Assembly (NCBI RefSeq): GCF_003334815.1
Contig: NZ_QOWO01000004.1
Length of the DNA stretch: 64,000 nucleotides
Strand: one strand, 5' to 3'
Source: Escherichia coli
Lineage (GTDB): Bacteria > Pseudomonadota > Gammaproteobacteria > Enterobacterales > Enterobacteriaceae
In this document: positions 1 to 64,000 of the stretch, piece by piece
How positions within the stretch are numbered: the stretch's first letter is position 1
Layout of the letters: each line of letters opens with the position of its first letter
Translations under genes and position numbers: made by a program
The notes under the pieces: generated by a model
The model's input: only the letters and a program-made list of their open reading frames with translations
Database searches by the model: none
Told to the model about the DNA's origin: nothing

Positions 1-1
1 C

Positions 2-2785
2 GTTCCGCGCCTGGCAATGTATGCCCATAAAGAAGATTGCGGCAGTCTGCTGGTACAAATTAACCATCCGCAAGTCATCCGCACCTTGCTACTGGTGGCT
101 GATAAAAACAAACCCAGCCTGCAACGTGTGGCTAAATACAGTAAAAACTTCCCCCACGCGACGCTCGCCGCACTGGCAGAACTGCTGGCGTTAAAAGAAC
201 CACCAGCCCGCCCAGGTTATCCAATCATCGAAGACAAAAAGCTGCCTGCACAGCAAAAAGCACGCGATGAATACTGGCGTACGCTGTTACAAACGCTGAT
301 GGCATCGCAGCCACAACTGGCAGCAGAAGTGATGCCGTGGTTAAGTACTCAAGCCAGGGCAGTGCTGAATAGTTATTTATCGGCACCGCCAAAACCGGTT
401 ATTGATAGCACCGATAACAGCAGTCTGCCTGAAATGCTCGTTTCACCACCGTGGCGTAGTAAGAAAAAAATGACAGCTCCACGTCTTGATTTGGCACCGC
501 TCGAATTAACTCCGCAAATTTACTGGCAACCAGGCGAACAAGAGAGGCTTGCCGCCACTGAGTCTGCCCGTTATTTCAGCACGGAATCTCTTGCGGAACG
601 CATGGAACAAAAAAGTGGACGAGTTGTATTACAGGAACTGGGTTTTGGGGATGATGTATGGCTGTTTCTGAATTATATACTCCCCGGAAAACTGGATGCT
701 GCACGCAATTCACTCATTGTTCAGTGGCATTACTACCAGGGGCGGGTTGAAGAGATCCTGAATGGCTGGAACTCCCCGCAAGCACAATTAGCAGAACAGG
801 CGCTCCGCAGCGGTCACATAGAAGCGTTAATTAACATATGGGAAAATGACAACTTCTCACGTTATCGTCCGGAAAAGAGTGTCTGGAACCTGTATTTATT
901 GGCACAGTTGCCGCGTGAGATGGCTTTGACCTTCTGGCTGCGTATCATTGAGAAAAAGCATCTGTTCGCGGGTGAGGACTATTTTCTCAGTATCCTCGGA
1001 TTGGATGCGCTACCAGGTCTGCTGTTGGCTTTTTCACATCGTCCAAAAGAAACATTTCCGTTAATTTTAAATTTTGGCGCAACAGAACTGGCGCTGCCTG
1101 TTGCCCGCGTCTGGCGACGTTTCGCGGCGCAGCGTGATCTGGCTCGCCAGTGGATTTTACAATGGCCGGAACATACGGCTAGTGCACTTATCCCTCTTGT
1201 CTTTACCAAACCCAGCGATAATAGCGAAGCCGCATTACTTGCCCTGCGTTTACTGTACGAACAGGGACATGGCGAATTGCTACAAACCGTGGCAAACCGC
1301 TGGCAGCGTACAGATGTATGGTCTGCCCTGGAGCAGTTGCTTAAACAGGGTCCAATGGACATTTACCCGGCACGCATTCCAAAAGCCCCTGATTTCTGGC
1401 ATCCGCAAATGTGGTCCAGGCCGCGCCTTATCACTAATAATCAACCTGTTACCGATGACGCTCTGGAAATTATCGGCGAAATGCTGCGCTTTACCCAGGG
1501 GGGACGTTTTTATAGCGGGCTGGAACAACTGAAAACGTTCTGCCAGCCACAAACGCTGGCAGCTTTTGCCTGGGATCTCTTCACTGCGTGGCAACAAGCT
1601 GGTGCCCCCGTAAAAGACAACTGGGCATTTCTGGCGTTAAGTCTCTTTGGTGACGAAAGCACGGCACGGGATCTAACGACACAGATCCTCGGCTGGCCAC
1701 AAGAAGGCAAATCTGCCCGTGCTGTCAGTGGCCTGAACATCCTTACCCTGATGAATAATGATATGGCGCTGATACAGCTGCATCATATATCGCAACGGGC
1801 GAAATCCCGCCCCTTACGTGATAACGCGGCGGAATTTCTTCAGGTGGTCGCAGAAAATCGCGGGCTAAGCCAGGAAGAGCTAGCGGACAGATTAGTCCCA
1901 ACCCTGGGCCTTGATGATCCGCAGGCGTTGAGTTTTGATTTTGGTCCCCGGCAGTTTACCGTTCGCTTCGATGAAAACCTCAACCCGGTTATCTTTGATC
2001 AGCAAAACGTTCGCCAGAAAAGCGTTCCCCGGTTGCGCGCCGATGACGATCAACTGAAAGCGCCCGAGGCACTGGCCCGACTAAAAGGGCTAAAAAAAGA
2101 TGCCACTCAGGTGAGCAAAAACCTGCTCCCGCGTCTTGAAACGGCCCTACGTACCACCCGACGCTGGTCGCTGGCAGATTTTCATTCTCTGTTTGTTAAT
2201 CATCCCTTTACCCGTCTGGTTACCCAGCGATTAATATGGGGGGCTTATCCGGCAAATGAACCGCGTTGTTTACTCAACGCCTTTCGTGTGGCCGCAGAGG
2301 GGGAGTTCTGCAATGCGCAAGATGAGCCAATTGACCTGCCTGCGGACGCTCTGATTGGCATTGCCCACCCGTTAGAAATGACAGTAGAAATGCGCAGTGA
2401 ATTTGCACAGCTTTTTGCCGATTACGAAATTATGCCGCCTTTTCGCCAGTTGGCGCGGTGCACGGTGCTGCTCACACCTGACGAGTCAACCAGTAACAGC
2501 CTGACTCGCTGGGAAGGTAAATCCGCTACCGTTGGGCAGCTTATGGGAATGCGATACAAAGGCTGGGAGTCAGGCTATGAGGATGCATTTGTCTATGACC
2601 TGGGCGAGTACCGGCTGGTCCTTAAGTTTTCACCCGGTTTTAACCACTACAATGTTGATAGCAAAGCGCTAATGAGCTTCCGTTCTCTTCGAGTGTACCG
2701 TGACAATAAATCCGTCACTTTTGCCGAACTTGATGTGTTTGATTTGAGTGAGGCGTTAAGCGCACCTGACGTCATTTTCCATTAA
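2..2785 (+). CDS. yehI: Large DUF4132-type protein YehI, C-terminal ~920 codons; 5' end lies outside the window
   Basis: ORF track 17..2785; frame is open back to position 2, so the gene is truncated by the window edge. Assignment by size and position upstream of yehK-yehL. Confidence 0.75.
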   Translation, partial: VPRLAMYAHKEDCGSLLVQINHPQVIRTLLLVADKNKPSLQRVAKYSKNFPHATLAALAELLALKEPPARPGYPIIEDKKLPAQQKARDEYWRTLLQTLMASQPQLAAEVMPWLSTQARAVLNSYLSAPPKPVIDSTDNSSLPEMLVSPPWRSKKKMTAPRLDLAPLELTPQIYWQPGEQERLAATESARYFSTESLAERMEQKSGRVVLQELGFGDDVWLFLNYILPGKLDAARNSLIVQWHYYQGRVEEILNGWNSPQAQLAEQALRSGHIEALINIWENDNFSRYRPEKSVWNLYLLAQLPREMALTFWLRIIEKKHLFAGEDYFLSILGLDALPGLLLAFSHRPKETFPLILNFGATELALPVARVWRRFAAQRDLARQWILQWPEHTASALIPLVFTKPSDNSEAALLALRLLYEQGHGELLQTVANRWQRTDVWSALEQLLKQGPMDIYPARIPKAPDFWHPQMWSRPRLITNNQPVTDDALEIIGEMLRFTQGGRFYSGLEQLKTFCQPQTLAAFAWDLFTAWQQAGAPVKDNWAFLALSLFGDESTARDLTTQILGWPQEGKSARAVSGLNILTLMNNDMALIQLHHISQRAKSRPLRDNAAEFLQVVAENRGLSQEELADRLVPTLGLDDPQALSFDFGPRQFTVRFDENLNPVIFDQQNVRQKSVPRLRADDDQLKAPEALARLKGLKKDATQVSKNLLPRLETALRTTRRWSLADFHSLFVNHPFTRLVTQRLIWGAYPANEPRCLLNAFRVAAEGEFCNAQDEPIDLPADALIGIAHPLEMTVEMRSEFAQLFADYEIMPPFRQLARCTVLLTPDESTSNSLTRWEGKSATVGQLMGMRYKGWESGYEDAFVYDLGEYRLVLKFSPGFNHYNVDSKALMSFRSLRVYRDNKSVTFAELDVFDLSEALSAPDVIFH

Positions 2786-2845
2786 AACACAGCGGGCAGT
2801 GATGCGACTGCCCGTTATCTACACGACTTACCAGCGGGGAAAGCG

Positions 2846-3163
2846 ATGATCGTGCAAAAAGAGCTAGTTGCTATTTACGATTATGAGGTCCCTGTACCTG
2901 AAGATCCGTTTTCCTTCAGACTTGAGATCCATAAATGCTCTGAATTATTTACAGGTTCCGTCTATCGACTGGAGCGATTCCGGCTACATCCAACATTTCA
3001 TCAACGTGATCGAGAAGATGCTGACCCGCTAATAAATGATGCGTTGATTTATATAAGAGATGAGTGTATTGATGAGCGGAAATTACGAGGTGAATCACCT
3101 GAAACTGTAATAGCAATTTTTAATCGTGAACTACAGAATATATTCAACCAAGAAATAGAATAA
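2846..3163 (+). CDS. yehK: Small acidic protein of unknown function (105 aa)
   Basis: ORF track 2846..3163; ATG preceded by GGGGAAAG; position between yehI and yehL. Confidence 0.7.
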   Translation: MIVQKELVAIYDYEVPVPEDPFSFRLEIHKCSELFTGSVYRLERFRLHPTFHQRDREDADPLINDALIYIRDECIDERKLRGESPETVIAIFNRELQNIFNQEIE

Positions 3164-3229
3164 TATACTCTAGATAATTAAAGTCGCAGCACATGCAACT
3201 TGAAGTATGACGAGTATAGCTTTCTTAAA

Positions 3230-3249
3230 GGGGGAAACGGTATTCCCCC
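3230..3249 (-). terminator. Hairpin downstream of toxin gene 1 (GGGGGAA / TTCCCCC stem); weak U-tract
   Basis: Inverted repeat read directly; on the minus strand only TTT follows the stem. Confidence 0.4.
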
Positions 3250-3272
3250 TTAGATGCGTTTCAATTTGCCCG

Positions 3273-3362
3273 TTACTTCAACAAATCAATCAACCGTAAC
3301 AGAGCCACTAATAACTCCAGTACGGCAATGAGCACGGTTAACTTTTGTGTCAGCGTGTCCAT
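3273..3362 (-). CDS. zorO: Type I toxin, 29-aa hydrophobic peptide MDTLTQKLTVLIAVLELLVALLRLIDLLK (ZorO-like)
   Basis: Minus-strand ATG at 3362 with AAGGAG 5 nt upstream, TAA at 3275..3273; one predicted transmembrane helix with charged ends. Not in the supplied ORF track (too short). Gene name from memory of the zor-orz family. Confidence 0.75.
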   Translation of the reverse strand: MDTLTQKLTVLIAVLELLVALLRLIDLLK

Positions 3363-3543
3363 CCGCTCTCCTTATTAAGGAGCGCAACACCAGCACCTTA
3401 CCCTTACACTGCCTGTTGATACTGGTTTACGTATGTTGGTACGAAACGTTGCTCTCCGGATCAGGGCACCGCCTGCGGCACCACCCGTCCGGCAGCCAGG
3501 ACTTAAAATTGGTCCGATCCGGCACAACCTCCCAACGGGCAGG

Positions 3544-3594
3544 ATTATAAATCTCACTCACTGAATTGCAATGGAGTGTGGATATGGTTATAAT
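3544..3594. promoter_or_regulatory. Back-to-back sigma70 promoters of unit 1
   Basis: Toxin promoter on minus strand: -10 TATAAT (complement of 3544..3549), 16-nt spacer, -35 TTGCAA 3566..3571. sRNA promoter on plus strand: same palindromic TTGCAA as -35, 17-nt spacer, -10 TATAAT 3589..3594. Confidence 0.55.
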
Positions 3595-3600
3595 TTATTC

Positions 3601-3681
3601 GTTGGTACGAAATGTTGCACAATCAGCAAGTTAGCGTCACTGTAGTAAATAAAAGAACCTGCCTCACCAGCAGGTTTTTTT
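3601..3681 (+). ncRNA. orzO: Antitoxin small RNA 1 (OrzO-like), ~80 nt
   Basis: Predicted start ~7 nt after the -10; 5' segment 3601..3620 GTTGGTACGAAATGTTGCAC is complementary to the toxin leader at 3435..3452; ends at an intrinsic terminator. Extent is predicted, not measured. Confidence 0.6.
3656..3681 (+). terminator. Intrinsic terminator of sRNA 1 (AACCTGC-CTCACCA-GCAGGTT followed by a T-run)
   Basis: 7-bp stem, 7-nt loop and a T7 run read directly. Confidence 0.7.
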
Positions 3682-3837
3682 ATTTACTGCGATCTACTTT
3701 CCAGATATTTTTTGCCAATAGCCCAACTTAAATATTCACATCCCGGTCAAATGGTGCGTTGAATATAAAATCGATGAATTTATAAATAAAAATGAGTTAT
3801 ATGATGAATTAATAAAAACAGTAATCATTTTATTAAA

Positions 3838-3857
3838 GGGGGAAGCGGTTTTCCCCC
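3838..3857 (-). terminator. Hairpin downstream of toxin gene 2
   Basis: GGGGGAA...TTCCCCC inverted repeat, as in unit 1. Confidence 0.4.
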
Positions 3858-3880
3858 TTAGATGCGTTTCAATTTGCCCG

Positions 3881-3970
3881 TTACTTCAACAAATCAATCA
3901 ACCGTAACAGAGCCACTAATAGCTCCAGTACAGCAATGAGCACGGTTAACTTTTGTGTCAGCGAGTCCAT
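3881..3970 (-). CDS. zorP: Type I toxin paralog, 29 aa MDSLTQKLTVLIAVLELLVALLRLIDLLK (ZorP-like)
   Basis: Same architecture as 3273..3362; one substitution (T3S); AAGGAG Shine-Dalgarno conserved. Confidence 0.75.
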   Translation of the reverse strand: MDSLTQKLTVLIAVLELLVALLRLIDLLK

Positions 3971-4151
3971 CCGCTCTCCTTATTAAGGAGCGCAACACCA
4001 GCACCTTACCCTTACACTGCCTGTCGATACTGGTTTACGTATGTTGGACCACGATGTTGCACTCCGGATCAGGGCACCACCTGCAGCACCCCCCGTCCGG
4101 TAGCCAGGACTTGAAATAGGTTCGATCCGGCGCAACGTCCCAACAGTCAGG

Positions 4152-4202
4152 ATTATAAATCTCATTATCTTAATTGCAACGGGGTCCAGCCGTGGTTATA
4201 AT
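4152..4202. promoter_or_regulatory. Back-to-back sigma70 promoters of unit 2
   Basis: Toxin -10 (complement of 4152..4157), shared -35 TTGCAA 4174..4179, sRNA -10 TATAAT 4197..4202; spacers 16 and 17 nt. Confidence 0.55.
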
Positions 4203-4208
4203 TCGTTC

Positions 4209-4291
4209 GTTGGAACACGATGTTGCACAGGCTGTGGTGTTAGGCCTGAAAATAGTAAATAAAAGAACCTGCCTCACCAGCAGGTTTTTTT
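4209..4291 (+). ncRNA. orzP: Antitoxin small RNA 2 (OrzP-like)
   Basis: 5' segment 4209..4228 GTTGGAACACGATGTTGCAC is complementary to the leader of toxin 2 at 4043..4062; intrinsic terminator at the 3' end. Confidence 0.6.
4266..4291 (+). terminator. Intrinsic terminator of sRNA 2
   Basis: Same AACCTGC...GCAGGTT stem and T-run as unit 1. Confidence 0.7.
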
Positions 4292-4402
4292 ATTTACTGC
4301 GATCTGCTTTCCAGATATTTTTTGCTCAAACAACTAATGCGCCAAACATTTATTGCGCGTAAAATATCGTTTATTTCATTAATACATTTCAGGGATGAAT
4401 AT

Positions 4403-5491
4403 ATGTCACCGCAGAATAATCATCTGCAGCGTCCGCCTGCTGCTGTGTTATACGCCGATGAACTGGCAAAATTAAAACAAAATGATAACGCTCCTTGCCC
4501 GCCCGGTTGGCAGTTAAGTTTGCCTGCGGCCCGTGCTTTTATCCTTGGCGATAGCGCGCAAAATATTAGCCGTAAAGTGGTGATTAGTCCCTCCGCTGTC
4601 GAACGTATGTTAGTCACTCTTGCCACCGGGCGCGGTTTGATGTTGGTGGGGGAACCTGGCACCGCAAAATCTCTCCTGTCTGAATTACTGGCAACCGCTA
4701 TTAGCGGCGATGCCGGGTTAACCATCCAGGGCGGCGCATCTACTACCGAAGATCAAATCAAGTACGGCTGGAACTACGCCCTGCTTATCAATCATGGTCC
4801 ATCAACGGAAGCGCTGGTCCCTGCCCCGCTTTACCAGGGAATGCGCGACGGCAAAATCGTCCGTTTTGAAGAGATAACGCGTACACCGCTGGAAGTGCAA
4901 GACTGTCTGTTAGGTATGCTTTCTGACAGGGTGATGACGGTGCCGGAACTCACTGGTGAAGCCAGTCAGCTCTATGCGCGAGAAGGCTTTAATATTATTG
5001 CCACTGCCAATACCCGCGATCGCGGCGTCAATGAAATGAGTGCTGCGCTAAAGCGTCGCTTCGATTTTGAAACTGTCTTTCCGATTATGGATTTCGCCCA
5101 GGAGCTGGAGCTTGTCGCCAGTGCTTCGGCGCGTTTGCTGGCCCATAGCGGTATTCCGCATAAAGTGCCTGACGCGGTACTGGAGTTACTGGTCCGCACC
5201 TTCCGCGATCTGCGTGCCAACGGCGAAAAGAAAACGTCAATGGATACACTAACAGCGATTATGTCCACCGCTGAAGCCGTGAACGTGGCCCACGCCGTAG
5301 GCGTCCGCGCCTGGTTTTTAGCGAATCGCGCAGGTGAGCCAGCCGACCTGGTGGACTGCATTGCCGGAACCATCGTCAAAGATAACGAAGAAGATCGCGC
5401 TCGTCTGCGCCGTTACTTCGAACAACGAGTCGCCACACATAAAGAAGCTCACTGGCAGGCTTATTATCAAGCCCGCCACCGCCTGCCGTGA
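4403..5491 (+). CDS. yehL: MoxR/RavA-like AAA+ ATPase (362 aa)
   Basis: ORF track 4322..5491 trimmed to ATG 4403; Walker A GEPGTAKS in the translation. Confidence 0.8.
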   Translation: MSPQNNHLQRPPAAVLYADELAKLKQNDNAPCPPGWQLSLPAARAFILGDSAQNISRKVVISPSAVERMLVTLATGRGLMLVGEPGTAKSLLSELLATAISGDAGLTIQGGASTTEDQIKYGWNYALLINHGPSTEALVPAPLYQGMRDGKIVRFEEITRTPLEVQDCLLGMLSDRVMTVPELTGEASQLYAREGFNIIATANTRDRGVNEMSAALKRRFDFETVFPIMDFAQELELVASASARLLAHSGIPHKVPDAVLELLVRTFRDLRANGEKKTSMDTLTAIMSTAEAVNVAHAVGVRAWFLANRAGEPADLVDCIAGTIVKDNEEDRARLRRYFEQRVATHKEAHWQAYYQARHRLP

Positions 5492-5501
5492 GGAAAGATG
5501 C

Positions 5502-7781
5502 ATGAGCGAGCCGTTAATTGTCGGCATCCGGCATCATAGTCCGGCCTGCGCCCGGCTGGTGAAATCGTTAATCGAAAGCCAGCGGCCACGATACGTATTG
5601 ATTGAAGGCCCGGCTGATTTTAATGACCGGGTAGACGAACTGTTTTTAGCCCACCAGCTTCCGGTAGCTATTTACAGTTATTGCCAGTATCAGGACGGTG
5701 CAGCCCCCGGGCGTGGTGCCTGGACGCCATTTGCTGAATTTTCGCCGGAGTGGCAGGCGCTACAAGCCGCACGTCGTATTCAGGCACAAACTTACTTCAT
5801 CGATTTGCCTTGCTGGGCGCAGAGTGAAGAAGTGGACGATTCGCCTGATACGCAAGAGGAAAGCCAGGCCTTGCTGCTGCGTGCCACCCGCATGGATAAC
5901 AGCGACACCCTGTGGGATCACTTGTTCGAAGATGAAAGCCAGCAAACTGCATTACCCTCTGCACTGGCGCACTATTTTGCCCAACTGCGGGGCGACTCCC
6001 CCGGAGATGCTCTCAATCGTCTGCGCGAAGCCTTTATGGCCCGCTGGATTGGATGGGCGATGCAGCAAAATAATGGCGACGTGTTAGTTGTCTGCGGTGG
6101 CTGGCACGCTCCGGTACTGGCAAAAATGTGGCGCGAATGCCCGCAGGAAATTAACACGCCAGAATTGCCGTCGCTGGCAGATGCCGTTACAGGTTGTTAT
6201 CTCACCCCCTACAGTGAAAAGCGCCTTGATGTGCTGGCAGGATACCTTTCCGGAATGCCTGCCCCGGTCTGGCAAAACTGGTGCTGGCAGTGGGGCTTAC
6301 AGCAGGCGGGAGAACAACTGCTAAAAACGGTTCTCACCCGTTTGCGCCAGCACAAGTTGCCTGCTTCGACCGCGGATATGGCTGCCGCACATCTGCATGC
6401 AATGGCACTGGCACAGTTGCGCGGTCATACACTACCGTTACGCACTGACTGGCTGGATGCCATAGCAGGATCGCTGATTAAAGAAGCCCTGAATGCGCCG
6501 TTGCCGTGGAGCTATCGCGGCGTTATTCATCCCGACACCGATCCGATTCTGCTAACGTTGATAGACACATTAGCGGGTGACGGATTCGGTAAACTTGCCC
6601 CTTCTACGCCACAACCTCCTCTGCCAAAAGATGTCACCTGCGAACTGGAACGTACCGCAATCTCCCTTCCGGCGGAGCTTACCTTAAATCGCTTTAACCC
6701 CAATGGACTAGCGCAAAGTCAGGTGTTACATCGGCTGGCAATACTGGAGATCCCAGGGATTGTGCGCCAGCAGGGAAGCACACTGACACTTGCAGGCAAC
6801 GGTGAAGAACACTGGAAATTAACCCGCCCGCTTAGCCAGCATGCGGCATTGATTGAGGCCGCCTGCTTTGGTGCCACACTCCAGGAAGCCGCACGCCATA
6901 AATTAGAAGCCGATATGCTGGACGCGGGTGGAATCGGCAGTATCACCACATGTCTTAGCCAGGCGGCGTTAGCGGGTCTGGCGTCCTTCAGTCAACAATT
7001 ACTGGAGCAACTCACATTATTAATCGCCCAGGAAAATCAATTTGCCGAAATGGGCCTGGCGCTGGAAGTGCTTTACGCCTTATGGCGGCTGGATGAAATT
7101 AGCGGTATGCAAGGCGCGCAGATATTACAAACGACGTTATGCGCGGCTACCGATCGCACGCTGTGGCTGTGTGAATCTAACGGCAGACCGGATGAAAAGG
7201 AGTTTCACGCTCACCTGCATAACTGGCAGGCGCTTTGCCATATCCTGCGCGATCTACATAACGGCGTTAATTTACCCGGCGTTTCTCTTTCTGCGGCGGT
7301 AGCCTTACTGGAGCGACGCAGTCAGGCGATTCATGCCCCGGCGCTGGATCGCGGCGCGGCTCTTGGCGCACTAATGCGTCTGGAACATCCCAACGCCAGT
7401 GCCGAAGCGGCGCTGATGATGCTGGCGCAGTTATCCCCGGCACAATCCGGCGAGGCGCTGCACGGTTTGCTGGCATTAGCCCGTCATCAACTGGCCTGTC
7501 AGCCGGCATTTATCGCCGGTTTCAGCAGTCATTTAAATCAACTAAGTGATGCCGATTTTACCAATGCCCTGCCCGATTTACGCGCGGCGATGGCCTGGCT
7601 ACCGCCACGAGAACGCGGGATGCTGGCGCATCAGGTGCTTGAGCATTATCAACTGGCGCAACTTCCCGTTTCGGCACTGCAAATGCCGTTGCATTGTCCT
7701 CCGCAAGCCATTGCACATCATCAACAACTCGAACAGCAGGCACTGGCATCGCTGCAAAACTGGGGAGTTTTCCATGTCTGA
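5502..7781 (+). CDS. yehM: Large protein of unknown function (759 aa), partner of yehL/yehP
   Basis: ORF track 5334..7781 trimmed to ATG 5502 (starts MSEPLIVGIRHH); no motif I recognise. Confidence 0.75.
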   Translation: MSEPLIVGIRHHSPACARLVKSLIESQRPRYVLIEGPADFNDRVDELFLAHQLPVAIYSYCQYQDGAAPGRGAWTPFAEFSPEWQALQAARRIQAQTYFIDLPCWAQSEEVDDSPDTQEESQALLLRATRMDNSDTLWDHLFEDESQQTALPSALAHYFAQLRGDSPGDALNRLREAFMARWIGWAMQQNNGDVLVVCGGWHAPVLAKMWRECPQEINTPELPSLADAVTGCYLTPYSEKRLDVLAGYLSGMPAPVWQNWCWQWGLQQAGEQLLKTVLTRLRQHKLPASTADMAAAHLHAMALAQLRGHTLPLRTDWLDAIAGSLIKEALNAPLPWSYRGVIHPDTDPILLTLIDTLAGDGFGKLAPSTPQPPLPKDVTCELERTAISLPAELTLNRFNPNGLAQSQVLHRLAILEIPGIVRQQGSTLTLAGNGEEHWKLTRPLSQHAALIEAACFGATLQEAARHKLEADMLDAGGIGSITTCLSQAALAGLASFSQQLLEQLTLLIAQENQFAEMGLALEVLYALWRLDEISGMQGAQILQTTLCAATDRTLWLCESNGRPDEKEFHAHLHNWQALCHILRDLHNGVNLPGVSLSAAVALLERRSQAIHAPALDRGAALGALMRLEHPNASAEAALMMLAQLSPAQSGEALHGLLALARHQLACQPAFIAGFSSHLNQLSDADFTNALPDLRAAMAWLPPRERGMLAHQVLEHYQLAQLPVSALQMPLHCPPQAIAHHQQLEQQALASLQNWGVFHV

Positions 7782-8910
7782 ACTGAACGATCTTCTGACC
7801 ACCCGTGAGCTACAACGCTGGCGATTAATTCTTGGCGAAGCGGCAGAAACGACGCTTTGTGGGCTGGATGACAACGCCCGGCAGATAGACCACGCGCTGG
7901 AATGGCTGTATGGGCGCGATCCTGAACGGCTCCAGCGTGGTGAACGCTCCGGTGGATTAGGTGGCTCAAATCTCACCACCCCTGAGTGGATCAACAGTAT
8001 TCACACGCTGTTTCCGCAACAGGTGATTGAGCGGCTGGAAAGCGATGCCGTACTGCGCTATGGCATTGAAGATGTGGTGACGAATCTCGACGTGCTGGAA
8101 CGTATGCAGCCTTCTGAAAGCCTGCTACGCGCCGTTTTGCATACCAAACATCTGATGAACCCCGAAGTACTGGCTACCGCCCGCCGGATAGTGCGCCAGG
8201 TTGTTGAAGAAATTATGGCTCGACTGGCAAAGGAAGTTCGTCAGGCTTTTTCTGGTGTCCGCGATCGCCGTCGCCGCTCATCTATTCCACTGGCGCGAAA
8301 CTTTGATTTCAAAAGTACTCTACGCGCCAACCTGCAACACTGGCACCCACAACACGGCAAGTTGTATATCGAATCCCCCCGCTTTAACAGCCGCATTAAA
8401 CGCCAAAGCGAACAATGGCAACTGGTCTTACTGGTTGATCAAAGCGGCTCGATGGTCGATTCGGTGATCCACTCTGCGGTGATGGCGGCCTGTTTATGGC
8501 AGTTACCCGGCATTCGTACCCATCTGGTCGCTTTTGACACCAGTGTGGTTGATCTCACGGCAGACGTTGCCGATCCGGTAGAGTTATTAATGAAAGTGCA
8601 ATTAGGCGGCGGAACCAATATCGCCAGTGCCGTGGAGTATGGTCGGCAACTTATTGAACAACCAGCGAAAAGCGTCATTATCCTCGTGAGCGATTTTTAC
8701 GAAGGGGGTTCATCATCATTACTGACGCATCAGGTGAAAAAGTGTGTCCAGAGCGGCATCAAAGTGCTGGGACTGGCAGCGCTCGATAGCACAGCAACAC
8801 CTTGCTATGACCACGATACGGCCCAGGCGCTGGTAAATGTCGGCGCACAAATAGCCGCCATGACACCGGGCGAGCTGGCATCATGGCTTGCGGAGAATCT
8901 TCAGTCATGA
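7774..8910 (+). CDS. yehP: von Willebrand factor A domain protein (378 aa)
   Basis: ATG 7774 overlaps the yehM end by 8 nt; MIDAS-like DQSGS motif (LLVDQSGSM). Confidence 0.8.
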   Translation: MSELNDLLTTRELQRWRLILGEAAETTLCGLDDNARQIDHALEWLYGRDPERLQRGERSGGLGGSNLTTPEWINSIHTLFPQQVIERLESDAVLRYGIEDVVTNLDVLERMQPSESLLRAVLHTKHLMNPEVLATARRIVRQVVEEIMARLAKEVRQAFSGVRDRRRRSSIPLARNFDFKSTLRANLQHWHPQHGKLYIESPRFNSRIKRQSEQWQLVLLVDQSGSMVDSVIHSAVMAACLWQLPGIRTHLVAFDTSVVDLTADVADPVELLMKVQLGGGTNIASAVEYGRQLIEQPAKSVIILVSDFYEGGSSSLLTHQVKKCVQSGIKVLGLAALDSTATPCYDHDTAQALVNVGAQIAAMTPGELASWLAENLQS

Positions 8911-10904
8911 ATTCACTACGTCCGGAATTATTAGAACTGACACCGCAGGCCCTGACGGCGTTAAGCAATGCCGGTTTTGTTAAGCGCAGTCTTAAGGAAC
9001 TGGAAAATGGCAACGTCCCGGAAATCAGCCATGAGAACGGCGCTTTAATCGCCACCTTCAGTGACGGTGTCCGTACCCAGCTGGCGAACGGCCAGGCACT
9101 GAAAGAGGCTCAGTGCAGCTGCGGGGCCAGCGGTATGTGCCGTCATCACGTGATGCTGGTGTTAAGTTATCAACGACTTTGTGCTACCGCCCAGCCTACA
9201 GGAAAAGAAGAGGAATGGGATCCGGCAATCTGGCTGGAAGAACTGGCTACCCTTCCCGATGCCACCCGCAAACGCGCACAGGCGCTGGTCGCTAAAGGCA
9301 TCACCATTGAGTTGTTCTGTGCGCCGGGTGAAATTCCCTCTGCCCGCTTACCGATGAGCGATGTGCGTTTTTATTCCCGCAGCAGTATTCGTTTCGCCCG
9401 TTGTGATTGTATTGAAGGCACACTTTGCGAACATGTCGTACTGGCTGTGCAGGCCTTCGTCGAGGCCAAAACTCAGCAAGCGGAATTTAACCATTTGATC
9501 TGGCAGATGCGCAGCGAACACGTCACATCATCTGACGATCCGTTTGCCAGCGAAGAAGGCAAAACGTGTCGTCAATATGTTCAGCAATTAAGCCAGGCAT
9601 TATGGCTGAGCGGCATCAGCCAGCCGCTTATTCACTACGAGGCCGCTTTCAGCCGCGCGCAGCAGGCGGCGGAACGCTGCAACTGGCGATGGGTGAGTGA
9701 ATCGCTACGGCAACTGCGCGCCAGCGTTGATGCCTTCCACGCCCGCGCAAGCCATTATCATGCCGGAGAATGCTTGTGTCAGCTTGCGGCATTAAACAGT
9801 CGATTAAATTGCGCACACGAAATGGCGCAGCGCGACAGTGTTGGTGAAATTCCTCCCATGCCGTGGCGCACGGTCGTTGGCGCAGGCATTGCCGGAGAAG
9901 CAAAGCTTGATCATCTGCGGCTGGTGTCTTTAGGTATGCGTTGCTGGCAGGATATTGAGCATTATGGTTTACGCATCTGGTTTACCGATCCCGACACCGG
10001 CAGTATTTTGCACCTTTCGCGCAGTTGGCCGCGAAGCGAACAGGAAAACTCACCGGCAGCTACGCGTCGGCTGTTTAGTTTTCAGGCTGGCGCACTGGCG
10101 GGTGGGCAAATTGTTTCACAAGCAGCAAAACGCAGTGCCGATGGCGAGCTGCTGTTAGCTACCCGCAACCGCTTAAGCAGCGTTGTGCCGCTGTCGCCTG
10201 ATGCCTGGCAAATGTTGAGCGCGCCGTTACGCCAGCCGGGCATTGTGGCTTTGCGGGAATATTTACGCCAGCGTCCCCCCGCCTGCATACGGCCTCTTAA
10301 TCAGGTCGATAACTTATTTATTCTGCCGGTCGCTGAGTGTATTTCGCTCGGTTGGGATAGCAGCCGCCAGACGCTGGATGCGCAGGTCATTAGCGGCGAA
10401 GGTGAAGATAATCTGCTGACGTTATCACTGCCAGCCTCAGCCAGCGCGCCTTATGCCGTTGAACGCATGGCGGCGCTTTTGCAACAAACAGAGGACCCCG
10501 TGTGTCTGGTTTCTGGCTTTGTCAGTTTTGTAGAGGGGCAATTGACACTGGAACCACAGGTAATGATGACAAAGACTCGTGCCTGGGCGCTGGACGCTGA
10601 AACTGCGCCTGTGGCACCGCTACCTTCTGCCAGCGTGCCTGTGCCGTCTACTGCTCATCAGTTGCTGATACGCTGCCAGGCGTTACTTATTCAACTGCTC
10701 CATAACGGCTGGCGCTATCAGGAACAAAGTGCTATTGGTCAGGCAGAGTTGCTGGCGAATGACCTCACCGCCGTGGGTTTTTATCGGCTGGCACATGTGT
10801 TGGGACAATTTCGTAATACAGAAAGCGAGGCACGGGTAGAAGCAATGAATAACGTTGTTTTGCTTTGCGAACAATTATTCCCCATGCTTCAGCAACAAGG
10901 ATGA
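8907..10904 (+). CDS. yehQ: SWIM zinc-finger protein (about 665 aa)
   Basis: ATG 8907 overlaps the yehP stop (ATGA); alternative in-frame ATG at 8883. Two C-x-C-x(n)-C-x-H motifs (CSCGASGMCRHH, CDCIEGTLCEH). Confidence 0.7.
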   Translation: MNSLRPELLELTPQALTALSNAGFVKRSLKELENGNVPEISHENGALIATFSDGVRTQLANGQALKEAQCSCGASGMCRHHVMLVLSYQRLCATAQPTGKEEEWDPAIWLEELATLPDATRKRAQALVAKGITIELFCAPGEIPSARLPMSDVRFYSRSSIRFARCDCIEGTLCEHVVLAVQAFVEAKTQQAEFNHLIWQMRSEHVTSSDDPFASEEGKTCRQYVQQLSQALWLSGISQPLIHYEAAFSRAQQAAERCNWRWVSESLRQLRASVDAFHARASHYHAGECLCQLAALNSRLNCAHEMAQRDSVGEIPPMPWRTVVGAGIAGEAKLDHLRLVSLGMRCWQDIEHYGLRIWFTDPDTGSILHLSRSWPRSEQENSPAATRRLFSFQAGALAGGQIVSQAAKRSADGELLLATRNRLSSVVPLSPDAWQMLSAPLRQPGIVALREYLRQRPPACIRPLNQVDNLFILPVAECISLGWDSSRQTLDAQVISGEGEDNLLTLSLPASASAPYAVERMAALLQQTEDPVCLVSGFVSFVEGQLTLEPQVMMTKTRAWALDAETAPVAPLPSASVPVPSTAHQLLIRCQALLIQLLHNGWRYQEQSAIGQAELLANDLTAVGFYRLAHVLGQFRNTESEARVEAMNNVVLLCEQLFPMLQQQG

Positions 10905-11028
10905 AATAGTGCTTTTTACTAAGAGTTCTACTCCAGTTCCGGACTGCTCACGCCACGGTATTAGGCATATCCTATATAGCCCCTGGTGAGAGTCACCAGT
11001 TCCTTGATTAAATAAAATGGAGTTTTAC

Positions 11029-11490
11029 ATGAAGGCTTTCAATAAGCTGTTTTCCCTCGTTGTTGCATCTGTTCTGGTTTTCTCTCTTGCTGGCTGCGGT
11101 GACAAAGAAGAATCGAAGAAATTCAGCGCCAATCTGAACGGCACTGAAATTGCCATTACCTATGTCTACAAAGGTGACAAGGTGCTTAAGCAATCTTCTG
11201 AAACCAAAATTCAATTTGCCTCCATTGGTGCAACCACCAAAGAAGATGCTGCCAAGACACTTGAGCCGTTAAGCGCCAAATACAAAAACATCGCGGGTGT
11301 TGAAGAAAAATTAACCTATACCGATACCTACGCGCAGGAAAACGTGACTATCGATATGGAAAAAGTGGATTTTAAAGCCCTGCAGGGTATTTCAGGAATC
11401 AACGTTTCTGCTGAAGATGCCAAAAAAGGTATCACTATGGCGCAAATGGAACTGGTGATGAAAGCCGCTGGTTTTAAAGAAGTGAAATAA
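11029..11490 (+). CDS. yehR: Lipoprotein (153 aa), signal peptide with LAGC lipobox
   Basis: ORF track 11017..11490 trimmed to the second ATG at 11029. Confidence 0.75.
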   Translation: MKAFNKLFSLVVASVLVFSLAGCGDKEESKKFSANLNGTEIAITYVYKGDKVLKQSSETKIQFASIGATTKEDAAKTLEPLSAKYKNIAGVEEKLTYTDTYAQENVTIDMEKVDFKALQGISGINVSAEDAKKGITMAQMELVMKAAGFKEVK

Positions 11491-11496
11491 TCTGTC

Positions 11497-11521
11497 GGCG
11501 GCCATGTTTCGCATGGCCGCC
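11497..11521. terminator. GC-rich 10-bp hairpin between convergent yehR and yehS; no clear U-tract
   Basis: GGCGGCCATG-TTTCG-CATGGCCGCC read directly. Confidence 0.4.
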
Positions 11522-11530
11522 ATACCCGTC

Positions 11531-12001
11531 TTAGCTTTTCTTCACATGCTGGCGCGCTGCCAGTCCACGCAGAAAATAACGTAAAAATTGATCGCCGCAT
11601 TCGCGGAAGTTTTTATGATCCGGTGCACGCATCATCGCCGTAATTTCCGGCATCGAAACGCGGAACTGCTGTTCGGTGAGGATCGCCAGAATGTCATCGG
11701 TTTTCAGCGAAAACGCGATGCGTAATTTTTTCAGCACGATGTTGTTATTAATGCGACGTTCCGGCTCCAGTGCCGGAGCAGACTCATCCTTGCCGCGTTT
11801 TTCATAAATCAGGCCATTGAGGAATGACGACAAAACAATGTCCGGACAACGCTGAAAACCCTCTTCGTCTTCTTTACGTAGCCAGACGGCGATCTGTTCC
11901 GCGGTGGCTTCGACATTACCCAGCGCCAGAATACGCACCAGGTCATTATTATTGGCTTTCAAAATGTAGCGCACGCTGCGCAGAATATCGTTACTTAGCA
12001 T
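11531..12001 (-). CDS. yehS: Small protein of unknown function (156 aa)
   Basis: ORF track 11531..12058 trimmed to the Met at 12001. Confidence 0.7.
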   Translation of the reverse strand: MLSNDILRSVRYILKANNNDLVRILALGNVEATAEQIAVWLRKEDEEGFQRCPDIVLSSFLNGLIYEKRGKDESAPALEPERRINNNIVLKKLRIAFSLKTDDILAILTEQQFRVSMPEITAMMRAPDHKNFRECGDQFLRYFLRGLAARQHVKKS

Positions 12002-12047
12002 GAGGCCTTCAGGTGTTGATGAGGCAAAAAGCCATTTTAGCAGTCTT

Positions 12048-12767
12048 TTACAGGCCAATCGCCTCTTTTAAGCTTTTCAGATAACGGCGGCTGACCGGCA
12101 CGGTTAAGCCATTACGCAAAATCAACTCGGCCTGGCCGTTATCTTCCAGACGAATCTCCTGTAAATGCGCGAGGTTAACCAGATACTGACGATGGCAGCG
12201 CAGTAGTGGTGTACGACTTTCCAGGGTACGTAATGTCAATTCGGTAAAGCCCTCTTTCCCTTCGTGGCTGGTAACGTAGACACCGCTCATCCGACTGCTG
12301 ACAAATGCCACATCTTTCATTTGCAGCAAATAAATCCGACTATGCCCAGTACAAGGGATAAATTTCAGCGCCTGTTGATTTTCTGGTAACAGCGAAACAT
12401 CCTGCTTGCTGCGTTCCTGCCGCAAACGCGCCAGCGTTTTCTCCAGTCGCGCTTCATCAATTGGCTTCAGCAGATAATCAAAGGCGTGTTCTTCAAAGGC
12501 TTTAATGGCGTATTCGTCAAACGCGGTGAGAAAAACAATATACGGACGATGTTCCGGGTCGAGCATCCCCACCATTTCCAGACCACTGATGCGCGGCATC
12601 TGGATATCGAGAAACAGCACATCCGGGCGCAGTTTATGCACCGCGCCGATCCCTTCCACGGCGTTTGAACACTCACCAACGATTTCAATATCGCTCTGCT
12701 CCTGCAAAAATACGCGCAGGTTCTCCCGTGCTAACGGTTCATCATCGACAATTAAGACTTTAATCAT
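12048..12767 (-). CDS. btsR: LytTR-family response regulator (239 aa)
   Basis: Receiver motif [12 protein letters not shown]; ATG 12767 overlaps the btsS stop. Confidence 0.85.
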
Positions 12768-14449
12768 GCCTCGTCCCTCCATGGTAGTCGTAACGTTATT
12801 CGGGTGTAACTATCAGGCTCACAGGCGACGCTTATCCCATAGTCATCGCCAAACCGTTCACGTAAACGCTTATCCACCAGATTCATCCCCAGCCCACTGG
12901 CATTGGTTACCGGTTGATACAAACCGGCATTGTCTTCGATCTCCAGCATTAAATGTTGCCCCTCACGTCGGGCGCTGATTGCCACTCGCCCTGTATCCAG
13001 CAGTTGTGATGTCCCATGTTTAATGGCGTTTTCCACTATCGGTTGCAGGGTAAACGCGGGCAATTGCTGCTGGGATAATTCTTGCGGAATAGCAATGTTG
13101 ACCTGCAACCGCGACTGGAAGCGCGCCTTTTCAATTTGCAGATAAGCATTCACATGTTCAATTTCGTCGGCGAGAGTAACAAACTCCGAAGGCCGCTTTA
13201 AGTTTTTGCGGAAAAAAGTGGAAAGATACTGCACCAGCTGGCTGGCCTGTTCGCTGTCGCGACGGATCACCGCTTTAATGGTGTTAAGCGCATTAAACAA
13301 AAAATGGGGATTCACCTGGGCGTGAAGCAGTTTGATCTCTGACTGGGTGAGCATCGCTTTTTGCCGCTCATATTGCCCGGCAAGGATCTGCGCCGAAAGC
13401 AGTTGCGCAATCCCCTCACCCAACGTGCGGTTGATTGAACTGAATAAACGGTTTTTGGCTTCATACAATTTGATGGTGCCCATCACCCGCTGATTTTCAC
13501 CACGCAACGGAATTACCAGCGTCGACCCCAGTTTGCATTGCGGATGCAAAGAGCAACGGTAAGGTACTTCGTTGCCATCAGCGTAGACCACTTCACCGGT
13601 TTCAATCGCTTTTAAGGTATAAGTCGAAGAAATCGGTTTGCCGGGTAAATGGTGGTCGTCACCAATTCCGGTAAAGGCTAGCAATTTCTCTCGATCGGTA
13701 ATCGCGACTGCACCAATATCCAGCTCCTGATACAGCACCTGTGCCACTTTCATGCTGTTCACTTCGTTAAACCCCTGGCGCAAAATGCCTTCCGTCGAGG
13801 CCGCCACTTTCAGCGCAGTGGCAGAAAAAGCTGAAGTGTATTTTTCAAACATCGCGCGTTTATCGAGCAATATACGCATAAACAGCGCCGCGCCGACGGT
13901 ATTGGTGACCATCATTGGCGCAGCAATATTACTCACCAGACGTACCGCATCTTCATAAGGTCGGGCGATCGCCAGGATGATCAACATTTGCACCATTTCA
14001 GCGACGAACGTGACGGCACCGGCGGTAATGGGGTTAAAGACTTTATCAGTGCGCCCGCGACGGATCAGAATGCTGTGTACCAGGCCGCCGAGCAATCCTT
14101 CAACGATGGTTGAGATCATGCAACTTAGCGCGGTCATGCCCCCCATCGAATATCGATGTAAGCCGCCGGTCAGACCAACCAGCCCACCGACGACCGGACC
14201 GCCGAGTAAGCCGCCCATTACCGCGCCTATCGCACGGGTATTGGCAATAGAATCGTCAATGTGCAACCCAAACCAGGTGCCCATGATGCAGAAGATGGAA
14301 AAGACGATGTAGCAGAGAAATTTATGCGGCAGACGAACCGTGACCTGCATTAACGGTATGAATAATGGCGTTTTACTCATTAACCACGCAATGACTAAAA
14401 AAACGCACATCTGCTGAAGCAGCAGCAACACCAGATTAAAATCGTACAT
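12764..14449 (-). CDS. btsS: LytS-type sensor histidine kinase (561 aa)
   Basis: Multi-pass membrane N-terminus and histidine-kinase core containing [10 protein letters not shown]. Confidence 0.85.
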
Positions 14450-14670
14450 ACCCGCAAACCACACTTCCCTTTAAAACGCGTAACATACATTGCCTGCGTT
14501 TAACTTTCTTTGAACTCTTGCAGAAAAATGAGAATTCGTGAGTACGATCACTCAAAATCGCCTGGCAAAAATAAAATCACCCTATAGATGCACAAAAAAC
14601 GGGCAAAACTACCTGGTTCGCAAAACTGCGTCTAAAGTTAAACCGGGACCTCGCGAGCAAGGGTGAGACG

Positions 14671-15402
14671 ATGGCGCTTTACACAATTGGTGAAGTGGCG
14701 TTGCTTTGTGATATTAATCCTGTCACGTTACGCGCGTGGCAGAGGCGTTACGGATTGCTGAAACCGCAACGGACAGACGGTGGTCATCGGCTGTTCAACG
14801 ATGCCGATATTGACCGGATCCGCGAGATCAAACGCTGGATCGACAACGGCGTGCAGGTCAGCAAAGTTAAAATGCTGCTCAGTAATGAAAATGTTGATGT
14901 GCAGAACGGCTGGCGCGATCAGCAAGAAACATTACTGACTTACCTGCAAAGCGGCAATCTACATAGCCTGCGAACGTGGATCAAAGAGCGCGGTCAGGAT
15001 TACCCCGCCCAGACACTCACCACACATCTGTTTATTCCTCTGCGCCGACGGCTTCAGTGCCAACAACCGACTCTCCAGGCGCTGCTGGCGATCCTCGACG
15101 GCGTACTGATCAACTACATCGCCATTTGTCTGGCTTCGGCACGTAAAAAACAGGGTAAAGATGCGCTGGTGGTTGGCTGGAATATTCAGGATACCACCCG
15201 TCTGTGGCTGGAGGGCTGGATTGCCAGTCAACAAGGATGGCGCATTGATGTCCTCGCCCACTCGCTCAATCAACTACGCCCTGAACTATTCGAAGGCCGT
15301 ACATTGCTGGTGTGGTGCGGTGAAAATCGAACCTCCGCCCAACAGCAGCAACTCACCAGTTGGCAAGAACAAGGCCATGATATTTTCCCACTCGGCATTT
15401 AA
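14671..15402 (+). CDS. mlrA: MerR-family transcriptional regulator (243 aa)
   Basis: N-terminal MerR helix-turn-helix (YTIGEVALLCDINPVTLRAWQRRYGL). Confidence 0.85.
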   Translation: MALYTIGEVALLCDINPVTLRAWQRRYGLLKPQRTDGGHRLFNDADIDRIREIKRWIDNGVQVSKVKMLLSNENVDVQNGWRDQQETLLTYLQSGNLHSLRTWIKERGQDYPAQTLTTHLFIPLRRRLQCQQPTLQALLAILDGVLINYIAICLASARKKQGKDALVVGWNIQDTTRLWLEGWIASQQGWRIDVLAHSLNQLRPELFEGRTLLVWCGENRTSAQQQQLTSWQEQGHDIFPLGI

Positions 15403-15461
15403 TGATTCGTTAACAAATGCGCTTTACTGTACAATCCTTTCGTTAACATAAGGAGTGCATT

Positions 15462-15569
15462 ATGCGCATAGCTAAAATTGGGGTCATCGCCCTGTTCCTG
15501 TTTATGGCGTTAGGCGGAATTGGTGGCGTCATGCTCGCAGGTTATACCTTTATTTTGCGTGCTGGCTAA
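15462..15569 (+). CDS. yohO: 35-aa small membrane protein [35 protein letters not shown]
   Basis: ATG 15462 with AAGGAG 6 nt upstream; 3' end overlaps convergent yehW by 20 nt. Not in the ORF track. Confidence 0.65.
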
Positions 15570-16281
15570 GCGCCTGCACCAGCCTTTCAAACAGGCGGTC
15601 TGCGATGATCGCCGCCAGTGCCACCAGTAACGCCCCCTGGATCACATACGCGGTATTAAATCCGCTAAGCCCGATGATGATGGGCGTACCCAGCGTGCTG
15701 GCCCCTACCGTTGAGGCGATCGTCGCCGTACCAATGTTGATAATCACCGAAGTTCGCACGCCCGCCAGAATCACCGGAGCCGCCAGCGGTAGCTCGACCT
15801 TACGCAGTCGCTGACCACGACTCATTCCCATACCCTTCGCAACTTCTGTCACGCTGGCATCAATCGCTCCCAGCCCGGCAAGTGTCGCCTGCAGGACGGG
15901 CAGCACGCCGTATAGGATCAAGGCGATAATCGCTGGTTGCAGACCAAAGCCGATCACCGGAACAGCAATCGCCAGCACCGCAACGGGCGGAAAAGTCTGC
16001 CCAACGGCGGCAATAGTTTCCACCAGTGGGCGAAATTCCGCGCCCCACGGGCGAGTGACAGCAATTCCGGCACCAGTACCAATGATCACCGCAAACAAAC
16101 TCGAAATTCCCACCAGCCAGAAATGAGCCAGTGCCAGAGCTGCAAAACTTTCTTGCTGATAAACGGGTCGTGGCAGTTGTGGGAACAAGGCAGCAAACAG
16201 CGGCTGGCTGTAAGGCAGCCAGAAAATCAGTGCCACAAACAAAGCAATGAGCCAGAACAGCGGATCGCGCAACATCTTCAT
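15550..16281 (-). CDS. yehW: ABC transporter permease (glycine betaine/osmoprotectant system)
   Basis: ORF track; hydrophobic multi-pass protein; synteny. Confidence 0.85.
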
Positions 16282-16285
16282 ACGC

Positions 16286-17212
16286 TTACGCCTCCACCAG
16301 CAGATCCTGAAAATGCAGCGTGCCGCTAGGCTGGCCCTGCGTGTTCACCACCGGCAGCACCTCGCATCCCCGCGCGACAAACAGAGAGAGCGCATCGCGT
16401 AGCGTCATCTCTTCTGCCAGTGCCTCACCTTCTGCCCGTTCTTCGCGACGCACGTAATCCGCCACACTACGTAACGAAAGCAGGCGCACACCCAGTTCAC
16501 TACGTCCAAAAAACTGGCGGACAAAATCATTCGCCGGACGAGTCAGCATCGTCAGCGGATTGCCCTGCTGCACCACTTCACCGTGATCCATCAATACCAG
16601 ATGTTCTGCCAGCCGTAGCGCCTCATCAATATCATGAGTGACCAGCACAATAGTGCGCCCCAGCAAACGGTGAATGCGCGTCATCTCTTGTTGCAACGCG
16701 CCGCGCGTTACCGGGTCCAGTGCGCCAAAAGGTTCATCCATCAGTAAGACTTGCGGATCGGCAGCCAGTGCGCGCGCCACTCCCACACGTTGCTGCTGAC
16801 CACCGGAAAGCTGATGCGGATAACGCTCACGCAAATTTGACTCCAGCCCCAGTAGCGCCATTAATTCGTCGATACGATCGTCAATCCGTGCCCGCGACCA
16901 TTTTTGTAATTGCGGCACGGTAGCGATGTTTTGCGCCACGCTCCAGTGGGGGAACAGGCCAATAGATTGAATGGCATAGCCCATCCGGCGGCGCAACTCC
17001 AATACTGGCAGCGAGCGAATTTCTTCTCCGGCAAAGCGGATCTCTCCGCTGTCATGCTCCACCAGGCGGTTAATCATTTTCAGGGTGGTGGATTTGCCGG
17101 AGCCAGATGTGCCAATCAGCACCGAAAAACTCCCTTCCTGAAAATTGAGATTGAGATCGTTAACGGCTTTTTGTGCGCCGAACAGTTTGCTGACATGGCT
17201 AAATTCAATCAT
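16286..17212 (-). CDS. yehX: ABC transporter ATP-binding protein
   Basis: Walker [10 protein letters not shown] and ABC signature LSGGQQQR. Confidence 0.9.
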
Positions 17213-18362
17213 TACGTTTCACCTTCAGCAGTGCGATAAGCAAATCGAACAGCGCGTCGGTAAGCACCGCCAGAACAATTACCGGGATCACCCCCAGCAA
17301 CACTAAATCAATGGCGCTGCTTAGCAGCCCCTGGAAAACCAGCGCACCAAAACCGCCTGCGCCGATTAACGCCGCAATCACCGCCATACCTACAGTTTGC
17401 ACCATCACCACCCGCAGGCTGCGCAGAAATACCGGTAACGCCAGTGGTAACTGAACATGCAGGAATCGCCGCGCCCCGCTCATGCCCATCGCTCTGGCGC
17501 TCTCCAGCACATCGCGCGGGATCTGGTTCAAGCCGACTACCACGCCGCGCACCAGCGGCAGCAAGGCATAGAGCACCAGCGCAATCAGTGCGGGTGTCAT
17601 TCCGGTTCCTGCTATGCCGAGCTTCCCCAGCCACGGAAAGGCCGTCACCAGCGCGGCAAGCGGCGCAATCAACAGGCCAAAGAGCGCCACCGAAGGCACG
17701 GTCTGAATGACATTGAGCAGAGAAAAAATTGCCCCCTGCCGAGCAGTGGAAAAGTAGCACCAGATGCCCAACGGCACACCAATCACTAACGCAGGCAGCA
17801 CCGCACCAAACAGCAACGTCAGATGTTGTGCCAGCGCGTCGTCAAACACATCCTGACGGTTGGCGTATTCTTTCATTAGTGAGAGATCGTTAAGCGTGCC
17901 GGAGTACAGCAACCACAGCGGAATAATGGCAATCTGCATATGCAACAACCAGCGCCACAGCGGATGCGTGGAGATTCGGCGGATGGCATCGCTACAGGCC
18001 AGCAATGCCAGCGCCGCAGCCAGCCAGAAACCACTGCCGAGGCTGGTACGCGCCAGCGCACTGCCATTTTGCGCCAGTTGGGTCGCCGCCTTTCCAGCTC
18101 CCCACACCAGCAATACGAAGACGAATTGCGCCAGAATGAGTGCACAAATGCTGCCTTTTTTACCGGGAATAAAACAGGCCGTCAGCCAGGCGCAACCAAC
18201 GCCCACCAGCATCCAGATCGTTTGCGGCCACAGCTGCCAGAGATGACGCCCCTCACCCGAAACTAAACGATTAGGCGCGTAACTGATAAACGGCAGCGCC
18301 GCTGCGATTGCCGTCAGCAACAGCAGCAGCGCCAGAACAGGATTAATACGGAAATAAGTCAC
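17205..18362 (-). CDS. yehY: ABC transporter permease
   Basis: ORF track; apparent GTG start; overlaps the yehX start by 8 nt. Confidence 0.85.
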
Positions 18363-18368
18363 GGGAAA

Positions 18369-19286
18369 TTACTTCGTCCACCCTTTTTGTTTCAGGTAGT
18401 CGGCAGCCACTTTTTTGGCATCCAGTCCTTCCACAGCAATGCTGGCATTCAGTTGCTGCAATGTTTTTGCATCGAGGCTGGCGAAGACTGGCTGTAGCCA
18501 CTGTGCCATTTGCGGATACTCCCTCAACACCGACTCACGCACCACTGGTGCAGGCGCGTAGATAGGTTGCACACCTTGCGGATCGCTTAAGGTTTGCAGC
18601 CCCAGCGCCGCTACCGGGCCGTCAGTGCCGTAAGCCATTGCAGCATTAACGCCAGAGGTTTGCTGGGCAGCGGCTTTGATCGTCACCGCCGTGTCGCCAC
18701 CAGCCAGTGACAGCAACTGATCCTGACCGAGCTTAAAGCCATAGGCTTTTTCAAACGCGGGTAACGCATCGGCGCGTTCGATAAACTCTGCCGAGGCTGC
18801 CAGTTTGAAGGTGCCGCCCTCTTGCAGATAACGACTCAGGTCGGCAAGCGAAGTGAGTTTATTTTTCTCTGCCACATCCTGACGCACGGCGATAGTCCAG
18901 GTGTTATTTGCAGGCGCGGGCGTCAGCCAGATTAACTTGTTGTGCTCCGAATCGAGCTTTTTGACTTTCTCGTAACCTTGCTGCGCGTTTTTCCACGCTG
19001 CATCGTTTTCATCTTTAAAGAAGAAAGCGCCATTGCCGGTATATTCCGGATAGATATCCAGTTCACCGGAAGTAATCGCCCCGCGCACCACAGGAGTCGT
19101 TCCGAGTTGCACTTTATTCACCGTCGGTACGCCGTGGCTTTCCAGCACCTGCAAAATGATATTGCCGAGTAGCGCACCTTCGGTATCGATTTTTGAACCG
19201 ACTTTAACGGGGGAAGCCGCCTGTAGCGGCAGGCTCACGGCTGCCAACATAACCAGTGAACCTGCCCAGAGCTTTAAGAGTGGCAT
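18369..19286 (-). CDS. osmF: Periplasmic substrate-binding protein of the osmoprotectant ABC system
   Basis: Signal peptide (MPLLKLWAGSLVMLAAVSLPLQA); synteny with yehYXW. Confidence 0.85.
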   Translation of the reverse strand: MPLLKLWAGSLVMLAAVSLPLQAASPVKVGSKIDTEGALLGNIILQVLESHGVPTVNKVQLGTTPVVRGAITSGELDIYPEYTGNGAFFFKDENDAAWKNAQQGYEKVKKLDSEHNKLIWLTPAPANNTWTIAVRQDVAEKNKLTSLADLSRYLQEGGTFKLAASAEFIERADALPAFEKAYGFKLGQDQLLSLAGGDTAVTIKAAAQQTSGVNAAMAYGTDGPVAALGLQTLSDPQGVQPIYAPAPVVRESVLREYPQMAQWLQPVFASLDAKTLQQLNASIAVEGLDAKKVAADYLKQKGWTK

Positions 19287-19429
19287 GATGCTTTCCTCAT
19301 TCTTTTACTGTTGTTTTCAGCGAATTAAGAGAAAAGCATAGTTGATAATGGCGGGGTTAGCTTGAGCGGAAGGATTCAGTTGCAGAATCAGATAAATACT
19401 TAAGAGGCATATTCGGTCCGGCGTTTCCT

Positions 19430-19466
19430 GCCGGATGCGGCGCGAGCGCCTTATCCGGCCTACAAA
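19430..19466. repeat. REP element
   Basis: GCCGGATGCGGCGCGAGCGCCTTATCCGGCCTACAAA matches the REP consensus as I recall it. Confidence 0.8.
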
Positions 19467-19505
19467 GGGCGAAAATTCAGCAAGTTAAGATATGAACATC
19501 AGGCA

Positions 19506-19528
19506 AAGGGCGCAAACGTCGCGCCCTT
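19506..19528 (-). terminator. Hairpin just downstream of bglX
   Basis: AAGGGCGC-AAACGTC-GCGCCCTT. Confidence 0.45.
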
Positions 19529-19537
19529 ACAAAAGCA

Positions 19538-21835
19538 TTACAGCAACTCAAACTCGCCTTTCTTAACGCGTGCGGAATCAGTGCCGATAAAGACATTGAA
19601 CTTGCCAGGCTCGGCGTCATATTTCATCTGTTGATTCCAGAACTTCAGCGCCTCAATATCAATCGGGAAGCTGACGGTCTGAGTTTCGCCCGGCTTCAGG
19701 GTGATTTTCTCAAAGCCTTTCAGCTGTTTCACAGGGCGACTCATGGAAGCCGTCACATCCTGCAAGTACATCTGCACTACCGTGGCACCCTCGCGCTTAC
19801 CGGTGTTCGTCACCTGCACGCTGGCCGTCACTTTGCCGTCACGCTTCATGGTCGGCGCAGAAAGTTTCACATCAGAGACGGTGAAAGTGGTATAGCTCAG
19901 ACCATAGCCGAACGGATAAAGCGCCCCGTTAGCTTCATCAAAATAACGCGAAGTGTATTTGTTCGGCTTGTCGGCATTATACGGACGACCGGTGTTCAGA
20001 TGGCTGTAGTACACCGGGATCTGCCCGACAGAACGCGGGAAGGACATCGGCAGCTTGCCGGACGGGTTGTAATCGCCAAACAACACATCGGCAATTGCAT
20101 TACCGCCTTCAGTCCCCGCAAACCAGGTTTCCAGAATCGCATCAGCCTGCTGATCTTCTTTCACCAGCGCCAGCGGACGCCCGTTCATAAGCACCAGCAC
20201 CAGCGGTTTACCGGTGGCTTTCAGCGCCGCAATCAAGTCACGTTGGCTTTGCGGAATAGTGATATCGGTCCGGCTGGAGGCTTCGTGCGCCATCCCCTGT
20301 GCTTCACCGACTACAGCCACCACCACATCAGATTGTTTCGCCGTCTGCACCGCTTCATCAATCATCTCTTGCGGCGAACGCGGATCGACTTTGACCGCTT
20401 CTTCATACTGATTCAGGAAATCGATAATGCCTTTGTCACTGGTAACGTTCGCCCCTTTGGCATACAGCACTTTACCGTTTTCACCGACGGCATTTTTAAT
20501 CCCGGTCAGTACGGTCACGGATTGATCGGCAACACCGGCTGCGGACCAGCTGCCCATCACGTCACGTTTACTGTCCGCCAGTGGCCCAACCACCGCAATG
20601 GTGGCCGATTTTTTCAGCGGTAACGTTTCGAGACGGTTTTTCAGCAACACCAAGCTTTCGCGCGCCACTTCACGCGCTTCTTTACGGTGCAGGCGGCTTT
20701 CGGCATTGGTATCCACCGGGTCAGACTCTTTCGGCCCCAAATGGCTGTATGGGTCGTTAAACAACCCCATATCATATTTAACGTTCAGTACATGGCGGGC
20801 AGCATCGTCCAGCTCTGCCATCGTCACTTTGCCGGATTTAATCAACCCAGGCAGATACTTCGAGTAGTACTCGTCGCTCATGCTCATGTTGATTCCGGAT
20901 TTCAGCGCCACGCGCACCGCATCTTCCGGGTCTGCCGCCGTGCCATGTTTAATCAGCTCTTTGATTGCACCGTGATCGGAAACGGTGATGCCTTTAAAGC
21001 CCCACTGGTCGCGCAGAACATCTTTCAGCAGCCAGGAATCGGAGGTGGCTGGCGTGCCGTTCAGCGAGTTCAGCGCCACCATCACCGCGCCGCTGCCTGC
21101 GTCCAGCCCCGCTTTGTACGGCGGCATATAATCATTAAACAGGCGCTGCGGACTCATATCGACGGTGTTGTACTCTTTACCGCCTTCTACCGCGCCGTAT
21201 GCGGCAAAGTGTTTGACGCTGGTCATCACCGAGTAGCGATCTGCCGGGCTTTTACCCTGCATCGCTTCCACCATGGTTTTACCCATTGTTGAGGTGAGAT
21301 ACGTATCTTCGCCAAAACCTTCGGAAGCACGTCCCCAGCGCGGATCGCGCGAGACATCGACCATCGGTGCCCAGGTCATATTCAGGCCATCATCTGCCGC
21401 TTCATAAGCAGAGACACGTCCGACCGTTTTCACTGCATCGAGGTTAAAAGACGAGGCCAGACCGAGGCTAATCGGGAACACCGTGCGCTGACCGTGCAGC
21501 ACGTCGTAAGCAAAGAAAAGAGGAATTTTCAGGCGGCTTAATTCCATCACCTGATCCTGCATGGCGCGGATATCCTGACGGGTTACGGTGTTGAAAATCG
21601 CCCCAACCTGACCGTCTTTGATCATCTCGCGGATCGCCTCTTTCGGGTTATCCGGGCCGACGCTGATTAAGCGCAGCTGACCAATTTTCTCATCAACTGT
21701 CATTTTCTTAAGCAGTTCGGTGACGAACGCATCCCGCGCTTCGGGCGTTAATGGATGGTTGCCGAATAAATCATCCGCCAGTGCTGGCTGCAGGGCCAGA
21801 CTCACCGCGATTCCTACTGAACATAGCCATTTCAT
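19538..21835 (-). CDS. bglX: Periplasmic beta-glucosidase, glycoside hydrolase family 3 (765 aa)
   Basis: ORF track 19538..21907 trimmed to the Met at 21835 (MKWLCSVGIAVSLA signal peptide). Confidence 0.9.
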   Translation of the reverse strand: MKWLCSVGIAVSLALQPALADDLFGNHPLTPEARDAFVTELLKKMTVDEKIGQLRLISVGPDNPKEAIREMIKDGQVGAIFNTVTRQDIRAMQDQVMELSRLKIPLFFAYDVLHGQRTVFPISLGLASSFNLDAVKTVGRVSAYEAADDGLNMTWAPMVDVSRDPRWGRASEGFGEDTYLTSTMGKTMVEAMQGKSPADRYSVMTSVKHFAAYGAVEGGKEYNTVDMSPQRLFNDYMPPYKAGLDAGSGAVMVALNSLNGTPATSDSWLLKDVLRDQWGFKGITVSDHGAIKELIKHGTAADPEDAVRVALKSGINMSMSDEYYSKYLPGLIKSGKVTMAELDDAARHVLNVKYDMGLFNDPYSHLGPKESDPVDTNAESRLHRKEAREVARESLVLLKNRLETLPLKKSATIAVVGPLADSKRDVMGSWSAAGVADQSVTVLTGIKNAVGENGKVLYAKGANVTSDKGIIDFLNQYEEAVKVDPRSPQEMIDEAVQTAKQSDVVVAVVGEAQGMAHEASSRTDITIPQSQRDLIAALKATGKPLVLVLMNGRPLALVKEDQQADAILETWFAGTEGGNAIADVLFGDYNPSGKLPMSFPRSVGQIPVYYSHLNTGRPYNADKPNKYTSRYFDEANGALYPFGYGLSYTTFTVSDVKLSAPTMKRDGKVTASVQVTNTGKREGATVVQMYLQDVTASMSRPVKQLKGFEKITLKPGETQTVSFPIDIEALKFWNQQMKYDAEPGKFNVFIGTDSARVKKGEFELL

Positions 21836-22030
21836 ATGGATTTTTCTTCCTCTGTTGCCCGACGAGGCAGCGAAAATGGTGCAAAAACCGTAGTTTGCCA
21901 TAAGCATGATGGAGAGAGAAAAAGAATGCTCAGTTTATTGTCTGAATTTTCAAAATATTCACTCGCTGAATTGTCATACAAGGCGCTATTCTAGTTTGTG
22001 ATATTTTTTCGCCACCACAAGGAGTGGAAA

Positions 22031-23746
22031 ATGTCTTCCATGACAACAACTGATAATAAAGCCTTTTTGAATGAACTTGCCCGTCTGGTCGGTCATTCAC
22101 ACCTGCTCACCGATCCCGCAAAAACGGCCCGCTATCGCAAGGGCTTCCGTTCTGGTCAGGGCGACGCGCTGGCTGTCGTTTTCCCTGGCTCACTACTGGA
22201 ATTGTGGCGGGTGCTGAAAGCCTGCGTCACCGCCGACAAAATTATTCTGATGCAGGCTGCCAATACAGGCCTGACCGAAGGATCGACGCCAAACGGTAAC
22301 GGCTATGATCGCGATGTCGTTATCATCAGCACCCTGCGTCTCGACAAGCTGCACGTTCTTGGCAAGGGCGAACAGGTGCTGGCCTATCCGGGCACCACGC
22401 TCTATTCGCTGGAAAAAGCCCTCAAACCGCTGGGACGCGAACCGCACTCAGTGATTGGATCATCGTGTATAGGCGCATCGGTCATCGGCGGTATTTGTAA
22501 CAACTCCGGCGGCTCGCTGGTGCAACGTGGCCCGGCGTATACCGAAATGTCGTTATTCGCGCGTATAAATGAAGACGGCAAACTGACGCTGGTGAACCAT
22601 CTGGGGATTGATCTGGGCGAAACGCCGGAGCAGATCCTTAGCAAGCTGGATGATGATCGCATCAAAGATGACGATGTGCGTCACGATGGTCGTCACGCCC
22701 ACGATTATGACTATGTCCACCGCGTTCGTGATATTGAAGCCGACACGCCCGCACGTTATAACGCCGATCCTGATCGGTTATTTGAATCTTCTGGTTGCGC
22801 CGGGAAGCTGGCGGTCTTTGCAGTACGTCTTGATACCTTCGAAGCGGAAAAAAATCAGCAGGTGTTTTATATCGGCACCAACCAGCCGGAAGTGCTGACC
22901 GAAATCCGCCGTCATATTCTGGCTAACTTCGAAAATCTGCCGGTTGCCGGGGAATATATGCACCGGGATATCTACGATATTGCGGAAAAATACGGCAAAG
23001 ACACCTTCCTGATGATTGATAAGTTAGGCACCGACAAGATGCCGTTCTTCTTTAATCTCAAGGGACGCACCGATGCGATGCTGGAGAAAGTGAAATTCTT
23101 CCGTCCGCATTTTACTGACCGTGCGATGCAAAAATTCGGTCACCTGTTCCCCAGCCATTTACCGCCGCGCATGAAAAACTGGCGCGATAAATACGAGCAT
23201 CATCTGCTGTTAAAAATGGCGGGCGATGGCGTGGGCGAAGCCAAATCGTGGCTGGTGGATTATTTCAAACAGGCCGAAGGCGATTTCTTTGTCTGTACGC
23301 CGGAGGAAGGCAGCAAAGCGTTTTTACACCGTTTCGCCGCTGCGGGCGCAGCAATTCGTTATCAGGCGGTGCATTCCGATGAAGTCGAAGACATTCTGGC
23401 GTTGGATATCGCTCTGCGGCGTAACGACACCGAGTGGTATGAGCATTTACCGCCGGAGATCGACAGCCAGCTGGTGCACAAGCTCTATTACGGCCATTTT
23501 ATGTGCTATGTCTTCCATCAGGATTACATAGTGAAAAAAGGCGTGGATGTGCATGCGTTAAAAGAACAGATGCTGGAACTGCTACAGCAGCGCGGCGCGC
23601 AGTACCCTGCCGAGCATAACGTCGGTCATTTGTATAAAGCACCGGAGACGTTGCAGAAGTTCTATCGCGAGAACGATCCGACCAACAGCATGAATCCGGG
23701 GATCGGTAAAACCAGTAAACGGAAAAACTGGCAGGAAGTGGAGTAA
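22031..23746 (+). CDS. dld: FAD-dependent D-lactate dehydrogenase (571 aa)
   Basis: ORF track trimmed to ATG 22031 (GGAGTGG upstream). Confidence 0.9.
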   Translation: MSSMTTTDNKAFLNELARLVGHSHLLTDPAKTARYRKGFRSGQGDALAVVFPGSLLELWRVLKACVTADKIILMQAANTGLTEGSTPNGNGYDRDVVIISTLRLDKLHVLGKGEQVLAYPGTTLYSLEKALKPLGREPHSVIGSSCIGASVIGGICNNSGGSLVQRGPAYTEMSLFARINEDGKLTLVNHLGIDLGETPEQILSKLDDDRIKDDDVRHDGRHAHDYDYVHRVRDIEADTPARYNADPDRLFESSGCAGKLAVFAVRLDTFEAEKNQQVFYIGTNQPEVLTEIRRHILANFENLPVAGEYMHRDIYDIAEKYGKDTFLMIDKLGTDKMPFFFNLKGRTDAMLEKVKFFRPHFTDRAMQKFGHLFPSHLPPRMKNWRDKYEHHLLLKMAGDGVGEAKSWLVDYFKQAEGDFFVCTPEEGSKAFLHRFAAAGAAIRYQAVHSDEVEDILALDIALRRNDTEWYEHLPPEIDSQLVHKLYYGHFMCYVFHQDYIVKKGVDVHALKEQMLELLQQRGAQYPAEHNVGHLYKAPETLQKFYRENDPTNSMNPGIGKTSKRKNWQEVE

Positions 23747-23752
23747 AAATTA

Positions 23753-23776
23753 CGGATGGCAGAGTATCGCCATCCG
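23753..23776. terminator. Hairpin between convergent dld and pbpG
   Basis: CGGATGGC-AGAGTATC-GCCATCCG. Confidence 0.5.
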
Positions 23777-23783
23777 AATTCAC

Positions 23784-24716
23784 TTAATCGTTCTGTGCCG
23801 TCTGCCCCGCCGCCGCCATTTGGGCGGCTTTTTGTTTTTTATAGCTCAACGCTGCTGCCGGCACAGGCATCACTTTACCGGTTTCAATCCAGGTACGCAG
23901 GCGGCTGGCATCGGCAAAATGGGTATATTTGCCAAACGCGTCCATCACTACCAGCGCCACCGGTTTATTATTGATAACCGTACGCATCACCAGACAATGG
24001 CCCGCCGCATTGGTAAAGCCGGTTTTGGTTAACTGAATATTCCAGTTATCGCGATACACCAGATGATTAGTATTGCGGAACGGCAGCGTATACGTCGGAT
24101 TAGAGAAGGTTGCCATATCTTCCCGGGTAGTACTTAACTGCCCGATCAACGGATATTGTTTGCTGGCAATGAGCAGTTTGGTTAAGTCACGGGCAGTTGA
24201 AACGTTATGCACCGACAATCCGGTAGGTTCAACAAAGCGCGTGTTGTTCATTCCGAGCGATTTCGCTTTCGCATTCATTGCCTTAATAAAGGCTTTGTAA
24301 CCACCGGGATAATGGTGCGCAAGGCTTGCCGCCGCGCGGTTTTCTGAAGACATCAGCGCCAGCAACAGCATATCTTTACGGCTGATTTCGCTATTCAGTC
24401 GTACGCGCGAATAGACCCCTTTCATCTCCGGCGTCTGGCTGATATCCACTTTTAGTTTTTCATCCAGCGGCAGTCGTGCATCCAGCACAACCATCGCGGT
24501 CATTAATTTGCTGATAGACGCAATCGGACGCACCAGATCCGGGTGGTTCGAATAGATCACTTTGTTGGTATTCAGATCAACAATCATCGCGCTACCGGAG
24601 GCAATTTCCGGTTGTGAAGCGGTGGTAGCGGCTGCCGTTTTCGCAACGGCCTGCGGTGCAAAAGGCACAGCCAGCATCAGGGCCAGGCTAAATAAAGAAA
24701 CTCGAAATTTCGGCAT
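23784..24716 (-). CDS. pbpG: D-alanyl-D-alanine endopeptidase PBP7 (310 aa)
   Basis: Signal peptide; SxxK active-site motif (SISK). Confidence 0.9.
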
Positions 24717-24889
24717 GATGAGCATTCAGATAGTGGTTCACGCGCACGGGTTGCGCACCGCCGGAGTAAGGATTTACTGAGGCTAGCGACGCCATCATAA
24801 CGAGCAAAAAGTGCGATCGTCAAAGGAGAATCGTGAGGAAATGCTGCATTGCTGACATTTACGCCAGCAATGCAACGTCAAAGAACTTT

Positions 24890-25477
24890 CTAGAACAAAC
24901 GATAACCGTAGCCCCATAGTATAACGGTTAGGGCGAGCAGCACTTCCAGTACCAGCACGCCAATCGCCAGCGTCGAACTAGAGAAGCTAAGGCCTTCCTC
25001 TTTGTTGATATTCAGGAAGCTCGGAATACCAAGGTAAAGCAGGTAGCCGGTGTAAAACAGCGCCACCGTGCCGACCAGCGCACACAACCAGACCAGTGGA
25101 TAAAGCGCCACCAGACCGCTTAAAAACAGCGGAGTTGCAACGTAGCCCGCGAAGACCATGCAGTGCGCAAGTGACGGACGCTGCGGATAATTACGCGCCA
25201 TCCACCAGATGACCCGCCCCATCACCGCGACCCCAGCCAGCATAACGCCGTAAAACAAGACAGCCAGCGCCAGTCCGGTAAACCAGGATAACTTCAGGAT
25301 AGTGCCATCGCCAAAATTCCAGCCAATCTGTGTAGTGCCAATGAAGGCGCAAATCACCGGAATCGCCGCCATCAGCAAAACGTGGTGGGTGTAATGGTGA
25401 GAAATCGTTTCGTTTTCGCGATTAATCACCTGCATTTCACGATCGGGATGGGAAAACAGTCCCCAGACATGGCTCAT
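24890..25477 (-). CDS. yohC: Inner-membrane protein (195 aa)
   Basis: ORF track trimmed to the Met at 25477; hydrophobic. Confidence 0.75.
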   Translation of the reverse strand: MSHVWGLFSHPDREMQVINRENETISHHYTHHVLLMAAIPVICAFIGTTQIGWNFGDGTILKLSWFTGLALAVLFYGVMLAGVAVMGRVIWWMARNYPQRPSLAHCMVFAGYVATPLFLSGLVALYPLVWLCALVGTVALFYTGYLLYLGIPSFLNINKEEGLSFSSSTLAIGVLVLEVLLALTVILWGYGYRLF

Positions 25478-25646
25478 ACCGCCCCCTTGTTGTGAGTTCA
25501 TGAACCTGACAGTTCAAGTATAAGTCAGCTTGTGATTATTTTTTGTTCGCCCATGTAATTTTCACTGTCTGATGAACGTCCTTTTTCAGCGTGAATGATT
25601 CACAGGGTGTATGCTTACTGGCAACCAAAGGGAGACAGACTGGCCT

Positions 25647-26225
25647 ATGGATCTCAATACACTTATCTCACAATATGGTTATGCCGCGCTGGTGATCGGT
25701 AGCCTGGCGGAAGGTGAAACCGTGACTTTGCTGGGAGGCGTTGCGGCGCATCAGGGGCTATTAAAGTTCCCGCTGGTGGTACTTTCTGTGGCGCTTGGCG
25801 GCATGATTGGCGACCAGGTGCTCTATCTGTGCGGGCGGCGGTTTGGCGGCAAGCTGTTACGCCGTTTCTCGAAACATCAGGATAAAATTGAGCGGGCGCA
25901 GAAACTTATCCAACGCCATCCGTATCTGTTTGTCATTGGTACGCGCTTTATGTATGGCTTTCGGGTGATTGGCCCGACGCTGATTGGTGCCAGCCAGCTG
26001 CCGCCGAAAATCTTTCTGCCGCTGAATATTCTCGGCGCATTTGCCTGGGCGTTGATTTTTACCACTATTGGTTACGCTGGTGGTCAGGTGATTGCGCCGT
26101 GGTTGCACAATCTCGACCAGCATTTGAAGCACTGGGTCTGGTTGATTCTGGTCGTGGTTCTGGTGGTGGGCGTGCGCTGGTGGCTGAAACGACGCGGGAA
26201 GAAAAAGCCGGATCATCAGGCGTAA
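25647..26225 (+). CDS. yohD: DedA-family inner-membrane protein (192 aa)
   Basis: ORF track trimmed to ATG 25647. Confidence 0.8.
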   Translation: MDLNTLISQYGYAALVIGSLAEGETVTLLGGVAAHQGLLKFPLVVLSVALGGMIGDQVLYLCGRRFGGKLLRRFSKHQDKIERAQKLIQRHPYLFVIGTRFMYGFRVIGPTLIGASQLPPKIFLPLNILGAFAWALIFTTIGYAGGQVIAPWLHNLDQHLKHWVWLILVVVLVVGVRWWLKRRGKKKPDHQA

Positions 26226-26237
26226 AACCATTGCCCT

Positions 26238-26270
26238 GGATAAGGCGTTCGCGCCGCATCCGACATCCGG
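26238..26270. repeat. REP-like element (inverted orientation)
   Basis: GGATAAGGCGTTCGCGCCGCATCCGACATCCGG. Confidence 0.6.
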
Positions 26271-26354
26271 AGTACCATGCCTGATACGACGCTTGTGCGT
26301 CTTTTCATGCCGACCAAAATATTACCCAATGAAATATCCACGCACCTCACTGCG

Positions 26355-27116
26355 CTATTCTGGGTTGAACTGTGGATTCGCCAACATAAAGCCGCCATCC
26401 ACTATCAACGACTGCCCGGTGGTGTAATTTGCGCCCTCCGAACAAAGCCACACCACCAGGCTGGCAATCTCATGCGTTGCGCCAAAACGCCGCAAGGGAA
26501 TCGAAGGCTCCGCGTCGGGCTTCACGTCGCTGTCATCCATGCCATTCATTGGCGTGGCGATCGCCCCAGGCGCGACTGCGTTCACCAAAATCTTATGCCT
26601 GACCAGCTCCAGCGCCATCGCTTTGGTTAACCCACCGAGCGCATGTTTAGCGGCTGTGTAGGCGCTGGCATCCGGCAGCGGCGTATGTTCATGTACCGAC
26701 GTAATGTTGATGATGCGACCGCCCTGCCCTTGTTTCACCATCTGACGAGCCGCAATTTGCGAGCATAAGAATGCACCATCGACATCAACGGTAAAAATCT
26801 TGCGCCACTCATCAAAAGCCATATCAAGAAACGGCGCTTTGGTCATTGCACCCGCATTATTCACCAGCACATCAATGCGCCCCAGCCGTTGAATGAGTTT
26901 CTCCAGCGCCAGTGCCCCTTCTGGTAGATTGCCGAGATCCAGCTGCACGATCTCCGCACGTACGCCGTGGCTAACTACCTCACGCGCGGTATCTTTTGCC
27001 CCTTCTTCATCTGAGTGCCAGGTAATACCAATATCAAACCCCTGCTGCGCCAGTAATAACGCGCACTCTTTGCCGATCCCCGAATCGGAGGCGGTAATAA
27101 TCGCAACCTGTGCCAT
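26355..27116 (-). CDS. yohF: Short-chain dehydrogenase/reductase (253 aa)
   Basis: Rossmann motif TASDSGIG near the N-terminus. Confidence 0.85.
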   Translation of the reverse strand: MAQVAIITASDSGIGKECALLLAQQGFDIGITWHSDEEGAKDTAREVVSHGVRAEIVQLDLGNLPEGALALEKLIQRLGRIDVLVNNAGAMTKAPFLDMAFDEWRKIFTVDVDGAFLCSQIAARQMVKQGQGGRIINITSVHEHTPLPDASAYTAAKHALGGLTKAMALELVRHKILVNAVAPGAIATPMNGMDDSDVKPDAEPSIPLRRFGATHEIASLVVWLCSEGANYTTGQSLIVDGGFMLANPQFNPE

Positions 27117-27168
27117 CGAGTTCTCCACTTAACGCTGAATAAACGTTAAGTATAGAAGGCGCATATCA

Positions 27169-28605
27169 TCAGCGTTTGTAACCCCCGCCCAACGCACCAG
27201 TGAGTTGAATGGAGGCATCCAGCCACTGCCCTTGCAATAACAGGCCATTGGCCCGCTCACGCAGCGCGGGGATTCTGGCTTCGCTGACGCGGGAACCAGC
27301 AATGATGCCCGCGTTAAAGCGCGCCTGCGCAAGACCTACCACACGCAAGGCATCGCGCTCAATTTGCGCCTGATGCTGGTTTTTCTCCGCCAGTGTCTGA
27401 ACCTGACTGGCTGCCCGCGCCACGTCATTCACCGCTTCAACCACCGCTTTGTTGTAGCTGGCGATAGACAAGTTGCTTTCGGCTTTTGCGATATCGAGAT
27501 TGGCGTTAAGACGACCACTATCGAAAATGGGTAGCGTCAGGCCTGCCGTAACGCCCATTTGCTGCGCGGAATGACGGAACAGATCGCTTAAGTGCAACGC
27601 ATCCTGTTGCAGGAAGGCCATCAGGTTGATGTCAGGATAAAATGCCGCTTTTGCCGCATCAATGGTGCTTAGCGATGACTCAACGTACCAGTGCGCCGCC
27701 TGCAAATCTGCCCGCCGGGCCAGTAAGGAGTACCCCAGTTCATCAGGAAGCTGGCTTGCCACTTTCGGCAACGCGACCGGTTTAAGCTTCAATGACTTTG
27801 TCTGGTTATTTGTAAGTGCGCTTAACCGTGCCTCAATAATTTTCATTTTCCCCGCGACATCGTTGAGCTGCTGCCGGGTTTTGCTGGCATTAATATCGGT
27901 TTCCACACCTTCAACTGAAGAAGTAATCCCGTTCTGATATAGCTGGCGATCGGTCGCGATAATGGTGTTCTGCTCTTTTTCTATTTGCTGCAAGACCGTG
28001 TTTAACGCCGCCTGGGTTTGCCACTCCCAGTACAGGCGGGCTACGCTGCCAGCCAGCAATTGGCGGGTTTGCTCGCGTTCCGCCGCCCGTGCTTTAACCG
28101 TACCCAGGCGGGCAGTAACCTCCGCCCGATTCTTTCCCCAGATATCGAGATGCCAGCCCGCCGTTAAGCCAAAAGTACCGTTGGTGTACCACGGGCCGGT
28201 CGTACCTGCGGCCGGATCGTTCAGAGCAAACGGCCCCATTAAGCCTTCTGCCGACATTTTTTGCCGCTCCATATCCGCCGAAAAGTCGATCTGCGGACCA
28301 TCCTGAGTGGCAACTGCCTTCGCCTGGGCTTCAGCTAGCTGAATGCGCTGTTCAGCCACCTGCATATCCGGTGCGTTCTGTAGTGCATTGTTAATTAAGG
28401 AAGTGAGTTGATTATCGTGATACTCCAGCCACCATTGGCTGTCTGGCCAACCATTTTTCAGCGCCGTGGGTAATGCGGTGTCAACTTGTGCAGCGGGCGT
28501 TTGCTGGCTTAACGCCTGGCGGGTTTCATGCATAGGCGCACACCCGGCCAGCATCAGTAACAGCGGAAAACAGGCGATGGCTGGATAAAAGGAATCACGA
28601 TTCAT
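27169..28605 (-). CDS. mdtQ: Outer-membrane efflux factor lipoprotein, intact frame of 478 aa
   Basis: ORF track 27169..28695 trimmed to the Met at 28605; lipoprotein signal with LAGC. Uninterrupted here, whereas I recall the K-12 copy being a pseudogene. Confidence 0.75.
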   Translation of the reverse strand: MNRDSFYPAIACFPLLLMLAGCAPMHETRQALSQQTPAAQVDTALPTALKNGWPDSQWWLEYHDNQLTSLINNALQNAPDMQVAEQRIQLAEAQAKAVATQDGPQIDFSADMERQKMSAEGLMGPFALNDPAAGTTGPWYTNGTFGLTAGWHLDIWGKNRAEVTARLGTVKARAAEREQTRQLLAGSVARLYWEWQTQAALNTVLQQIEKEQNTIIATDRQLYQNGITSSVEGVETDINASKTRQQLNDVAGKMKIIEARLSALTNNQTKSLKLKPVALPKVASQLPDELGYSLLARRADLQAAHWYVESSLSTIDAAKAAFYPDINLMAFLQQDALHLSDLFRHSAQQMGVTAGLTLPIFDSGRLNANLDIAKAESNLSIASYNKAVVEAVNDVARAASQVQTLAEKNQHQAQIERDALRVVGLAQARFNAGIIAGSRVSEARIPALRERANGLLLQGQWLDASIQLTGALGGGYKR

Positions 28606-28828
28606 GGGGGAATAATCAGGTAAGAAAAGGTGCGCGGAGATTACCGTGTGTTGCGATATATTTTTTAGTTTCGCGTGGCAATACATCAGTGGCAATAAAA
28701 CGACATATCCAGAAAAATATACACTAAGTGAATGATATCTTCCGATTTATCTTAATCGTTTATGGATAACGGCAAAGGGCTTCGTTTTTTCCTATACTTA
28801 TTCAGCACTCACAAATAAAGGAACGCCA

Positions 28829-28912
28829 ATGAAAATTATACTCTGGGCTGTATTGATTATTTTCCTGATTGGGCTACTGGTGGTGACTGGCGTATTTAAG
28901 ATGATATTTTAA
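28829..28912 (+). CDS. yohP: 27-aa small membrane protein MKIILWAVLIIFLIGLLVVTGVFKMIF
   Basis: ATG 28829 with AAAGGAA upstream; not in the ORF track. Confidence 0.65.
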   Translation: MKIILWAVLIIFLIGLLVVTGVFKMIF

Positions 28913-29017
28913 AATTAATTAATGTCATCAGGTCCGAAAATAACGAGAATATTTCAGTCTCTCATCCTGTTGCGCTCCTGTCATGTGCATTGCTTCATAT
29001 AATCACTGGCGCAAGGA

Positions 29018-29240
29018 GCGCGCAGGGGGCGGCCAATCGCCGCCGCCCCCTGCACCCCCGGGCTCTGGCGAACAAAATCGCCGCTGCGCGGTGCCCTCGA
29101 CTTATCCCTTACGGCTACCGGGTCGGGCGCGAGGTAACATCCCTGTAAAACGCGCCCTCAGCCCACATCCATGTGGGCTGCCCCGGCCTTCAGGGAACGC
29201 CTCGGCAATTTTGACGCCACCAAACAACCGTGCGGCCTAT
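29018..29240. other. GC-rich structured intergenic element with two perfect hairpins
   Basis: Hairpins at 29022..29053 (12-bp stem) and 29159..29180 (10-bp stem, 2-nt loop) in a visibly GC-rich block; identity unknown. Confidence 0.3.
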
Positions 29241-29284
29241 TGATAAAGAGCTAACACATTGTCAAAAAACATCACTATGGTTTT

Positions 29285-30232
29285 TTAGAGTTTCTCGATA
29301 TCAATTGCCTGAATAGCCCTTGCAATATCAGGGGAATTATTCAACACCCGAACATGCTGAAATAATTCCGTTGCTTCATCGTATTCTTTACGCAAATAAC
29401 TCAACCACTGTTTAATCCGCGCAACGTGATATAACCCGGTATCGCCCTGCTTTTCCAGACGGGTATATTTTTGCAGCAAAGCAACCACCTCCGGCCACGG
29501 CATTCGCGGTTCGTTATATTTTACCACCCGGCTCAGGTTGGGAATATTGAGCGCCCCGCGACCAATCATCACTGCGTCGCAGCCGCTGATCGCCATGCAT
29601 TGTTGCGCGCTCTGCCAGTCCCAGATTTCACCGTTGGCAATCACCGGAATATTCAGCCGCTGGCGAATATCGCCAATCGCCTGCCAGTCAATATGCTCCG
29701 CGCGGTAACCCTGCTCTTTCGTCCGCCCATGCACCACCAGCTCCGTAGCGCCAGCCTGTTGAACCGCATCGGCGATTTCAAATTTCTTCTCACCGCTGTC
29801 CCAGCCCAGACGCACTTTCACGCTGACGGGCAAATGCGCCGGTACAGCTTCACGCATCGCTTTTGCACCCTGGTAGATGAGTTCAGGATCTTTGAGTAAC
29901 GTCGCCCCGCCGCCGCTACCGTTAACCGTTTTCGACGGGCAGCCGCAATTGAGATCCACGCCCCAGGAACCTAACTCCACCGCACGGGCGGCGTTCTCTG
30001 CCAGCCATTGTGGGAACTGACCTAACAACTGCACGCGCACCAGCGTACCAGATGGTGTCCGGCTGGCGTTTTGTAGCTCAGGGCAAATGCGATGAAAGAC
30101 TTTTACCGGCAGCAGTTGATCCACCACGCGGACAAACTCGGTGATGCACAGATCGTAGTCGTTAACTTCGGTCAGCAATTCACGCACCAGAGAGTCAAGC
30201 ACTCCCTCCATCGGTGCCAGTAACACACGCAT
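29285..30232 (-). CDS. dusC: tRNA-dihydrouridine synthase C (315 aa)
   Basis: ORF track trimmed to the Met at 30232 ([11 protein letters not shown]). Confidence 0.9.
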
Positions 30233-30434
30233 ATCATCACCCGCAAAAAAATGAGGCGCTATGTTAGCGCCTATGGTCAGCGGATTAAAGGTCTGCAAAG
30301 AGGGATTGCTGCAAACTGCAATCCCTCTCTATGCTTGATGTATGCCTGAGTTCGCTGCGCATTGCGTAATGCCGGGGAGCGAAAAAATAAGCGCTGATTT
30401 CTTAATGTGATCGGTAGCACGTTTTACGAATTAA

Positions 30435-31561
<1,127 letters not shown>

Positions 31562-31565
31562 AATT

Positions 31566-31631
31566 TGCGATGCGTCGCGCATTTTTGATGTATGTTTCAC
31601 GCGTTGCATAATTAATGAGATTCAGATCACA
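31566..31631 (+). promoter_or_regulatory. cdd promoter region with two tandem CRP-like sites
   Basis: TGCGATGCGTCGCGCA (31566..31581) and TGAGATTCAGATCACA (31616..31631), centres 50 bp apart; fits the recalled tandem-CRP architecture of cdd. Confidence 0.5.
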
Positions 31632-31690
31632 TATAAAGCCACAACGGGTTCGTAAACTGTTATCCCATTACATGATTATGAGGCAACGCC

Positions 31691-33686
<1,996 letters not shown>

Positions 33687-33879
33687 TATTCCCCTCTCCA
33701 GTTAATTATTGAGAATAATTATTACTTCACCTGATAAGCTGCGGATATCACATTCCTAACCGCAGCTATTTGTGAATCTTTTCACAGTTTAAATTCCCCC
33801 GCACGCTTAGCCTTAATATCAGTACATTATTATTTACTAAACGCTCGCCTTAATTACCTATAGCATTAAGGAAGATCAC

Positions 33880-35118
33880 ATGCCGCAACAAAATTATCTG
33901 GATGAACTCACTCCGGCTTTTACGTCTTTACTGGCGATTAAAGAAGCCTCTCGCTGTTTATTATGTCACGACGCTCCCTGTAGTCAGGCTTGCCCGGCAC
34001 AGACCGATCCGGGGAAATTTATTCGCTCAATCTACTTTCGTAATTTTAAAGGCGCTGCCGAGACAATTCGCGAAAATAATGCCCTCGGTGCCGTTTGTGC
34101 CAGAGTGTGCCCGACGGAGAAATTATGCCAAAGCGGTTGTACCCGTGCCGGTGTTGATGCTCCCATTGATATCGGCCGCTTACAGCGTTTTGTTACTGAT
34201 TTTGAACAACAAACCGGAATGGAAATTTATCAGCCCGGTACTAAAACGCTCGGCAAAGTCGCGATTATTGGCGCAGGTCCTGCCGGATTGCAGGCCAGTG
34301 TGACACTGACAAACCAGGGTTATGACGTCACGATTTATGAGAAAGAAGCGCACCCCGGTGGCTGGTTGCGTAACGGTATTCCGCAATTCCGGTTACCGCA
34401 ATCAGTGCTGGATGCAGAGATCGCCCGTATTGAAAAAATGGGCGTGACCATTAAGTGCAACAACGAAGTCGGTAACACACTCACCCTTGAGCAGCTGAAA
34501 GCAGAAAACCGCGCGGTACTGGTCACCGTGGGGTTATCAAGCGGTTCCGGGCTACCGCTGTTTGAGCATAGTGACGTTGAGATTGCCGTCGACTTCTTGC
34601 AACGTGCACGACAGGCGCAAGGCGATATCAGCATTCCACAAAGCGCATTAATTATCGGCGGCGGTGATGTCGCGATGGACGTAGCCAGCACGCTGAAAGT
34701 TCTCGGCTGTCAGGCGGTAACTTGCGTAGCGCGTGAAGAGTTAGATGAGTTTCCGGCAAGCGAAAAAGAGTTTACCAGCGCCCGGGTGCTGGGCGTTTCG
34801 ATCATCGATGGATTCACGCCAGTAGCCGTGGAAGGCAATAAAGTCACGTTTAAGCATGTACGGTTATCGGGCGAACTGACGATGGCGGCAGATAAAATTA
34901 TTCTCGCCGTCGGTCAGCATGCCAGACTAGATGCCTTTGCGGAGTTAGAGCCGCAGCGTAACACCATCAAAACACAAAATTACCAGACCCGCGACCCGCA
35001 AGTCTTTGCTGCTGGCGATATTGTTGAGGGTGACAAAACCGTGGTCTATGCCGTGAAAACCGGGAAAGAAGCCGCCGAGGCGATTCATCACTATTTAGAG
35101 GGAGCTTGCTCATGTTAA
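33880..35118 (+). CDS. preT: NAD-dependent dihydropyrimidine dehydrogenase subunit PreT (412 aa)
   Basis: Dinucleotide-binding motif GAGPAGL. Confidence 0.9.
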
Positions 35119-36347
35119 CGAAAGATCTTTCGATTACTTTTTGCGGCGTGAAGTTTCCCAACCCGTTCTGCCTCTCTTCTTCGCCGGTAGGCAACTGCTA
35201 TGAGATGTGTGCCAAAGCCTACGACACAGGTTGGGGCGGTGTGGTGTTTAAAACGATCGGCTTTTTTATCGCCAACGAAGTCTCGCCGCGTTTTGATCAT
35301 CTGGTGAAAGAAGATACCGGTTTTATCGGCTTCAAAAATATGGAGCAGATTGCTGAACATCCGTTGGAAGAGAATCTGGCCGCCCTGCGTCGGCTGAAGG
35401 AAGATTACCCGGACAAAGTATTGATCGCTTCGATCATGGGGGAAAATGAGCAGCAATGGGAGGAGCTGGCGCGCCTGGTGCAAGAAGCTGGCGCGGATAT
35501 GATCGAGTGTAACTTCTCCTGTCCGCAAATGACTTCTCATGCGATGGGTAGCGATGTCGGGCAAAGCCCGGAGCTGGTAGAAAAATATTGTCGGGCAGTG
35601 AAACGGGGTTCCACGCTGCCAATGCTGGCGAAGATGACGCCGAATATCGGTGATATGTGCGAAGTGGCGCTGGCGGCGAAGCGCGGCGGCGCAGATGGCA
35701 TTGCGGCGATTAACACCGTTAAATCCATCACCAATATCGATCTTAATCAGAAAATCGGTATGCCGATCGTTAACGGAAAATCGAGTATTTCCGGATATTC
35801 CGGTAAAGCGGTAAAACCGATCGCCCTGCGCTTCATTCAGCAAATGCGCACCCATCCAGAACTGCGCGATTTCCCAATCAGCGGTATCGGCGGCATTGAA
35901 ACCTGGGAGGATGCGGCTGAGTTTTTATTGCTCGGCGCAGCAACGTTACAGGTGACCACCGGCATCATGCAGTACGGGTATCGGATAGTGGAAGATATGG
36001 CAAGCGGGTTGTCGCATTATCTCGCCGATCAGGGATTTGATTCGCTGCAGGAGATGGTAGGTCTGGCGAATAACAATATTGTCCCGGCGGAAGATTTAGA
36101 CCGCAGTTATATTGTCTATCCCCGTATCAATCTTGATAAATGTGTTGGCTGTGGACGCTGTTATATTTCCTGTTACGACGGCGGTCACCAGGCGATGGAA
36201 TGGAGCGAGAAAACCCGCACACCGCATTGTAATACCGAGAAATGTGTGGGTTGTCTGCTTTGTGGTCACGTCTGCCCGGTGGGTTGTATTGAGCTCGGGG
36301 AAGTGAAGTTTAAGAAAGGCGAGAAAGAACACCCGGTAACGTTGTAA
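35112..36347 (+). CDS. preA: NAD-dependent dihydropyrimidine dehydrogenase subunit PreA (411 aa)
   Basis: C-terminal ferredoxin-type cysteine clusters (CVGCGRC, CVGCLLC); start overlaps the preT end. Confidence 0.9.
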
Positions 36348-36354
36348 AACCAGA

Positions 36355-36540
36355 GACGCATCCGGCATTTGGTTCCTGTCGCCGGATGCGGCTTGAACGC
36401 CTTATCCGGCCTACAAAACCATACAAATCAGTATGTTGAGCTTATTGTAGGCCGGATAAAACGCGCCAGCGTTGCATCCGGCATTTGGCTCCTGTTGCCG
36501 GATGCGGCGTGAACGCCTTATCCGGCCTACAAAACCACAC
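36355..36540. repeat. BIME: cluster of REP elements in alternating orientation
   Basis: Three GCCGGATGCGGC...TTATCCGGCCTACAAA-type units between preA and mglC. Confidence 0.85.
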
Positions 36541-36589
36541 AGATCATGATGTTATGTGCGTTTATGACCGAATGCGGACCACATTCACA

Positions 36590-37600
36590 TCATTTCTTAC
36601 GCGCGTATTTCAGTGAATCCAGCGCTACGGCGAAGATAATAATCGCCCCTTTGATGATGTACTGCCAGTATGGGTTTACGCCGATATACGTCAGGCCATA
36701 GTTGATGACGGTAAAAATAATTACCCCGGTCACCACGCCAATCACCGTCCCCACACCGCCGCTGAACGATACACCGCCTACCACGCACGCCGCGATAGCA
36801 TCCAGCTCATACATAAAGCCGAGGTTGTTGGTGGCAGAGCCGATACGTCCGGCTTCTAACATCCCGCCAAAGGCATAGAACACGCCAGACAACGCGTAGA
36901 TCATCAGCAGGTTCAGGCCGACGTTGACACCAGATACTTTTGCCGCTTCCGGGTTACCGCCAATGGCAAAAATGTTCTTACCGAAGCGGGTTTTGTTCCA
37001 CAACACCCAGACGAACGCCACCGCAATCAACGCGTAGAAGGTGATGTAAGAGAGACGGAAACGCCCCAGCGCGACAAAGCCCTGAGCAAAGGTAGAGAAG
37101 CCACTGTCAAAACCAGAAATTGGCGACGCCCCGACAAAGTCGTAATAGAGCGAGTTGATGCCATAGACGATGATCATCGTGCCGAGCGTGGTAATGAACG
37201 GCGTCACGTTGAGATAAGCGATAATCAGACCGTTGATCAAACCGATCACCGCACCAATGGCACAGACAATCAGAATAACCAGCGCAATCGGCATCGTCGC
37301 CATTTCCGGGAACACTTTGTTGGCGTTATCCATGGACTGCAATAATGTCGCAGCCACCACTGCCGCCAGCCCTACCTGACGACCAGCAGAAAGATCGGTC
37401 CCCTGGGTGACAATTAACCCTGCCACACCGAGCGCGATAATAATACGCACCGATGACTGGGTGAGAATATTACTTAAGTTCAACAGACTTAAAAATGTTG
37501 GGTCCTGGAAAATAATAATCGCCAGCAAAACTAAAAGAACGACGTAAATACCGCCCTCTTTCAGGTAAGTAAGAAAACTTTTCTTATTTAACGCACTCAT
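36590..37600 (-). CDS. mglC: Galactose/methyl-galactoside ABC permease
   Basis: ORF track; hydrophobic; synteny. Confidence 0.9.
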   Translation of the reverse strand: MSALNKKSFLTYLKEGGIYVVLLVLLAIIIFQDPTFLSLLNLSNILTQSSVRIIIALGVAGLIVTQGTDLSAGRQVGLAAVVAATLLQSMDNANKVFPEMATMPIALVILIVCAIGAVIGLINGLIIAYLNVTPFITTLGTMIIVYGINSLYYDFVGASPISGFDSGFSTFAQGFVALGRFRLSYITFYALIAVAFVWVLWNKTRFGKNIFAIGGNPEAAKVSGVNVGLNLLMIYALSGVFYAFGGMLEAGRIGSATNNLGFMYELDAIAACVVGGVSFSGGVGTVIGVVTGVIIFTVINYGLTYIGVNPYWQYIIKGAIIIFAVALDSLKYARKK

Positions 37601-37615
37601 GGGAAGCCCCTAATC

Positions 37616-39136
37616 TTAAAGGTGCAAAGACGCAAGACGCAGAATTTCGTTTTGCGTTGTTGTTTTTGTATCGACAATTCCGGAAACGAGACCATTGCTC
37701 ATGACCAGAATACGGTCTGTTATCCCTAACAACTCAGGCATTTCAGAGGAGATAATAATAATCCCCTTGCCTTTCTTCGCCAGTTCGGCAATTAACTGAT
37801 AAATTTCAAACTTCGCCCCGACATCAATACCGCGCGTCGGTTCATCGAGCATTAATATTTCTGGTTGCGTTAGTAGCCAGCGACCAATAATCACCTTTTG
37901 CTGATTACCACCGGAGAGCGAACCAATTTGCGTCCGATGACCCGGCGTTTTTACCCGCATCGAATCAATCACCCACTGGGTATCGCTTTTCATCCGCGAG
38001 TTATCCAGTAAACCAACTTTATTTTTGTAGTTGCGAATATTGGAAATTAACGAGTTAAAACCAATATCCAGATAGGCATAAATTCCCGTTGAGCGGCGCT
38101 CCTCAGTTACCAGTGCAAATCCATGGTTTATGGCTTCGTTGGCATTATGGTTATTGATCTGTTTGCCGTGCAACGTTATGGTGCCAGCCGATTTCTCGCG
38201 AATACCAAATAACGTCTCAACAATATCGGTACGTTTCGCCCCCACCAGACCGGCAATACCGAGGATCTCCCCTTTATGCAGATCAAACGAGACATCGCGA
38301 ATCGACGGCTGGCGCAGTGACGTCAGGTTACGTACCTCGAGGATGACTTCGCCCGGTTTGTTTTCTTTGTCAGGGAAACGCTGGTTAAGAGAACGCCCAA
38401 CCATCATGGCGATGATCTTGTCCATCGTCAGTCCTGCCAGCGGTTCGGTGGCGATCCACTGACCGTCGCGCAATACGGTAACTTCATCACATAACTGGAA
38501 GATTTCTTCCATTTTATGCGAGATATAAACAATACCGCAGCCGCGCTCTTTTAATTTACGAATAATAGTGAACAGATGATTGACCTCTTTTTCGGTTAAC
38601 GAAGAAGTCGGTTCATCCATAATCACAATTTTCGCGTTATAGGAAAACGCTTTGGCGATTTCGATCATCTGCATTTGCGAAACGGATAATGTGCCGACGC
38701 GCGCACGCGGATCGATATCAATATCCAGTTCGTCAAAAATCGCTTTGGTTTCGCGGTACATTTTGTCCTGATCGACAAACATGCCTTTGGTGGGATATCG
38801 CCCCAGCCACATGTTATCCATCACCGAACGTTGTAATACCAGGTTTAACTCCTGGTGTACCATCGAAATACCATTTTCCAGGGCTTCTTTTGCAGAATGG
38901 AAATCGATCTCTTTACCCTGGAATAAAATGGTGCCGGAGTCTTTTTGATAAATACCAAACAGGCATTTTAATAATGTCGATTTTCCTGCACCGTTTTCCC
39001 CCATTAATGCATGGATAGAATGTGGCCGGACTTTTAAATTAACGTTATCAAGTGCCTTAACACCAGGAAAGGACTTGTTGATACCGCTCATTTCCAACAA
39101 GTATTCCCCGGAGGACGGAGTCGTTGAGCTGACCAT
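37616..39136 (-). CDS. mglA: Galactose ABC transporter ATP-binding protein (duplicated ABC domains)
   Basis: Two Walker A-type motifs (GENGAGKST and a second in the C-terminal half). Confidence 0.9.
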
Positions 39137-39196
39137 ATAATTTTACCTTGTTGGCCATACAATAAGGGCGCAGTAATAGACTGCGCCCAATCAGTC

Positions 39197-40195
39197 TTAT
39201 TTCTTGCTGAATTCAGCCAGGTTGTCTTTATCTACGCCAACATAAGGTACGCGGACCACTTTGTTGTCGATTTTCCAGTTGGTGCCATCAGCCGCACCTT
39301 TACCATCGGCCAGGTTTTTCGCCAGATCAAAGGTCGCTTTCGCCTGGTTGTTAGCATCGTTCAGTACGGTGCCCGCCAGTGCACCGGATTTCACCAGCGC
39401 CAGCGCTTCTGGCAGCGCATCGACGCCAAACACCGGAATGCTGGACTTGTTGTGTGCTTTCAGCGCTTCAACCGCGCCCATTGCCATCGCATCGTTGTTG
39501 GCGATAACCACTTCGATTTTGTTGGCGTTCGGGCCAGACAGCCAGGCGTCCATCTTATCTTTCGCCTGAGCGGTGTCCCACATTGCGGTATCTAACTGTA
39601 ACTGTTCAGTTTTGATGCCTTTATCGTTCAATTCTTTAATCACGTAAGTGGTACGTGCTTCTGCATCCGGATGGCCCGGTTCACCTTTCAGCAGTACGAA
39701 CTGAATCTGACCGTCTTTGTTCAGATCCCAACCCTGATTCGCCGCCCAGTGTTTAGCAATCAAATCGCCTTGAATAATGCCGGACTCTTTGGAGTCAGTG
39801 CCAACGTAGTAGGCTTTGTCGTAGCTATCCAGCGCCTTACGAGACGGTTCTTTGTTGAAGAAAACCACCGGCACGTTTTGCCCACGCGCTTTCTCAATCA
39901 CCGTACCCGCAGCTGCCGGGTCAACCAGGTTGATTGCCAGTGCCTTCACCCCTTTCGCCAGCAATACGTCGATCTGATCGTTCTGCTTGGACTGGTCATT
40001 CTGAGAATCATTCATCAGCAGCTGAACATCTGGCGCGGCTTTCGCATCTTGCTCAATAGCCTTGCGCACTACAGACATAAAGTTATCGTCGTACTTATAG
40101 ATTGTTACACCAATGCGAGTATCAGCAGCGTGTGCAGCGGCACCGAATAACATGCTGGCCATCACAGCAGACAGGGTTAACACCTTCTTATTCAT
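39197..40195 (-). CDS. mglB: Periplasmic galactose/glucose-binding protein
   Basis: Signal peptide; synteny. Confidence 0.9.
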
Positions 40196-40446
40196 GGTAT
40201 CTCCGGTTTTTCTTATGCAGGGTAGTGCTTGAGATAAATGCTCGGCGGGGCAGTAGAGTTAATGAAGTGTTACTGAACGCCGAAGCTCACTTTTTAAAAT
40301 TCGTTCTTCCATGCCCGGTAACGCTCCAGAAAACGGCTTTAATTGTTGTTATGACGCTGTTACCTCGGCAAAAGTGATTATTCACTGTTACATACGGGTT
40401 ACAACGTTAAAACGGTGCAATCATAGCTATCACATTGTTAAGATAC

Positions 40447-40462
40447 TGTGAAATCACTCACA
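40447..40462 (-). promoter_or_regulatory. CRP site upstream of mglB
   Basis: TGTGAAATCACTCACA, a near-consensus CRP palindrome; candidate -10 TATGAT about 22 nt downstream on the minus strand. Confidence 0.55.
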
Positions 40463-40474
40463 GATTGAAAGCGG

Positions 40475-41515
40475 TTACATCGCCTGATTTGTTGAGTTAG
40501 TGATCGCCGCCGCATTCTGGCGTGTTGCGACAGAATGGCGACGCACTAACGTCGGCATAAAACAGTGGCTGGCACGAGGATCAATATTGCCTGCTGCCCC
40601 CTGCAAGGCCAGTTCGGTGGCTAATTTCGCCATTGAAGCAATGGGATAACGCACGGTCGTTAATTGCGGGTCGGTGTAACGGGCGATGGGAATATCATCG
40701 AAACCGATGATTGAGAGATGTAACGGAATCGCAATGCCATTATCTTTTAATGCTGTCAGTGCGCCAGCGGCCATATTGTCGTTATAAGCAAATACAGCGG
40801 TAAGTTGTAGATTGCGCCCCAGCAGTTCAACCATCGCCGCCTCACCGCCCGGCATGTCCGGCGTACCAGCGCCAATCCAGCTTTCCGGCGGAATAATATC
40901 CTGCTCTTTCAACGCACTCATCCAGCCTGCTTTACGCATGGCGTCATCTTCAATGCCGTGGCTGGAAGAAAGATAACCAATACGTTGATGACCGTTATTC
41001 AGCAACATGCGCGTCGCCATTCGGGCACCGCTGAGATTATCCAGGCAAACGCAACGATGGGCGTACCCCGGCACAACGCGGTTGATTAACACCATACCGG
41101 GAATGTTATCCATAAATTGCGCCAGTTCATCGTCACTCAATGCTTTTGAGTGAACAATCAACGCATTACAACGCTGGCGAATTAACACCTCAATGGCGTG
41201 ACGCTCTTTTTCCGCTTCATGATAGCTATTGCCGATTAGCACGTATTTCTGATGCTGCTGAGCGACCAGATCCACCGCTTTTACCAGCGCGCCGAAAAAC
41301 GCATCAGAAACGTCCATCACCACCACGCCAATGGTGTCGCTAACCTGAGTTGCCAGCGCCTGGGCATTGGCGTTTGGCCGATAATCCAGCTCACTCACGG
41401 CTTTCATTACTGCTTCACGCGTGTCGGCACTGACCAGCGTGCTGTTATTGAGCACCCGGGAAACCGTTGCCACAGAGACGCCAGCCTGACGCGCTACATC
41501 ACGAATGGTGATCAT
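40475..41515 (-). CDS. galS: LacI-family galactose isorepressor (346 aa)
   Basis: N-terminal helix-turn-helix [22 protein letters not shown]. Confidence 0.9.
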
Positions 41516-41591
41516 ATTCACTACCTGTTATGAGATTGCAGTAAATGACTGCTTGCTGGCGGCTATTTTGTCAGCACTGAATACAGGACTT

Positions 41592-41626
41592 CGTGAATCG
41601 AGTCACAGCAATGGAAACGGTTACAG
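41592..41626 (-). promoter_or_regulatory. galS promoter region: CRP-like site plus gal-operator-like sequence
   Basis: CGTGAATCGAGTCACA (41592..41607) and TGGAAACGGTTACA (41611..41626). Confidence 0.35.
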
Positions 41627-41656
41627 CCGTTTTGTTAACGAATGTGATCCAGATCG

Positions 41657-42814
41657 TTATCTTGATGTTTTAGATATTGCCGGTCCGGCAGCACGCAAAG
41701 TTAACTGACGCCAGAGCCATTCCACCGGCCCCTGGCGGAAGTAACGCAGCCAGATAACAGAGAAGAGGATATTCGCCAGCCATACCGGAATAACAAACGC
41801 CAGCAGCTCCAGGCGGTCAAAATGCATAAACAAACCGAGGTGGTAAAAAAGCGTGGTACAAATCAGCGTTTGCAATAGATAGTTGGTCAGCGCCATCCGT
41901 CCGACGCAGGCGATCGCAAGCACCAGCTTAAAGCGGCTCAATTGCGGCCAGAAGCCATAAAACAGCGACGCATAGCCAATCGCCTGAAACGGCGCACTCA
42001 GTTCCCGCGGCATTTGAAGTAAGAAGGCACACCAGCGATACGCCCAGTCCAGCTGCCATTGCAGGGCGATGGCAGGAAGGTTAATGGTCACCCCAATCGC
42101 CACCAGCACAAAACCAGTACGACGATAGTGACGTAAGCTGAACTGCCCTTTCAGCCAGCCGCTGCGCATCAGCGCCGCACCAATGAGCATCATCCCTGCC
42201 AGTTGCCAGCCATACTGTGCGCCCAGTGCCAGTAAACTGTTGCCAACACCATCGGCACGATAACTGATCGCTTCAACGCCGCCGTGAAGCTTCCAGTATT
42301 TTTCATACAAAATAGCCGATGCATCCGGCGTCCAGGCGCGGCTGGTCTGGCTGTCGGAAATCAGCCCCAATAACAGCAAAACGCCAAGCCCCACCAGATA
42401 AAGCATGACGCCTGTATTAAACAGGCTTTTTACCGATGGCGCATCGCGCACCAGCCGCCAGCAGATTAAGCCCACCAGCCCGTAAGCCAGCAAAATATCG
42501 CCGTCCCAGAACAATAAACCGTGAATAAAGCCCAACAAGACTAACAGCGTTAACCGCGACTGGATCCAGCGTCTGCCACGGGGCAGCAACATTTGCAGGC
42601 CCGCACCAAACAGTAGCGCAAAAAGCGTGAGGAATTTCACCTGGCCGATGAGATCAAGAAATGCCCAAGTCCATGCATCCCGCGGCGTAATAGCACCGTA
42701 CCAGGCGGGATTGAGATAAGCCGCCTTTGGTAGCCCAAAGGCGCTGATGTTTAATAGCAGGATCCCCAGAATGGCGACGCCGCGAACAAAATCGAGCGTG
42801 ACGTTGCGCTCCAT
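41657..42814 (-). CDS. yeiB: DUF418-family inner-membrane protein (385 aa)
   Basis: ORF track; synteny. Confidence 0.8.
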   Translation of the reverse strand: MERNVTLDFVRGVAILGILLLNISAFGLPKAAYLNPAWYGAITPRDAWTWAFLDLIGQVKFLTLFALLFGAGLQMLLPRGRRWIQSRLTLLVLLGFIHGLLFWDGDILLAYGLVGLICWRLVRDAPSVKSLFNTGVMLYLVGLGVLLLLGLISDSQTSRAWTPDASAILYEKYWKLHGGVEAISYRADGVGNSLLALGAQYGWQLAGMMLIGAALMRSGWLKGQFSLRHYRRTGFVLVAIGVTINLPAIALQWQLDWAYRWCAFLLQMPRELSAPFQAIGYASLFYGFWPQLSRFKLVLAIACVGRMALTNYLLQTLICTTLFYHLGLFMHFDRLELLAFVIPVWLANILFSVIWLRYFRQGPVEWLWRQLTLRAAGPAISKTSR

Positions 42815-42830
42815 GGTTCCTGCCTTTTAA

Positions 42831-43499
42831 TCAGTTGTGATGACGCACAGCGCGCAGAAACTCGTGGCGCGTATTCTGACTGGATTTGAACAATCCACCA
42901 AGAGAGGTCGTTGTCGTGGCACTGGTTGCATCGCGGATGCCACGCGCCTTCACGCAGTAATGCACCGCGTCGATCGAGACAGCCACGTTATTGGTGCCCA
43001 GCAGCGTTTGTAGCGCAATAAGAATTTGCTGCGTCAGACGTTCCTGCACCTGCGGACGCTGGGCAAAGAACTGCACAATGCGGTTAATTTTTGACAGACC
43101 GATCACCGAATCTTTCGGGATATAGGCCACCGTCGCTTTGCCATCGATGGTAACAAAATGGTGTTCACAGGTGCTGGTCAGAGTGATATCGCGCACGGTG
43201 ACCATTTCATCGACCTTCATTTTGTTTTCAATGAGGGTGATTTTCGGGAAATTGGCGTAATCCAGACCGGAGAAAATTTCATCGACATACATTTTAGCGA
43301 TGCGATGCGGCGTTTCCATCAAACTGTCATCAGCCAGGTCGAGATTCAGCAGCTGCATGATTTCGGTCATATGACCAGCAATAAGGCTTTTGCGCGTTTC
43401 GTTATCCATTTCATGCACGGGCGGGCGCAGCGGTGTTTCCAGTCCTCGCGCAACTAACGCTTCATGAACCAGGGCCGCTTCTTTACTGAGTGATGGCAT
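42831..43499 (-). CDS. folE: GTP cyclohydrolase I (222 aa)
   Basis: ORF track; synteny and size. Confidence 0.9.
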
Positions 43500-43723
43500 T
43501 TATGATTTCTCCTGCAGGTGTGACGCCTCCGCCCTGCGTGGGGGCAAAGTTATTAAGCTGATTTACAGCCTGATTATTGTGCGTGAGGCGGCGCACATAA
43601 TCCAGTATTCACAGCGATAATTATTGTAATTGCCGCTGCCTTTCATCAGCAGATGTTAAAACATCGTTATGCAAATACGGAAGTGAAAGTTACTCACAGC
43701 ACATTGAATAAACGGTATGATGA

Positions 43724-44593
<870 letters not shown>

Positions 44594-44599
44594 AAGTCC

Positions 44600-44615
44600 G
44601 CCCGGTTCGCCGGGC
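44600..44615. terminator. Hairpin between convergent yeiG and cirA
   Basis: GCCCGG-TTCG-CCGGGC. Confidence 0.5.
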
Positions 44616-44624
44616 ATCTTCTCA

Positions 44625-46616
44625 TCAGAAGCGATAATCCACTGCCATAAAGTAACGACGTCCGTCTTCGTTATAGCTGTAGTCGTCACGACTGAGATCC
44701 TTGTCGCCAAGGTTCAGCACGCCTGCGCGCAGTTTGACGTCTTTAGTCACCTGCCAGGCCGCGCCGGTATTCCAGATGGTATAACCGCCCGGTGTTTTAG
44801 CCGTCGCGCTGTCGGCGCGTTTCTGCCCGGTATAGTGCCCAGAAACATAGAATGACCAGTCTTCCAGCGCCAGCGGTTTCCAGTCCAGCGTACCGTTAGC
44901 AGTATGGAACGGCAGATCGGATAGCGGTTTGTTTTCGCCGTTGCTGACATCACGACCATCGTTGTAGGTGTAGTTGATCGACAGTTTCCATTCATCGTTG
45001 AACGGAATTTTCAGTTCGGTTTCCACGCCCTGAATACGAGCTTTGTTAACGTTGTAGTAGCTAAATACCGGTATGCGCCGTCCGTTAGCGCCCGTCTCAA
45101 AACCAACAAAGTTTTGGTAGCCCGGTGCAGCGTTGACGTCAGACGTACGGCTGATGCTGATACGATCTTTCACATCGTTACGGAAAACGGTAACGCTGGA
45201 TTCAACCCCTTCCAGCCAGCCTTCTTCACCCATGTAGTAAAGCCCCAGCTCCCAACTTTCGCTGGTTTCTGGTTTCAGATCCGGGCTACCCACAATCTTA
45301 CATGCGCCACGGCAGGAATTGCTCGTCCAGTCAGGGCTAAGTTGCAACAGAGAAGGTGCTTTAAATGCCGTCGCCCAGCCCCCTTTCACCGTTACGGTGT
45401 CGGTGGCGTTATAAACCAGGTAGGCACGCGGACTCCAGTGTTCACCGTAGGTTTCGTGATCGTCCATACGCACGCCGGTCGTCAGCGCCAGCGGCTCGAA
45501 GATCCGCCATTCATCTTCCACAAACAGCGCGTACTGGCTGGCAGACGTTTTGGAGCTGGTTCCCCCGGTCAGGTTCACCGCATCGCTAAGTTTGTCGTGA
45601 CGCCATTCACCGCCAACCGTGAGAAACTGATTAATCGCCGTCAGCGGCAACGTGTATTTGCCGTCGACCGTATTGCTTTCGGAAGTTATCGGGCTGCTGT
45701 TGCCAGGGTTTTTGTTCTCGACTTTCTCACCGTAGTATTTCAGTTCGCTGGTGCCGTAATCCCAACGCCCATTATGGCTGACGGAGTAGTTCTGGCGTTC
45801 CAGGCGGTTTTTGTCCAGCGAGTCGGAATCACGATCCTGACGGTCGAAACCGTATCCGGCAGTAAAATCGTGATTTTGATTCGGTGTCCAGGCAAATTCG
45901 ACATTGCCGTCGCGGCTGGAGAATCCTTCAATACGCGGCGTTTCTCCGGTATCGGTGGTCGTTGAGTTTTGCGGGTCATCCTTTTCACGTTTTGCCAGGC
46001 TGCCGTAAGCTTTCATTCCCAGCACACCATCAATTAATGGTCCACTGGTAAAGAACTGACCGTTATAGGTGTCACCGCGATCGCGATGTTCCTGAATGGT
46101 GGTATCGACGGTAACGGTACCCGACCATTTCTGACCGATTTTTTTGGTGATGATATTCACTACACCGCCGAGCGCATCGGAACCGTACAGCGACGACATC
46201 GGGCCACGGACCACTTCAATACGTTCGATGGAATCGACCGGGATCCAGTTCAGATCGAAATCATTGTGGCGGAAGACGGCATTGCGGGAGTTCACGCGTT
46301 TACCGTCGACGAGAATCAGGGTATAGCTGCTGTCCAGACCACGAATACTAACGCCCTTACGGTTATCCCCTTCGTTCGTCAGTTGTACGCCAGGCACTTC
46401 TTTGAGGACATCCTTCAGATTCTGTACCGGTTTTCGCTGCAGGTCTTCCTGGGTAATGACGCTGATACTGGCAGGTGCATCTTTAAGATTTTGTTCCACG
46501 GAAGATGCAGTGACAACCATCGTTTCGCCATCATCATCGACCGCTAACACAGGCCATGCACAAGAAATAGCGGACAAACACAGCCCGACCCGTACGAAAG
46601 GGTTCAACCTAAACAT
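44625..46616 (-). CDS. cirA: TonB-dependent catecholate siderophore / colicin I receptor (663 aa)
   Basis: Signal peptide; terminal aromatic residue (ends DYRF). Confidence 0.9.
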
Positions 46617-46786
46617 TCCATATCTCCATGAGGTAACTACGAAAATAAAATGGGTTATCGCTCACATCTTCTTCACGTCCCCTTGCGTACGGCAGCATCG
46701 CGGTGGACTTATTTTTTATGCAGGTGATCATCCCAGAAAGCCGGAACAGCCTCTGATTTGTCAGCCTTTTTTGATTGCGGCGTAAC

Positions 46787-46814
46787 GATAATGCAAACGA
46801 TAACAATTATCAAT
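46787..46814. promoter_or_regulatory. Fur-box-like sequence upstream of cirA
   Basis: GATAATGCAAACGATAACAATTATCAAT resembles the Fur consensus GATAATGATAATCATTATC. Confidence 0.5.
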
Positions 46815-46862
46815 CCAAATGTTAAATTTTATATCCGCATGATTTGTCAGGGAAATGGAATT

Positions 46863-46890
46863 GAAAAAGCCCTCTCGGTTGAGAGGGCTT
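46863..46890 (-). terminator. Intrinsic terminator of lysP
   Basis: AAGCCCTCTC-AACC-GAGAGGGCTT followed by TTTTT on the minus strand. Confidence 0.75.
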
Positions 46891-46909
46891 AGCAAGGAAG
46901 GGAGGAAAC

Positions 46910-48379
46910 TTATTTCTTATCGTTCTGCGGGAACTTCATTTCGCTGTAGCGTACGAAGTGAGTTCCTTTAATCAGCTTGTAGCCGAACCAAATAATCAGG
47001 AACAGCGGGATACCAATATACGTTGCCGCTACGCCGCCCCAGTCAATAGTATCTTTCAGGAACGCTTCGTAGTTCTGGCCCAAAGTGATAATCAGACACA
47101 GAATGAATGCGAAGATCGGCCCCAGTGGGAAGAAACCTGAACGGTACGGCAGATCGTTAATGTCGTGTCCCTGCAATACGTAACCGCGACGGAAGCGATA
47201 GTGGCTAATGGCAATCCCCAGCCAGGCGATAAAACCCGTCATCCCGGAGGTGTTCAGCAGCCACAGGTATACCGTCTGGTTGCCAAACATGGAGGTCAGG
47301 AAGCACAGACCGGCAATCACCGTCGTCGCATACAGCGCATTACGCGGCACGCCACCACGCGACAGTTTAGCGAAAATGCGCGGCGCTTTACCGTCACACG
47401 CCAGGGTGTACAGCATACGAGTAGACGCATACATACCGGAGTTACCCGCTGACAGCACCGCCGTCAGAATAACTGCGTTCATCACCGCCGCCGCAGAGAG
47501 CAGACCCGCGTGCTGGAACACCAGGGTGAACGGACTAACGCTGATGTCTTTAACATCGTTACGCAGCAGGCTCGGATCGGTGTACGGAATAATCAGGCTG
47601 ATAATCAGGATCGCGAACACATAGAACAACAGGATTCGCCAGAACACCTGACGTACCGCGCGTGGAATGTTTTTCGCCGGATCTTCGGACTCGCCTGCAG
47701 CAATACCGATCAGCTCGGTTCCCTGGAAAGAGAAGCCGACAATCATAGCTACGCCGATCATCGCCGCAAAACCACCAGCAAACGGCGCTTCGCCGATTGT
47801 CCAGTTGCTCCAGCCCGCAGGCTGCGCGCCTTTGAAGATACCGATAATCATCAGCACGCCAACGATGATAAAGACAATAACTGTCGTGACTTTGATCAGT
47901 GAGAACCAGTATTCCGCTTCACCAAAGCCACGAACTGAGATGTAGTTCAGCAGGAAGATAACGCCGAGGAACAACGCACTCCAGATCCAGCCCGGTGTAT
48001 CCGGGAACCACCAGCTCATGACCAGCTGAGCTGCAACCAGGTCAACGGCGATAGTCACCGCCCAGTTGTACCAGTAGTTCCAGCCCAGCGCGAAGCCAAA
48101 GCCTTCTTCAACATAGTTCTGACCGTAAGTGGCAAACGAACCGGAAACCGGCATATATGCAGCCAGTTCACCGAGACTGGTCATCAGGAAGTAAACCATC
48201 AGGCCAATCAGCATATACGAGAGCAATGCCCCGCCCGGACCTGCCTGAGAAATCGTTGCGCCAGAGGCAACAAAAAGACCTGTACCGATGGAACCGCCAA
48301 TGGCAATCATCGTCAGGTGACGCGCCTTTAATTCACGGCGTAAGCCCGGCGCTTCTGTGGTTTTAGTTTCGGAAACCAT
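46910..48379 (-). CDS. lysP: Lysine-specific APC-family permease (489 aa)
   Basis: ORF track; synteny. Confidence 0.9.
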   Translation of the reverse strand: MVSETKTTEAPGLRRELKARHLTMIAIGGSIGTGLFVASGATISQAGPGGALLSYMLIGLMVYFLMTSLGELAAYMPVSGSFATYGQNYVEEGFGFALGWNYWYNWAVTIAVDLVAAQLVMSWWFPDTPGWIWSALFLGVIFLLNYISVRGFGEAEYWFSLIKVTTVIVFIIVGVLMIIGIFKGAQPAGWSNWTIGEAPFAGGFAAMIGVAMIVGFSFQGTELIGIAAGESEDPAKNIPRAVRQVFWRILLFYVFAILIISLIIPYTDPSLLRNDVKDISVSPFTLVFQHAGLLSAAAVMNAVILTAVLSAGNSGMYASTRMLYTLACDGKAPRIFAKLSRGGVPRNALYATTVIAGLCFLTSMFGNQTVYLWLLNTSGMTGFIAWLGIAISHYRFRRGYVLQGHDINDLPYRSGFFPLGPIFAFILCLIITLGQNYEAFLKDTIDWGGVAATYIGIPLFLIIWFGYKLIKGTHFVRYSEMKFPQNDKK

Positions 48380-48671
48380 ACAAAAATGCTATCCATCTTA
48401 AAAATGAGGCGCGATTGTAGCAGACGATTGGCAATCCTTCCGGCAGAAATACACGGTTATAAGACACCTTCATGATCGCCCAGGGATTATAAGTAAAGCA
48501 GCCAATCTCTTTTCTGGCGAATGCATGCTGAAGGCGCTGCGTCACGAAATCGACACAGCACCAGCATGTTCTTGTACAGCAACTTAACGCGGCACATTTG
48601 CGGGATCGCAATAGTCCAGAAAGCGCCGTAGCGCGTTGGAAAGGTGTTTTTGCCGATGATGTATACGCCAC
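48363..48671 (-). CDS. Possible small cysteine-rich protein; true start uncertain
   Basis: ORF track 102 aa with cluster [15 protein letters not shown]; overlaps the yeiE 3' end by 88 nt if the first ATG is used; an internal TTG would give ~82 aa. May correspond to yeiW, which I place here only from memory. Confidence 0.3.
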
Positions 48672-49465
48672 AACGTACGCATCAGGCGCGGCAGAGGGAC
48701 CGCAACTTCACTTAATGTGCCTGCCTGCAATTGATCTTCAATCACACGTCGCGACAGGCAACTAATTCCCAACCCATGACGCACCGCATGTTTGATTGCC
48801 TCGGAGTTACCTAATTCCATCGCCATCTCAAACTTCGGTAAATGTGACAGCAACAGATAATCGACAATCTCCCGCGTGCCGGAACCGCGTTCACGCAGGA
48901 TCCACGGCGCAGCGGCCAGCTGTTCTAAGGTGACCGGACCACGGGCCAACGGCGAAGTCGGCGCGGCGAAAACCACCAGCTCGTCTTCCAGCCACGGTTC
49001 AGAAATGATTTCAGTGCTGTGGCACGGTCCTTCAATAAAGCCAATATCAACGCGGAAATCCAGCACCGCTTGCATCACGTCCTGGCTATTCCCAACGCTA
49101 AGTTCAATCGGCAACTGCGGATAATCATGGCGATAACGGGCGATAACTGCAGGCAGAATGTAGTTACCGATGGTACTACTGGCATAGATACGAATCGCGC
49201 CGTTGTCTTCGCGAAACAGTTGTTCGATTTCAACCGCCTGTTCAAGCAATGCCAACGCACGCGGATAGAGCAGCCGCCCGTGTTCATTAACAACCAGTCT
49301 TTTCCCCACGCGATCAAACAGTTGCACGCCAAGCTGCCCTTCCAGGTCGGTCAAGGCTGCGCTCACTGCTGATTGCGACAACGCCAGCATCACCGACGCC
49401 TGGGTGGTTGATCCACTTTTCAATACTTCTGCAAAAACTTCCAACTGCCGGAGGGTGATGTGCAT
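48584..49465 (-). CDS. yeiE: LysR-family transcriptional regulator (293 aa)
   Basis: N-terminal LysR helix-turn-helix; divergent from yeiH. Confidence 0.85.
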
Positions 49466-49563
49466 AGTCGCTTACCACTTATAAAGATTAATTATAAATA
49501 TATAATCAATTTTATTTTTAAACCAGTTAGTCGTAACCTTATGCCCGGTTAAAGGAGAGGGTT

Positions 49564-50613
49564 ATGACGAATATCACCTTACAGAAACAACATCGTACAC
49601 TGTGGCATTTTATTCCGGGGTTAGCCCTGAGTGCAGTTATCACCGGGGTCGCCCTGTGGGGTGGTTCCATTCCCGCGGTTGCGGGTGCCGGGTTTAGTGC
49701 CCTCACCCTCGCAATCTTGTTGGGGATGGTTTTAGGCAACACCATCTATCCGCACATCTGGAAAAGCTGTGACGGTGGTGTGCTGTTTGCCAAGCAATAT
49801 TTATTACGTCTGGGTATCATTCTTTATGGCTTCCGTCTGACGTTCTCGCAAATTGCCGATGTCGGTATCAGTGGGATCATCATTGACGTGTTGACGCTGT
49901 CCAGTACCTTCCTGCTGGCTTGCTTCCTGGGGCAGAAAGTGTTTGGTCTGGATAAGCACACCAGCTGGTTGATCGGTGCCGGTAGCAGTATCTGTGGTGC
50001 TGCCGCGGTACTGGCGACTGAGCCGGTAGTGAAAGCGGAAGCCAGTAAAGTAACCGTGGCTGTTGCAACCGTTGTTATCTTCGGGACCGTCGCGATTTTC
50101 CTCTACCCGGCGATATATCCGCTGATGTCTCAATGGTTTAGTCCGGAAACTTTCGGTATCTACATTGGTTCTACTGTGCACGAAGTGGCGCAGGTGGTGG
50201 CGGCAGGTCATGCCATCAGCCCGGATGCGGAAAACGCAGCAGTTATTTCCAAAATGCTGCGCGTGATGATGCTGGCTCCGTTCCTCATCCTGCTGGCGGC
50301 GCGTGTTAAACAGCTGTCTGGGGCGAACAGCGGCGAGAAAAGCAAAATCACTATTCCGTGGTTTGCCATCTTGTTCATCGTAGTTGCCATCTTTAACTCG
50401 TTCCACCTGTTACCGCAGAGCGTGGTGAACATGCTGGTAACGCTGGATACCTTCCTGCTGGCAATGGCGATGGCGGCGCTGGGTCTGACCACTCACGTCA
50501 GCGCGCTGAAAAAAGCTGGGGCGAAACCTCTGCTGATGGCACTGGTACTGTTTGCCTGGCTGATTGTTGGTGGTGGTGCGATTAACTATGTGATTCAAAG
50601 CGTCATCGCATAA
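49564..50613 (+). CDS. yeiH: Inner-membrane protein (349 aa)
   Basis: ORF track; hydrophobic. Confidence 0.8.
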
Positions 50614-50686
50614 ACCACTACATCTTGCTCCTGTTAACCCGCTATCATTACCGTTTTCCTCCAGCGGGTTTAACAGGAGTCCTCGC

Positions 50687-51544
50687 ATGAAATACATTGG
50701 AGCGCACGTTAGTGCTGCTGGCGGTCTGGCAAATGCCGCAATTCGCGCCGCCGAAATCGACGCAACCGCGTTTGCCTTGTTCACCAAAAACCAACGTCAG
50801 TGGCGTGCCGCACCGCTCACGACGCAAACCATCGATGAATTCAAAGCCGCCTGTGAAAAATATCACTACACATCGGCGCAAATTCTTCCCCACGACAGTT
50901 ATCTGATTAACCTCGGACATCCGGTCACTGAAGCTCTGGAAAAATCGCGCGATGCCTTTATAGATGAAATGCAGCGTTGCGAACAGCTGGGGCTTTCTTT
51001 GCTCAACTTCCACCCTGGCAGCCATCTGATGCAGATTTCAGAAGAGGATTGCCTTGCGCGTATTGCCGAATCCATCAACATTGCGCTGGATAAAACTCAA
51101 GGTGTGACAGCGGTGATAGAAAACACCGCCGGTCAGGGCAGTAACTTAGGGTTTAAATTCGAACATCTCGCGGCGATTATCGACGGCGTGGAAGATAAAT
51201 CCCGCGTCGGCGTCTGCATTGATACCTGCCATGCTTTCGCTGCCGGGTATGATTTGCGTACTCCAGCCGAATGCGAGAAAACATTCGCGGATTTTGCCCG
51301 TACTGTCGGCTTTAAGTATCTGCGCGGGATGCACCTTAACGATGCGAAAAGCACCTTTGGCAGCCGCGTTGACCGCCATCATAGCCTCGGTGAAGGCAAT
51401 ATCGGTCATGATGCGTTCCGCTGGATCATGCAGGACGACCGTTTCGACGGCATTCCGCTGATCCTCGAAACCATCAACCCGGATATCTGGGCAGAAGAGA
51501 TCGCCTGGCTGAAAGCGCAACAAACTGAAAAAGCGGTAGCCTGA
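50687..51544 (+). CDS. nfo: Endonuclease IV (285 aa)
   Basis: ORF track; size and synteny. Confidence 0.9.
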
Positions 51545-51546
51545 AG

Positions 51547-52635
51547 ATGAATAACCGGGAAAAGGAGATCCTTGCAATTTTACGGCGTAACCCGCTGATT
51601 CAGCAGAACGAAATTGCGGACATGCTGCAAATCAGCCGTTCGCGCGTTGCGGCGCATATTATGGATTTAATGCGCAAAGGCCGGATTAAAGGCAAAGGTT
51701 ACATTCTCACCGAGCAGGAATACTGCGTAGTGGTGGGGACAATCAATATGGATATTCGCGGGATGGCGGATATCCGTTACCCGCAATCGGCTTCTCATCC
51801 CGGTACAATTCATTGCTCAGCGGGCGGCGTGGGACGCAACATCGCCCACAATCTGGCGCTGTTAGGCCGTGACGTCCATTTGCTTTCAGTGATTGGCGAT
51901 GACTTTTATGGCGAAATGCTCCTGGAAGAAACGCGCCGTGCCGGCGTGAATGTCTCCGGCTGCGTTCGTTTGCATGGTCAAAGCACATCGACGTATCTGG
52001 CAATTGCCAATCGAGACGATCAAACCGTGCTGGCGATTAACGATACCCATCTGCTGGAACAGTTGACACCGCAACTACTGAACGGGTCGCGCGATTTACT
52101 TCGTCATGCGGGCGTGGTACTGGCTGATTGCAACCTGACAGCCGAGGCGCTGGAATGGGTCTTTACCCTCGCTGATGAAATCCCGGTGTTTGTCGATACC
52201 GTTTCAGAATTCAAAGCGGGCAAAATCAAACACTGGCTGGCGCATATTCACACCCTGAAACCCACTTTACCGGAGCTGGAAATTTTATGGGGACAGGCGA
52301 TCACCAGCGATGCTGACCGTAATACCGCAGTGAATGCATTGCATCAGCAAGGTGTTCAGCAACTGTTTGTTTATTTGCCCGATGAGTCAGTTTATTGCAG
52401 CGAAAAGGATGGAGAACAATTTTTGCTGACCGCGCCAGCGCATACGACAGTAGACAGTTTTGGTGCTGACGATGGTTTTATGGCGGGCCTGGTATATAGC
52501 TTTCTTGAAGGATACAGTTTCCGCGACAGCGCCCGTTTTGCGGTAGCCTGCGCGGCAATTTCGCGCGCCAGCGGCAGCTTAAACAACCCTACCCTGTCTG
52601 CCGATAACGCGCTTTCATTAGTGCCAATGGTGTAA
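51547..52635 (+). CDS. yeiI: PfkB-family sugar/nucleoside kinase with N-terminal HTH (362 aa)
   Basis: ORF track; paralogous to psuK plus an N-terminal HTH-like segment. Confidence 0.8.
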   Translation: MNNREKEILAILRRNPLIQQNEIADMLQISRSRVAAHIMDLMRKGRIKGKGYILTEQEYCVVVGTINMDIRGMADIRYPQSASHPGTIHCSAGGVGRNIAHNLALLGRDVHLLSVIGDDFYGEMLLEETRRAGVNVSGCVRLHGQSTSTYLAIANRDDQTVLAINDTHLLEQLTPQLLNGSRDLLRHAGVVLADCNLTAEALEWVFTLADEIPVFVDTVSEFKAGKIKHWLAHIHTLKPTLPELEILWGQAITSDADRNTAVNALHQQGVQQLFVYLPDESVYCSEKDGEQFLLTAPAHTTVDSFGADDGFMAGLVYSFLEGYSFRDSARFAVACAAISRASGSLNNPTLSADNALSLVPMV

Positions 52636-52642
52636 CAATGTT

Positions 52643-52733
52643 GCCGGATGCGACGCTTAACGCGTCTTATCCGGCCTACAAATCAGGCAATTTCAGCAAG
52701 TAAATGTAGGCCTGATAAGCTTGCGCATCAGGC
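52643..52733. repeat. REP pair (BIME)
   Basis: GCCGGATGCGACGCTTAACGCGTCTTATCCGGCCTACAAA and an inverted partial copy. Confidence 0.75.
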
Positions 52734-52741
52734 AATGACAC

Positions 52742-53992
52742 TCAAGCTAAACCAATAAAGAGCCCGGCAATGGTCGCACTCATCAAGTTGGAAAGCGTCG
52801 CCGCCGCCAGCGCCCGTAAACCAAGCTGGGCGATTTCCGGCGCACGGTGTGGCGCAACCGCAGAAAACGCCCCCACCACCACCCCGATAGAACCAAAGTT
52901 AGCGAAACCGCACAACGCGAAGGAAATAATCGCCACAGTTTTAGCATCGAGAGTGCCAGCCGTTTGCAGATAGGGTGAGAAATTGAGATAAGCGACAAAT
53001 TCATTTATTGCCAGTTTCTGTCCAATCAAACTCCCGGCAAGATTCGCATCACTCCAGTCCACACCCATCACCCACGCCAGTGGAGCCAGCAGGTAACCTA
53101 AAATGGACTCCAGCGAGGCATGTTCAAAACCAAACCAGCCACCAACGCCGCCGATAATACCGTTAATCAACGCAATTATTGCAACAAATGCCATCACCAC
53201 TGTTGCCACACCTGCGGCGATTTTCAGCCCGGTCATTGCCCCTGTCGCAGCGGCTTCAATAATGCTTTTTGGCGGTGTTTCGGTGAAAGAGAGGTTATTA
53301 AAGGAAACCTGCGAAGATTCCGTTGCCGGGCTTAACAGGCGGGCAAACAAGATCCCGCCAGGGATCGCCATTAATGATGCCGCCAGCAGATATTCCACAG
53401 GCACGCCCAGTGCGGCGTAACCAATCATTGTCGAACCAGCAATCGAGGCCATGCCACTACAAATCGCTGTAAATAATTCATTGCGATTCAGACGATCGAT
53501 AAAGGGTTTGACGATTGCCGGAATTTCGTTTTGCCCGAGGAAAATGGTGGTGACCGCGACGAATGACTCGATCTTGCTGATATTTAATGCTTTCTGGAAG
53601 ATACCGCCGAGAATTCGAATTAAAATCCCCATCACACCGATGTAGTAGAGAATACTCACCAGCGCGGTGACGAAGATAATTGCCGGTAACACCCTGAAAC
53701 CAAAGATAAATCCTGCACCATCAAATAAGGTATCCATTTTCGGTCCGACCAGAGAACCGAAGATAAATGCGCTACCCGCGTCGCTGTACGCCATCACTTT
53801 ATGCACGCCAAAAGCGACTTTTTCAGCGACCCAACGCCCTGGCGGTAACCAAAGCATAATGCCGCCAATCACGACCTGTAACACTAACGCCGCGCCAACG
53901 GTACGCAGGCTGATCTTCTTCTTGTTTACTGACAGTAAAAACGCAATCGTCAGCAATACCACCATTCCCAGAACACTTCTCATGACATCCAT
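52742..53992 (-). CDS. nupX: NupC-family nucleoside transporter (416 aa)
   Basis: ORF track; close paralog of psuT. Confidence 0.85.
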   Translation of the reverse strand: MDVMRSVLGMVVLLTIAFLLSVNKKKISLRTVGAALVLQVVIGGIMLWLPPGRWVAEKVAFGVHKVMAYSDAGSAFIFGSLVGPKMDTLFDGAGFIFGFRVLPAIIFVTALVSILYYIGVMGILIRILGGIFQKALNISKIESFVAVTTIFLGQNEIPAIVKPFIDRLNRNELFTAICSGMASIAGSTMIGYAALGVPVEYLLAASLMAIPGGILFARLLSPATESSQVSFNNLSFTETPPKSIIEAAATGAMTGLKIAAGVATVVMAFVAIIALINGIIGGVGGWFGFEHASLESILGYLLAPLAWVMGVDWSDANLAGSLIGQKLAINEFVAYLNFSPYLQTAGTLDAKTVAIISFALCGFANFGSIGVVVGAFSAVAPHRAPEIAQLGLRALAAATLSNLMSATIAGLFIGLA

Positions 53993-54091
53993 AGTGATTA
54001 TCTCTTCATGTCATATTGGGCGACGGCTTTCTGCCCATCAGAAATAGCCAGGCCTGCATCTTGCGATACCGGCCCGGCTTGTTATCAACAC

Positions 54092-55033
54092 TTAATGGGT
54101 TTTGATGTAGCCGCGCACGCACTCTTCGACTAATCCCCAGAACCAGTCTGTATCAATAGTGATGCCGACTTTGGTATTGGCGGGCTTGCCAAGAACGCCC
54201 AGCTCGTCGCAGACGGTACGCCCATAGCAAGGGCCACTGTTGACGTCCACTTCGACGTACATCTCCTGGGTTTTAATGCCATCAGGGTTAATCAGATAAC
54301 CGATGCAGGTGGCGTCGTGCACCGGGCCGCCAGCAAGGCCGTAGTTTTCGAACTGCGTTTTGAGAGTGAAGTTCATGATGTCGCTGAACAGCTCTCCGGC
54401 GGGGCCGCCTGCCCTTTCCATCCGAGCAATCACGTCCGGGGTGCAAACGGTCTGGTTGGTGAGATCGAGGCCCATCATCACTAATGGAACGCCGGAGGTG
54501 AACACTACGCGTGCGGCTTCCGGGTCGGCAAAGATGTTGAACTCGGCAGATGGCGTGAAGTTGCCTGTACCGTAAGCGCCGCCCATTAGCACAATTTCAC
54601 GGATTTTGGGCAGGATCGCGGGTTGCATACGCATTGCCACCGCGATATTTGAAAGCGGACCAACCGGCACCAGAGTGATATCGCCATCGCTTGCCATCAG
54701 GGTATCAATGATATATTTCACCGCATGAGTGCTTTCTGCCTGGCGGGTCAGCGGCTCGAATACCGGGCCATCCAGTCCGGTTTCACCGTGAATATTATCG
54801 GCAACGATTTGTTGACGCATAATGGGCTGCGGCATCCCCGCATAAACCGGAACATTAATCTCCAGTTTCTGGCAAACATTCAGGCCATTAATTAATGTTT
54901 TATCAAGCGTCTGATTACCCGCTACAATAGTGATGCCTAATAAATCTATTGCCGGATGTTTCGCCGCCATCATTATAGCAATAGCATCATCATGACCCGG
55001 ATCACAATCCAGAATAATTTTTCTCTTTTCCAT
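54092..55033 (-). CDS. rihB: Pyrimidine-specific ribonucleoside hydrolase (313 aa)
   Basis: N-terminal DCDPGHDDA motif. Confidence 0.9.
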
Positions 55034-55201
55034 TGTTTATTTCCTCTGTTTCCAGTTGCGTTATTTTTTCTACAGCAAAGAAAATTCGACCGGGCCGATG
55101 ATTGAATCTTAACAACAGCGTACGTATGCTAAATATGAGAAATCTCATAGCGGATAAACATCGTGAAAGAAATCCACAATAATGATCTTAAGCAGCAATT
55201 G

Positions 55202-55861
55202 ATGAGTGAATCCGCGTTTAAGGATTGCTTTTTAACGGATGTTTCAGCCGATACGCGGCTGTTTCATTTTTTAGCGCGTGACTACATTGTGCAGGAAGGG
55301 CAACAGCCGTCCTGGCTGTTTTACCTGACGCGAGGCCGCGCCAGGCTTTACGCCACGCTAGCTAATGGTCGCGTGTCGCTGATCGATTTCTTTGCCGCCC
55401 CCTGTTTTATTGGCGAGATTGAGTTAATCGATAAAGACCATGAACCGCGTGCGGTGCAGGCTATTGAAGAGTGTTGGTGCCTTGCGCTCCCTATGAAACA
55501 TTACCGTCCGCTGTTATTAAACGACACGCTATTTTTACGAAAACTCTGCGTCACCTTAAGTCATAAAAATTATCGTAATATTGTTTCTTTAACTCAGAAT
55601 CAATCATTTCCGTTAGTGAATCGCCTGGCAGCATTTATATTACTCTCGCAGGAAGGTGATCTTTATCACGAAAAGCATACGCAAGCGGCAGAGTATTTAG
55701 GCGTTTCTTATCGACATCTTTTATATGTTCTCGCGCAGTTCATTCACGACGGTTTATTAATTAAAAGCAAGAAAGGGTATCTCATTAAAAACAGAAAGCA
55801 GTTGTCAGGACTGGCGCTGGAGATGGACCCGGAGAATAAATTCTCCGGGATGATGCAGTAA
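55202..55861 (+). CDS. yeiL: CRP/FNR-family transcriptional regulator (219 aa)
   Basis: ORF track 55163..55861 (GTG) trimmed to ATG 55202. Confidence 0.8.
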
Positions 55862-55884
55862 AAATTATTTTCAATAGCGCGATT

Positions 55885-55924
55885 GCCGGATGCAACGCTT
55901 AATACGTTTTATCCGGTCTACAAA
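55885..55924. repeat. REP element
   Basis: GCCGGATGCAACGCTTAATACGTTTTATCCGGTCTACAAA. Confidence 0.7.
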
Positions 55925-55931
55925 TCGAGCA

Positions 55932-57182
55932 TTACGCCAGACCAATAAAGAACCCGGCAATAGTCGCACTCATCAGGTTGGAAAGCGTTGCTGCTGCCAG
56001 CGCCCGTAAACCAAGCTGGGCGATTTCCGGCGCGCGTTTTGGCGAAATAGCCGAAAATGCGCCAACGACAACACCGATAGAACCAAAGTTAGCAAAACCA
56101 CAAAGCGCAAAGGAGATAATCGCAATGGTTTTCACTTCCAGCGTGCCGCCTGTTTGCAGGTATGGGGAGAAACTCAGGTAAGCGACGAATTCGTTAATCG
56201 CCAGTTTCTGCCCAATCAGGCTACCCGCAAGATTGGCATCACTCCAGTCCACACCCATGATCCACGCCAGCGGTGCCAGCACATAGCCAAAAATACTTTC
56301 CAGAGAGGCATTGGCGAAACCAAACCAGCCGCCAATTCCGCCGATAATGCCGTTGATCAGCGCAATAATTGCGACAAACGCCATTACCACCGTCGCCACA
56401 CCAGCGGCGATTTTTAGCCCGGTCATCGCACCGCTCGCCGCCGCTTCGATAAAGCTTTTTGGCGGCGTTTCGCTGAACGACAGATTTTCAAATGTGACCT
56501 GCGAAGGCTCGGTTGCCGGGCTAAGAATACGTGCAAACAAAATCCCGCCAGGGATCGCCATCAGCGATGCCGCTAACAGGTAGTCAATTGGTACGCCCAT
56601 TCCGGCATAACCAATCATCATCGAACCAGCAATGGACGCCATCCCGCTACAAATTGCGGTAAACAACTCGTTGCGATTCATGCGATCGATAAACGGTTTA
56701 ACGATCGCCGGGATCTCATTTTGCCCGAGGAAAATAGTAGTAACCGCAACAAAAGATTCGATTTTGCTGATGTTGAGGGCTTTCTGGAAAATGCTGCCAA
56801 GGATGCGAATCAGCAGCCCCATCACGCCAATGTAGTACAGCAGACTGATGAGCGCAGTAACGAAAATAATCGCCGGAAGTACGCGAAAGGCGAAGATAAA
56901 ACCCGCACCGTCAAACAGGACATCCATTTTCGGCCCAACCAGCGAACCAAAAATGAAGGCGCTACCGGCATCACTGTAAGACATCACTTTATGAACGCCT
57001 AATGCCGCCTGTTCTACTGCCCATTTTCCCGGTGGGAAGTAGAGCATGATGCCACCAATAGCGATTTGCAGCAGCAGTGCGGCTCCAACCGTGCGCAAAC
57101 TGATGCTCTTTTTATTCACTGACAACAGAAATGCTATTGCCAGTAACACCACCATCCCCACAACACTTCTCATTATATCCAT
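55932..57182 (-). CDS. psuT: NupC-family transporter, putative pseudouridine transporter (416 aa)
   Basis: ORF track; most residues identical to nupX by eye. Confidence 0.85.
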   Translation of the reverse strand: MDIMRSVVGMVVLLAIAFLLSVNKKSISLRTVGAALLLQIAIGGIMLYFPPGKWAVEQAALGVHKVMSYSDAGSAFIFGSLVGPKMDVLFDGAGFIFAFRVLPAIIFVTALISLLYYIGVMGLLIRILGSIFQKALNISKIESFVAVTTIFLGQNEIPAIVKPFIDRMNRNELFTAICSGMASIAGSMMIGYAGMGVPIDYLLAASLMAIPGGILFARILSPATEPSQVTFENLSFSETPPKSFIEAAASGAMTGLKIAAGVATVVMAFVAIIALINGIIGGIGGWFGFANASLESIFGYVLAPLAWIMGVDWSDANLAGSLIGQKLAINEFVAYLSFSPYLQTGGTLEVKTIAIISFALCGFANFGSIGVVVGAFSAISPKRAPEIAQLGLRALAAATLSNLMSATIAGFFIGLA

Positions 57183-57275
57183 AATGATTTTCCCTTCATG
57201 CCGGTAAACCCGGCGTCAGCGCCAGGTTTTGGTATGCTTGATGAGTACGGGCGACGGCTTTCTGCCCGTCAGAAA

Positions 57276-58214
57276 TTAACCCGCGAGACGCTGATATTCT
57301 TTGGCAATTTCGCTCGCCAGAATGGCGTTGTTGAACACCAGCTGGATGTTGGATTTCAGGCTGTCACCGCCGGTCAGTTCAGCAACGCGCGCCAGCAGGA
57401 ATGGCGTACTTTCTTTACCAATGACTCCCTGAGCTTCAGCTTCAGCTACCGCCTGATCGATCGCCGCATTGATAGTGTGTTCCGGCATAGCAAACTGTTC
57501 CGGGATCGGGTTCGCTACCACGAGGCCACCGTTCAGACCGCTTTGCCATTTCACCGCCATTGCACGGGCAATTTCGCTGGCGCTGTCGAGACGAATGCTG
57601 ACGTCAAACGGGCTGGTGCGGCAGAAAAACGCAGGCAGCGCTTTAGTCTGATAGCCAATTAACGGCACACCGAAGGTTTCTAAATACTCAGTGGTTAATC
57701 CTAAATCGAGAATAGATTTCGCCCCGGCACAAACAACGGTGACATTAGTATTTGCCAGTTCTTGCAAATCGGCAGAAATATCGAAGGTATGTTCCGCCCC
57801 GCGATGCACACCACCAATTCCCCCGGTGGCAAATACTTTAATTCCGGCAAGCGCCGCAATAATCATCGTTGAAGCCACAGTGGTTGCGCCATTTTTTCCG
57901 GCGGCAACAACAAAAGGTAAATCGCGACGACTAACTTTGGTCACGTTATGCCCTTCACGACCCAGTAATTCAATTTCTTCTTTGCTTAACCCCACTTTCA
58001 TCACGCCGCCAATAATGGCGATCGTGGCAGGTACAGCGCCCTGTTTACGAATAGTTTCTTCAACTTCAATTGCGGTCTGGGCATTTTGTGGGAACGGCAT
58101 CCCGTGAGAAATAATGGTCGATTCCAGCGCCACAACCGGTTTTTTGTTTTTTAAAGCGTCCTGCACTTCCGGGGAAATTTGTAATAATTCAGGGGAAATT
58201 TTTAATTCAGACAT
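57276..58214 (-). CDS. psuG: Pseudouridine-5'-phosphate glycosidase (312 aa)
   Basis: ORF track; synteny. Confidence 0.85.
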   Translation of the reverse strand: MSELKISPELLQISPEVQDALKNKKPVVALESTIISHGMPFPQNAQTAIEVEETIRKQGAVPATIAIIGGVMKVGLSKEEIELLGREGHNVTKVSRRDLPFVVAAGKNGATTVASTMIIAALAGIKVFATGGIGGVHRGAEHTFDISADLQELANTNVTVVCAGAKSILDLGLTTEYLETFGVPLIGYQTKALPAFFCRTSPFDVSIRLDSASEIARAMAVKWQSGLNGGLVVANPIPEQFAMPEHTINAAIDQAVAEAEAQGVIGKESTPFLLARVAELTGGDSLKSNIQLVFNNAILASEIAKEYQRLAG

Positions 58215-59143
58215 TCTGCGTTCTCCACTAACGATATAACGTTGGCAATCGATAAATCGGGGTTATTGGTGTATTCACAGGAGAGCGCCATTGACGAACA
58301 TCCCTGTGCGAAACGAACAGATTCGGCAAACGGCATTCCGTCTACCCAACACGAAGCAAGTCCCGCCATCATGGCATCGCCCGCTCCGGTAACATTAATA
58401 ACATTGGTTTTGATCGGCGCAGACCAGCCACTTTCACCGCTGATATCGCTGTAATAAACGCCGTCGCCGCCCATGCTCAATACCAGTCGGTTCAGGCCAT
58501 GTTGATGGAACCAGGCAGCAACTTTTGCCACATCTTCACGCCCTGACAGCGCAATCCCACTCAGGGTTTCCGCTTCAAGGCGGTTTGGCTTGAGAGTGTG
58601 GATCTGATTTAGACGGTCGCGCACTTTGACACATTTCCATGCCGAAACCGGATCGACAAATACGGGTACGTTGGCGGCATTATCCAGAATCCATGCCAGT
58701 GCCTCTTCACTGATATTACAGTCCGCGACAATGACCTTTGCCCTCTGAATAAATTCACCGTGCTGTGCGAGATATTCAGCTGTAATAGCGTTGCTAATAT
58801 TCATGTCATTTATAGCAACCAGCATTTCACCGGTATTATCGAGTAATGATAAATAACTCGACGTATTTTCTCCCGGCACAATCAGGCATTTATCGACATA
58901 AACGCCAGATTGATTGGTTTGCGTTAGCAGCGATTGACCATAAAAATCACTGCCTACGGCGCTCAGTAGCCAGGCTTTGTTACCCAGCAACGCCAGGTTT
59001 TGTGCAATATTGCGCCCTACTCCACCAGGCGTAAATTTTATTTTACCTGGATTTGAATCCGCATAATTTAATGATTCATGTGAATATCCGGCGACATCAA
59101 TATTCGCCGAACCTATAATTACGACATAATCCTTTTCGCGCAT
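58202..59143 (-). CDS. psuK: Pseudouridine kinase, PfkB family (313 aa)
   Basis: ORF track; 13-nt overlap with the psuG start. Confidence 0.85.
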   Translation of the reverse strand: MREKDYVVIIGSANIDVAGYSHESLNYADSNPGKIKFTPGGVGRNIAQNLALLGNKAWLLSAVGSDFYGQSLLTQTNQSGVYVDKCLIVPGENTSSYLSLLDNTGEMLVAINDMNISNAITAEYLAQHGEFIQRAKVIVADCNISEEALAWILDNAANVPVFVDPVSAWKCVKVRDRLNQIHTLKPNRLEAETLSGIALSGREDVAKVAAWFHQHGLNRLVLSMGGDGVYYSDISGESGWSAPIKTNVINVTGAGDAMMAGLASCWVDGMPFAESVRFAQGCSSMALSCEYTNNPDLSIANVISLVENAECLN

Positions 59144-59210
59144 AGCACGTCCTCTGGTAAAAAATTACCAACCCTGTCAATCCACAAGAATATAGATACT
59201 GCAAAGACGG

Positions 59211-59246
59211 TTTAAACATGTGTTCATATTTAAACATGTGCTCATA
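59211..59246. repeat. Perfect tandem 18-bp direct repeat upstream of psuK
   Basis: TTTAAACATGTGTTCATA followed immediately by TTTAAACATGTGCTCATA; one mismatch. Confidence 0.7.
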
Positions 59247-59380
59247 GTATGCATGTTTTACGTAAAGTAAATTACCGCCAGAGAGGCAAAATGGGCAGAT
59301 TTGAGCAGGCTCACAAAATGCGATTAAATGCCTGAATTACAAAAGCGAGGAATTTGTGACGGGATGCACAGAACAGAACA

Positions 59381-59410
59381 ATAAAAAAGGGCAGAAAATA
59401 ATCTGCCCTT
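59381..59410 (-). terminator. Intrinsic terminator of fruBKA
   Basis: AAGGGCAG-loop-CTGCCCTT followed by TTTTTT on the minus strand. Confidence 0.75.
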
Positions 59411-59565
59411 GAGGAAATAACCTGAGTGTTTGATGAACGTTTGAAGTTTCTACTGAAAAATAAAACCATTTAAATTCATAAAATTACATTCACAAACCGG
59501 TCATTCTCTTTGCGCTCATCAAATGTTACAGGACAGGAAATTTCTGCCCTGTAACACACCTTTTA

Positions 59566-61257
59566 TTACGCTGCTTTCGCTACTGCGTCCACTTCCGGAC
59601 GTTTCAGGAAGGCATAGGCCAAACCCGCCACCAGCGTACCGGCAATAATTGCTACCAGGTAACCCAATACCGGCGTAATAGCGCCAGGGATCAGCAGAAC
59701 AAACAGACCACCGTGCGGTGCCATCAGTTTCGCACCAATCGCCATTGAGATTGCGCCAGTCAGCGCCCCACCCACGATACAGCACGGCAGCACACGCATC
59801 GGATCACGAGCAGCAAACGGAATTGCACCTTCCGAAATGAAGCACAGTCCCAATACCAGAGCGGCTTTGCCACCTTCCTGCTGCGCTTTGTCGAATTTGC
59901 GACGCGCCACCATTGTTGCCAGACCCATTGCCAGCGGTGGCACCATACCTGCCGCCATAATCGCCGCCATCGGGCCATAGGTTTGAGTACTCAGCAGACC
60001 CACACCGAATGCGTACGCTGCTTTGTTTACCGGACCGCCCATGTCAGTACACATCATGCCACCGAGGATCGCCCCCAGCAGAACCGCATTCGCAGTCCCC
60101 ATGGTCTGCAGCCAGTGAGTCAGCCCTTCGAGAATGCCAGCAACTGGTTTACCGATCAGGTAGATCATCGCCAGACCGACCACCAGACTGGAAATTAGCG
60201 GAATGATCAGGATCGGTTTCAGCGCCTCCATACTCTGTGGCAGTTTCAATTGCGTACTGATTAACTTCGCAATGTAACCAGCCAGGAAGCCCGCAATAAT
60301 ACCACCAATGAAGCCAGAACCGGTGCTGACCGCCAGCATACCGCCAATCAGACCCGGAGTGAGGCCCGGACGATCGGCAATGGAAAAGGCAATATAACCT
60401 GCCAGTACCGGCACCATCAGCGCAAAGGCTGAACCACCACCAATCTGCATCAGCGCCGCAGCCAACGTACCCGGCTCTTTAAACGCTTCGATACCAAAAG
60501 CAAAAGAAAGCGCGATACACAGACCACCTGCAACGACCATCGGCAGCATGTAAGAAACGCCCGTCAGCAAGTGACGGTATGCGCCTGCACTCTCTTTCTT
60601 ACTTTCAGTGGTCGCCGTTTGAGCTTTGCCCGCCGGTTCATACGGCGTTGCTTCAGCAACCGCTTTATCCAGTTCCTGCGCGGTTTTCTTCAGCGCCAGA
60701 CCGGTAGAGGTACGATACATCGGTTTACCAGCAAATTTCGCCAGATCCACTTCGATATCTGCCGCCACAATCACCAGATCCGCTGCTGCGACTTCTTCGG
60801 GAGTGATTGCATTACCCGCGCCAACAGAACCACGGGTTTCAACTTTCACCCACCAGCCACGTTTTTTCGCTTCGGTTTCAATGGCTTCAGCCGCCATAAA
60901 GGTGTGTGCTACGCCAGTCGGGCAAGCAGTCACCGCAACTACGCGTTTCGGACCGCTGGCGGCAACTGGTGCTGTCGCAGCGACCGGCGCAGTGTAAGGT
61001 TTCGCATGGCCTTTGGCTTCACTCAGGAACAGCTCAGGGTGCGCAACTGCCCGGGAAATATCGCCCAGCCAGACATTTTTACCGTTCAGCGCGCTGTCGT
61101 TCGGGATGGAATCACCGAGAACAATCGCCATTTCAGCGTCGTTCGGATTGTCGATGATTTCCAGTTTTGCTTTTCGCGCCGCCGCGCCCAGCAGGGTCTT
61201 CGCCATATAGGCGCGTGCCTGACCGAGATTAGCGTCAATAATCAGCAGCGTTTTCAT
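59566..61257 (-). CDS. fruA: Fructose PTS EIIB'BC component (563 aa)
   Basis: ORF track; synteny. Confidence 0.9.
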   Translation of the reverse strand: MKTLLIIDANLGQARAYMAKTLLGAAARKAKLEIIDNPNDAEMAIVLGDSIPNDSALNGKNVWLGDISRAVAHPELFLSEAKGHAKPYTAPVAATAPVAASGPKRVVAVTACPTGVAHTFMAAEAIETEAKKRGWWVKVETRGSVGAGNAITPEEVAAADLVIVAADIEVDLAKFAGKPMYRTSTGLALKKTAQELDKAVAEATPYEPAGKAQTATTESKKESAGAYRHLLTGVSYMLPMVVAGGLCIALSFAFGIEAFKEPGTLAAALMQIGGGSAFALMVPVLAGYIAFSIADRPGLTPGLIGGMLAVSTGSGFIGGIIAGFLAGYIAKLISTQLKLPQSMEALKPILIIPLISSLVVGLAMIYLIGKPVAGILEGLTHWLQTMGTANAVLLGAILGGMMCTDMGGPVNKAAYAFGVGLLSTQTYGPMAAIMAAGMVPPLAMGLATMVARRKFDKAQQEGGKAALVLGLCFISEGAIPFAARDPMRVLPCCIVGGALTGAISMAIGAKLMAPHGGLFVLLIPGAITPVLGYLVAIIAGTLVAGLAYAFLKRPEVDAVAKAA

Positions 61258-61273
61258 TATGCCTCTCCTGCTG

Positions 61274-62212
61274 TCAGTTAAAAGGTTGTAAGTCGACGCG
61301 CGCCATCATTGCGGCCAACTGCGGACGATCGGTAATACCCACATTGCTTTGACTTACCGCCAGGGCTGCAACAGCTGTCGCCAGACGCAGTGTGTGTTCA
61401 CTGGATTCACGCATCAGCAAGCCATAAATCAGGCCACCAACCATAGAATCCCCTGCGCCAACGGTGCTTACGACATCGACTGACGGTGGTTTGGCGATCC
61501 ATTCGCCGGAGGCATTAACCCAAAGCGCGCCTTCGGCACCCAGTGAAATAACAACATGCGCGATGCCTTGTTCACGTAGCGCATGTGCAGCTTCAATCAC
61601 ATCTTTCATTTCAGGCAGTTTACGGCCTGCCCAGATTTCCAGCTCGCGGCGGTTAGGTTTCACCAGCCACGGTGCCGCTTTCAAACCTGCTACTAACGCT
61701 TCACGGCTACTATCAAAGATAATGCAAGGACACTGACTACGCAGGCGAGTCATCCAGTCGGTGAACGCTTCCGGGCTGACGCCTGACGGTAAGCTTCCGC
61801 TGACACAGACCATATCGAACTGACCGAGCCAGCTCAGAGAATCAGTCACAAAGCGTTCCCAGTCGGCGGGGGTGACTTCAAAACCCGAGAAGTTGAAGTC
61901 GGTCACTTCGCCGTCTTTTTCCGTCAGCTTAACGTTAATTCGGGTGCGCCCCTGTACAACCTGGAAACGGTTGGCAATGCCCAGCTCGCTGAACAGTTGC
62001 TGAAAACCATCCTGATTGTCTTTACCCAGGAAGCCGCCAACGGTGACATCAATTCCCAGGTCTTTTAATACTTTGGCCACGTTGATGCCTTTACCCGCCG
62101 CATGCAGACCGGTGGTTTTCACCAGGTTCACTTCGCCGCGTTCAATTTCCGGGCAGAAACCAACAAGGTCATAAGCCGGATTAAGGGTGATAGTAGCAAC
62201 ACGTCTGCTCAT
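61274..62212 (-). CDS. fruK: 1-phosphofructokinase (312 aa)
   Basis: ORF track; synteny. Confidence 0.9.
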   Translation of the reverse strand: MSRRVATITLNPAYDLVGFCPEIERGEVNLVKTTGLHAAGKGINVAKVLKDLGIDVTVGGFLGKDNQDGFQQLFSELGIANRFQVVQGRTRINVKLTEKDGEVTDFNFSGFEVTPADWERFVTDSLSWLGQFDMVCVSGSLPSGVSPEAFTDWMTRLRSQCPCIIFDSSREALVAGLKAAPWLVKPNRRELEIWAGRKLPEMKDVIEAAHALREQGIAHVVISLGAEGALWVNASGEWIAKPPSVDVVSTVGAGDSMVGGLIYGLLMRESSEHTLRLATAVAALAVSQSNVGITDRPQLAAMMARVDLQPFN

Positions 62213-63342
62213 TATGCGCCCTCCCCAAGACCAGCAGCGATAGCGTCGCCGATTGCTTTCAGCGCCTGTTCAGCATCTGCACCCTGGGCGGTAAAGCGTA
62301 GGCGATGACCTTTCTTAACGCCAAGTGCCACAACTTTCATCAGACTACGTCCGTTTGCCGGTTTGCCTGTACCATCAAGGTTTGTCACGGTAATATCACT
62401 GTTAAATTGTTTAATGGTATTGACCAGCATGGTACCTGGACGAGCATGCAGGCCGTGTTCATTGCGCACCACAAACTCCGCGCTTAACACGTCGTCGGTC
62501 GGCGCATCATCGCTGGTCAGCAGCGCCAGCAACGTTGCCGCATCCGCTTTCAGCAAGCGGTCAGCTTTATTGTCGAGCAATAAATCAGCGAGACGCTTAA
62601 GAACCGCGATGGGCTGATCGTCATTCATCGCCACACTCACCAGCATGGCTGCCGTTTCGCCGTCCACATCAAAAGCATTTGCCGCACGGCTTACCGCAAT
62701 CGCGCTACGCAGATTGCCTTCGGCGCTATCGCTCAGCCAGATACCCTGTCCGAGATTCAGCGGTTGTTCATTGATGGCTTTGGTGACGAAAGTGGCGTCA
62801 ACTGCCCCCGCCTCTTTCAGACGCGCAGCGTTCAGCGCCTGAAGAGTCAGCAGATCGCTGGCGACGATATCCAGTGTCAGCATTTCGTTGTCGAGCTTCA
62901 GCTGCTCACTCTGCTTTTCGCCCATCAGTAATGCGCGAAGTTCTTCTGCTGTTGTTGCTGACTTCAGTTGTTCAGCAACGGAATCATCGCTCAGTACGTG
63001 GGTCAGCTGGCGTAGCAGGCCCAGATGTTCATCCGAGCTGGCAGCAATACCGATTGCCACGTACGCTACCTGACCGTCACCCCAGGTGACGCCTTCCGGG
63101 AACTGAAATACCTGAACGCCGGTTTTCAGCACCTGATCGCGGGTGTCGGTAGTGCCGTGTGGAATAGCAATACCATTGCCGAGGAACGTTGAGGTTTGCT
63201 GTTCGCGCGCCAGCATGCCATTGACGTAGCCTTCTGCTACATTACCGGCCTGCACCAGCGCCGCAGCGACCTGGCGAATCGCCTCTTCTTTGTCTCCGGC
63301 CTTTTCGCCCGGATGGATGTCCTGTACGGATAACTGGAACAT
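62212..63342 (-). CDS. fruB: Fructose PTS EIIA-FPr fusion protein (376 aa)
   Basis: ORF track; ATG 63342 with AGGAG upstream. Confidence 0.9.
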
Positions 63343-63356
63343 AGTTCTCCTCTCTT

Positions 63357-63442
63357 GCTGAATTGAAACGATTCAGCCTCTATGAGAAAAAAAGCGCCAA
63401 CCTGGCTTAGGGTTAAAGACAAGATCGCGCTGAAACGTTTCA
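63357..63442 (-). promoter_or_regulatory. Two Cra (FruR) operator-like palindromes in the fruB leader/promoter
   Basis: GCTGAATCGTTTCAATTCAGC (63357..63377, minus-strand reading) and GCTGAAACGTTTCA (63429..63442). Confidence 0.65.
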
Positions 63443-63709
63443 AGAAAGCATAATACTTCTGTTTCAGCACGCAAGGAAAGCCGTAAAGTTATGAGCAAAA
63501 GTTTGATGTGCTGCACAATTTTTTGCCATTTTTCCTAATTGCTGATGGGAAAATCCGTTATCAGCAATTTCATTTCAGCAGCGTCAGCAGCCAATCAGCA
63601 ACAGTGAAATGGCATTTTGACTATTCGTGGCGCTTTTGATTTCGCTGTCTGTTTATTTTCTGACAAGCAGCGTAAACTCCGCGTCTTCCTCTTCCAGTGA
63701 TCGACCAGC

Positions 63710-64000
63710 ATGCATAACTCCCCCGCAGTCTCCAGCGCGAAATCGTTTGACCTGACCTCGACGGCGTTTTTAATCGTTGCCTTTCTCACCGGTATTGCGG
63801 GCGCTCTGCAAACCCCGACACTCAGTATTTTTCTTACCGATGAAGTACATGCCCGTCCGGCGATGGTGGGATTCTTCTTTACCGGCAGCGCTGTCATTGG
63901 GATTCTGGTAAGTCAGTTTCTCGCCGGGCGCTCTGATAAGCGCGGCGATCGCAAATCGCTGATTGTCTTTTGCTGCCTGTTAGGCGTGCTGGCCTGCACC
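63710..64000 (+). CDS. setB: Sugar efflux MFS transporter SetB, N-terminal 97 codons; 3' end outside the window
   Basis: ATG 63710, reading MHNSPAVSSAKSFDLTSTAFLIVAFLTG... to the window edge; absent from the ORF track because no stop is reached. Confidence 0.8.
   Translation, partial: MHNSPAVSSAKSFDLTSTAFLIVAFLTGIAGALQTPTLSIFLTDEVHARPAMVGFFFTGSAVIGILVSQFLAGRSDKRGDRKSLIVFCCLLGVLACT

Follow-up and report, generated by a model that had tools for sequence, protein, structure and literature searches.

The window, a 64,000-nucleotide stretch of an Escherichia coli contig, carries between yehK and yehL what is almost certainly a tandem zor–orz type I toxin–antitoxin locus, made up of zorO–orzO (3228-3681) and zorP–orzP (3836-4291). 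Two ~495-bp units separated by a low-GC spacer occupy positions 3221-4325. An earlier note, made from the letters of the window, had described two direct repeats of about 490 bp, and these are reproduced both by a repeat finder, which matches 3221-3520 to 3829-4128 (93%) and 3643-3715 to 4253-4325 (99%), and by a gapped MAFFT alignment of unit 1 (3221-3715) with unit 2 (3829-4325), in which 60 of 497 columns differ. The AT-rich spacer of about 120 bp that it had placed between the repeats is likewise borne out, with a GC content of 25% over 3716-3835 compared with 46-48% in the units and 52% in the window, and its placement of the locus between yehK and yehL agrees with the RefSeq annotation of a 99.3%-identical O157:H7 region. 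The features of the two units are as follows, each with its basis in brackets.

3228..3251, minus strand: zorO 3′ hairpin GGGGGAA...TTCCCCC with a short U tract, presumed terminator (inverted repeat, fold)
3273..3362, minus strand: zorO coding sequence, 29 aa, MDTLTQKLTVLIAVLELLVALLRLIDLLK (ORF translation; peptide equals ZorO of PMC6669753)
3363..3536, minus strand: zorO 5′ UTR, 174 nt (length from PMC5397157)
3368-3373 in zorO and 3976-3981 in zorP, minus strand: Shine-Dalgarno AAGGAG (sequence)
3435-3452, minus strand: OrzO target in zorO, +85..+102 (complementarity)
3435-3464 in zorO and 4043-4072 in zorP, minus strand: EAP region, +73..+102 (alignment; PMC5397157; PMC11264685)
3452-3457 in zorO (GGAGAG) and 4060-4065 in zorP (GGAGTG), minus strand: standby-like GGAG(A/T)G (sequence)
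3508 in zorO and 4116 in zorP, minus strand: delta-28 processed 5′ end (zorO processing from PMC5397157)
3549..3544, minus strand, zorO -10 TATAAT; 3566-3571, -35 TTGCAA; 3589-3594, plus strand, orzO -10 TATAAT: zorO/orzO promoters
3601..3681, plus strand: orzO sRNA, 81 nt (Rfam RF02083, 88.8 bits), with terminator stem-loop and U7 at 3651-3681
3716..3828, no strand: AT-rich inter-unit spacer, 27% GC (repeat finder and composition)
3836..3859, minus strand: zorP 3′ hairpin, presumed terminator (inverted repeat, fold)
3881..3970, minus strand: zorP coding sequence, 29 aa, MDSLTQKLTVLIAVLELLVALLRLIDLLK, T3S relative to ZorO (ORF translation; T3S defines ZorP, PMC11264685)
3971..4144, minus strand: zorP 5′ UTR, probably 174 nt by analogy with zorO (start from zorO homology and the -10 position)
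4043-4062, minus strand: OrzP target in zorP (complementarity)
4157..4152, minus strand, zorP -10; 4174-4179, -35 TTGCAA; 4197-4202, plus strand, orzP -10: zorP/orzP promoters
4209..4291, plus strand: orzP sRNA, 83 nt (Rfam RF02083, 99.9 bits), with terminator and U7

Both units contain the 29-codon minus-strand ORFs that the earlier note had picked out, each with an AAGGAG Shine-Dalgarno sequence 5 nt 5′ of the ATG. The ZorO peptide is letter for letter the synthesised ZorO sequence given in PMC6669753 (section 4.3), and the second peptide carries the substitution of ZorP among the published Zor variants (ZorP, T3S; ZorQ, A20S; PMC11264685). The two ORFs differ by one non-synonymous and two synonymous changes, and ZorO is hydrophobic (GRAVY 1.40), with residues 8-22 forming the hydrophobic core. 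With the presumed terminator at 3228-3251, the predicted zorO transcript runs from 3536 to ~3226, a length of ~310 nt that matches the ~310-nt zorO mRNA band on record (PMC3919570). Neither Zor peptide is assigned to a family in an NCBIfam scan at E up to 1; NCBIfam contains no Zor model, and RefSeq/PGAP places no feature between yehK and yehL in the matching regions of O157:H7, K-12 and strain MJ-T; the 'hypothetical protein' named under some RefSeq matches is a yehK variant. The locus holds a lesson for annotation: the ORF track, RefSeq/PGAP and NCBIfam all miss both toxin genes and both sRNAs, and yet the whole zor–orz architecture was rebuilt correctly by a reader using only the sequence.

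A consensus scan detects four sigma70 matches, each 10/12 and of the form TTGCAA-N16-17-TATAAT, which make up one divergent pair per unit; no other promoter-like sites occur in 3100-4450. Shuffled sequences average 3.0 such sites, so a count of four is not significant by itself, and the promoter assignment rests instead on position, on symmetric placement in both units and on the literature, in which the same promoter hexamers (TTGCAA/TATAAT) and the same RBS (AAGGAG) are listed for EDL933 (PMC11264685, Table 3). Near-consensus promoters for toxin and divergent RNA had been proposed for each unit, the toxin promoter about 175 nt upstream of its ORF; both units have them, and the -10 positions give a leader of ~174 nt in each. 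The published 174-nt leader sets zorO +1 at 3536, 8 nt downstream of the -10 hexamer at 3544-3549, and by analogy zorP +1 would lie at 4144.

In both units, a palindromic 6-bp TTGCAA serves as the common -35 element of the two divergent promoters, 16 nt from the zor -10 and 17 nt from the orz -10. Conceivably, though we consider it rather unlikely, this common element lets RNA polymerase holoenzyme sit in one orientation at a time, making zor and orz transcription mutually exclusive on each template. If true, the shared -35 would constitute a layer of transcriptional coupling above the known RNA-level control. We found no discussion of the shared -35 in the text of PMC3919570 or PMC11264685; figures or other sources may show it.

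The divergent RNA genes of about 80 nt with intrinsic terminators, which the earlier note had drawn at the coordinates listed above, are recovered by covariance models and by published specificity data. Rfam RF02083 (OrzO-P; gathering score 60) matches 3608-3681 and 4216-4291 over the full model length, and each Orz gene ends in a 12-bp hairpin followed by U7. A simple scan had returned these hairpins as minus-strand terminators; the Rfam consensus structure and minimum free energy (MFE) folds show them to be plus-strand Orz terminators with U7. Sub-threshold Rfam matches to STnc370, to the Thr and Trp leaders and to isrH were set aside as chance or terminator-like similarity. The V1 specificity region is reported to span Orz +9..+11, with GAA in OrzO and ACG in OrzP (PMC3919570, Wen et al.); in the window, GAA lies at 3609-3611 and ACG at 4217-4219. 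With +1 at 3601 and 4209 both triplets fall at +9..+11, and the sRNA starts proposed by the earlier note are therefore right.

Complementarity between the 5′ ~20 nt of each sRNA and the toxin leader had also been claimed, and it holds in both units. OrzO nucleotides 1-18 pair continuously with zorO +85..+102, including one G-U pair, a run of 18 that none of 500 shuffles reached (maximum 17). The papers call the OrzO–zorO complementarity 'perfect', but the G-U pair is formed by the same bases in O157:H7. OrzP pairs with zorP at 19/20 positions, as 6 and 13 pairs flanking one mismatch. Both cognate pairs reach the functional threshold of Wen et al. 2014, which is at least 15 continuous nucleotides, or at least 17 with one internal mismatch. 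The cognate duplexes have predicted energies of -32.9 (OrzO–zorO) and -39.0 kcal/mol (OrzP–zorP) and are more stable than the cross pairs (-26.4 and -29.5 kcal/mol), which fits the published finding that zorO is not repressed by OrzP.

Divergence between the two units is distributed unevenly across their parts:

Orz terminator half: 0%
Leader +103..+174: 1%
Coding sequence: 3%
Leader +1..+82: 11%
Orz pairing segment: 20%
Orz target: 35%
Orz middle: 73%

Four substitutions, at positions 6, 9, 10 and 11, are shared by the Orz pairing segment and the target, demonstrating that the two pairs have co-varied. Through this covariation, the tandem pair offers a clear example from nature of duplicated modules under RNA control escaping cross-talk.

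Folding of the leaders adds a structural context to these target sites, which lie 73-92 nt upstream of the zor ATG in this window, compared with a published position of 72-92 nt (PMC2887945). The 174-nt UTR, delta-28 processing and RBS sequestration of zorO are all described in PMC5397157. In the MFE fold of zorO, the Shine-Dalgarno sequence pairs with CTCCTT at 3377-3382, and this CTCCTT/AAGGAG hairpin forms in the full-length and delta-28 molecules alike. Pairing of the Orz target with the mRNA's own 5′ end, by contrast, is predicted in the full-length form only. For zorO the MFE folds agree with published probing; for delta-28 zorP the picture they give is less sharp.

The identity of the locus is already known and well studied: it was discovered in 2010 and several later papers have analysed it in detail, with experimental work on EDL933 reported in PMC2887945, PMC3919570, PMC5397157, PMC6669753 and PMC9860968. 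The suspicion in the earlier note that this was a zor–orz-like tandem type I module, and probably a known family rather than a new one, was correct, as the exact ZorO and ZorP peptides, the Rfam OrzO-P matches and the location all agree with published zor–orz. In EDL933, overproduction of ZorO arrests growth and OrzO rescues it in a manner that requires RNase III and does not require Hfq (PMC3919570). Further work in that strain indicates that the first 18 nt of OrzO are enough for repression, that leader processing raises translation, which OrzO blocks through pairing within the EAP region, and that ZorO damages the inner membrane, where it is located (PMC3919570, PMC5397157, PMC6669753). Toxicity of Z3290 (ZorP) was shown in PMC2887945. 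The zor–orz papers cited here show OrzP expression, and we found in them no direct demonstration of zorP repression by OrzP.

Sequence identity of all elements and the predicted Orz–zor pairing are observed here, and from this identity we infer that the EDL933 mechanism probably also holds in the present strain. In such a mechanism, a sigma70 promoter would produce a ~310-nt zor mRNA with a 174-nt leader, which as a full-length molecule would be translated poorly, its Shine-Dalgarno sequence held in a local hairpin and its EAP region (+73..+102) covered by its own 5′ end. Loss of the first 28 nt would expose the EAP region, allowing ribosomes to use a standby-like site and translate the 29-aa peptide. 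Zor would then act as a single inner-membrane helix that, when overproduced, damages the membrane and stops growth. The divergent ~80-nt Orz RNA would pair through its first 18-20 nt with its own zor mRNA at +85..+102, blocking translation and leading to RNase III-dependent cleavage for which Hfq would not be needed, and the co-varying pairing bases (V1 GAA in OrzO, ACG in OrzP) would insulate the two pairs from each other. By analogy, OrzP may repress zorP as OrzO does zorO.

Among known type I systems, tisB–istR1 and shoB–ohsC likewise have a divergent sRNA whose 5′ end pairs over only ~18-21 nt with a long toxin leader, an mRNA that is processed to a translatable form, and control of the standby-site type (PMC3919570, PMC5397157). 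Their sequences are unrelated to zor–orz, however, and they are single-copy loci in contrast to the tandem arrangement here; TisB is SOS-controlled, whereas zor has no known SOS input.

To place the locus in the E. coli population, we compared positions 3150-4400 with 5,426 complete E. coli genomes by megablast. The region is 99.3% identical in O157:H7 over 1251 bp (megablast and pairwise alignment), and the comparison with zor/orz of O157:H7, which the earlier note had recommended for EDL933, finds both peptides, both sRNAs and both target sites unchanged. Likeness to the EDL933 zor–orz locus (Z3289/Z3290) extends to the site, the tandem two-unit layout, promoters, RBS and 174-nt leader, and the ZorO and ZorP peptides, the OrzO and OrzP RNAs and the target sites are identical. 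Fozo et al. 2010 named Z3289/Z3290 as lying 'between yehI and yehL' (PMC2887945); in O157:H7 strain F8797 the gene order is yehI-yehK-[locus]-yehL-yehM. Strain F8797 differs from the window by nine point differences or indels, one of which lies in the zorO leader (+120, window position 3417, T in the window and C in F8797) and one in zorP (3914, a synonymous GTG/GTA change read off the alignment); the others fall in the spacer or 3′ of the sRNA terminators. Calf isolate 52F4 is the best match found (99.9%), and the window comes from a non-O157 relative.

Absence of zor–orz from K-12, as the earlier note had supposed it, is accurate for the toxin genes, both of which are missing, but not for the promoters and a complete orzP, which are retained in MG1655. 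In alignment, the ~300-bp K-12 yehK–yehL spacer corresponds to the right-hand part of unit 2. MG1655 preserves the shared -35, both -10 hexamers and an orzP (OrzPmg) identical to window 4209-4291, and is without both toxin ORFs, both Orz target sites and orzO; of the zor leader, only the promoter-proximal start of 27-29 nt is present in K-12 (PMC11264685). OrzPmg is expressed as an orphan sRNA, and ~30% of genomes are orz-only (Shore et al. 2024, PMC11264685). In our comparison, 1817 of 5426 complete E. coli genomes (33%) carry the inter-unit junction (3684-3880, coverage at least 80%), our measure of how common the tandem arrangement is. In an evenly spaced sample of 30 matches, two-copy, single-copy and K-12-like loci each make up about a third. 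Our genome counts agree in outline with the published frequencies.

Against the assignment of the toxin genes stands the fact that the longest ORFs of each unit are two 60-aa minus-strand frames (3375..3557 and 3983..4165), open in both copies, and it could be argued that these are the real genes in place of the 29-codon ORFs. We regard this as very improbable. The GTG start of the first frame (3557) lies upstream of the mapped zorO +1 (3536), within the promoter, the two copies differ by 11 non-synonymous and 6 synonymous codon differences, the frames fall within an experimentally characterised untranslated leader (PMC5397157), and RefSeq calls neither of them. By start position and codon changes they look non-coding, in line with the earlier note, which had called them artefacts. 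Less credible still is that the units come from an unrelated element, repetitive or mobile (REP/MITE-like or an IS remnant), in which ORFs and complementarity are incidental. Variation in zor–orz copy number among strains and the multicopy 56-nt palindromic element that adjoins the locus at 3163-3218 would suit such an origin, but the ~495-bp units are found at one chromosomal site only (yehK–yehL), are bounded neither by a transposase nor by terminal inverted repeats, score above threshold against a curated family of antitoxin RNAs and encode peptides identical to the experimentally toxic ZorO and ZorP.

The reading of these units as zorO–orzO and zorP–orzP would be compatible with a locus that is present but no longer functional as a toxin–antitoxin system in this strain, or with Orz RNAs that mainly regulate other targets in trans. 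Retention of orz alone in ~30% of E. coli genomes, conservation and expression of the orphan K-12 orzP (PMC11264685) and the lack of a clear phenotype for a single chromosomal copy in published tests (PMC9860968) all lend this proposal some weight. Every functional element is nonetheless intact and matches EDL933 exactly, Orz has no known trans target, and the covariation of the pairing segments between the units speaks for ongoing selection to keep cognate repression; we therefore hold loss or redirection of function to be improbable, although less so than either of the preceding alternatives.

Outside the units, and without discussion that we could find in the zor–orz papers searched for it, the 56-nt multicopy palindrome (3163-3218) flanks the locus, and one endpoint of the K-12 deletion falls inside it.

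A single palindromic hexamer is common to the divergent promoters in each unit of the zor-orz locus. In each unit, one TTGCAA serves as the -35 element of the zor and orz promoters, read in opposite directions with spacers of 16 and 17 nt:

3566-3571, both directions: shared palindromic -35 TTGCAA of zorO and orzO
4174-4179, both directions: shared palindromic -35 TTGCAA of zorP and orzP

This common -35 suggests that polymerase binding at the toxin and antitoxin promoters is mutually exclusive, an arrangement of which we found no discussion in the text of PMC3919570 and PMC11264685.

Toxin and antitoxin transcripts are also alike where they begin, as GUUGG starts both zor mRNAs and both Orz sRNAs. 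The zor mRNA 5′ ends lie at:

3525-3536, minus strand: zorO mRNA 5′ end
4133-4144, minus strand: zorP mRNA 5′ end

In the predicted fold of full-length zor mRNA, this 5′ end pairs with +85..+102, the segment targeted by Orz, so that the leader would carry a built-in antitoxin mimic until its 5′ end is removed by cutting. Such mimicry fits the EAP model from the literature, in which 5′ processing opens the leader segment containing the Orz target.

A short palindromic element flanks the locus, in the stretch that separates the zorO terminator from the stop codon of yehK:

3163-3218: 56 nt long, its ends forming an inverted repeat, ATATACTC...GAGTATA

Both strands of the element are predicted to form a hairpin (z about -2.7 to -3.0). 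The element is multicopy: every one of the 5,426 complete E. coli genomes carries it, with a median of 6 sites each, and one other copy lies in the yafP - ykfJ/prfH interval. RefSeq places no annotation on 3163-3218, and the only Rfam match to the element, isrH, is partial and sub-threshold. The K-12 MG1655 yehK-yehL spacer (record L002, 1487-1792) was compared against window 3164-4405. The K-12 spacer retains an intact orzP with its promoter and the start of a zor leader, and this remnant is joined to the 56-nt element's initial ~17 nt (TATACTCTAAATAATTC), which places one endpoint of the deletion that generated the orz-only state inside the element. The resulting K-12 orphan sRNA has already been published as OrzPmg (PMC11264685), where we found no mention of this endpoint.

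The validated zor-orz locus (3228-4325) is an annotation gap. RefSeq/PGAP annotates none of zorO, zorP, orzO and orzP in the three matching records, from O157:H7 F8797 (L001), K-12 MG1655 (L002) and strain MJ-T (L005), and no NCBIfam model matches the 29-aa Zor peptides.

An Rfam scan over the whole window gave two further RNA matches elsewhere:

36450-36527, minus strand: naRNA4/CssrE (88.3 bits; gathering score 59.5)
24721-24801, minus strand: Peptidase-S11 cis-regulatory RNA (72.8 bits, with 34.8 as the gathering score)

The yehM reading frame (5334-7781, plus strand) is open in the window, whereas in O157:H7 strain F8797 RefSeq lists yehM as an internally stopped pseudogene, indicating that the window derives from a close relative and not from the O157:H7 lineage of F8797.

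Follow-up and report, generated by a model that had tools for sequence, protein, structure and literature searches.

Two tandem zor-orz units of Escherichia coli, each with an sRNA matched to the leader of its own toxin mRNA

Several paralogous toxin/sRNA pairs per genome are found in the ibs-Sib family of E. coli, where few variable nucleotides let each sRNA discriminate. The Sib RNAs are genuine antisense RNAs encoded in cis, with complete complementarity to their targets and two recognition domains, whereas the zor-orz systems form a short trans duplex with a single recognition region. The tisB-istR-1 and shoB-ohsC systems share with zor-orz an sRNA 5' end whose pairing site lies a long way upstream of the RBS, within a 5' UTR that is long and processed, as well as divergent, trans-acting sRNAs, a standby-site competition model and RNase III cleavage (PMC5397157, PMC3919570). 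Both are single-copy systems, so that there is no paralogue discrimination, and neither their toxins nor their sRNAs show any sequence relationship to those of zor-orz. Wild-type OhsC and IstR fail to repress zorO (PMC3919570).

Within zor-orz, repression of zorO by OrzO requires RNase III (PMC3919570), and structure probing located the binding and protection of the zorO leader by OrzO in the "exposed after processing" (EAP) region (PMC5397157). Overproduction of ZorO is toxic, and OrzP, present at equal levels, gave no rescue from zorO (Wen, Won and Fozo 2014, PMC3919570). The exchange of V1 (sRNA nucleotides +9..+11) in OrzO for ACG led to loss of repression, the exchange of V1 in OrzP for GAA led to its gain, and a compensatory V1 mutation in zorO restored repression by OrzO-V1. 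The first nucleotide of V1 was the most critical, and a single change at nucleotide 9 abolished repression (PMC3919570). An empirical pairing rule derived by Wen et al. asks for 15 or more continuous pairs, or for 17 or more if there is one internal mismatch. A BLASTn survey published in mSystems in 2024 defined a third type, zorQ/orzQ, described the base-pairing region as "quite variable", which "may prevent crosstalk", and found that 99.8% of 2,439 loci keep the potential for cognate pairing (PMC11264685). The locus is a textbook-style case of a short RNA duplex in which a handful of nucleotides prevents interference between paralogous regulatory pairs, and this point is already in print. 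The cognate-only matching described below is real but already known, having been published in 2014 (PMC3919570) and extended in 2024 (PMC11264685). Our additions are minor and consist of extra allele classes, rare converted leaders, a recurrent mismatch at duplex position 7, and a wider distribution.

The window is the whole 64-kb stretch of E. coli DNA that was analysed. Its positions 3150-4350 hold the zor-orz type I toxin-antitoxin locus known from E. coli, with zorO/orzO as unit 1 and zorP/orzP as unit 2. The two tandem units are 608 bp long, as given by the 608-bp offset of the unit alignment, and are flanked by yehK (ORF 2846..3163) and yehL (from about 4404); these flanks were matched in E. 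coli genomes. The 1.2-kb stretch showed up to 99.9% identity to E. coli chromosomes. Compared to E. coli O157:H7 strain F6321, nine differences were counted over the 1.2-kb locus, none of them in the pairing segments, and all four pairing segments are base-for-base those of an O157:H7 genome. The Rfam family RF02083 ("OrzO-P RNA antitoxin") matched at 3608-3681 with 88.8 bits and at 4216-4291 with 99.9 bits (gathering score 60). Divergent from the sRNA genes, minus-strand ORFs encode hydrophobic toxins of 29 amino acids with the sequences of ZorO and ZorP (T3S). As V1 is published at +9..+11 (PMC3919570), the trinucleotides GAA at 3609..3611 (OrzO) and ACG at 4217..4219 (OrzP) place the first nucleotides of the sRNAs at G3601 and G4209, respectively, and mark unit 1 as the O unit and unit 2 as the P unit. 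The first-pass annotation, made from the sequence alone, had placed the 5' ends at the same nucleotides.

All defining features of the zor-orz family that can be tested on sequence were found in the window. Specifically, the toxin ORFs, leader, promoters, sRNAs, target at +85..+102 and yehK/yehL setting are the same as in zorO-orzO/zorP-orzP of O157:H7 EDL933, and nothing relevant differs from the O157:H7 locus. A cis-antisense layout of the ibs-Sib type was not found, as orz is divergent from zor and does not overlap it, and the complementarity extends over 18-20 nt only. The features of the two units are as follows.

3273..3362, minus strand: zorO toxin ORF, 29 aa, MDTLTQKLTVLIAVLELLVALLRLIDLLK; from the ORF list, identical in the O157:H7 locus L001, name from PMC3919570 and PMC11264685.
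3363..3536, minus strand: zorO 5' UTR, 174 nt, with the putative TSS at 3536; from the sequence, with UTR length and RBS position as published (PMC5397157).
3373..3368, minus strand: zorO SD AAGGAG, +164..+169; agrees exactly with the published RBS position (PMC5397157).
3435..3452, minus strand: OrzO target in the zorO leader, +85..+102; from pairing and motif search, with the EAP region and OrzO protection reported in PMC5397157.
3544..3549, minus strand: zorO -10 hexamer TATAAT; from the sequence, hexamer from PMC11264685 Table 3, placement putative.
3566..3571, no strand assigned: palindromic TTGCAA, putative -35 for both unit 1 promoters; from the sequence, TTGCAA being the zor and orz -35 in PMC11264685.
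3589..3594, plus strand: orzO -10 hexamer TATAAT; from the sequence.
3601..3681, plus strand: OrzO sRNA, with pairing nt 1-18 (3601..3618), V1 at nt 9-11 and terminator hairpin at 3651..3681; from RF02083, V1 and the predicted fold.
3881..3970, minus strand: zorP toxin ORF, 29 aa, MDSLTQKLTVLIAVLELLVALLRLIDLLK, T3S relative to ZorO; from the ORF list, T3S variant per PMC11264685.
3971..4144, minus strand: zorP 5' UTR, with a putative TSS placed at 4144 by homology with zorO; from the unit alignment (608-bp offset).
4043..4062, minus strand: predicted OrzP target in the zorP leader; from pairing and motif search.
4152..4157, minus strand: zorP -10; from the sequence.
4174..4179, no strand assigned: palindromic TTGCAA, unit 2 -35; from the sequence.
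4197..4202, plus strand: orzP -10; from the sequence.
4209..4291, plus strand: OrzP sRNA, with pairing nt 1-20 (4209..4228) and V1 ACG at nt 9-11 (4217..4219); from RF02083, V1 and the predicted fold.

The TTGCAA palindrome is separated from the zor -10 (minus strand) by a spacer of 16 nt and from the orz -10 (plus strand) by one of 17 nt. With this spacing, one -35 could serve both divergent promoters, which would imply competition for RNA polymerase. The terminator hairpin is identical between OrzO and OrzP, while the predicted folds differ in the middle stem-loop (3621-3642 vs 4229-4252). The latter is the most diverged part of the units (16 differences in 24 aligned columns). Elsewhere in the 64-kb window, Rfam matches to naRNA4 (RF02564, 88.3 bits) at 36450-36527 and to the Peptidase-S11 cis-regulatory RNA (RF03039, 72.8 bits) at 24721-24801 were observed, both on the minus strand.

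In unit 1, the OrzO 5' end at 3601..3618 reads GTTGGTACGAAATGTTGC on the plus strand and the zorO leader site at 3435..3452 reads GTTGGTACGAAACGTTGC on the same strand. In unit 2, the corresponding segments are GTTGGAACACGATGTTGCAC (OrzP 5' end, 4209..4228) and GTTGGACCACGATGTTGCAC (zorP leader site, 4043..4062). Each sRNA 5' end and its leader site thus form a plus-strand direct repeat, 166 bp apart, and transcription of the toxin gene from the minus strand turns this repeat into an RNA duplex. Over the 18 nt of OrzO:zorO, 17 pairs are Watson-Crick and the remaining one is U·G (sRNA nt 13); over the 20 nt of OrzP:zorP, 19 pairs are Watson-Crick and sRNA nt 7 forms an A·G mismatch. This bears out the single G-U and the single mismatch noted for the two units in the first-pass annotation. 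The sRNAs of the two units differ at four positions (nt 6, 9, 10, and 11) and the leaders at 6 of 18 (7 of 20), so that the earlier estimate of about five differing positions was a fair one. Positions 6, 9, 10, and 11 are altered on both sides of the duplex, positions 7 and 13 in the leader only. Each non-cognate duplex contains four mismatches; in OrzO:zorP these are located at nt 6, 7, 10, and 11, and 16 of 20 positions remain paired, including a G·U at nt 9.

The calculation of duplex energies for all four sRNA/leader combinations, which had been proposed as a check, showed clearly more stable cognate duplexes, and the claim of poorer cross-pairing stood. Over 20 nt, energies of -29.6 kcal/mol were obtained for OrzO:zorO and -30.8 kcal/mol for OrzP:zorP, compared to -21.2 kcal/mol for OrzO:zorP and -17.2 kcal/mol for OrzP:zorO. 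The bare non-cognate duplexes are hence 8-13 kcal/mol weaker than the cognate ones. For an accessibility correction, the opening energies of the full sRNA and of the full-length or processed (delta28) 5' UTR were added, and the difference remained at least 8 kcal/mol. The corrected cognate totals amounted to -15.9 and -16.5 kcal/mol with the full UTR and to -21.0 and -21.8 kcal/mol with delta28. For OrzO:zorP, -7.8 kcal/mol (full UTR) and -13.1 kcal/mol (delta28) were determined. The values for OrzP:zorO (+9.0 and +4.0 kcal/mol, respectively) are inflated by an odd extended duplex, which does not affect the ranking. OrzO:zorP is the less-insulated direction.

When the 64-kb window was searched with the sRNA 5' segments, allowing up to three mismatches, each segment matched itself and its own leader only and never the leader of the other unit. 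Shuffled controls gave 0.11 and 0.00 expected matches, and the cognate matches are not due to chance. Furthermore, every cognate O, P, Q, and N pair passes the published pairing rule and every non-cognate pair among O, P, and Q fails it.

The locus is very probably best explained as two tandem type I toxin-antitoxin units in which near-perfect pairing of an sRNA is confined to the leader of its own unit. In the mechanism proposed, each unit would consist of the mRNA of a 29-aa membrane toxin with a 174-nt leader, divergent from an sRNA of ~80 nt. [quoted passage not shown] This pairing would block the supposed ribosome standby site and trigger RNase III cleavage, by which toxin synthesis would be repressed. 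Specificity would be set by central nucleotides of the duplex, chiefly V1 (sRNA nt 9-11) together with nt 6; as these differ between the units on the sRNA and the leader side, each sRNA finds a near-perfect duplex in its own leader only. Since the pairing segments in the window are those used in the published experiments, the mechanism of the O unit is established on identical sequences. For the P unit, the pairing predicts that OrzP represses zorP and that OrzO fails to do so; no report of a test of either sRNA on zorP was found in the accessible zor-orz literature.

To follow the pairing across natural alleles, loci were gathered from complete E. coli genomes, species-representative genomes and metagenome contigs. 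The resulting sample of 35 loci, with about 40 units, is small and was ascertained by exact-match patterns. The scan of species-representative genomes with GTTGCNCTCCGGATCAGGGCACC yielded three species, which is a lower bound; leaders of the Q/N type (CAGAGCACT) are undetectable by that pattern. Seven natural sRNA/leader combinations were distinguished: O, P, Q, the NU14 type, in which the sRNA accompanies a Q-type leader, two O-like combinations, and "R" with a one-base bulge, whose target (L014) was aligned with N opposite the bulged sRNA nt 13. Across these classes, 7 of 20 duplex positions are changed on both sides. Standard pairs occupy 95.7% of the cells, compared to 86% in column shuffles, and none of 500 shuffles reached the observed values; when the partner was slid by 1-3 columns, at most 39% of the cells were paired. 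Every row of a 7 x 5 energy matrix had its most stable duplex with the natural partner. The notion of two insulated cognate pairs thus draws support from thermodynamics, from covariation among allele classes, and from published experiments with identical sequences.

Duplex position 7 (window 4215/4049 in unit 2, and the same position in the Q- and NU14-type units, L002 and L005) is mismatched in three of the seven classes: P has A·G there, Q has A·A, and the NU14 type has G·A. Covariation is seen at the positions around it.

The match between sRNA and leader might be read as a mere leftover of duplication, that is, repeated DNA with no pairing function, a reading suggested by the direct repeat at 166 bp. 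It is hardly conceivable, given the compensatory changes at seven duplex positions across the allele classes and the protection of the site by OrzO in structure probing (PMC5397157), and mutagenesis with compensatory rescue had already refuted it (PMC3919570). Another reading accepts the pairing but takes the insulation to be incomplete, with OrzO partly repressing zorP via the shared 3' half in a partly redundant network. The non-cognate duplexes do retain nine continuous pairs (nt 12-20, common to most alleles) and -17 to -24 kcal/mol, so that weak crosstalk at native levels is possible. For OrzO:zorP in particular, with 16 of 20 pairs, the estimates ranged from -21.2 to -24.4 kcal/mol, and the corrected value on the processed leader was the -13.1 kcal/mol given above. 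However, even overexpression of OrzP brought no rescue in the reciprocal pair, which contains about as many mismatches, and a change of V1 nt 9 alone abolished repression (PMC3919570); OrzO:zorP combines a G·U at nt 9 with four mismatches and fails the published pairing rule. We therefore consider partial repression of zorP by OrzO unlikely.

A further alternative concerns the evolutionary account only and leaves the mechanism unchanged. Insulation could be a by-product of old allelic lineages, each of which kept its own sRNA-target match by compensatory evolution or short-patch conversion, with the arrays assembled from modules and poor cross-pairing a mere consequence of the age of the lineages. 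The O and P pairing alleles are unchanged in E. whittamii (L010) and two other Escherichia species (L009, L011) as well as in single-copy E. coli genomes (L003, L006, L034), and the array orders O-P, Q-P, Q-O, and Q-O-P were all found. The same alleles in other species, in single-copy genomes, and in varied arrays suggest that O, P, Q, and other classes are old, modular specificity alleles. The first-pass annotation had also held that the duplicated copies diverged in a coordinated way: the changes on both sides at positions 6, 9, 10, and 11 agree with coordination, but the strain comparison it had called for argues against a recent divergence in place, which is probably not what happened. The pairing segments, 40 nt in all, show an excess of differences between the units (11/40 vs 49/457 elsewhere, Fisher p = 0.004), and units sampled in the same array never carry the same sRNA specificity allele; both points speak against a mere by-product. 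On the other hand, the pairing segments are equalled or exceeded in divergence by the middle stem-loop of the sRNA (67%) and by the inter-promoter spacer (25%), and with divergence extending beyond these segments, selection specifically for insulation is no more than a possibility. Taken together, a by-product origin seems to us a serious possibility, if a rather doubtful one.

Further pairing alleles, along with the toxin variants K7R/A13T and A20V, were found on metagenome contigs (L013/L017, L014, L019) with flanks 80-87% identical to the window. New alleles between such flanks indicate that zor-orz extends beyond E. coli and Shigella.

Converted leaders were found in two arrays. E. coli JNE23-001 (L035, NZ_AP045064.1 2349000-2353400) carries a three-unit array in the order Q-O-P, with leaders at 1914, 2523, and 3131 and sRNAs at 2080, 2689, and 3297 of L035. 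Its third unit is of the P type except for a tract of ~30 bp that gives the leader target the Q allele; this tract was present in 1 of 5,426 complete E. coli genomes. Similarly, the metagenome contig X243_Noctule__coassemble_120 (L026:430-660) shows a Q-type leader beside OrzP, with a Q tract of ~100 bp and OrzQ upstream on the contig. Both arrays retain OrzQ, which pairs with the Q-type target of the P unit at -32.7 kcal/mol. With a Q target in the P unit, OrzQ would match two toxin leaders (-32.7 kcal/mol each in JNE23-001) and OrzP would be left with no target. We considered the JNE23-001 hybrid as a toxin lacking a matching sRNA and rejected this, as the third unit type (Q) upstream supplies the match. 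The JNE23-001 hybrid looks like intra-array gene conversion. The exact L026 tract was found in none of the complete E. coli genomes (best match 97.8%), and this hybrid itself may be a co-assembly artefact; as the complete genome of JNE23-001 carries a like hybrid with a shorter tract, the conversion is probably real.

Specificity in the zor/orz pairing region may be a multi-allelic system, at least seven classes of which exist in Escherichia and relatives, and short intra-array conversions (~30 and ~100 bp) may move targets between units. We put this forward tentatively, at somewhat less than an even chance. If true, a conversion that leaves OrzP targetless could be the first step to an orphan orzP, which is common in E. 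coli including K-12. The rare converted leaders would represent natural rewiring and could be used to probe the need for sRNA control at native expression.

An orphan orzP with no zor lies between yehK and yehL in the E. coli strains 38 and RM9467-C1 (L007, L008). Strain VTB97448v (L033:1248) carries an extra orzP 5' end located 153 nt after that of its P unit. The two arrangements are in line with the "orz-only" and half-copy loci described earlier (PMC11264685).

Follow-up and report, generated by a model that had tools for sequence, protein, structure and literature searches.

The closest described relatives of the locus analysed here are the zor-orz type I toxin-antitoxin systems of E. coli. 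A toxin gene pair, z3289/z3290, and two sRNAs were placed between yehK and yehL by Fozo et al. (2010, PMC2887945), whose primer extension located start sites giving long 5′ UTRs of ~180 nt; this length was later refined to 174 nt for zorO (Wen et al., 2017, PMC5397157). The two antitoxins are defined by the V1 triplet at +9..+11, which is GAA in OrzO and ACG in OrzP (Wen et al., 2014, PMC3919570), and the two toxins differ at residue 3, threonine in ZorO and serine in ZorP (T3S; PMC11264685).

The control of zorO has been studied experimentally, and either a leader peptide or a ribosome standby site was initially proposed (PMC3919570). The ribosome-binding site (RBS) was subsequently found to lie in a stem in both the full-length mRNA and a naturally processed form, Δ28 (Wen et al., 2017, PMC5397157). 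Processing of 28 nt exposes the region +73..+102, termed EAP, and greatly raises translation; truncation of EAP is detrimental to translation except where a mutation has opened the RBS, and deletions indicated that an element at +35..+50 is required for optimal translation (PMC5397157). The full-length mRNA is nevertheless still translated in vitro, and the protection conferred by OrzO was mapped to the 3′ end of EAP (PMC5397157). A conserved Shine-Dalgarno-like (SD-like) motif within EAP, GGAG(U/A)G, was found to matter for toxicity (Shore et al., 2024, PMC11264685).

Identity and distribution of the locus

The window, that is the whole stretch of 64,000 nt of E. coli DNA that was analysed (GCF_003334815.1, contig NZ_QOWO01000004.1), contains two units arranged as a direct repeat of 93% identity. 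The ORF list places the zorO coding sequence at 3273..3362 on the minus strand, where it encodes a 29-aa hydrophobic type I toxin, MDTLTQKLTVLIAVLELLVALLRLIDLLK (ORF 3362..3273), and this peptide is identical in O157:H7 and in 15 other units. The zorP coding sequence, the T3S variant, lies 608 nt downstream of the first copy at 3881..3970 (minus strand). O157:H7 strain FRIK2069 has both toxin ORFs in identical form; the ORFs are divergent from the sRNA genes, with which they do not overlap. A predicted 3′ hairpin of the zorO mRNA, AAGGGGGAA...UUCCCCCUU, was placed at 3228..3251 (minus strand) from folds and repeat I2; an mRNA ending there would be ~310 nt, and the published zorO transcripts are of ~310 and ~280 nt (PMC3919570). 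Overexpression of the EDL933 toxin alleles, whose ORF and target sequences are the same as here, is toxic and is rescued by the cognate sRNA (PMC3919570).

The antitoxin genes are on the plus strand. OrzO occupies 3601..3681, with GAA as the V1 triplet at +9..+11 and a terminator hairpin at its end, and OrzP occupies 4209..4291, with ACG as V1. Both match the Rfam family RF02083 (OrzO-P), scoring 88.8 and 99.9 bits, respectively, against a gathering score of 60, and both are ~80 nt in length and end in strong terminator hairpins; the fold of OrzO has a z-score of −3.1. Weak Rfam matches with E > 0.01 (Thr/Trp leaders, STnc370 and miRNA models) were dismissed, as they reflect only the terminator hairpin. 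On the V1 triplets unit 1 was assigned as zorO-orzO and unit 2 as zorP-orzP, and the toxin residues, T3 in unit 1 and S3 in unit 2, agree with the published ZorO and ZorP. The yehK-yehL spacer was the home of the locus in every annotated E. coli genome opened (nine RefSeq records). The zorO leader differs from the O157:H7 genome at a single base, 3417 (T in the window, C in the O157:H7 strain compared); the pairing regions, including the G·U pair described below, are unchanged, and a few substitutions beyond the leader separate the window unit from that strain. From the Rfam calls, the position between yehK and yehL and the one leader-base difference, the locus is, on sequence grounds, the known zorO-orzO/zorP-orzP type I toxin-antitoxin system.

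The strain that carries the window is not O157:H7. The best matches to the locus were in other E. coli lineages, at 99.7-100% identity, and a match with at least 80% query coverage was obtained in ~3,390 of the 5,426 complete genomes of E. coli. In an exact-pattern scan of one genome per species, only three more Escherichia species beyond E. coli carried the leader. A distant BLAST search against plasmids returned only zor copies (93-100% identity), mostly from chromosome-sized or very large replicons, and missed the dinQ-linked matches of 71-74% that Shore et al. (PMC11264685) reported at E ≤ 1e-5. A zor leader plus ORF of 93% identity was seen at ~120129..120390 in the 180,962-bp E. coli plasmid records NZ_CP103756.1 and NZ_CP049079.2. 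In the yehK-yehL spacer of K-12 MG1655 (record L002, 1484..1790) the toxin and target are absent; the spacer keeps the zorP promoter, ~30 nt of the leader and an orphan orzP identical to that of unit 2, which has already been published as OrzPmg (PMC11264685). Strains GN06156 (L006) and SH19PTE6 (L008) have a third specificity type, with target GTTGAGTCGCCATGTTGC and sRNA GTTGAGATGCCATGTTGC, and a three-unit array is present among them; zorQ/orzQ as a third type and three-unit arrays have likewise been published (PMC11264685).

Neither gene is annotated in any of the inspected RefSeq records with zor or orz (L001 and L003-L009), and a search of NCBIfam with the 29-aa toxin matched no model. 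The locus is therefore invisible in standard annotation, and a toxin-antitoxin pair is left unannotated in RefSeq. Elsewhere in the window, two further Rfam matches exceeded their gathering scores, both on the minus strand: a Peptidase-S11 RNA motif at 24721..24801 (72.8 bits) and naRNA4/CssrE at 36450..36527 (88.3 bits). The window contains no tRNA genes.

Promoters and antitoxin targets

A promoter scan of 3100..4400 returned four promoter-like sites and no others. The toxin promoters, on the minus strand, are sigma-70-like with the layout TTGCAA-16-TATAAT (3571..3544 and 4179..4152), and the sRNA promoters, on the plus strand, are their mirror image, TTGCAA-17-TATAAT (3566..3594 and 4174..4202). 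The −10 hexamers, TATAAT, of the first unit lie at 3544..3549 (zorO, minus strand) and 3589..3594 (orzO, plus strand); a palindromic −35, TTGCAA, at 3566..3571 is common to the zorO and orzO promoters, and another at 4174..4179 is common to those of zorP and orzP. The palindromic −35 is kept in 18 of the 19 aligned units, and is TTGCAG in L008_1588. As each pair of toxin and antitoxin promoters shares one palindromic −35, a single RNA polymerase probably engages only one of them at once, and this arrangement may make initiation of toxin and antitoxin mutually exclusive.

The predicted zorO start is G 3536, given a −10 that ends at 3544, and this start yields a leader of 174 nt (3363..3536, minus strand; +1 = 3536), which is the published length. 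A first-pass annotation of the window had proposed a leader of ~175 nt beginning at 3537; the long leader stands, and the promoter spacing and the published length correct both figures by one nucleotide. The equivalent zorP leader, identified from the 93% direct repeat and from folds, has the same architecture as that of zorO and spans 3971..4144 (minus strand), rather than ending at 4145 as first proposed. A start far nearer to the AUG, which would have left the target out of the mRNA, was not borne out, as primer extension had found the long UTRs (Fozo et al., 2010, PMC2887945).

Alignment, duplex energy and the published protection all place the OrzO target in the zorO leader at +85..+102 (3435..3452, minus strand). 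On the plus strand this segment, GTTGGTACGAAACGTTGC, is the same as the sRNA 5′ end at 3601..3618, GTTGGTACGAAATGTTGC, at 17 of 18 positions; ~0.11 chance matches with three or fewer mismatches would be expected per window. This same-strand match means that the mRNA, transcribed from the minus strand, can form 17 Watson-Crick pairs and one G·U pair (mRNA G 3447, sRNA U 3613) with the sRNA, transcribed from the plus strand. The predicted duplex has an energy of −31.3 kcal/mol, compared with −13.2 ± 2.1 kcal/mol for shuffled leaders, the best shuffle reaching −20.4 kcal/mol. Counted from the A of the AUG, the target is 73-90 nt upstream, and a gap of 61 nt lies between it and the SD sequence, AAGGAG at 3368..3373. 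The position of the complementary segment and its distance of ~60 nt from the SD, both claimed in the first-pass annotation, were thus upheld.

The OrzP target is a 20 nt segment of the zorP leader (4043..4062, minus strand) that pairs with 4209..4228 of the sRNA with one G·A mismatch (4049/4215) and a duplex energy of −34.0 kcal/mol. In both units, as in members of this family, the first 18 nt of the Orz sRNA are complementary to the zor 5′ UTR ~73-91 nt upstream of the AUG. Cognate duplexes were predicted at −31 to −34 kcal/mol and non-cognate duplexes at −16 to −24 kcal/mol, the cognate pairings being 7-18 kcal/mol more stable. At five of the 20 sRNA/target pairs both partners differ between the O, P and Q types while pairing is preserved, and 95% of the cells in the sRNA/target alignment are paired, a figure that falls to 25-43% in slid registers. 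The P and Q types, unlike the O type, have an internal mismatch at sRNA position 7.

Leader structure and the control of zorO

The consensus folds were calculated with RNAalifold from 13 distinct leader variants, from E. coli, E. whittamii and two other Escherichia species. A hairpin at +150..+174 (3363..3387, minus strand) is predicted to sequester the SD: AAGGAG, 5 nt before the zorO AUG, pairs with CUCCUU at 3377..3382, and every pair of this hairpin is kept in the 13 variants. The probability that the SD is unpaired was 0.07-0.12 in the two window mRNAs; over the 13 UTR-only variants its mean rose from 0.09 to 0.27 (range 0.08-0.45) in the Δ28 form. The predicted hairpin thus sequesters the RBS in a stable local structure in both forms of the mRNA, as a standby-type mechanism would have it. 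Immediately upstream, the consensus fold and the alignment give a stem-loop at +111..+148 (3389..3426, minus strand) with a 20-nt purine-rich loop at 3398..3417 (+120..+139). The loop contains two UAAGG repeats and is almost invariant over the 13 variants; base 3417, the sole leader difference from O157:H7, sits at its edge.

In the published numbering the EAP region, the putative ribosome standby site, corresponds to 3435..3464 (minus strand), and within it an SD-like GGAGAG at +80..+85 (3452..3457, minus strand) lies directly 5′ of the target. The hairpin element at +35..+50, which appears in the consensus fold as well as in the published deletions, corresponds to 3487..3502 (minus strand). 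The first 28 nt, lost on processing, are 3509..3536 (minus strand), so that the 5′ end of the Δ28 form is +29, or window position 3508. In the full-length consensus fold +1..+22 pairs with +74..+102, essentially the published EAP span, and so closes the region; in the Δ28 consensus fold +82..+105 is unpaired and +73..+81 is still paired. Removal of the 28 nt raised the probability that the target is unpaired from 0.33 to 0.49, a modest shift of the ensemble. The cis duplex between the first 23 nt and EAP was predicted at −27.4 kcal/mol, compared with −14.0 ± 2.7 kcal/mol for shuffled 5′ ends, one in 2,000 of which matched it. The folding energy of the whole leader is unexceptional (z = −1.2 and −1.3), so that stability alone is not evidence. 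The cis helices showed no compensatory changes in the 13-variant alignment, the variants being too similar to one another. Among the unpaired regions of the Δ28 consensus fold no conserved long-range or pseudoknot helix of at least five pairs was found, and a tisB-like pseudoknot was rejected on this basis.

These data, taken together with the published experiments, make it highly probable that the zorO SD is held in a hairpin and that an upstream standby region is opened by processing and blocked by OrzO. The SD would be held permanently by its local hairpin, and efficient initiation would consequently depend on an upstream single-stranded landing region, +73..+102, carrying the SD-like GGAGAG. 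In the primary transcript the first ~22 nt would pair with this region and close it, and loss of the first 28 nt would open it and activate translation; we infer that the 30S subunit binds at the region so exposed. OrzO, transcribed from the back-to-back promoter, would then pair with +85..+102 through its first 18 nt and deny the ribosome its landing region, and the OrzO/zorO duplex would be cut in an RNase III-dependent manner. Of this scheme, the start site, the processing, the RBS stem, the opening of +73..+102, the OrzO footprint, the inhibition of translation and the RNase III requirement come from experiments in the literature; the present analysis adds, from the DNA letters, the identity of the locus, its coordinates, the complementarity and covariation, and the predicted folds. 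As the full-length mRNA is translated in vitro, the standby region appears to help translation without being essential to it. The first-pass annotation had considered direct occlusion of the SD unlikely and had favoured leader structure, processing or a standby site, a view that agrees with the published work (PMC5397157).

A different account holds that OrzO acts essentially by destruction of the mRNA, the 18-bp duplex being an RNase III substrate and the position of the target irrelevant to translation. RNase III is indeed required for OrzO action at high induction (PMC3919570): in a Δrnc strain at 0.2% or 0.002% arabinose OrzO does not rescue and full-length zorO mRNA accumulates, and the major cleavage sites fall inside the paired region (PMC3919570). 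Decay may therefore contribute as much as the translational block when the toxin is highly induced. However, at low induction OrzO does rescue the Δrnc strain, in which it inhibits translation, it strongly lowers ZorO synthesis in a purified in vitro translation assay, and it has little effect on an open-RBS mutant (all PMC5397157). These three results contradict decay as the sole mechanism, which is improbable: decay clearly takes part, but together with translational control and not instead of it. We consider it less probable still that OrzO refolds the leader at a distance, for example by making the SD hairpin more stable or by preventing another pairing that would release the SD, with no competition for a standby site. 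The leader is highly structured, its conserved purine-rich loop at 3398..3417, with the two UAAGG repeats, is a conceivable rival of the SD for CUCCUU, and ribosome contact at EAP is itself described as putative (PMC11264685). Structure probing, however, found the RBS to be the same in the closed and open forms (PMC5397157), the search of the Δ28 consensus fold for a long-range helix was negative as described above, and a GAG to CTC change in the SD-like motif beside the target lowers the toxicity of the Δ28 form (PMC11264685), which fits a landing site.

Coupling of the hok/mok kind, in which translation of an upstream ORF opens the zorO SD and OrzO interferes with it, is barely credible for this leader. 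The comparison of ORFs identified one candidate, 3286..3396 (minus strand), of 36 codons, which starts with GUG at +141 (3396) and runs into zorO in another reading frame; it is open in every one of the 19 units, and an SD-like AAGGG precedes its start by 4 nt. The start codon is AUG in strain PA45B. The OrzO target (+85..+102), however, lies 39 nt upstream of this start with no overlap, the GUG is buried in the +140..+148 stem, and the authors of the zorO work themselves thought such coupling unlikely. The peptide occurs in 11 variants among the 19 units, compared with three for Zor, which argues that substitutions respect the zor frame and not that of the upstream ORF; a peptide that varies so freely is probably not a selected coding frame. 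As the sole SD-preceded upstream ORF is off target and its peptide is not conserved, leader-peptide coupling was rejected. A standby region closed by the 5′ end of the mRNA, opened by processing and blocked by OrzO remains the preferred reading.

The 5′ end of the zorO mRNA (GUUGGGAGGUUGU..., 3515..3536) and that of OrzO (GUUGGUACGAAAUGUUGC, 3601..3618) have the blocks GUUGG and GUUG in common. The zor mRNAs start GUUGG...GUUG(U/C) and the Orz sRNAs GUUGG...GUUGC, and in both RNAs the anchor blocks pair with the parts that flank the target core, which are invariant. With common blocks pairing the same flanks, the closing strand resembles a copy of the antitoxin, weaker and built into the mRNA, and the variable core, V1, may remain available to determine O, P or Q specificity. 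That such a copy competes in cis with the antitoxin in trans for the site, alongside mutually exclusive initiation, is a tentative and rather doubtful proposal; if true, it would provide two coupled layers of control, one at transcript initiation and one at a single site on the mRNA. In the main texts of the zor-orz papers, which were searched, neither the −35 hexamer as common to both promoters nor the anchor blocks common to the mRNA 5′ strand and the sRNA are discussed. The shared −35 and the shared blocks are modest observations, and in part they follow logically from the fact that the two RNAs pair with one site.

Comparison with described systems

For essentially the same sequence the literature already describes the locus with its long leader and distant sRNA target, together with the standby-type explanation, and the real regulatory architecture was recoverable from raw sequence alone. 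Every feature tested matches zorO-orzO/zorP-orzP of E. coli O157:H7 EDL933 (Fozo et al., 2010; Wen et al., 2014, 2017; Shore et al., 2024): the yehK-yehL site, the tandem duplication, the 29-aa toxins, the 174-nt leader with its AAGGAG hairpin, the position of the 18-nt target, the GAA and ACG V1 triplets, the TTGCAA/TATAAT promoters and the OrzO-P sRNAs.

By architecture the locus may be likened to tisB-istR-1 of E. coli, where too the sRNA gene is divergent, the leader is long and structured, the RBS is sequestered, processing at the 5′ end activates the mRNA, and the sRNA pairs with a single-stranded stretch a long way upstream of the SD. The two differ in that the full-length mRNA of tisB is inert in translation and that of zorO is still translated, in that standby binding on tisB requires S1 and a 5′ pseudoknot whereas the zorO standby is putative, and in that tisB is LexA-controlled. 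The E. coli systems shoB-ohsC and dinQ-agrB resemble it in their divergent layout, in pairing within the 5′ UTR distal to the RBS and in their 5′-processed active mRNAs; they differ in their toxins and sRNAs, and activation of dinQ is described as a structural switch. In hok/sok of plasmid R1 the antisense RNA likewise has its site of action far upstream of the toxin start, and processing activates the mRNA, but hok undergoes 3′ processing and is coupled to mok, the start of which Sok overlaps, whereas zorO is processed at its 5′ end and OrzO does not target a conserved leader peptide.

What the first reader, a model, noticed from the sequence alone, without database searches (positions are those of the whole stretch)
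3544..3594. Divergent toxin and antitoxin promoters share one palindromic -35 hexamer
TTGCAA at 3566..3571 is its own reverse complement. It sits 16 nt from a TATAAT on the minus strand (toxin) and 17 nt from a TATAAT on the plus strand (sRNA). The same arrangement recurs in unit 2 (4174..4179). Both -10 hexamers are perfect consensus. Such an overlap would make RNA polymerase binding to the two promoters mutually exclusive, a built-in switch between toxin and antitoxin transcription.
Basis: seen in the sequence. Interest (0 to 1): 0.5.

Follow-up and report, generated by a model that had tools for sequence, protein, structure and literature searches.

The report
Toxin/antitoxin promoters sharing one -35
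The finding is real: it is the already published promoter pair of the E. coli zorO-orzO and zorP-orzP toxin-antitoxin genes, where one palindromic TTGCAA serves as the -35 element in both directions, but whether this makes a transcriptional "switch" has never been tested and the evidence here does not show one.

Summary
Observation confirmed exactly. ATTATA(3544-3549)-16 nt-TTGCAA(3566-3571)-17 nt-TATAAT(3589-3594) recurs at 4152-4202. None is expected by chance.

The locus is the known tandem zorO-orzO / zorP-orzP type I toxin-antitoxin pair. Rfam OrzO-P matches both sRNAs, and the 29-aa ORFs match what the literature gives for ZorO and ZorP (29 aa; ZorP differs by T3S).

Published primer-extension start sites, placed on the window from the papers' numbers, lie 7 nt (zorO, 3536 minus strand) and 6 nt (OrzO, 3601 plus strand) after the two -10 hexamers. 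Shore et al. 2024 already list "-35 (TTGCAA)" and "-10 (TATAAT)" for both genes. The elements are therefore not new.

In 25 distinct natural copies all three hexamers never vary. 22 of 33 spacer positions do vary. The 17-nt spacer is constant.

Mutually exclusive polymerase binding follows from shared -35 contacts and start sites only 65 bp apart. That is inference, and none of the zor-orz papers I text-searched mention it.

No conserved operator or feedback supports a regulated switch. The most likely effect is promoter competition that favours the antitoxin. For bidirectional promoters that share a -10, such competition only matters at high promoter activity (Warman et al. 2026).

Modest interest: a known system with a cheap, testable hypothesis.

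The parts
3273..3362 (-). zorO toxin ORF (29 aa, MDTLTQKLTVLIAVLELLVALLRLIDLLK)
   Evidence: ORF list. The literature describes ZorO as a 29-aa toxin.
3363..3536 (-). zorO 5' UTR, 174 nt. The start site +1 is G at 3536, 7 nt after the -10 hexamer.
   Evidence: The published RBS at +164 to +169 and the 174-nt UTR map AAGGAG at 3373-3368 and the ATG at 3362. This gives +1 = 3536.
3435..3452 (-). [quoted passage not shown]
   Evidence: 18-nt match to 3601-3618 with one G-U pair. The published EAP region spans +73 to +102, and OrzO pairs at its 3' end.
3544..3549 (-). PzorO -10 hexamer TATAAT
   Evidence: Invariant in 25 of 25 distinct copies. Reported as 100% conserved in 2,439 loci.
3566..3571 (.). 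Shared palindromic -35 hexamer TTGCAA, used by PzorO (16-nt spacer) and PorzO (17-nt spacer)
   Evidence: Invariant in 25 of 25 distinct copies. Listed as the -35 of both genes with identical conservation, 99.4% and 99.4%.
3589..3594 (+). PorzO -10 hexamer TATAAT, preceded by an invariant TGG (G at -14)
3601..3682 (+). OrzO antitoxin sRNA. The start site +1 is G at 3601, 6 nt after the -10 hexamer. The first 18 nt pair with zorO. It ends at an intrinsic terminator.
   Evidence: Rfam RF02083, 88.8 bits. Published: the 5' end is the 18-nt pairing stretch, and deleting 3 or 6 nt from the 5' end leaves 15 or 12 nt of pairing. The 3' end is placed by homology to the MG1655 Term-seq 3' end at 2204485.
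3881..3970 (-). zorP toxin ORF (29 aa; differs from ZorO by T3S)
   Evidence: The T3S difference is stated in PMC11264685.
3971..4144 (-). zorP 5' UTR (174 nt by homology; +1 predicted at 4144)
   Evidence: Alignment of the two units and the sequence. The start site is inferred by homology and was not taken from a published coordinate.
4152..4157 (-). PzorP -10 hexamer TATAAT
4174..4179 (.). Shared palindromic -35 hexamer TTGCAA of unit 2
4197..4202 (+). PorzP -10 hexamer TATAAT
4209..4292 (+). OrzP antitoxin sRNA (84 nt)
   Evidence: Rfam RF02083, 99.9 bits. According to PMC11264685 OrzPmg of MG1655 is 100% identical to OrzP of EDL933; over this stretch the MG1655 sequence reads the same as the window. 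Its Term-seq 3' end at 2204485 with a predicted +1 at 2204402 gives 84 nt.

Best explanation
The 51-bp segment, and its copy in unit 2, is the core of a compact back-to-back pair of sigma-70 promoters. PzorO fires leftward and PorzO fires rightward. The same six base pairs, TTGCAA, serve as the -35 element of both.

Shown:
- the hexamers, their spacing and their strict conservation;
- agreement with the published start sites.

Inferred:
- Only one holoenzyme can place sigma region 4 on those 6 bp, and the start sites are just 65 bp apart. Initiation complexes at the two promoters therefore cannot coexist on one DNA copy.
- Each promoter is throttled in proportion to the time the other is occupied. 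This is promoter competition, not a toggle.
- Sequence asymmetries predict that PorzO is the stronger competitor. PorzO has a 17-nt spacer, an invariant G at -14 and an A+T-rich 6-nt discriminator. PzorO has a 16-nt spacer and a 7-nt discriminator that starts CC and is G+C-rich in unit 1 (CCTGCCC) but less so in other copies.
- The arrangement would then add a transcription-level bias towards the antitoxin. The established post-transcriptional controls do the main regulation: the 5' UTR structure, processing at +28, and OrzO pairing followed by RNase III cleavage.
For: - Hexamers and spacing.
- Chance excluded.
- Start sites: zorO +1 at 3536 and OrzO +1 at 3601, derived from published numbers.
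- sRNA length: an 84-nt OrzP fits the Term-seq 3' end in MG1655 and the roughly 85-nt northern band.
- Published tables give TTGCAA and TATAAT for both genes, conserved at 99.4% or more across 2,439 loci.
- In 25 distinct copies there are 0/18 variable hexamer columns against 22/33 variable spacer columns, and the 17-nt spacer is constant.
- By enumeration, a palindromic hexamer can match TTGACA at no more than 4 of 6 positions. TTGCAA is the one of the four optimal palindromes that keeps TTG on both strands.
- Experimental precedent for RNAP competition at promoters with shared elements: PMC12825309.
- Orz sRNAs are abundant in exponential growth. [quoted passage not shown]
Against: - No experiment has measured either promoter's activity or occupancy, or the effect of one on the other.
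- At five natural promoters that share a -10, basal activity was too low for competition, so the effect here could be negligible.
- Natural variants exist in which an IS element or a 20-bp scar separates the zor -10 from TTGCAA while the toxin ORF stays intact. Sharing is therefore not indispensable.
- The start-site coordinates were derived from numbers in the text, not read from the primer-extension figure.
- The predicted strength asymmetry rests on general promoter rules, not on data for this locus.
Confidence: 0.55

Rival explanations
1. One reading: the shared -35 is a built-in switch that toggles the locus between toxin and antitoxin transcription in response to conditions.
For: - Exclusive binding is physically expected (geometry).
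- Orz sRNA levels fall in stationary phase.
- The two discriminators differ in unit 1: G+C-rich for zor and A+T-rich for orz. In principle this could give opposite responses to ppGpp/DksA or supercoiling, so a fall in PorzO activity would free PzorO.
Against: - There is no conserved operator: the spacers are hypervariable.
- No regulator is known, and there is no feedback from either product onto transcription.
- The zor discriminator varies between copies (5 of 8 columns vary). This argues against a conserved stringent-response signal.
- Exclusion alone gives proportional competition, not bistability.
Confidence: 0.12
2. The sharing has no functional consequence. It is a by-product of packing two promoters into a minimal intergenic space. 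Both hexamer sets are conserved only because each promoter needs them, and RNAP occupancy is too low for interference.
For: - Basal activity of all five tested bidirectional promoters was too low for competition.
- IS-split and 20-bp-scar variants with an intact toxin gene persist in nature.
- The sibling divergent system shoB-ohsC works with -35 hexamers about 70 bp apart.
Against: - Both promoters score 10/12 with perfect -10 hexamers. That is far closer to consensus than typical promoters, so high occupancy is plausible.
- The palindromic compromise hexamer is kept in at least 99.4% of loci, although a single change towards TTGACA would improve one promoter.
- Orz-only loci keep the complete zor promoter.
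Confidence: 0.28
3. TTGCAA is conserved because it is (part of) the binding site of a dimeric transcription factor, not because it is a -35 element.
For: It is a perfect palindrome. In unit 1 it extends to an imperfect 12-nt inverted repeat.
Against: - The extension is absent from unit 2.
- Only AATTGCAA is invariant, flanked by hypervariable sequence. That is too short for a typical 14-20 bp operator.
- Its distance to both -10 hexamers is exactly that of a -35 and never varies on the orz side.
- The mapped start sites fit.
Confidence: 0.03
4. The dominant coupling is positive, not negative. Divergent transcription from two start sites 65 bp apart creates negative supercoils between them, so each promoter stimulates the other (twin-domain model).
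For: General knowledge of divergent promoters. A dual-reporter study of E. coli divergent promoters and superhelicity appeared in the literature search but was not read (PMC4469952).
Against: - There are no data for this locus.
- Near-consensus -10 hexamers are usually little dependent on supercoiling.
- This does not remove the steric clash at the -35.
Confidence: 0.07

Closest known systems
Published annotation of the zor-orz locus (Fozo et al. 2010, PMC2887945; Wen et al. 2014, PMC3919570; Wen et al. 2017, PMC5397157; Shore et al. 2024, PMC11264685)
   Same: It is the same locus and the same elements.
- Start sites were mapped by primer extension, and the predicted -35 and -10 elements are boxed in the figures.
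- Table 3 of the 2024 paper lists "-35 (TTGCAA)" and "-10 (TATAAT)" for both zor and orz, with identical -35 conservation values.
   Different: - The 2014 and 2024 texts contain no occurrence of "RNA polymerase", and no passage found by my term searches calls the -35 shared or the promoters mutually exclusive.
- A 2025 review says the regulation of the locus remains to be deciphered.
- The functional reading is therefore untested, although the sequence facts are published.
Prokaryotic bidirectional promoters (Warman, Grainger and co-workers: bioRxiv 2020.01.31.928960; NAR 2026, PMC12825309)
   Same: One pseudo-symmetrical DNA element is read by RNAP in both orientations, and one binding event excludes the other. 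Competition was shown by -35 "up" and "down" mutations.
   Different: - There the shared element is the -10 and the divergent start sites are 7-25 bp apart, mostly 18 bp.
- Here the -10 hexamers are separate, the shared element is the -35, and the start sites are 65 bp apart.
- Those promoters are weak at basal level. These two score 10/12.
[quoted passage not shown]
   Same: Back-to-back divergent promoters so close that RNAP cannot use both at once. This is the closest mechanistic precedent.
   Different: - That pair is controlled by a repressor/activator bound between the promoters, which is what makes it a switch. No such protein or operator is evident here.
- The paper is not held in the library. 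Only its citation was seen, and its content is recalled from memory.
shoB-ohsC and tisB-istR-1 (the other divergent type I toxin-antitoxin loci of E. coli)
   Same: Divergent toxin and sRNA genes. The sRNA 5' end pairs with a long toxin 5' UTR.
   Different: - In shoB-ohsC the two -35 hexamers (GTGACC and TTGTAA) lie about 70 bp apart.
- tisB is LexA-controlled and has no listed -35.
- Among the three loci compared here, a shared -35 is seen only in zor-orz.

Membership tests
zor-orz type I toxin-antitoxin family (Rfam RF02083 OrzO-P) | The sRNA matches the OrzO-P covariance model above its gathering score | tested here: met
   88.8 and 99.9 bits against a gathering score of 60, at 3608-3681 and 4216-4291.
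zor-orz type I toxin-antitoxin family (Rfam RF02083 OrzO-P) | A 29-aa hydrophobic Zor ORF lies divergent from the sRNA | tested here: met
   ORFs at 3273-3362 and 3881-3970 on the minus strand; both are 29 aa and differ only at residue 3 (T/S), the difference published for ZorO versus ZorP.
zor-orz type I toxin-antitoxin family (Rfam RF02083 OrzO-P) | The 5' end of Orz is complementary (about 18 nt) to the zor 5' UTR | tested here: met
   3601-3618 against 3435-3452, 18 nt with one G-U pair. This is the published pairing region.
zor-orz type I toxin-antitoxin family (Rfam RF02083 OrzO-P) | Chromosomal position between yehI/yehK and yehL | tested here: met
   Homologous loci in annotated E. coli genomes are flanked by yehK and yehL. 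The window has the same flanking sequence.
Sigma-70 promoter | -35 and -10 hexamers close to TTGACA/TATAAT with a 16-18 nt spacer | tested here: met
   10/12 for all four promoters, with spacers of 16 and 17 nt.
Sigma-70 promoter | Transcription starts 5-9 nt downstream of the -10 hexamer | tested here: met
   Published start sites placed on the window: 7 nt (zorO) and 6 nt (OrzO) after the hexamers. The zorP and OrzP start sites are by homology only.
Sigma-70 promoter | RNAP binding and activity depend on the hexamers | not testable with these tools
   Needs mutagenesis and in vitro transcription. I found no promoter mutagenesis in the papers read.
Bidirectional promoter as defined by Warman et al. 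(shared -10) | [quoted passage not shown] | tested here: not met
   The start sites are 65 bp apart and the -10 hexamers lie 39 bp apart. Definition.
Overlapping back-to-back divergent promoters with mutually exclusive RNAP use (434 PR/PRM type) | Core elements of the two promoters overlap physically | tested here: met
   An identical 6-bp -35 element. Calculated -55 to +20 footprints overlap by about 46 bp.
Overlapping back-to-back divergent promoters with mutually exclusive RNAP use (434 PR/PRM type) | Demonstrated inability of two RNAP molecules to occupy both promoters, and reciprocal interference | not testable with these tools
   No footprinting, gel-shift or transcription data exist for this locus in the papers searched.

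The most novel reading that the evidence does not exclude
The shared -35 makes toxin and antitoxin initiation strictly anticorrelated on each DNA copy.
- PzorO would fire mainly in the gaps left by the stronger PorzO.
- Any condition that lowers PorzO occupancy, such as stationary phase when Orz levels fall, would automatically de-repress toxin transcription.
- Cell-to-cell variation in toxin expression would be shaped by polymerase competition rather than by any regulator protein.
Probability: 0.2. Interest if true: 0.55.

Novelty: already known. Interest (0 to 1): 0.3.

Why it matters
How chromosomal type I toxin-antitoxin loci are controlled at the level of transcription is largely unknown. 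A 2025 review says the regulation of zor-orz remains to be deciphered.

If polymerase competition at the shared -35 is measurable, three things would follow:
- a simple, regulator-free rule for the toxin:antitoxin transcript ratio and its noise;
- an explanation for why the compromise palindrome TTGCAA is kept in over 99% of loci;
- an extension of the recently defined class of bidirectional promoters to a -35-sharing geometry.

If it is not measurable, the arrangement is just economical packing. Either outcome needs only a few promoter mutants. The sequence facts themselves are not new.

Tried and rejected
I replaced it with a degenerate coding pattern (three Escherichia species) and a scan anchored on the orz terminator (22 metagenome contigs).
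- Start-site data:
  - The Fozo 2010 supplement with the primer-extension figure is not held.
  - Thomason 2015, Bogati 2022 and Xu and Koudelka 2000 are not held.
  - The Cappable-seq start-site file is truncated in storage.
  - Start sites were therefore derived from numbers in the main texts.
- Transcription-factor operator idea: the palindrome extends to 12 nt only in unit 1 and not in unit 2, and the flanks are hypervariable. Rejected.
- Origin of orz by inverted duplication around TTGCAA: aligning the two arms gives nothing significant beyond the promoter elements and a common GTTGG start (p = 0.39 and 0.59). Not supported.
- A third promoter-like pair, with its -35 hexamers offset by 1 nt, lies near 46510. 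It scores 9/12, sits inside a 663-aa ORF and is at chance level.
- Shared -35 as a general feature of divergent type I loci: not so for shoB-ohsC.

Full report
**What is there**

Window 3200-4330 holds two tandem copies (93% mean column identity) of a unit made of three parts:
- a small ORF on the minus strand;
- a long leader;
- a divergent small RNA gene on the plus strand.

Rfam's OrzO-P antitoxin model matches both sRNA genes well above its gathering score, at 3608-3681 and 4216-4291. The two 29-aa ORFs, at 3273-3362 and 3881-3970 on the minus strand, are MDTLTQKLTVLIAVLELLVALLRLIDLLK and its T3S variant. These fit the published ZorO and ZorP: 29 aa, with ZorP differing by T3S. Homologous loci in annotated genomes lie between yehK and yehL.

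This is therefore the zorO-orzO / zorP-orzP type I toxin-antitoxin locus first described in E. coli O157:H7 (PMC2887945, PMC3919570). A 191-nt query covering the promoter and orzO finds a match in 5,232 of 5,426 complete E. coli genomes. None of the 40 listed matches overlaps an annotated feature.

**The observation**

It is exact.
- Unit 1: ATTATA at 3544-3549 (TATAAT on the minus strand), TTGCAA at 3566-3571, TATAAT at 3589-3594. The spacers are 16 and 17 nt.
- Unit 2: the same layout at 4152-4157, 4174-4179 and 4197-4202.

The composite pattern occurs twice in the window and never in 100 shuffles. A custom scan for back-to-back promoter-like pairs that use the same -35 hexamer finds only these two sites in 64 kb and none in 100 Markov shuffles.

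**Do the hexamers fit the real start sites?**

Start sites were mapped by primer extension (Fozo et al. 2010). The later papers give numbers that let me place them on the window.
- zorO: the RBS AAGGAG is at +164 to +169 and the 5' UTR is 174 nt. With AAGGAG at 3373-3368 and the ATG at 3362, +1 is the G at 3536 on the minus strand, 7 nt after TATAAT.
- OrzO: its 5' end is the continuous 18-nt pairing stretch. Deleting 3 or 6 nt from the 5' end leaves 15 or 12 nt of pairing. The "first 18 nt of orzO" were used for the chimeric sRNAs. So +1 is the G at 3601, 6 nt after TATAAT.

The two start sites are 65 bp apart.

In MG1655, which carries an orz-only locus, a Term-seq 3' end at 2204485 (+) lies at the orz terminator. 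With a predicted +1 at 2204402 this gives an 84-nt RNA, matching the roughly 85-nt northern band.

One caveat: I derived these coordinates from the text. I did not see the gel, and the zorP and OrzP start sites are by homology.

**Is it new?**

The elements are not.
- Wen et al. 2014 box the predicted -35 and -10 elements in their Figure 1A.
- Shore et al. 2024, Table 3, list "-35 (TTGCAA)" for both Zor and Orz with identical conservation: 99.4% and 99.4% in 2,439 full loci, and 99.7% and 99.7% in 656 orz-only loci. They list "-10 (TATAAT)" for both at 100% and 99.8% in full loci.

What I could not find is any discussion of the consequence.
- "RNA polymerase" does not occur in the 2014 or 2024 texts.
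- The term searches returned no passage describing the promoters as shared or overlapping.
- A 2025 review says the regulation of the locus remains to be deciphered.

**Independent conservation test**

I collected copies with anchors outside the promoter:
- a degenerate Zor coding pattern in species-representative genomes, which found E. whittamii and two unnamed Escherichia species;
- E. coli variants down to about 80% identity;
- the orz terminator in metagenomes.

This gave 35 copies and 25 distinct sequences. All three hexamers are invariant (0 of 18 columns), while 22 of 33 spacer columns vary (Fisher p = 2e-6, descriptive only). The orz spacer is always 17 nt, and the zor spacer is 16 nt in 24 of 25. 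The spacer centres differ at about half their positions between the O and P types, whereas the RNA-coding parts are about 93% identical. The hexamers are thus islands of constraint in near-neutral sequence.

This also argues against a conserved protein operator. Only AATTGCAA, GGATTATAAAT.TC and TGG.TATAAT are fixed. The 12-nt imperfect palindrome around TTGCAA in unit 1 is absent from unit 2.

**Mechanism**

*Shown:* two near-consensus (10/12) sigma-70 promoters stand back to back and use the same six base pairs as their -35.

*Follows from established knowledge of RNAP-promoter complexes:* sigma-70 region 4 binds the -35 duplex. Holoenzyme protects roughly -55 to +20. With start sites 65 bp apart, the two footprints would overlap over about 46 bp, including the whole -35. 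Two initiation complexes therefore cannot coexist on one copy.

*Enumeration:* positions 2 and 5, and positions 3 and 4, of a palindromic hexamer cannot both match TTGACA. No palindromic hexamer can therefore match at more than 4 of 6 positions. TTGCAA is the one of the four optimal palindromes that keeps TTG, the best conserved part of the -35 (from memory of promoter compilations), on both strands. It is the best compromise for a truly shared -35. A single change towards TTGACA would improve one promoter and wreck the other, yet over 99% of loci keep the compromise.

*Inferred:* the outcome is competition, and it should favour PorzO.

| Feature | PorzO | PzorO |
|---|---|---|
| Spacer | 17 nt (optimal) | 16 nt |
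| Base at -14 | invariant G | T (no extended -10 contact) |
| Discriminator | 6 nt, A+T-rich (TTATTC) | 7 nt, starts CC; G+C-rich in unit 1 (CCTGCCC) |

The asymmetry would reinforce the excess of antitoxin that type I systems need. The documented post-transcriptional layers remain the main control: the inhibitory 5' UTR fold, processing at +28, and OrzO pairing at +85 to +102 followed by RNase III cleavage.

**Why not a "switch"?**

Exclusion alone does not toggle. It needs a regulator, feedback or a differential signal, and none is visible. The closest experimental system is the set of bidirectional promoters that share a -10. There, basal activity was too low for any competition at five natural promoters. 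Competition appeared only when one direction was made strong by -35 "up" mutations or by activators (PMC12825309). The zor and orz promoters are much closer to consensus, so competition is plausible but unproven.

Natural alleles also show that sharing is dispensable.
- In 5 of 5,426 E. coli genomes a roughly 1.2-kb IS element sits immediately beside TTGCAA, flanked by a 5-bp CTGAA duplication.
- One metagenomic Escherichia contig carries a 20-bp scar of that IS end at the same place, with an intact zor ORF.
- In both, orz keeps TTGCAA-17-TATAAT. The zor -10 is then 16 nt from TACACA, the IS tip read on the zor strand, instead of TTGCAA.
- These alleles are ready-made uncoupled controls.

**Comparison with known systems**

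- It is not a member of the Warman-type bidirectional promoters, which have a shared -10 and start sites 7-25 bp apart. It should work like them.
- Its nearest mechanistic precedent is phage 434 PR/PRM, "mutually exclusive utilization". I saw only the citation; the content is from memory. There a repressor supplies the switching.
- The sibling divergent type I loci do not share a -35. The shoB and ohsC -35 hexamers are about 70 bp apart.

**Verdict**

- The assignment to the toxin and antitoxin promoters is confirmed and already published.
- Mutual exclusion is a sound but untested inference.
- The "switch" is not supported.
- Interest is modest (0.3): a known system, with a cheap and clear experiment that could add a -35-sharing geometry to the rules for bidirectional promoters and explain a transcription-level bias in a toxin-antitoxin pair.

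Noticed in passing
L031 (metagenome contig OBVG01003148.1), about 340-400 on the minus strand. It corresponds to window 3565/3566.: A natural allele carries a 20-bp insert (TGTGTAAGTTCACAGAGATA) between the zor spacer and TTGCAA. The zor ORF is intact (MDTLTQRLTVLITVLELLVALLRLIDLLK). An otherwise identical allele without the insert is L021. The zor -10 is then 36 bp from TTGCAA, so the -35 is no longer shared.
   Followed up: yes
L035 500-600 and L037 840-900 (E. coli UTME-9, NZ_CP157110.1). Equivalent to window 3561-3566.: In 5 of 5,426 complete E. coli genomes a roughly 1.2-kb IS element (CDS annotated "integrase core domain-containing protein") is inserted with a 5-bp CTGAA duplication directly next to the shared -35. 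Both IS ends carry ATATTGCAAT about 18-27 bp from the tip. The 20-bp insert in L031 is the left tip of this IS. It looks like an excision scar formed through ATTGCAAT microhomology.
   Followed up: partly
L011 500-700 (MG1655, NC_000913.3 2204299-2204499); also L007 and L008: Orz-only loci keep the complete promoter pair, including the zor -10 and roughly 25-30 nt of zor leader (my count; the 2024 paper reports 27-29 nt). In K-12 this orphan PzorP points into the 3' end of yehK as a potential antisense promoter. Predicted start sites are about 2204337 (-) and 2204402 (+). This is useful for reading both promoter strengths from existing start-site maps.
   Followed up: partly
window 3524-3536 (-) compared with 3601-3618 (+); unit 2: 4132-4144 (-) compared with 4209-4226 (+): Both divergent transcripts begin with GUUGG. 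The zor mRNA 5' end (GUUGG-N3-GUUGU/C) resembles the Orz seed (GUUGG-N8-GUUGC). In the predicted minimum-free-energy fold, zor nt 1-13 pair with +85 to +102, the very site OrzO binds. The zor leader 5' end thus looks like a cis-acting mimic of the antitoxin, which fits the published opening of +73 to +102 after processing at +28. Aligning the two arms gives no significant similarity beyond this.
   Followed up: partly
window 3608-3681 and 4216-4291: The Rfam OrzO-P model starts 7 nt inside the mapped sRNA (+1 at 3601 and 4209), so it omits part of the 18-nt pairing seed. None of the 40 listed RefSeq E. coli matches has an annotated feature under the zor-orz promoter and orz region.
   Followed up: no
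window 3656-3676 and 4266-4286: The orz terminator hairpin is flanked by an A-run upstream and a T-run downstream. The consensus scan scored it as terminator-like on the minus strand, so it may act in both directions.
   Followed up: no
window 46500-46545: A weak back-to-back promoter-like pair (9/12 each, -35 hexamers offset by 1 nt) lies inside a 663-aa ORF on the minus strand. This is at the level expected by chance (0.3 per shuffle).
   Followed up: yes
window 24721-24801 (-) and 36450-36527 (-): Two other Rfam matches in the window: the Peptidase-S11 RNA motif (72.8 bits) and naRNA4/CssrE (88.3 bits). Both are unrelated to the finding.
   Followed up: no

Follow-up and report, generated by a model that had tools for sequence, protein, structure and literature searches.

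We propose that the four genes yehL, yehM, yehP, and yehQ of Escherichia coli may form the core of a cytosolic, self-contained MoxR–vWA machine with five components, most likely one that carries out nucleic-acid or nucleoprotein transactions tied to DNA damage. This reading is tentative, and we judge its chances to fall a little short of even. The YehL subfamily has already been published (PMC3893208), and the cassette as such is not a new discovery. What is new is the recognition of a five-part unit, the folds predicted for YehM and YehQ, and the E. coli-specific status of YehK and of a toxin-antitoxin locus. Specifically, the conserved unit has five parts rather than four, and the fifth is a giant protein carrying DUF4132.

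All coordinates refer to the window, meaning the 64,000-nucleotide stretch of E. coli DNA analyzed here. It matches E. coli 52F4 at 100% identity, and there the corresponding region carries the RefSeq names yehI, yehK, yehL, yehM, yehP, and yehQ. The genes yehL, yehM, yehP, and yehQ are confirmed to be intact and translationally coupled. The yehL stop codon ends at 5491 and the yehM ATG starts at 5502, the last 8 nt of yehM (ATGTCTGA, 7774-7781) are also the first 8 nt of yehP, the end of yehP and the start of yehQ have an ATGA at 8907-8910 in common, and the yehQ stop codon ends at 10904. The coordinates and junctions given in the initial annotation, including the 8-nt overlap and the shared ATGA, were correct when re-read in the sequence.

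The comparison covered 83 loci, spread over Gamma-, Beta-, and Deltaproteobacteria, Myxococcota, and Actinobacteria. At 74 of them the genes follow one another as DUF4132 giant(s)-YehL-YehM-YehP-YehQ, with one to three tandem (WGR-)DUF4132 giants of the MolR/YehI family flanking the L-M-P-Q genes. Gene order and strand are the same across phyla, and the genes flanking the cassette are unrelated. Loci L037 and L041 carry L-M-P only, and true YehM::YehP fusions occur on two independent contigs (L086 and L087). The initial annotation had proposed an uncharacterized MoxR–vWA system of several components, among them the SWIM protein and the giant encoded upstream, a proposal exposed to failure of the domain assignments or to a lack of linkage. 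Both were examined, and the AAA+, vWA, and SWIM assignments held. Because the five-gene synteny at 74 of the 83 loci persists with unrelated flanks, the multi-component reading is supported.

In E. coli the cassette belongs to the core genome, with 5363 of 5426 complete genomes (98.8%) carrying it as a single chromosomal copy, and it is conserved from E. coli to actinomycetes. Its overall spread is patchy and HGT-like, with a concentration in actinomycetes, myxobacteria, and Burkholderiales, and plasmids of Iodobacter, Rhizobium, and Streptomyces occasionally carry a copy. Between E. coli and Klebsiella, identity declines from YehL (91%) and YehP (84%) to YehM (70%), YehQ (63%), and YehI (60%), and by this comparison YehI and YehQ are the fastest-evolving components. 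No transmembrane segments were found in any component of the cassette.

The likely motor subunit, YehL (4403..5491, + strand; 362 aa), matches Pfam AAA_5 (2.6e-34), which agrees with its earlier description as a MoxR-like AAA+ protein with the Walker A motif GEPGTAKS. The translated P-loop codons (G83-S90; 4649..4672, + strand) are invariant across 80 homologues, and 152 of the 362 positions are at least 97% identical in an alignment from 80 genomes, including Walker A, FEE155-157, N203, and R218/R219. Based on conservation of its Walker A/B, sensor, and Arg residues (at least 97% in ~80 genomes), YehL is predicted to be a catalytically competent MoxR AAA+ ATPase. This protein gives its name to one of seven published MoxR subfamilies, and is one of only two MoxR proteins in E. 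coli K-12 (PMC3893208).

YehP (7774..8910, + strand; 378 aa), the putative MIDAS adaptor, matches the VWA_CoxE (4e-72) and VWA_2 (5e-8) profiles, and 124 positions are at least 97% identical in an alignment from 78 genomes. The residues translated from its DxSxS codons (D222-S226, DQSGS; 8437..8451, + strand) are invariant across homologues, as are T281 and D307 from the rest of the MIDAS, and D222/S224/S226/T281/D307 are at least 97% conserved in ~80 genomes. These sequence features point to a vWA protein of the CoxE type whose MIDAS is complete, extending the MIDAS-like DQSGS motif reported initially.

YehM (5502..7781, + strand; 759 aa), a candidate scaffold or enzyme subunit, had been described as lacking any recognizable motif. 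We find instead a match to Pfam DUF5682 (6.9e-96) and, in an AF2 model (pLDDT 93.2, pTM 0.91), a predicted N-terminal alpha/beta domain with a TraB/TIKI/ChaN/EreA-like fold (about residues 1-215; 5502..6146, + strand) that carries a His/Glu/His constellation. This is followed by a predicted C-terminal HEAT/ARM-like alpha-solenoid (about residues 445-759; 6834..7778, + strand). ChaN is among the top structural neighbors of the N-domain, and the likeness is one of fold only, as a sequence-profile search of the TIKI/TraB/ChaN families with YehM gave no match. Across 17 diverse sequences, 40 columns are invariant, and these are concentrated in the N-domain, whose family-invariant residues are R10, H11, H12, E35, H51, E83, D101, E143, R175, and H202. 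Compared to the TIKI/TraB/PrgY/ChaN/EreA/HopBA1 superfamily, R10, H12, H51, E83, D101, E143, and R175 are extra invariant residues, and the YehM N-domain is fused to a winged-helix-like region and the HEAT solenoid. We predict that YehM is a scaffold subunit.

YehQ (8907..10904, + strand; 665 aa) is predicted to comprise two SWIM zinc fingers, a four-helix bundle, two OB folds, and a helical C-terminus (model pLDDT 92). In SWIM finger 1 (C70-H80, CSCGASGMCRH; 9114..9146, + strand), residues C70, C72, C78, R79, and H80 are invariant among 61 homologues. SWIM finger 2 (C166-H176, CDCIEGTLCEH; 9402..9434, + strand) keeps the consensus CDCxxGxxCxH, with D167 invariant in 61 sequences. Both Pfam SWIM matches are weak (0.017 and 0.21, respectively), and both CxCx5CxH motifs are present, as had been recognized from the outset. 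The first OB fold (about residues 331-428; 9897..10190, + strand) is basic, with a pI of 9.2, and the second (about residues 470-561; 10314..10589, + strand) is acidic, with a pI of 4.1. These OB folds match ssDNA-binding proteins. YehQ also matches ZSWIM8, but it lacks the cullin-binding elements of eukaryotic ZSWIM proteins, and this likeness is silent on the ligand.

The fifth component is represented in the window by the 3′ 2785 nt of yehI (1..2785, + strand), which starts 847 nt before the window and codes for a 1210-aa DUF4132 giant (7.6e-46) without WGR. Directly upstream, separated from yehI by 9 nt and lying immediately outside the window on its 5′ side, is the gene for a second DUF4132 giant, a MolR-like, WGR-bearing protein of 1264 aa. 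DUF4132 was detected in 33 of 34 giants and WGR in 22, with WGR missing from the remaining 12, including YehI. The giants match the WGR structures 2ra8 (1.9e-19) and PARP3 by profile, although they lack the PARP catalytic domain, and this likeness likewise is silent on the ligand. Tandem multiplication has yielded two or three giants within 10 kb at 34 of the 83 loci, and paralogue identity is 39% for the two giants of E. coli and 66% for two giants of Lentzea. Nearly every set of the four genes is accompanied by such giants, in tandem arrays of one to three or more.

Several hints link the system to DNA damage. WGR, SWIM, and OB domains are typical nucleic-acid binders; protein-protein contacts are a further role of the SWIM and OB folds. 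A published list of LexA-regulated genes that have a known SOS box contains molR (PMC6590174), and in this strain a box-like sequence (CTGGATAAAATTACAG) resides 10-25 nt before the molR-like ATG. This lone E. coli match is not significant by itself, and in other taxa simple searches revealed no conserved SOS box ahead of the cassette. The LexA link covers molR only; yehLMPQ are reported as repressed by H-NS/StpA rather than as SOS-induced (PMC3686432). In Deinococcus, DRA0166 (DUF4132) and DR2173 (WGR) are induced by MMC via IrrE/DdrO (PMC8533742). Because the WGR, SWIM, and OB partners, the place of molR in the LexA regulon, and the damage-induced Deinococcus DUF4132 and WGR proteins point in this direction, we suggest a DNA-damage or nucleic-acid context.

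The toxin-antitoxin locus consists of two tandem zorO/orzO type I loci that encode 29-aa toxins and that both match Rfam OrzO-P (99.9 and 88.8 bits). These loci, with their terminators, separate yehLMPQ from molR-yehI-yehK, and together with yehK they place ~1.6 kb between yehLMPQ and the E. coli DUF4132 genes. No YehK homologue adjoins the cassette at the 83 loci from other species. YehK and the two zorO/orzO loci are E. coli-specific additions that lie outside the system, and they split the ancestral operon. The initial annotation had listed the small YehK protein beside the cassette and had counted the toxin-antitoxin insertion in favor of a multi-component system, and neither suggestion is upheld.

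The ~1.6 kb gap might be taken to indicate that the genes are merely neighbors in E. coli with no joint function. We regard this as exceedingly improbable, and synteny and fusions already refute it: order and strand are constant across phyla, start and stop codons overlap, and YehM::YehP fusions occur. A more serious alternative, although still an unlikely one, is an anti-phage or conflict system of the MoxR–vWA “ternary” kind. The MoxR–vWA pair would then act as an ATP-dependent threshold switch, YehM would contribute peptidase-like and helical-repeat regions, and the diversifying giants and YehQ would sense invaders or be effectors. As in the VMAP and iSTAND ternary systems (Kaur et al. 2020, PMC7159879), a CoxD-CoxE-type-derived pair is joined by a large third component and diversifying partners, with enrichment in actinomycetes and myxobacteria. 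However, the Yeh vWA protein has no fused effector, the third component is DUF5682, and that report makes no mention of SWIM, WGR, YehL, or DUF4132 (PMC7159879). Also consistent with conflict are a weak bpMoxR match of YehL (0.0021), the tandem, rapidly diverging DUF4132 paralogues, the rapid evolution of YehI and YehQ, the patchy spread among unrelated flanks, the plasmid copies, and H-NS/StpA silencing; SOS or RDR induction might just as well signal an attack by phages. Yet none of seven proteins matched a PADLOC defense model, domain searches recognized no toxic effector (nuclease, TIR, pore, or NADase) in any component, phage genomes essentially lack the cassette, and its core, single-copy, chromosomal status in E. 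coli argues against this role.

Less probable still is a machine for cofactor or metal insertion or maturation, akin to CoxD-CoxE (which serves Mo-Cu CO dehydrogenase), NorQ-NorD, or the class I chelatases CobN-CobS-CobT and BchH-BchI-BchD. In this case, the giant would serve as the large subunit that binds the substrate, and YehM would hold a metal or tetrapyrrole in its ChaN-like domain. The stoichiometric logic agrees, since these chelatases likewise combine a small AAA+ protein, a vWA/MIDAS protein, and a subunit of ~1200-1400 aa, but the Yeh system has additional SWIM/OB and DUF5682 subunits, and WGR, SWIM, and OB domains are unexpected in a chelatase. YehP belongs to VWA_CoxE and weakly matches the cobaltochelatase model TIGR02442 (2.3e-4), and YehL belongs to AAA_5, the family that includes CobS, and has a weak Mg_chelatase match as well as a PHROG match to “porphyrin biosynthesis.” ChaN, the structural neighbor of the YehM N-domain, binds heme, and the old name molR stands for “molybdate metabolism regulator.” However, the molybdate genes of Deinococcus showed no co-variation with its DUF4132 and WGR genes (PMC8533742), the giants have no detectable CobN/BchH homology, and at none of the 83 loci does the cassette have a linked gene for a metalloenzyme, cofactor biosynthesis, or a transporter. 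The flanks of these loci differ between genera and provide no tetrapyrrole gene context.

For the five-component MoxR–vWA machine that we favor, the analogy to RavA-ViaA, CbbQ-CbbO, NorQ-NorD, CoxD-CoxE, and midasin suggests a mechanism. YehP would be bound by a hexamer of YehL, the MIDAS of YehP would grip an acidic residue on a client, and ATP hydrolysis would pull or remodel that client. YehM may keep the assembly together and add a putative hydrolase (peptidase- or esterase-like) or ligand-binding site, and target recognition or the client role might fall to YehQ, which evolves fast, and to the DUF4132 giants, which have multiplied. The machine would act with partners that bind nucleic acids, or on them, and its most likely setting would be DNA damage and the nucleic-acid or nucleoprotein transactions that go with it. 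Likewise, RavA-ViaA of E. coli, CbbQ-CbbO, NorQ-NorD, and CoxD-CoxE have a MoxR-class ATPase beside a vWA protein with a complete MIDAS. In contrast to the Yeh cassette, these characterized pairs lack DUF5682, a double-SWIM/OB protein, and DUF4132 giants, whereas the Yeh cassette lacks a linked client enzyme. The comparison with midasin/Rea1 is a working analogy that covers the shared Pfam AAA_5 and vWA classes alone. In midasin/Rea1, a dynein-related AAA_5 motor and a client-gripping MIDAS strip factors from a nucleoprotein particle, and the protein is a single giant chain that contains six AAA modules.

The first 12 kb of the window is 100% identical to the chromosome of E. coli strain 52F4, and the RefSeq annotation of the matching region lists yehI, yehK, yehL, yehM, yehP, and yehQ. 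Coordinates re-read from the sequence agree exactly with the open reading frames and junctions that the initial annotation had given for yehLMPQ. The yehL gene occupies 4403-5491 and is separated by a 10-nt spacer carrying GGAAAG from the yehM ATG at 5502; yehM and yehP overlap at 7774-7781 (ATGTCTGA), yehP and yehQ have a common ATGA at 8907-8910, and yehQ ends at 10904. Neither a consensus sigma-70 promoter between the orzO terminator and yehL nor an intrinsic terminator 3′ of yehQ was found.

Among 83 loci analyzed with 10-kb flanks by tblastn and profile HMMs, 74 carry at least one DUF4132 giant together with YehL, YehM, YehP, and YehQ, all encoded on one strand and in that order, whereas the flanking genes differ and are unrelated between genera. 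In two Burkholderia loci, the giant is found downstream of YehQ instead. At least 560 species genomes encode a YehM relative (560 of the 600 pattern matches listed, with one genome per species), and these include Enterobacterales, Xanthomonadales, Burkholderiales, Neisseriales, Deltaproteobacteria/Myxococcota, and many actinomycete genera. The proposal that the SWIM protein and the giant upstream protein belong to an uncharacterized multicomponent system is thus borne out by conserved linkage, with five components kept in 74 of 83 loci. As judged from these comparisons, the conserved unit is made up of these five components, leaving out both the toxin-antitoxin locus and YehK.

The toxin-antitoxin insertion had been counted among the features supporting such a system, a role we no longer assign to it. 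Between yehK and yehL, a gap of 1.24 kb (3164-4402) contains two zorO/orzO type I toxin-antitoxin loci in tandem. Each has an OrzO-P antisense RNA (Rfam RF02083) on the plus strand, at 3608-3681 (99.9 bits) and 4216-4291 (88.8 bits), and a divergent open reading frame for a 29-aa hydrophobic toxin on the minus strand, at 3273-3362 and 3881-3970. The two toxins differ by a single residue (T3S), and each unit has divergent near-consensus promoters (TTGCAA-N16/17-TATAAT) and a shared bidirectional terminator. Of 5426 complete E. coli genomes, 3390 have both copies of the locus, and the rest have fewer. The yehK gene (2846-3163) encodes an acidic protein of 105 aa with no match in Pfam, NCBIfam, or PADLOC, and none of the 83 loci from other species has a homologue beside the cassette. 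YehK therefore appears to be an Escherichia-specific addition. Because the giant gene of Erwinia and Serratia stops only 22-60 nt ahead of yehL, yehK and the zor/orz loci of E. coli appear to have been inserted later into what was originally an operon of five genes.

Most of the other nine loci are interrupted by contig ends. The only two clear cases with YehL, YehM, and YehP alone come from Sandaracinaceae and deltaproteobacterial metagenome-assembled genomes (L037 and L041), which have no SWIM protein or giant nearby. In both, the three genes are followed by a TPR-like open reading frame of ~310-350 aa that weakly matches the TPR part of PA2778-family peptidases. A search for an alternative partner in these loci returned just this open reading frame and unrelated benzoyl-CoA reductase genes. 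A different arrangement is seen on contig L086 (13598-19543), where a complete cassette is directly followed by a second, divergent module. The products of the latter are a protein of 501 aa, a HEAT_2 protein of 580 aa, and one further representative each of the AAA_5 ATPases and the DUF5682 proteins. This module suggests that MoxR-DUF5682 cores can pair with other helical-repeat partners.

That the five genes are merely chance neighbors lacking a joint function is excluded by their synteny and by gene fusions. YehM and YehP form a single polypeptide in two independent contigs (P0232 from L086 and P0264 from L087), both of which keep the usual neighbors, and these fusions argue for direct contact between the two proteins. 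In a third candidate, P0170, the linker is rich in Arg and seems to be read out of frame; this fusion may be an artifact and was left out. Identity between the E. coli and Klebsiella oxytoca proteins falls from YehL (91%) through YehP (84%), YehM (70%), and YehQ (63%) to YehI (60%), and the same ranking holds across phyla, which indicates that motor and adaptor form a constrained core while the peripheral subunits evolve fast.

The AAA+ and vWA assignments made from sequence motifs hold up in Pfam, where YehL matches AAA_5 (2.6e-34) and YehP matches VWA_CoxE (4e-72); the bpMoxR match of YehL is weak (0.0021). Conservation of YehL is exceptional: over 80 genomes, 152 of its 362 positions are at least 97% identical, including those of the Walker A motif GEPGTAKS, FEE155-157, N203, and R218/R219. 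In the single AAA+ module of YehL, the Walker A and B motifs, sensor 1, and the Arg finger are all intact, and a vWA/MIDAS gene is encoded alongside, as expected for the MoxR/YehL subfamily. That partner gene, yehP, is two genes downstream in the same operon, a linkage retained among the compared loci. YehL looks like an active MoxR ATPase, and it is the named type member of its subfamily and one of only two MoxR proteins in E. coli K-12, the other being the characterized RavA (PMC3893208). The MIDAS of YehP (DxSxS...T...D) is complete, with D222, S224, S226, T281, and D307 invariant, and the vWA domain itself forms the C-terminal end of the protein.

YehM, in which no motif had been recognized previously, matches DUF5682 (PF18934) over nearly its whole length (residues 20-715, 6.9e-96). 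This family has 2240 cluster representatives (50% identity) at E ≤ 0.001. A structural model built with 88 homologues (pLDDT 93.2, pTM 0.91) predicts an N-terminal domain with the alpha/beta fold of the TIKI/TraB/PrgY/ChaN/EreA superfamily, and the other top structural matches are HEAT/ARM solenoids that cover the C-terminal half. Foldseek returned nothing significant for YehM, and the N-domain matched no TIKI/TraB-type profile (e.g., TraB_PrgY_gumN) in Pfam at E ≤ 10 or in NCBIfam and PDB profile searches. Family-invariant residues crowd in this domain (R10, H11, H12, E35, H51, E83, D101, E143, R175, and H202). In the model, H11 is on strand 1 (G-x-x-H), E35 is at the end of strand 2, and H202 is on the last strand (GGxH). 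We presume from these motifs, rather than from superposition, that the three residues are placed like the catalytic His/Glu/His of TIKI/TraB proteins and EreB. The N-domain of YehM has a conserved putative catalytic or ligand-binding site.

The double-SWIM assignment of YehQ also stands. Although its Pfam matches are weak (0.017 and 0.21), two CxCxnCxH signatures are visible in the translation, the first of them invariant in 61 homologues. The model built with these homologues (pLDDT 92.3) places a helix after each signature (H79-95 and H175-190), as in SWIM domains. From the N-terminus, the model shows two SWIM modules followed by a four-helix bundle, a pair of five-stranded barrels of OB topology, and a helical C-terminus; the first OB barrel is basic (pI 9.2) and the second acidic (pI 4.1). 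No transmembrane segments were found in any of the cassette proteins.

YehI has the C-terminal DUF4132 domain attributed to it (7.6e-46) and is without a WGR domain. A second DUF4132 giant, MolR-like and 1264 aa long, is encoded upstream of yehI, just outside the window and directly after metG. The two proteins share 39% identity, and their genes are 9 nt apart; the MolR-like giant starts with a WGR domain, and YehI begins directly past the equivalent position. Similar multiplication is evident elsewhere: the 10 kb ahead of yehL hold a single DUF4132 copy at 40 loci, two copies at 15, and three at 19. The two copies of Lentzea are 66% identical, and E. coli likewise has two. DUF4132 was detected in 33 of 34 scanned giants and an N-terminal WGR in 22 of 34, which defines a WGR-DUF4132 (MolR/YehI) family with a C-terminal DUF4132 and an optional WGR. 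The WGR part of the family profile matches structure 2ra8 (1.9e-19) and PARP3, and sequence searches with YehQ and the giants found no solved structures besides this domain. The giants are a module that has multiplied and evolves fast.

Several clues connect the giants with DNA damage. The molR gene has been listed as LexA-regulated with a known SOS box (PMC6590174), and a LexA-box-like CTGGATAAAATTACAG is located at 3930-3945 of locus L085 (from NZ_CM147848.1), 10-25 nt ahead of the MolR-like ATG and ~4.7 kb upstream of window position 1. The 9-nt gap between molR and yehI makes co-transcription probable, and yehI may therefore be SOS-inducible by read-through. In Deinococcus radiodurans, DRA0166 (DUF4132) and DR2173 (WGR) have DdrO-binding motifs upstream, and mitomycin C induces both through IrrE (PMC8533742). 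Thus, two unrelated damage regulons, LexA for molR and DdrO/IrrE in Deinococcus, converge on the DUF4132 and WGR families. Speaking against the damage link, no promoter-positioned SOS box was found ahead of yehI or yehL in E. coli, and simple patterns (CTGT-N8-ACAG with at most one mismatch, and GAAC-N4-GTTC) revealed no convincing conserved sites when the regions preceding yehL or the giants were searched in the 83 loci. In an hns/stpA mutant, both yehL and yehM escape repression, and an intergenic H-NS site is known (PMC3686432).

We tentatively propose, with confidence approaching but not reaching an even call, that the whole package is a MoxR-MIDAS remodeling machine with a YehM scaffold and recognition modules that acts in a nucleic-acid or DNA-damage context. 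By analogy with characterized MoxR-vWA pairs (listed in PMC3893208 and PMC7159879), a YehL ring would power remodeling of a client gripped through the YehP MIDAS. YehM may scaffold the complex and contribute a hydrolytic or binding activity, while YehQ and the giants could provide target recognition or be the clients themselves. Given their WGR, SWIM, and OB domains and the connections to SOS and RDR, a nucleic-acid or DNA-damage context is the most likely one. A fuller scenario, which we consider rather unlikely, is that the E. coli core genome holds an unrecognized DNA-damage-linked pathway. SOS-induced MolR/YehI giants and YehQ would recognize either a stalled nucleoprotein complex or nucleic acid that is damaged or single-stranded; the YehL-YehP motor would remodel or extract the recognized target, and the TIKI/TraB-like domain of YehM would cleave a protein or adduct. 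If true, bacteria would have a pathway that follows the logic of WGR-dependent damage sensing linked to an AAA+ machine for extraction.

Two other functions deserve comparison with a damage-linked remodeling machine. The diversifying tandem giants, patchy distribution, and H-NS silencing would also suit a role in conflict or phage defense resembling that of the MoxR-vWA ternary systems, but the core status of the cassette in E. coli and the lack of an effector domain in any component make this unlikely. An assignment to a known defense system was rejected, as PADLOC-DB v2 has 0 families matching YehI, K, L, M, P, Q, or the MolR-like protein. Moreover, the ternary conflict systems of Kaur et al. 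2020 (PMC7159879) have vWA proteins with variable C-terminal effectors and a VMAP/iSTAND-like third component, whereas YehP ends at its vWA domain and the third Yeh component is DUF5682; that paper makes no mention of SWIM, WGR, YehL, or DUF4132. A cofactor-insertion or chelatase-like machine is less probable still and, in our estimation, decidedly unlikely. Its appeal comes from the CoxE-type vWA, weak cobaltochelatase and Mg-chelatase matches, the ChaN-like fold of YehM, and the old name molR. However, no metalloenzyme is linked to the cassette, and class I chelatases have a CobN/BchH large subunit, whereas the Yeh giants lack CobN homology and match DUF4132 and WGR only.

Some of this was already known: the YehL MoxR subfamily and the cassette have been catalogued (PMC3893208), and RefSeq names the domains. 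A full-text literature search found no study on the function of YehL or of its operon (yehL, yehM, yehP, and yehQ are named only in lists), no paper on DUF5682 or the five-gene unit, and none combining the terms SWIM zinc finger, MoxR, and von Willebrand. The combination of a MoxR-vWA pair with a TraB-like/HEAT protein, a SWIM/OB protein, and multiplied WGR-DUF4132 giants is unlike every characterized MoxR system. Few AAA+ machines are as widespread and as little understood as MoxR-vWA pairs, and the present analysis defines a five-component unit, gives folds to two "blank" proteins, and makes testable a system found in at least 560 species genomes and nearly all E. coli. Should the damage link hold, the cassette would represent a new branch of the SOS response; should it instead serve in conflict, a defense system would be concealed in the core genome. 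In either event, it is a well-defined and widespread, though not startling, case from the E. coli core genome.

The cassette is present in 5363 of 5426 complete E. coli genomes, in 5203 of which it is nearly full-length, single-copy, and chromosomal; it is core in this species. Plasmid copies are rare (38 records), and several of these are mis-assigned chromosomes or megaplasmids. Matches in PHROGs v4 (phrog_30700, 33984, 31592, 29006, 20839, and 36602) are near-identical full-length E. coli YehM (split in two), YehP, YehQ, and YehI/MolR, and are probably host DNA captured in mis-delimited prophage rather than phage genes. Among 50,697 phage records, tblastn found matches on a single contig only, MT835988.1 ("UNVERIFIED Bacteriophage sp.," 14.2 kb, 44.7% GC). 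Its homologues of YehL, YehM, and YehP are distant ones, and after them come genes for a polysaccharide deacetylase and a RarA-like ATPase and an unassigned open reading frame of 1216 aa; the contig looks bacterial rather than phage-derived. A phage origin was rejected on this basis, and the cassette is effectively absent from phages.

Other features of the E. coli locus are of minor note. A perfect 8-bp GC-rich hairpin, CGGGCAGT...ACTGCCCG (2793-2814), lies between the yehI stop and the yehK start. On the plus strand it is without a T-tract, and it could be an attenuator, an RNA-stability element, or chance. The genes 3′ of yehQ, within 11017-14464, are yehR (lipoprotein), yehS, and btsSR (pyruvate-sensing two-component genes), which are ordinary and, judging by other genera, not linked to the cassette. 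Hundreds of sequences from long contigs represent shortened YehM alleles (P0037, P0052, and P0017, of 508, 424, and 600 aa, respectively), which suggests that yehM has been recurrently pseudogenized in some E. coli lineages despite the near-universal locus. An ST131 sublineage carries a resistance transposon within the metG/DUF4132/yeh region (PMC9334617), and this insertion, together with the circulating truncated alleles, means that the system is dispensable.

Follow-up and report, generated by a model that had tools for sequence, protein, structure and literature searches.

The window analysed here, a 64,000-nucleotide stretch of Escherichia coli DNA, covers the yehP-yehQ-yehR / yehS-btsR-btsS region, in which yehR, coding for a conserved lipoprotein of unknown function, lies beside the pyruvate-sensing BtsS/BtsR genes. 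On the + strand, the coding sequence of yehQ, a SWIM zinc finger family protein, occupies positions 8883-10904 (stop codon at 10902-10904), and that of yehR (YehR family lipoprotein, DUF1307) extends over 11029-11490; yehQ is the upstream gene in Escherichia only. The palindrome CTGGTGA-GAG-TCACCAG is found between the two genes at 10983-10999 (+ strand), with its 5′ arm at 10983-10989, the GAG loop at 10990-10992 and the 3′ arm TCACCAG at 10993-10999, and maps to U00096.3 2,211,189-2,211,205 via a published Term-seq coordinate, which puts the yehR ATG at 2,211,235. The first-pass annotation had described it as a 7-bp inverted repeat with a 3-nt spacer about 30 bp upstream of the yehR start, and indeed the sequence is exactly as given, the gap between its end and the yehR ATG at 11029 being 29 nt. 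A T/U-rich tract, TTCCTTGATTAA (11000-11011, + strand), lies directly 3′ of the stem, and the Shine-Dalgarno (SD) region, ATAAAATGGAGTTTTAC, occupies 11012-11028 on the same strand, with GGAG at 11019-11022.

In this strain yehQ is intact, with 673 codons, as opposed to the K-12 MG1655 copy, which is a RefSeq pseudogene with an internal stop. The convergent yehR/yehS intergenic region (11491-11530) contains a shared terminator hairpin with a compensatory stem change relative to K-12: the stem reads GGCGGCCATG/CATGGCCGCC in the window and GGCGGTCATG/CATGACCGCC in K-12, the loop differs as well, and the + strand T-run AATTTTTT after the hairpin is present in K-12 and absent from this strain. In K-12, this hairpin is the mapped yehS 3′ end (Term-seq). 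A terminator-like hairpin with a T-rich tail was also found by the scan in antisense orientation inside yehR (11122-11148, − strand), at a different site from the Rho-dependent antisense 3′ end that Term-seq places in yehR at U00096.3 2,211,443, or about position 11237 of the window. A second DUF1307 (YehR-family) paralogue adjoins yehR in some genomes, being located downstream of yehR in S. enterica (L014, 2131-2661) and between metG and yehR in metagenome contig L022 (769-1227); the gene order of the Salmonella yehR region has been described in the literature.

Taken by itself, the bare palindrome is within chance abundance, as the 64-kb window contains six perfect 7-bp inverted repeats with a 3-nt spacer, against 4.65 ± 1.65 expected from dinucleotide shuffles. 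It stands out from chance because it is conserved. In an alignment of eight distinct Escherichia intergenic sequences, representing E. coli haplotypes, E. albertii, E. whittamii and the cryptic clades, none of the 14 arm positions is variable, compared with 36 of the 108 other intergenic columns (Fisher one-sided p = 0.005), indicating that the arms are under constraint; the sole change in the entire 17-mer affects the central loop base, in E. albertii. At the level of E. coli, 5,363 of 5,426 complete genomes match the 76-nt region at an identity of at least 97.4%, and the only SNPs in the sampled E. coli variants and in 28 metagenomic Escherichia copies are TATCCT/TATTCT and TTCC/TTTC, located in a candidate -10 hexamer and in the T-tract, respectively, and both outside the palindrome arms. 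Arm invariance alone, however, cannot separate an operator from an RNA stem.

We gathered yehR loci from 20-odd genomes and metagenome assemblies. Outside Escherichia, where yehQ is absent, the gene upstream of yehR is metG, which carries a strong terminator of its own, and yehR therefore needs its own promoter within the interval. The only sequences kept between the metG terminator and yehR are an upstream block, a 21-nt spacer, the hexamer TATyCT, a CTGrY motif, a U-rich element and the SD region, and the layout consisting of the block, 21 nt and TATyCT is common to Escherichia, Salmonella, Citrobacter, Superficieibacter and Phytobacter. The spacer between the block and the hexamer is exactly 21 nt long, and its sequence is not conserved. 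A spacer fixed in length and free in sequence corresponds to promoter geometry, and we therefore read the hexamer as a candidate -10 element (10968-10973, + strand; TATCCT in the window, TATTCT in many E. coli strains), in which the alignments show T1, A2, T3 and T6 to be nearly invariant across genera, and the block (ACTCCAGTTCCGGACTG, 10930-10946, + strand; consensus ACTCCAyTTyCGGACTG) as a candidate activator or -35-region element. The block forms an imperfect 5-N6-5 dyad, ACTCC-N6-GGACT, centred at about -42 from the predicted start. That start, placed at 10979-10981 (+ strand) by promoter geometry, 6-8 nt past the candidate -10, would leave 2-4 unpaired nt ahead of the stem, which lies 9 nt downstream of the layout in the window; the CTGrY motif, found 7-9 nt after TATyCT, is the 5′ arm of the palindrome. 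The homologous stem persists in the metG-flanked genera, so that both stem and layout are independent of yehQ.

A generic scan of the yehR upstream region called no canonical sigma-70 promoter, missing the candidate because its -35 hexamer is poor. Neither by gene name nor by coordinates does a yehR start site appear in the supplementary tables of Cappable-seq, SMRT-Cappable-seq, ROSE, the Kim 2012 TSS profiling or the Shigella M90T TSS set, which is why the placing of the stem at the 5′ terminus rests on the predicted -10. We also compared the region with known recognition elements. The block has CTCCAT..GG in common with the BaeR box TTTTTCTCCATDATTGGC, but the match is weak in E. coli, and the distance to the -10 is about 23 nt for the yehR block, as opposed to 9 nt for the authentic mdtA box; we treat the likeness to a BaeR box only as a lead. 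The BtsR/YehT direct repeats, the RcsB box and the CreB tag, as well as the sigma-E, sigma-32 and sigma-54 motifs, do not fit in sequence and spacing. In E. coli ET650 (L028, 1440-1561), an IS1-associated deletion joins IS1 straight to CCCCTGGTGAG; it takes out the entire predicted yehR promoter together with the genes as far back as yehF and leaves the palindrome and yehR in place. In E. coli 2024CK-00616 (L027) IS1 is inserted inside yehR, soon after the start codon.

The SD region is invariant in Escherichia and nearly so in other genera, constituting the longest invariant run of the intergenic alignment. Such conservation far exceeds the needs of an SD sequence. The region includes a small inverted repeat, TAAAA-TGGAG-TTTTA (11012-11031), and an in-frame ATG at 11017 that would give MEFY-MKAF...; in Salmonella and in the Enterobacteriaceae gut isolate MGYG-HGUT-00110, the upstream ATG is closed by TAG or TAA directly before the yehR ATG.

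Comparison of leaders from different lineages bears on what is selected at the palindrome. For each of 14 lineages, we took the 5-mer at the conserved CTG anchor and sought its perfect reverse complement further down the leader. Such a complement is present in 8 of the 14, while shuffling of the downstream leader in 10,000 trials yielded a mean of 0.37 lineages and a maximum of 4, and anchors slid along the leader found a complement in 0-2 lineages. The arms read CTGGTGA/TCACCAG with a 3-nt spacer in Escherichia, CTGGCAT/ATGCCAG with no spacer in MGYG-HGUT-00110, and CTGGTAT/ATACCAG with a 2-nt spacer in the C. amalonaticus-like metagenome contig L030, so that three distinct perfect 7-bp palindromes occupy the same position. 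In other lineages the arms are further apart: CTGGCA/TGCCAG in E. fergusonii (spacer of 17 nt), CTGGT/ACCAG in both C. portucalensis (19 nt) and C. amalonaticus (28 nt), CTGCT/AGCAG in Phytobacter (24 nt) and GCCGA/TCGGC in contig L022 (22 nt). The 3′ arm with its flank, TCACCAGaTTC, is visibly homologous in E. coli, Citrobacter Res13 and C. portucalensis, and the E. coli palindrome thus looks like a minimal version of a stem that encloses extra sequence in its relatives. Since complementarity has outlived changes in both sequence and distance, it argues for an RNA helix and is incompatible with recognition by one dimeric DNA-binding protein. No convincing stem was found at the anchor in Salmonella, Citrobacter FP75 and RIT-PI-d, and the stem is therefore common rather than universal.

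Folding predictions agree with a stable stem-loop formed by these co-varying arms. For a local RNA 36-mer, RNAfold gives the hairpin as minimum-free-energy structure and as centroid, with a predicted dG of -9.3 kcal/mol and a z-score of about -2.5, and neither the A/U-rich spacer nor the SD region is paired in the short transcript predicted here. Whole-leader folding z-scores are modest in most lineages. In a longer RNA, starting or reading through from upstream of the block, the minimum-free-energy fold for K-12 and the window uses alternative pairings, and the hairpin would then be internal. A search of Rfam 15 returned only noise matches (E of at least 0.7) in the window interval 10800-11200, and nothing at the gathering threshold in eight orthologous loci.

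With moderate confidence, we interpret the element as a selected stem-loop positioned at the 5′ end of the yehR mRNA or close to it, which probably stabilises the message. Its two parts differ in strength: that an RNA stem is under selection is rather probable, and that it acts specifically as a stabiliser is plausible but stops short of being probable. We infer the transcription start, the folding in vivo and the effect on stability. The palindrome would be the DNA image of a stem-loop with 7 bp and a 3-nt loop in the yehR 5′ untranslated leader, beginning 2-4 nt into a transcript made from the conserved yehR promoter (block, 21 nt, TATyCT), and selection would target base pairing rather than a protein-recognition sequence. 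A paired 5′ end could hinder RppH and the 5′-end-dependent entry of RNase E, extending the life of the message, and the A/U-rich spacer and the SD sequence would stay single-stranded for ribosome binding. Both RppH and the RNase E 5′ sensor require single-stranded 5′ termini, hence the long-known stabilising effect of 5′ secondary structures, and RppH-dependent decay concerns only a minority of E. coli mRNAs (PMC3997798). The 2-4 unpaired nt predicted here are borderline for 5′-end protection.

It is also conceivable, although fairly unlikely, that the palindrome has no function and is a chance or template-switch inverted repeat, the conservation of which merely reflects the close kinship of Escherichia genomes. 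Template-switch mutation can yield perfect palindromes without selection, and such palindromes are expected several times per 64 kb by chance. Moreover, E. coli-level identity is high throughout the region, several lineages are stemless, and the literature searched contains no experimental phenotype. Against this reading, the arms are significantly less variable than their flanks across Escherichia species (the p = 0.005 given above), and complementarity recurs at a single anchor in 8 of 14 lineages with differing sequences, far above the shuffled controls.

Another reading, which we regard as unlikely, takes the hairpin together with the U-rich tract for a weak intrinsic terminator or a hairpin-dependent pause site in the yehR leader, which would tune or condition the transcripts reaching the coding region, or trim read-through from yehQ. 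The sequence after the palindrome, TTCCTTGATT, is T-rich, and throughout Escherichia the stem has a T-rich tract behind it, better developed in other lineages of the genus (TTTCTT, TTTTCTGAT or TTTTGTGATTTT). Leaders of other genera also contain a U-rich element, with a consensus of about GTTATTTTTT, and in Superficieibacter it lies 3′ of a small hairpin, CGCC-ACTTCA-GGCG GTTATTTTTT; in addition, the predicted stem energy falls in the range of terminators. Nevertheless, the terminator scan makes no call in the window, as the tail TTCCTTGA has just 4 T among the 8 bases that follow the stem, against a criterion of at least 5 of 8, which bears out the earlier remark that no T-run follows: the tail is T-rich, but interrupted. 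In the Term-seq supplementary tables, neither yehQ nor the yehR leader has a 3′ end on the + strand, though that of the nearby yehS is listed, and low yehQ expression could hide one (PMC7815308). Furthermore, the long-range stem of several genera holds the U-rich element within its loop rather than ahead of it, and no alternative anti-terminator pairing is conserved.

A different regulatory role emerges as a lead, rather than a finding, from the upstream block, since its sequence ACTCCAyTTy... and the SD region AAAATGGAGT are reverse complements of each other (10930-10946 versus 11012-11028). The perfect match extends over 6 nt in K-12 and in the window, and reaches 9-11 nt in, among others, E. 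albertii, E. whittamii and several Citrobacter. In an RNA that includes the block, the SD is predicted to pair with it at a probability of about 1.0 in 12 of 16 lineages; the SD side of the pairing is invariant, and S. bongori has two uncompensated disruptions. The block lies upstream of the predicted start, so only read-through transcripts from metG or yehQ would carry it, and the pairing may represent fold-back inhibition of such transcripts, or else the block may be a second binding site for the same protein. In its most elaborate form, this would amount to an undescribed clade-specific cis-regulatory leader, in which the ACTCCATTT...CGGACTG element serves both as a promoter element and as an anti-Shine-Dalgarno sequence and is combined with an invariant SD hairpin and the co-varying 5′ stem; translation would be confined to transcripts from yehR's own promoter, with a regulator acting via the 5-N6-5 dyad. 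We consider this scheme distinctly speculative. Were it true, transcripts running on from metG or yehQ would be silenced by folding back, in the manner of IS10 but at a chromosomal envelope-lipoprotein gene, and a regulator would control the promoter through the dyad at about -42.

The proposal that the palindrome is an operator for a dimeric regulator, put forward in the first-pass annotation, did not withstand the comparison of orthologous leaders, and we regard it as very unlikely. A dimeric repressor bound to the dyad at about +3 to +19 would block initiation or promoter escape. The symmetry is perfect, with 7-bp arms and a 3-bp spacer, the dyad overlaps the predicted start, which is a classic place for a repressor, and the arms are invariant while the spacer centre is free. 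Within the half-sites, TGGT/ACCA is shared with FadR sites (CTGGTACGACCAG) and GTGA/TCAC with CRP sites, and yehR was reported to be up-regulated without cAMP (PMC4512719). At orthologous promoters, however, neither half-site sequence nor spacing is conserved: the arms co-vary and lie anywhere from 0 to 28 nt apart, yet they stay complementary, which is incompatible with one dimeric protein. The spacing is also wrong for FadR, GntR and CRP, all of which we reject on these grounds, as the half-sites are separated by N7 (TGGT-N7-ACCA) instead of the N3 of FadR/GntR-type sites such as fadBA CTGGTACGACCAG, or by N3 instead of the N6 of the CRP consensus.

Nor did searches for the palindrome point to a regulon. 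The only other match in the window, at 62109, has two mismatches and lies inside an ORF. The exact scan of the metagenome collection, which bears on the suggestion that the same palindrome might recur elsewhere, identified 58 stretches, of which 28 are Escherichia yehR leaders and the remaining 30 occur in unrelated contexts in other organisms, each once or twice. A second E. coli locus would recur about as often as the yehR copy, and none does, so no second E. coli locus exists among these occurrences. The literature searched contains no paper linking a regulator to yehR, the searches on yehR regulation returning incidental mentions only, and a sigma-32 site that ChIP-chip had placed near yehR was not reproduced. 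Finally, a role as yehQ terminator, which the first-pass annotation had already disfavoured, is rejected in view of the persistence of the stem in yehQ-less genera with metG upstream, the Term-seq tables and the negative scan.

The outcome is a model of the yehR promoter and leader, comprising candidates for the -10 and for an activator site as well as a selected RNA stem, and the palindrome should not be annotated as a terminator of yehQ. Most likely, the element is an ordinary 5′ UTR stem-loop that leaves the general picture unchanged. Compensatory arm mutants would tell an RNA stem from an operator at yehR.

Several known systems offer points of comparison. FadR (GntR-family) operators, such as that of fadBA (CTGGTACGACCAG), have outer half-sites CTGGT/ACCAG identical to those at yehR in sequence and orientation, but their 5-mers are separated by 3 bp as opposed to 7 at yehR, where the spacing is unconserved in orthologues, and yehR has no evident link to fatty-acid genes. 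In the transposase genes of IS10 and IS50, fold-back inhibition guards against outside transcription. The yehR block ACTCCATTT resembles these systems in being located just upstream of the predicted start and complementary to the ribosome-binding site AAATGGAGT, so that only transcripts from outside would sequester the latter; in contrast to them, yehR is a chromosomal lipoprotein gene, and the candidate pairing involves the block rather than the palindrome and is broken in S. bongori. Intrinsic terminators and leader attenuators resemble yehR in that a G+C-containing hairpin precedes a T-rich stretch within a 5′ leader, whereas the U-tract at yehR is interrupted in this strain, and the leader lacks both a mapped 3′ end and a conserved anti-terminator structure. 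A further group is that of the stabilising 5′-terminal stem-loops, exemplified by the ompA 5′ UTR hairpin and the papA 5′ stem-loop (Emory, Bouvet and Belasco 1992, reviewed in PMC3997798). The yehR stem, at 7 bp, is shorter than that of ompA and its transcription start is a predicted one, and in some relatives, unlike in ompA and papA, the stem encloses most of the leader and forms no local hairpin. In common with both, yehR has a short stable hairpin predicted within a few nt of the mRNA 5′ end, with a single-stranded, A/U-rich spacer between it and the ribosome-binding site, and it is the pairing, not the sequence, that has been conserved.
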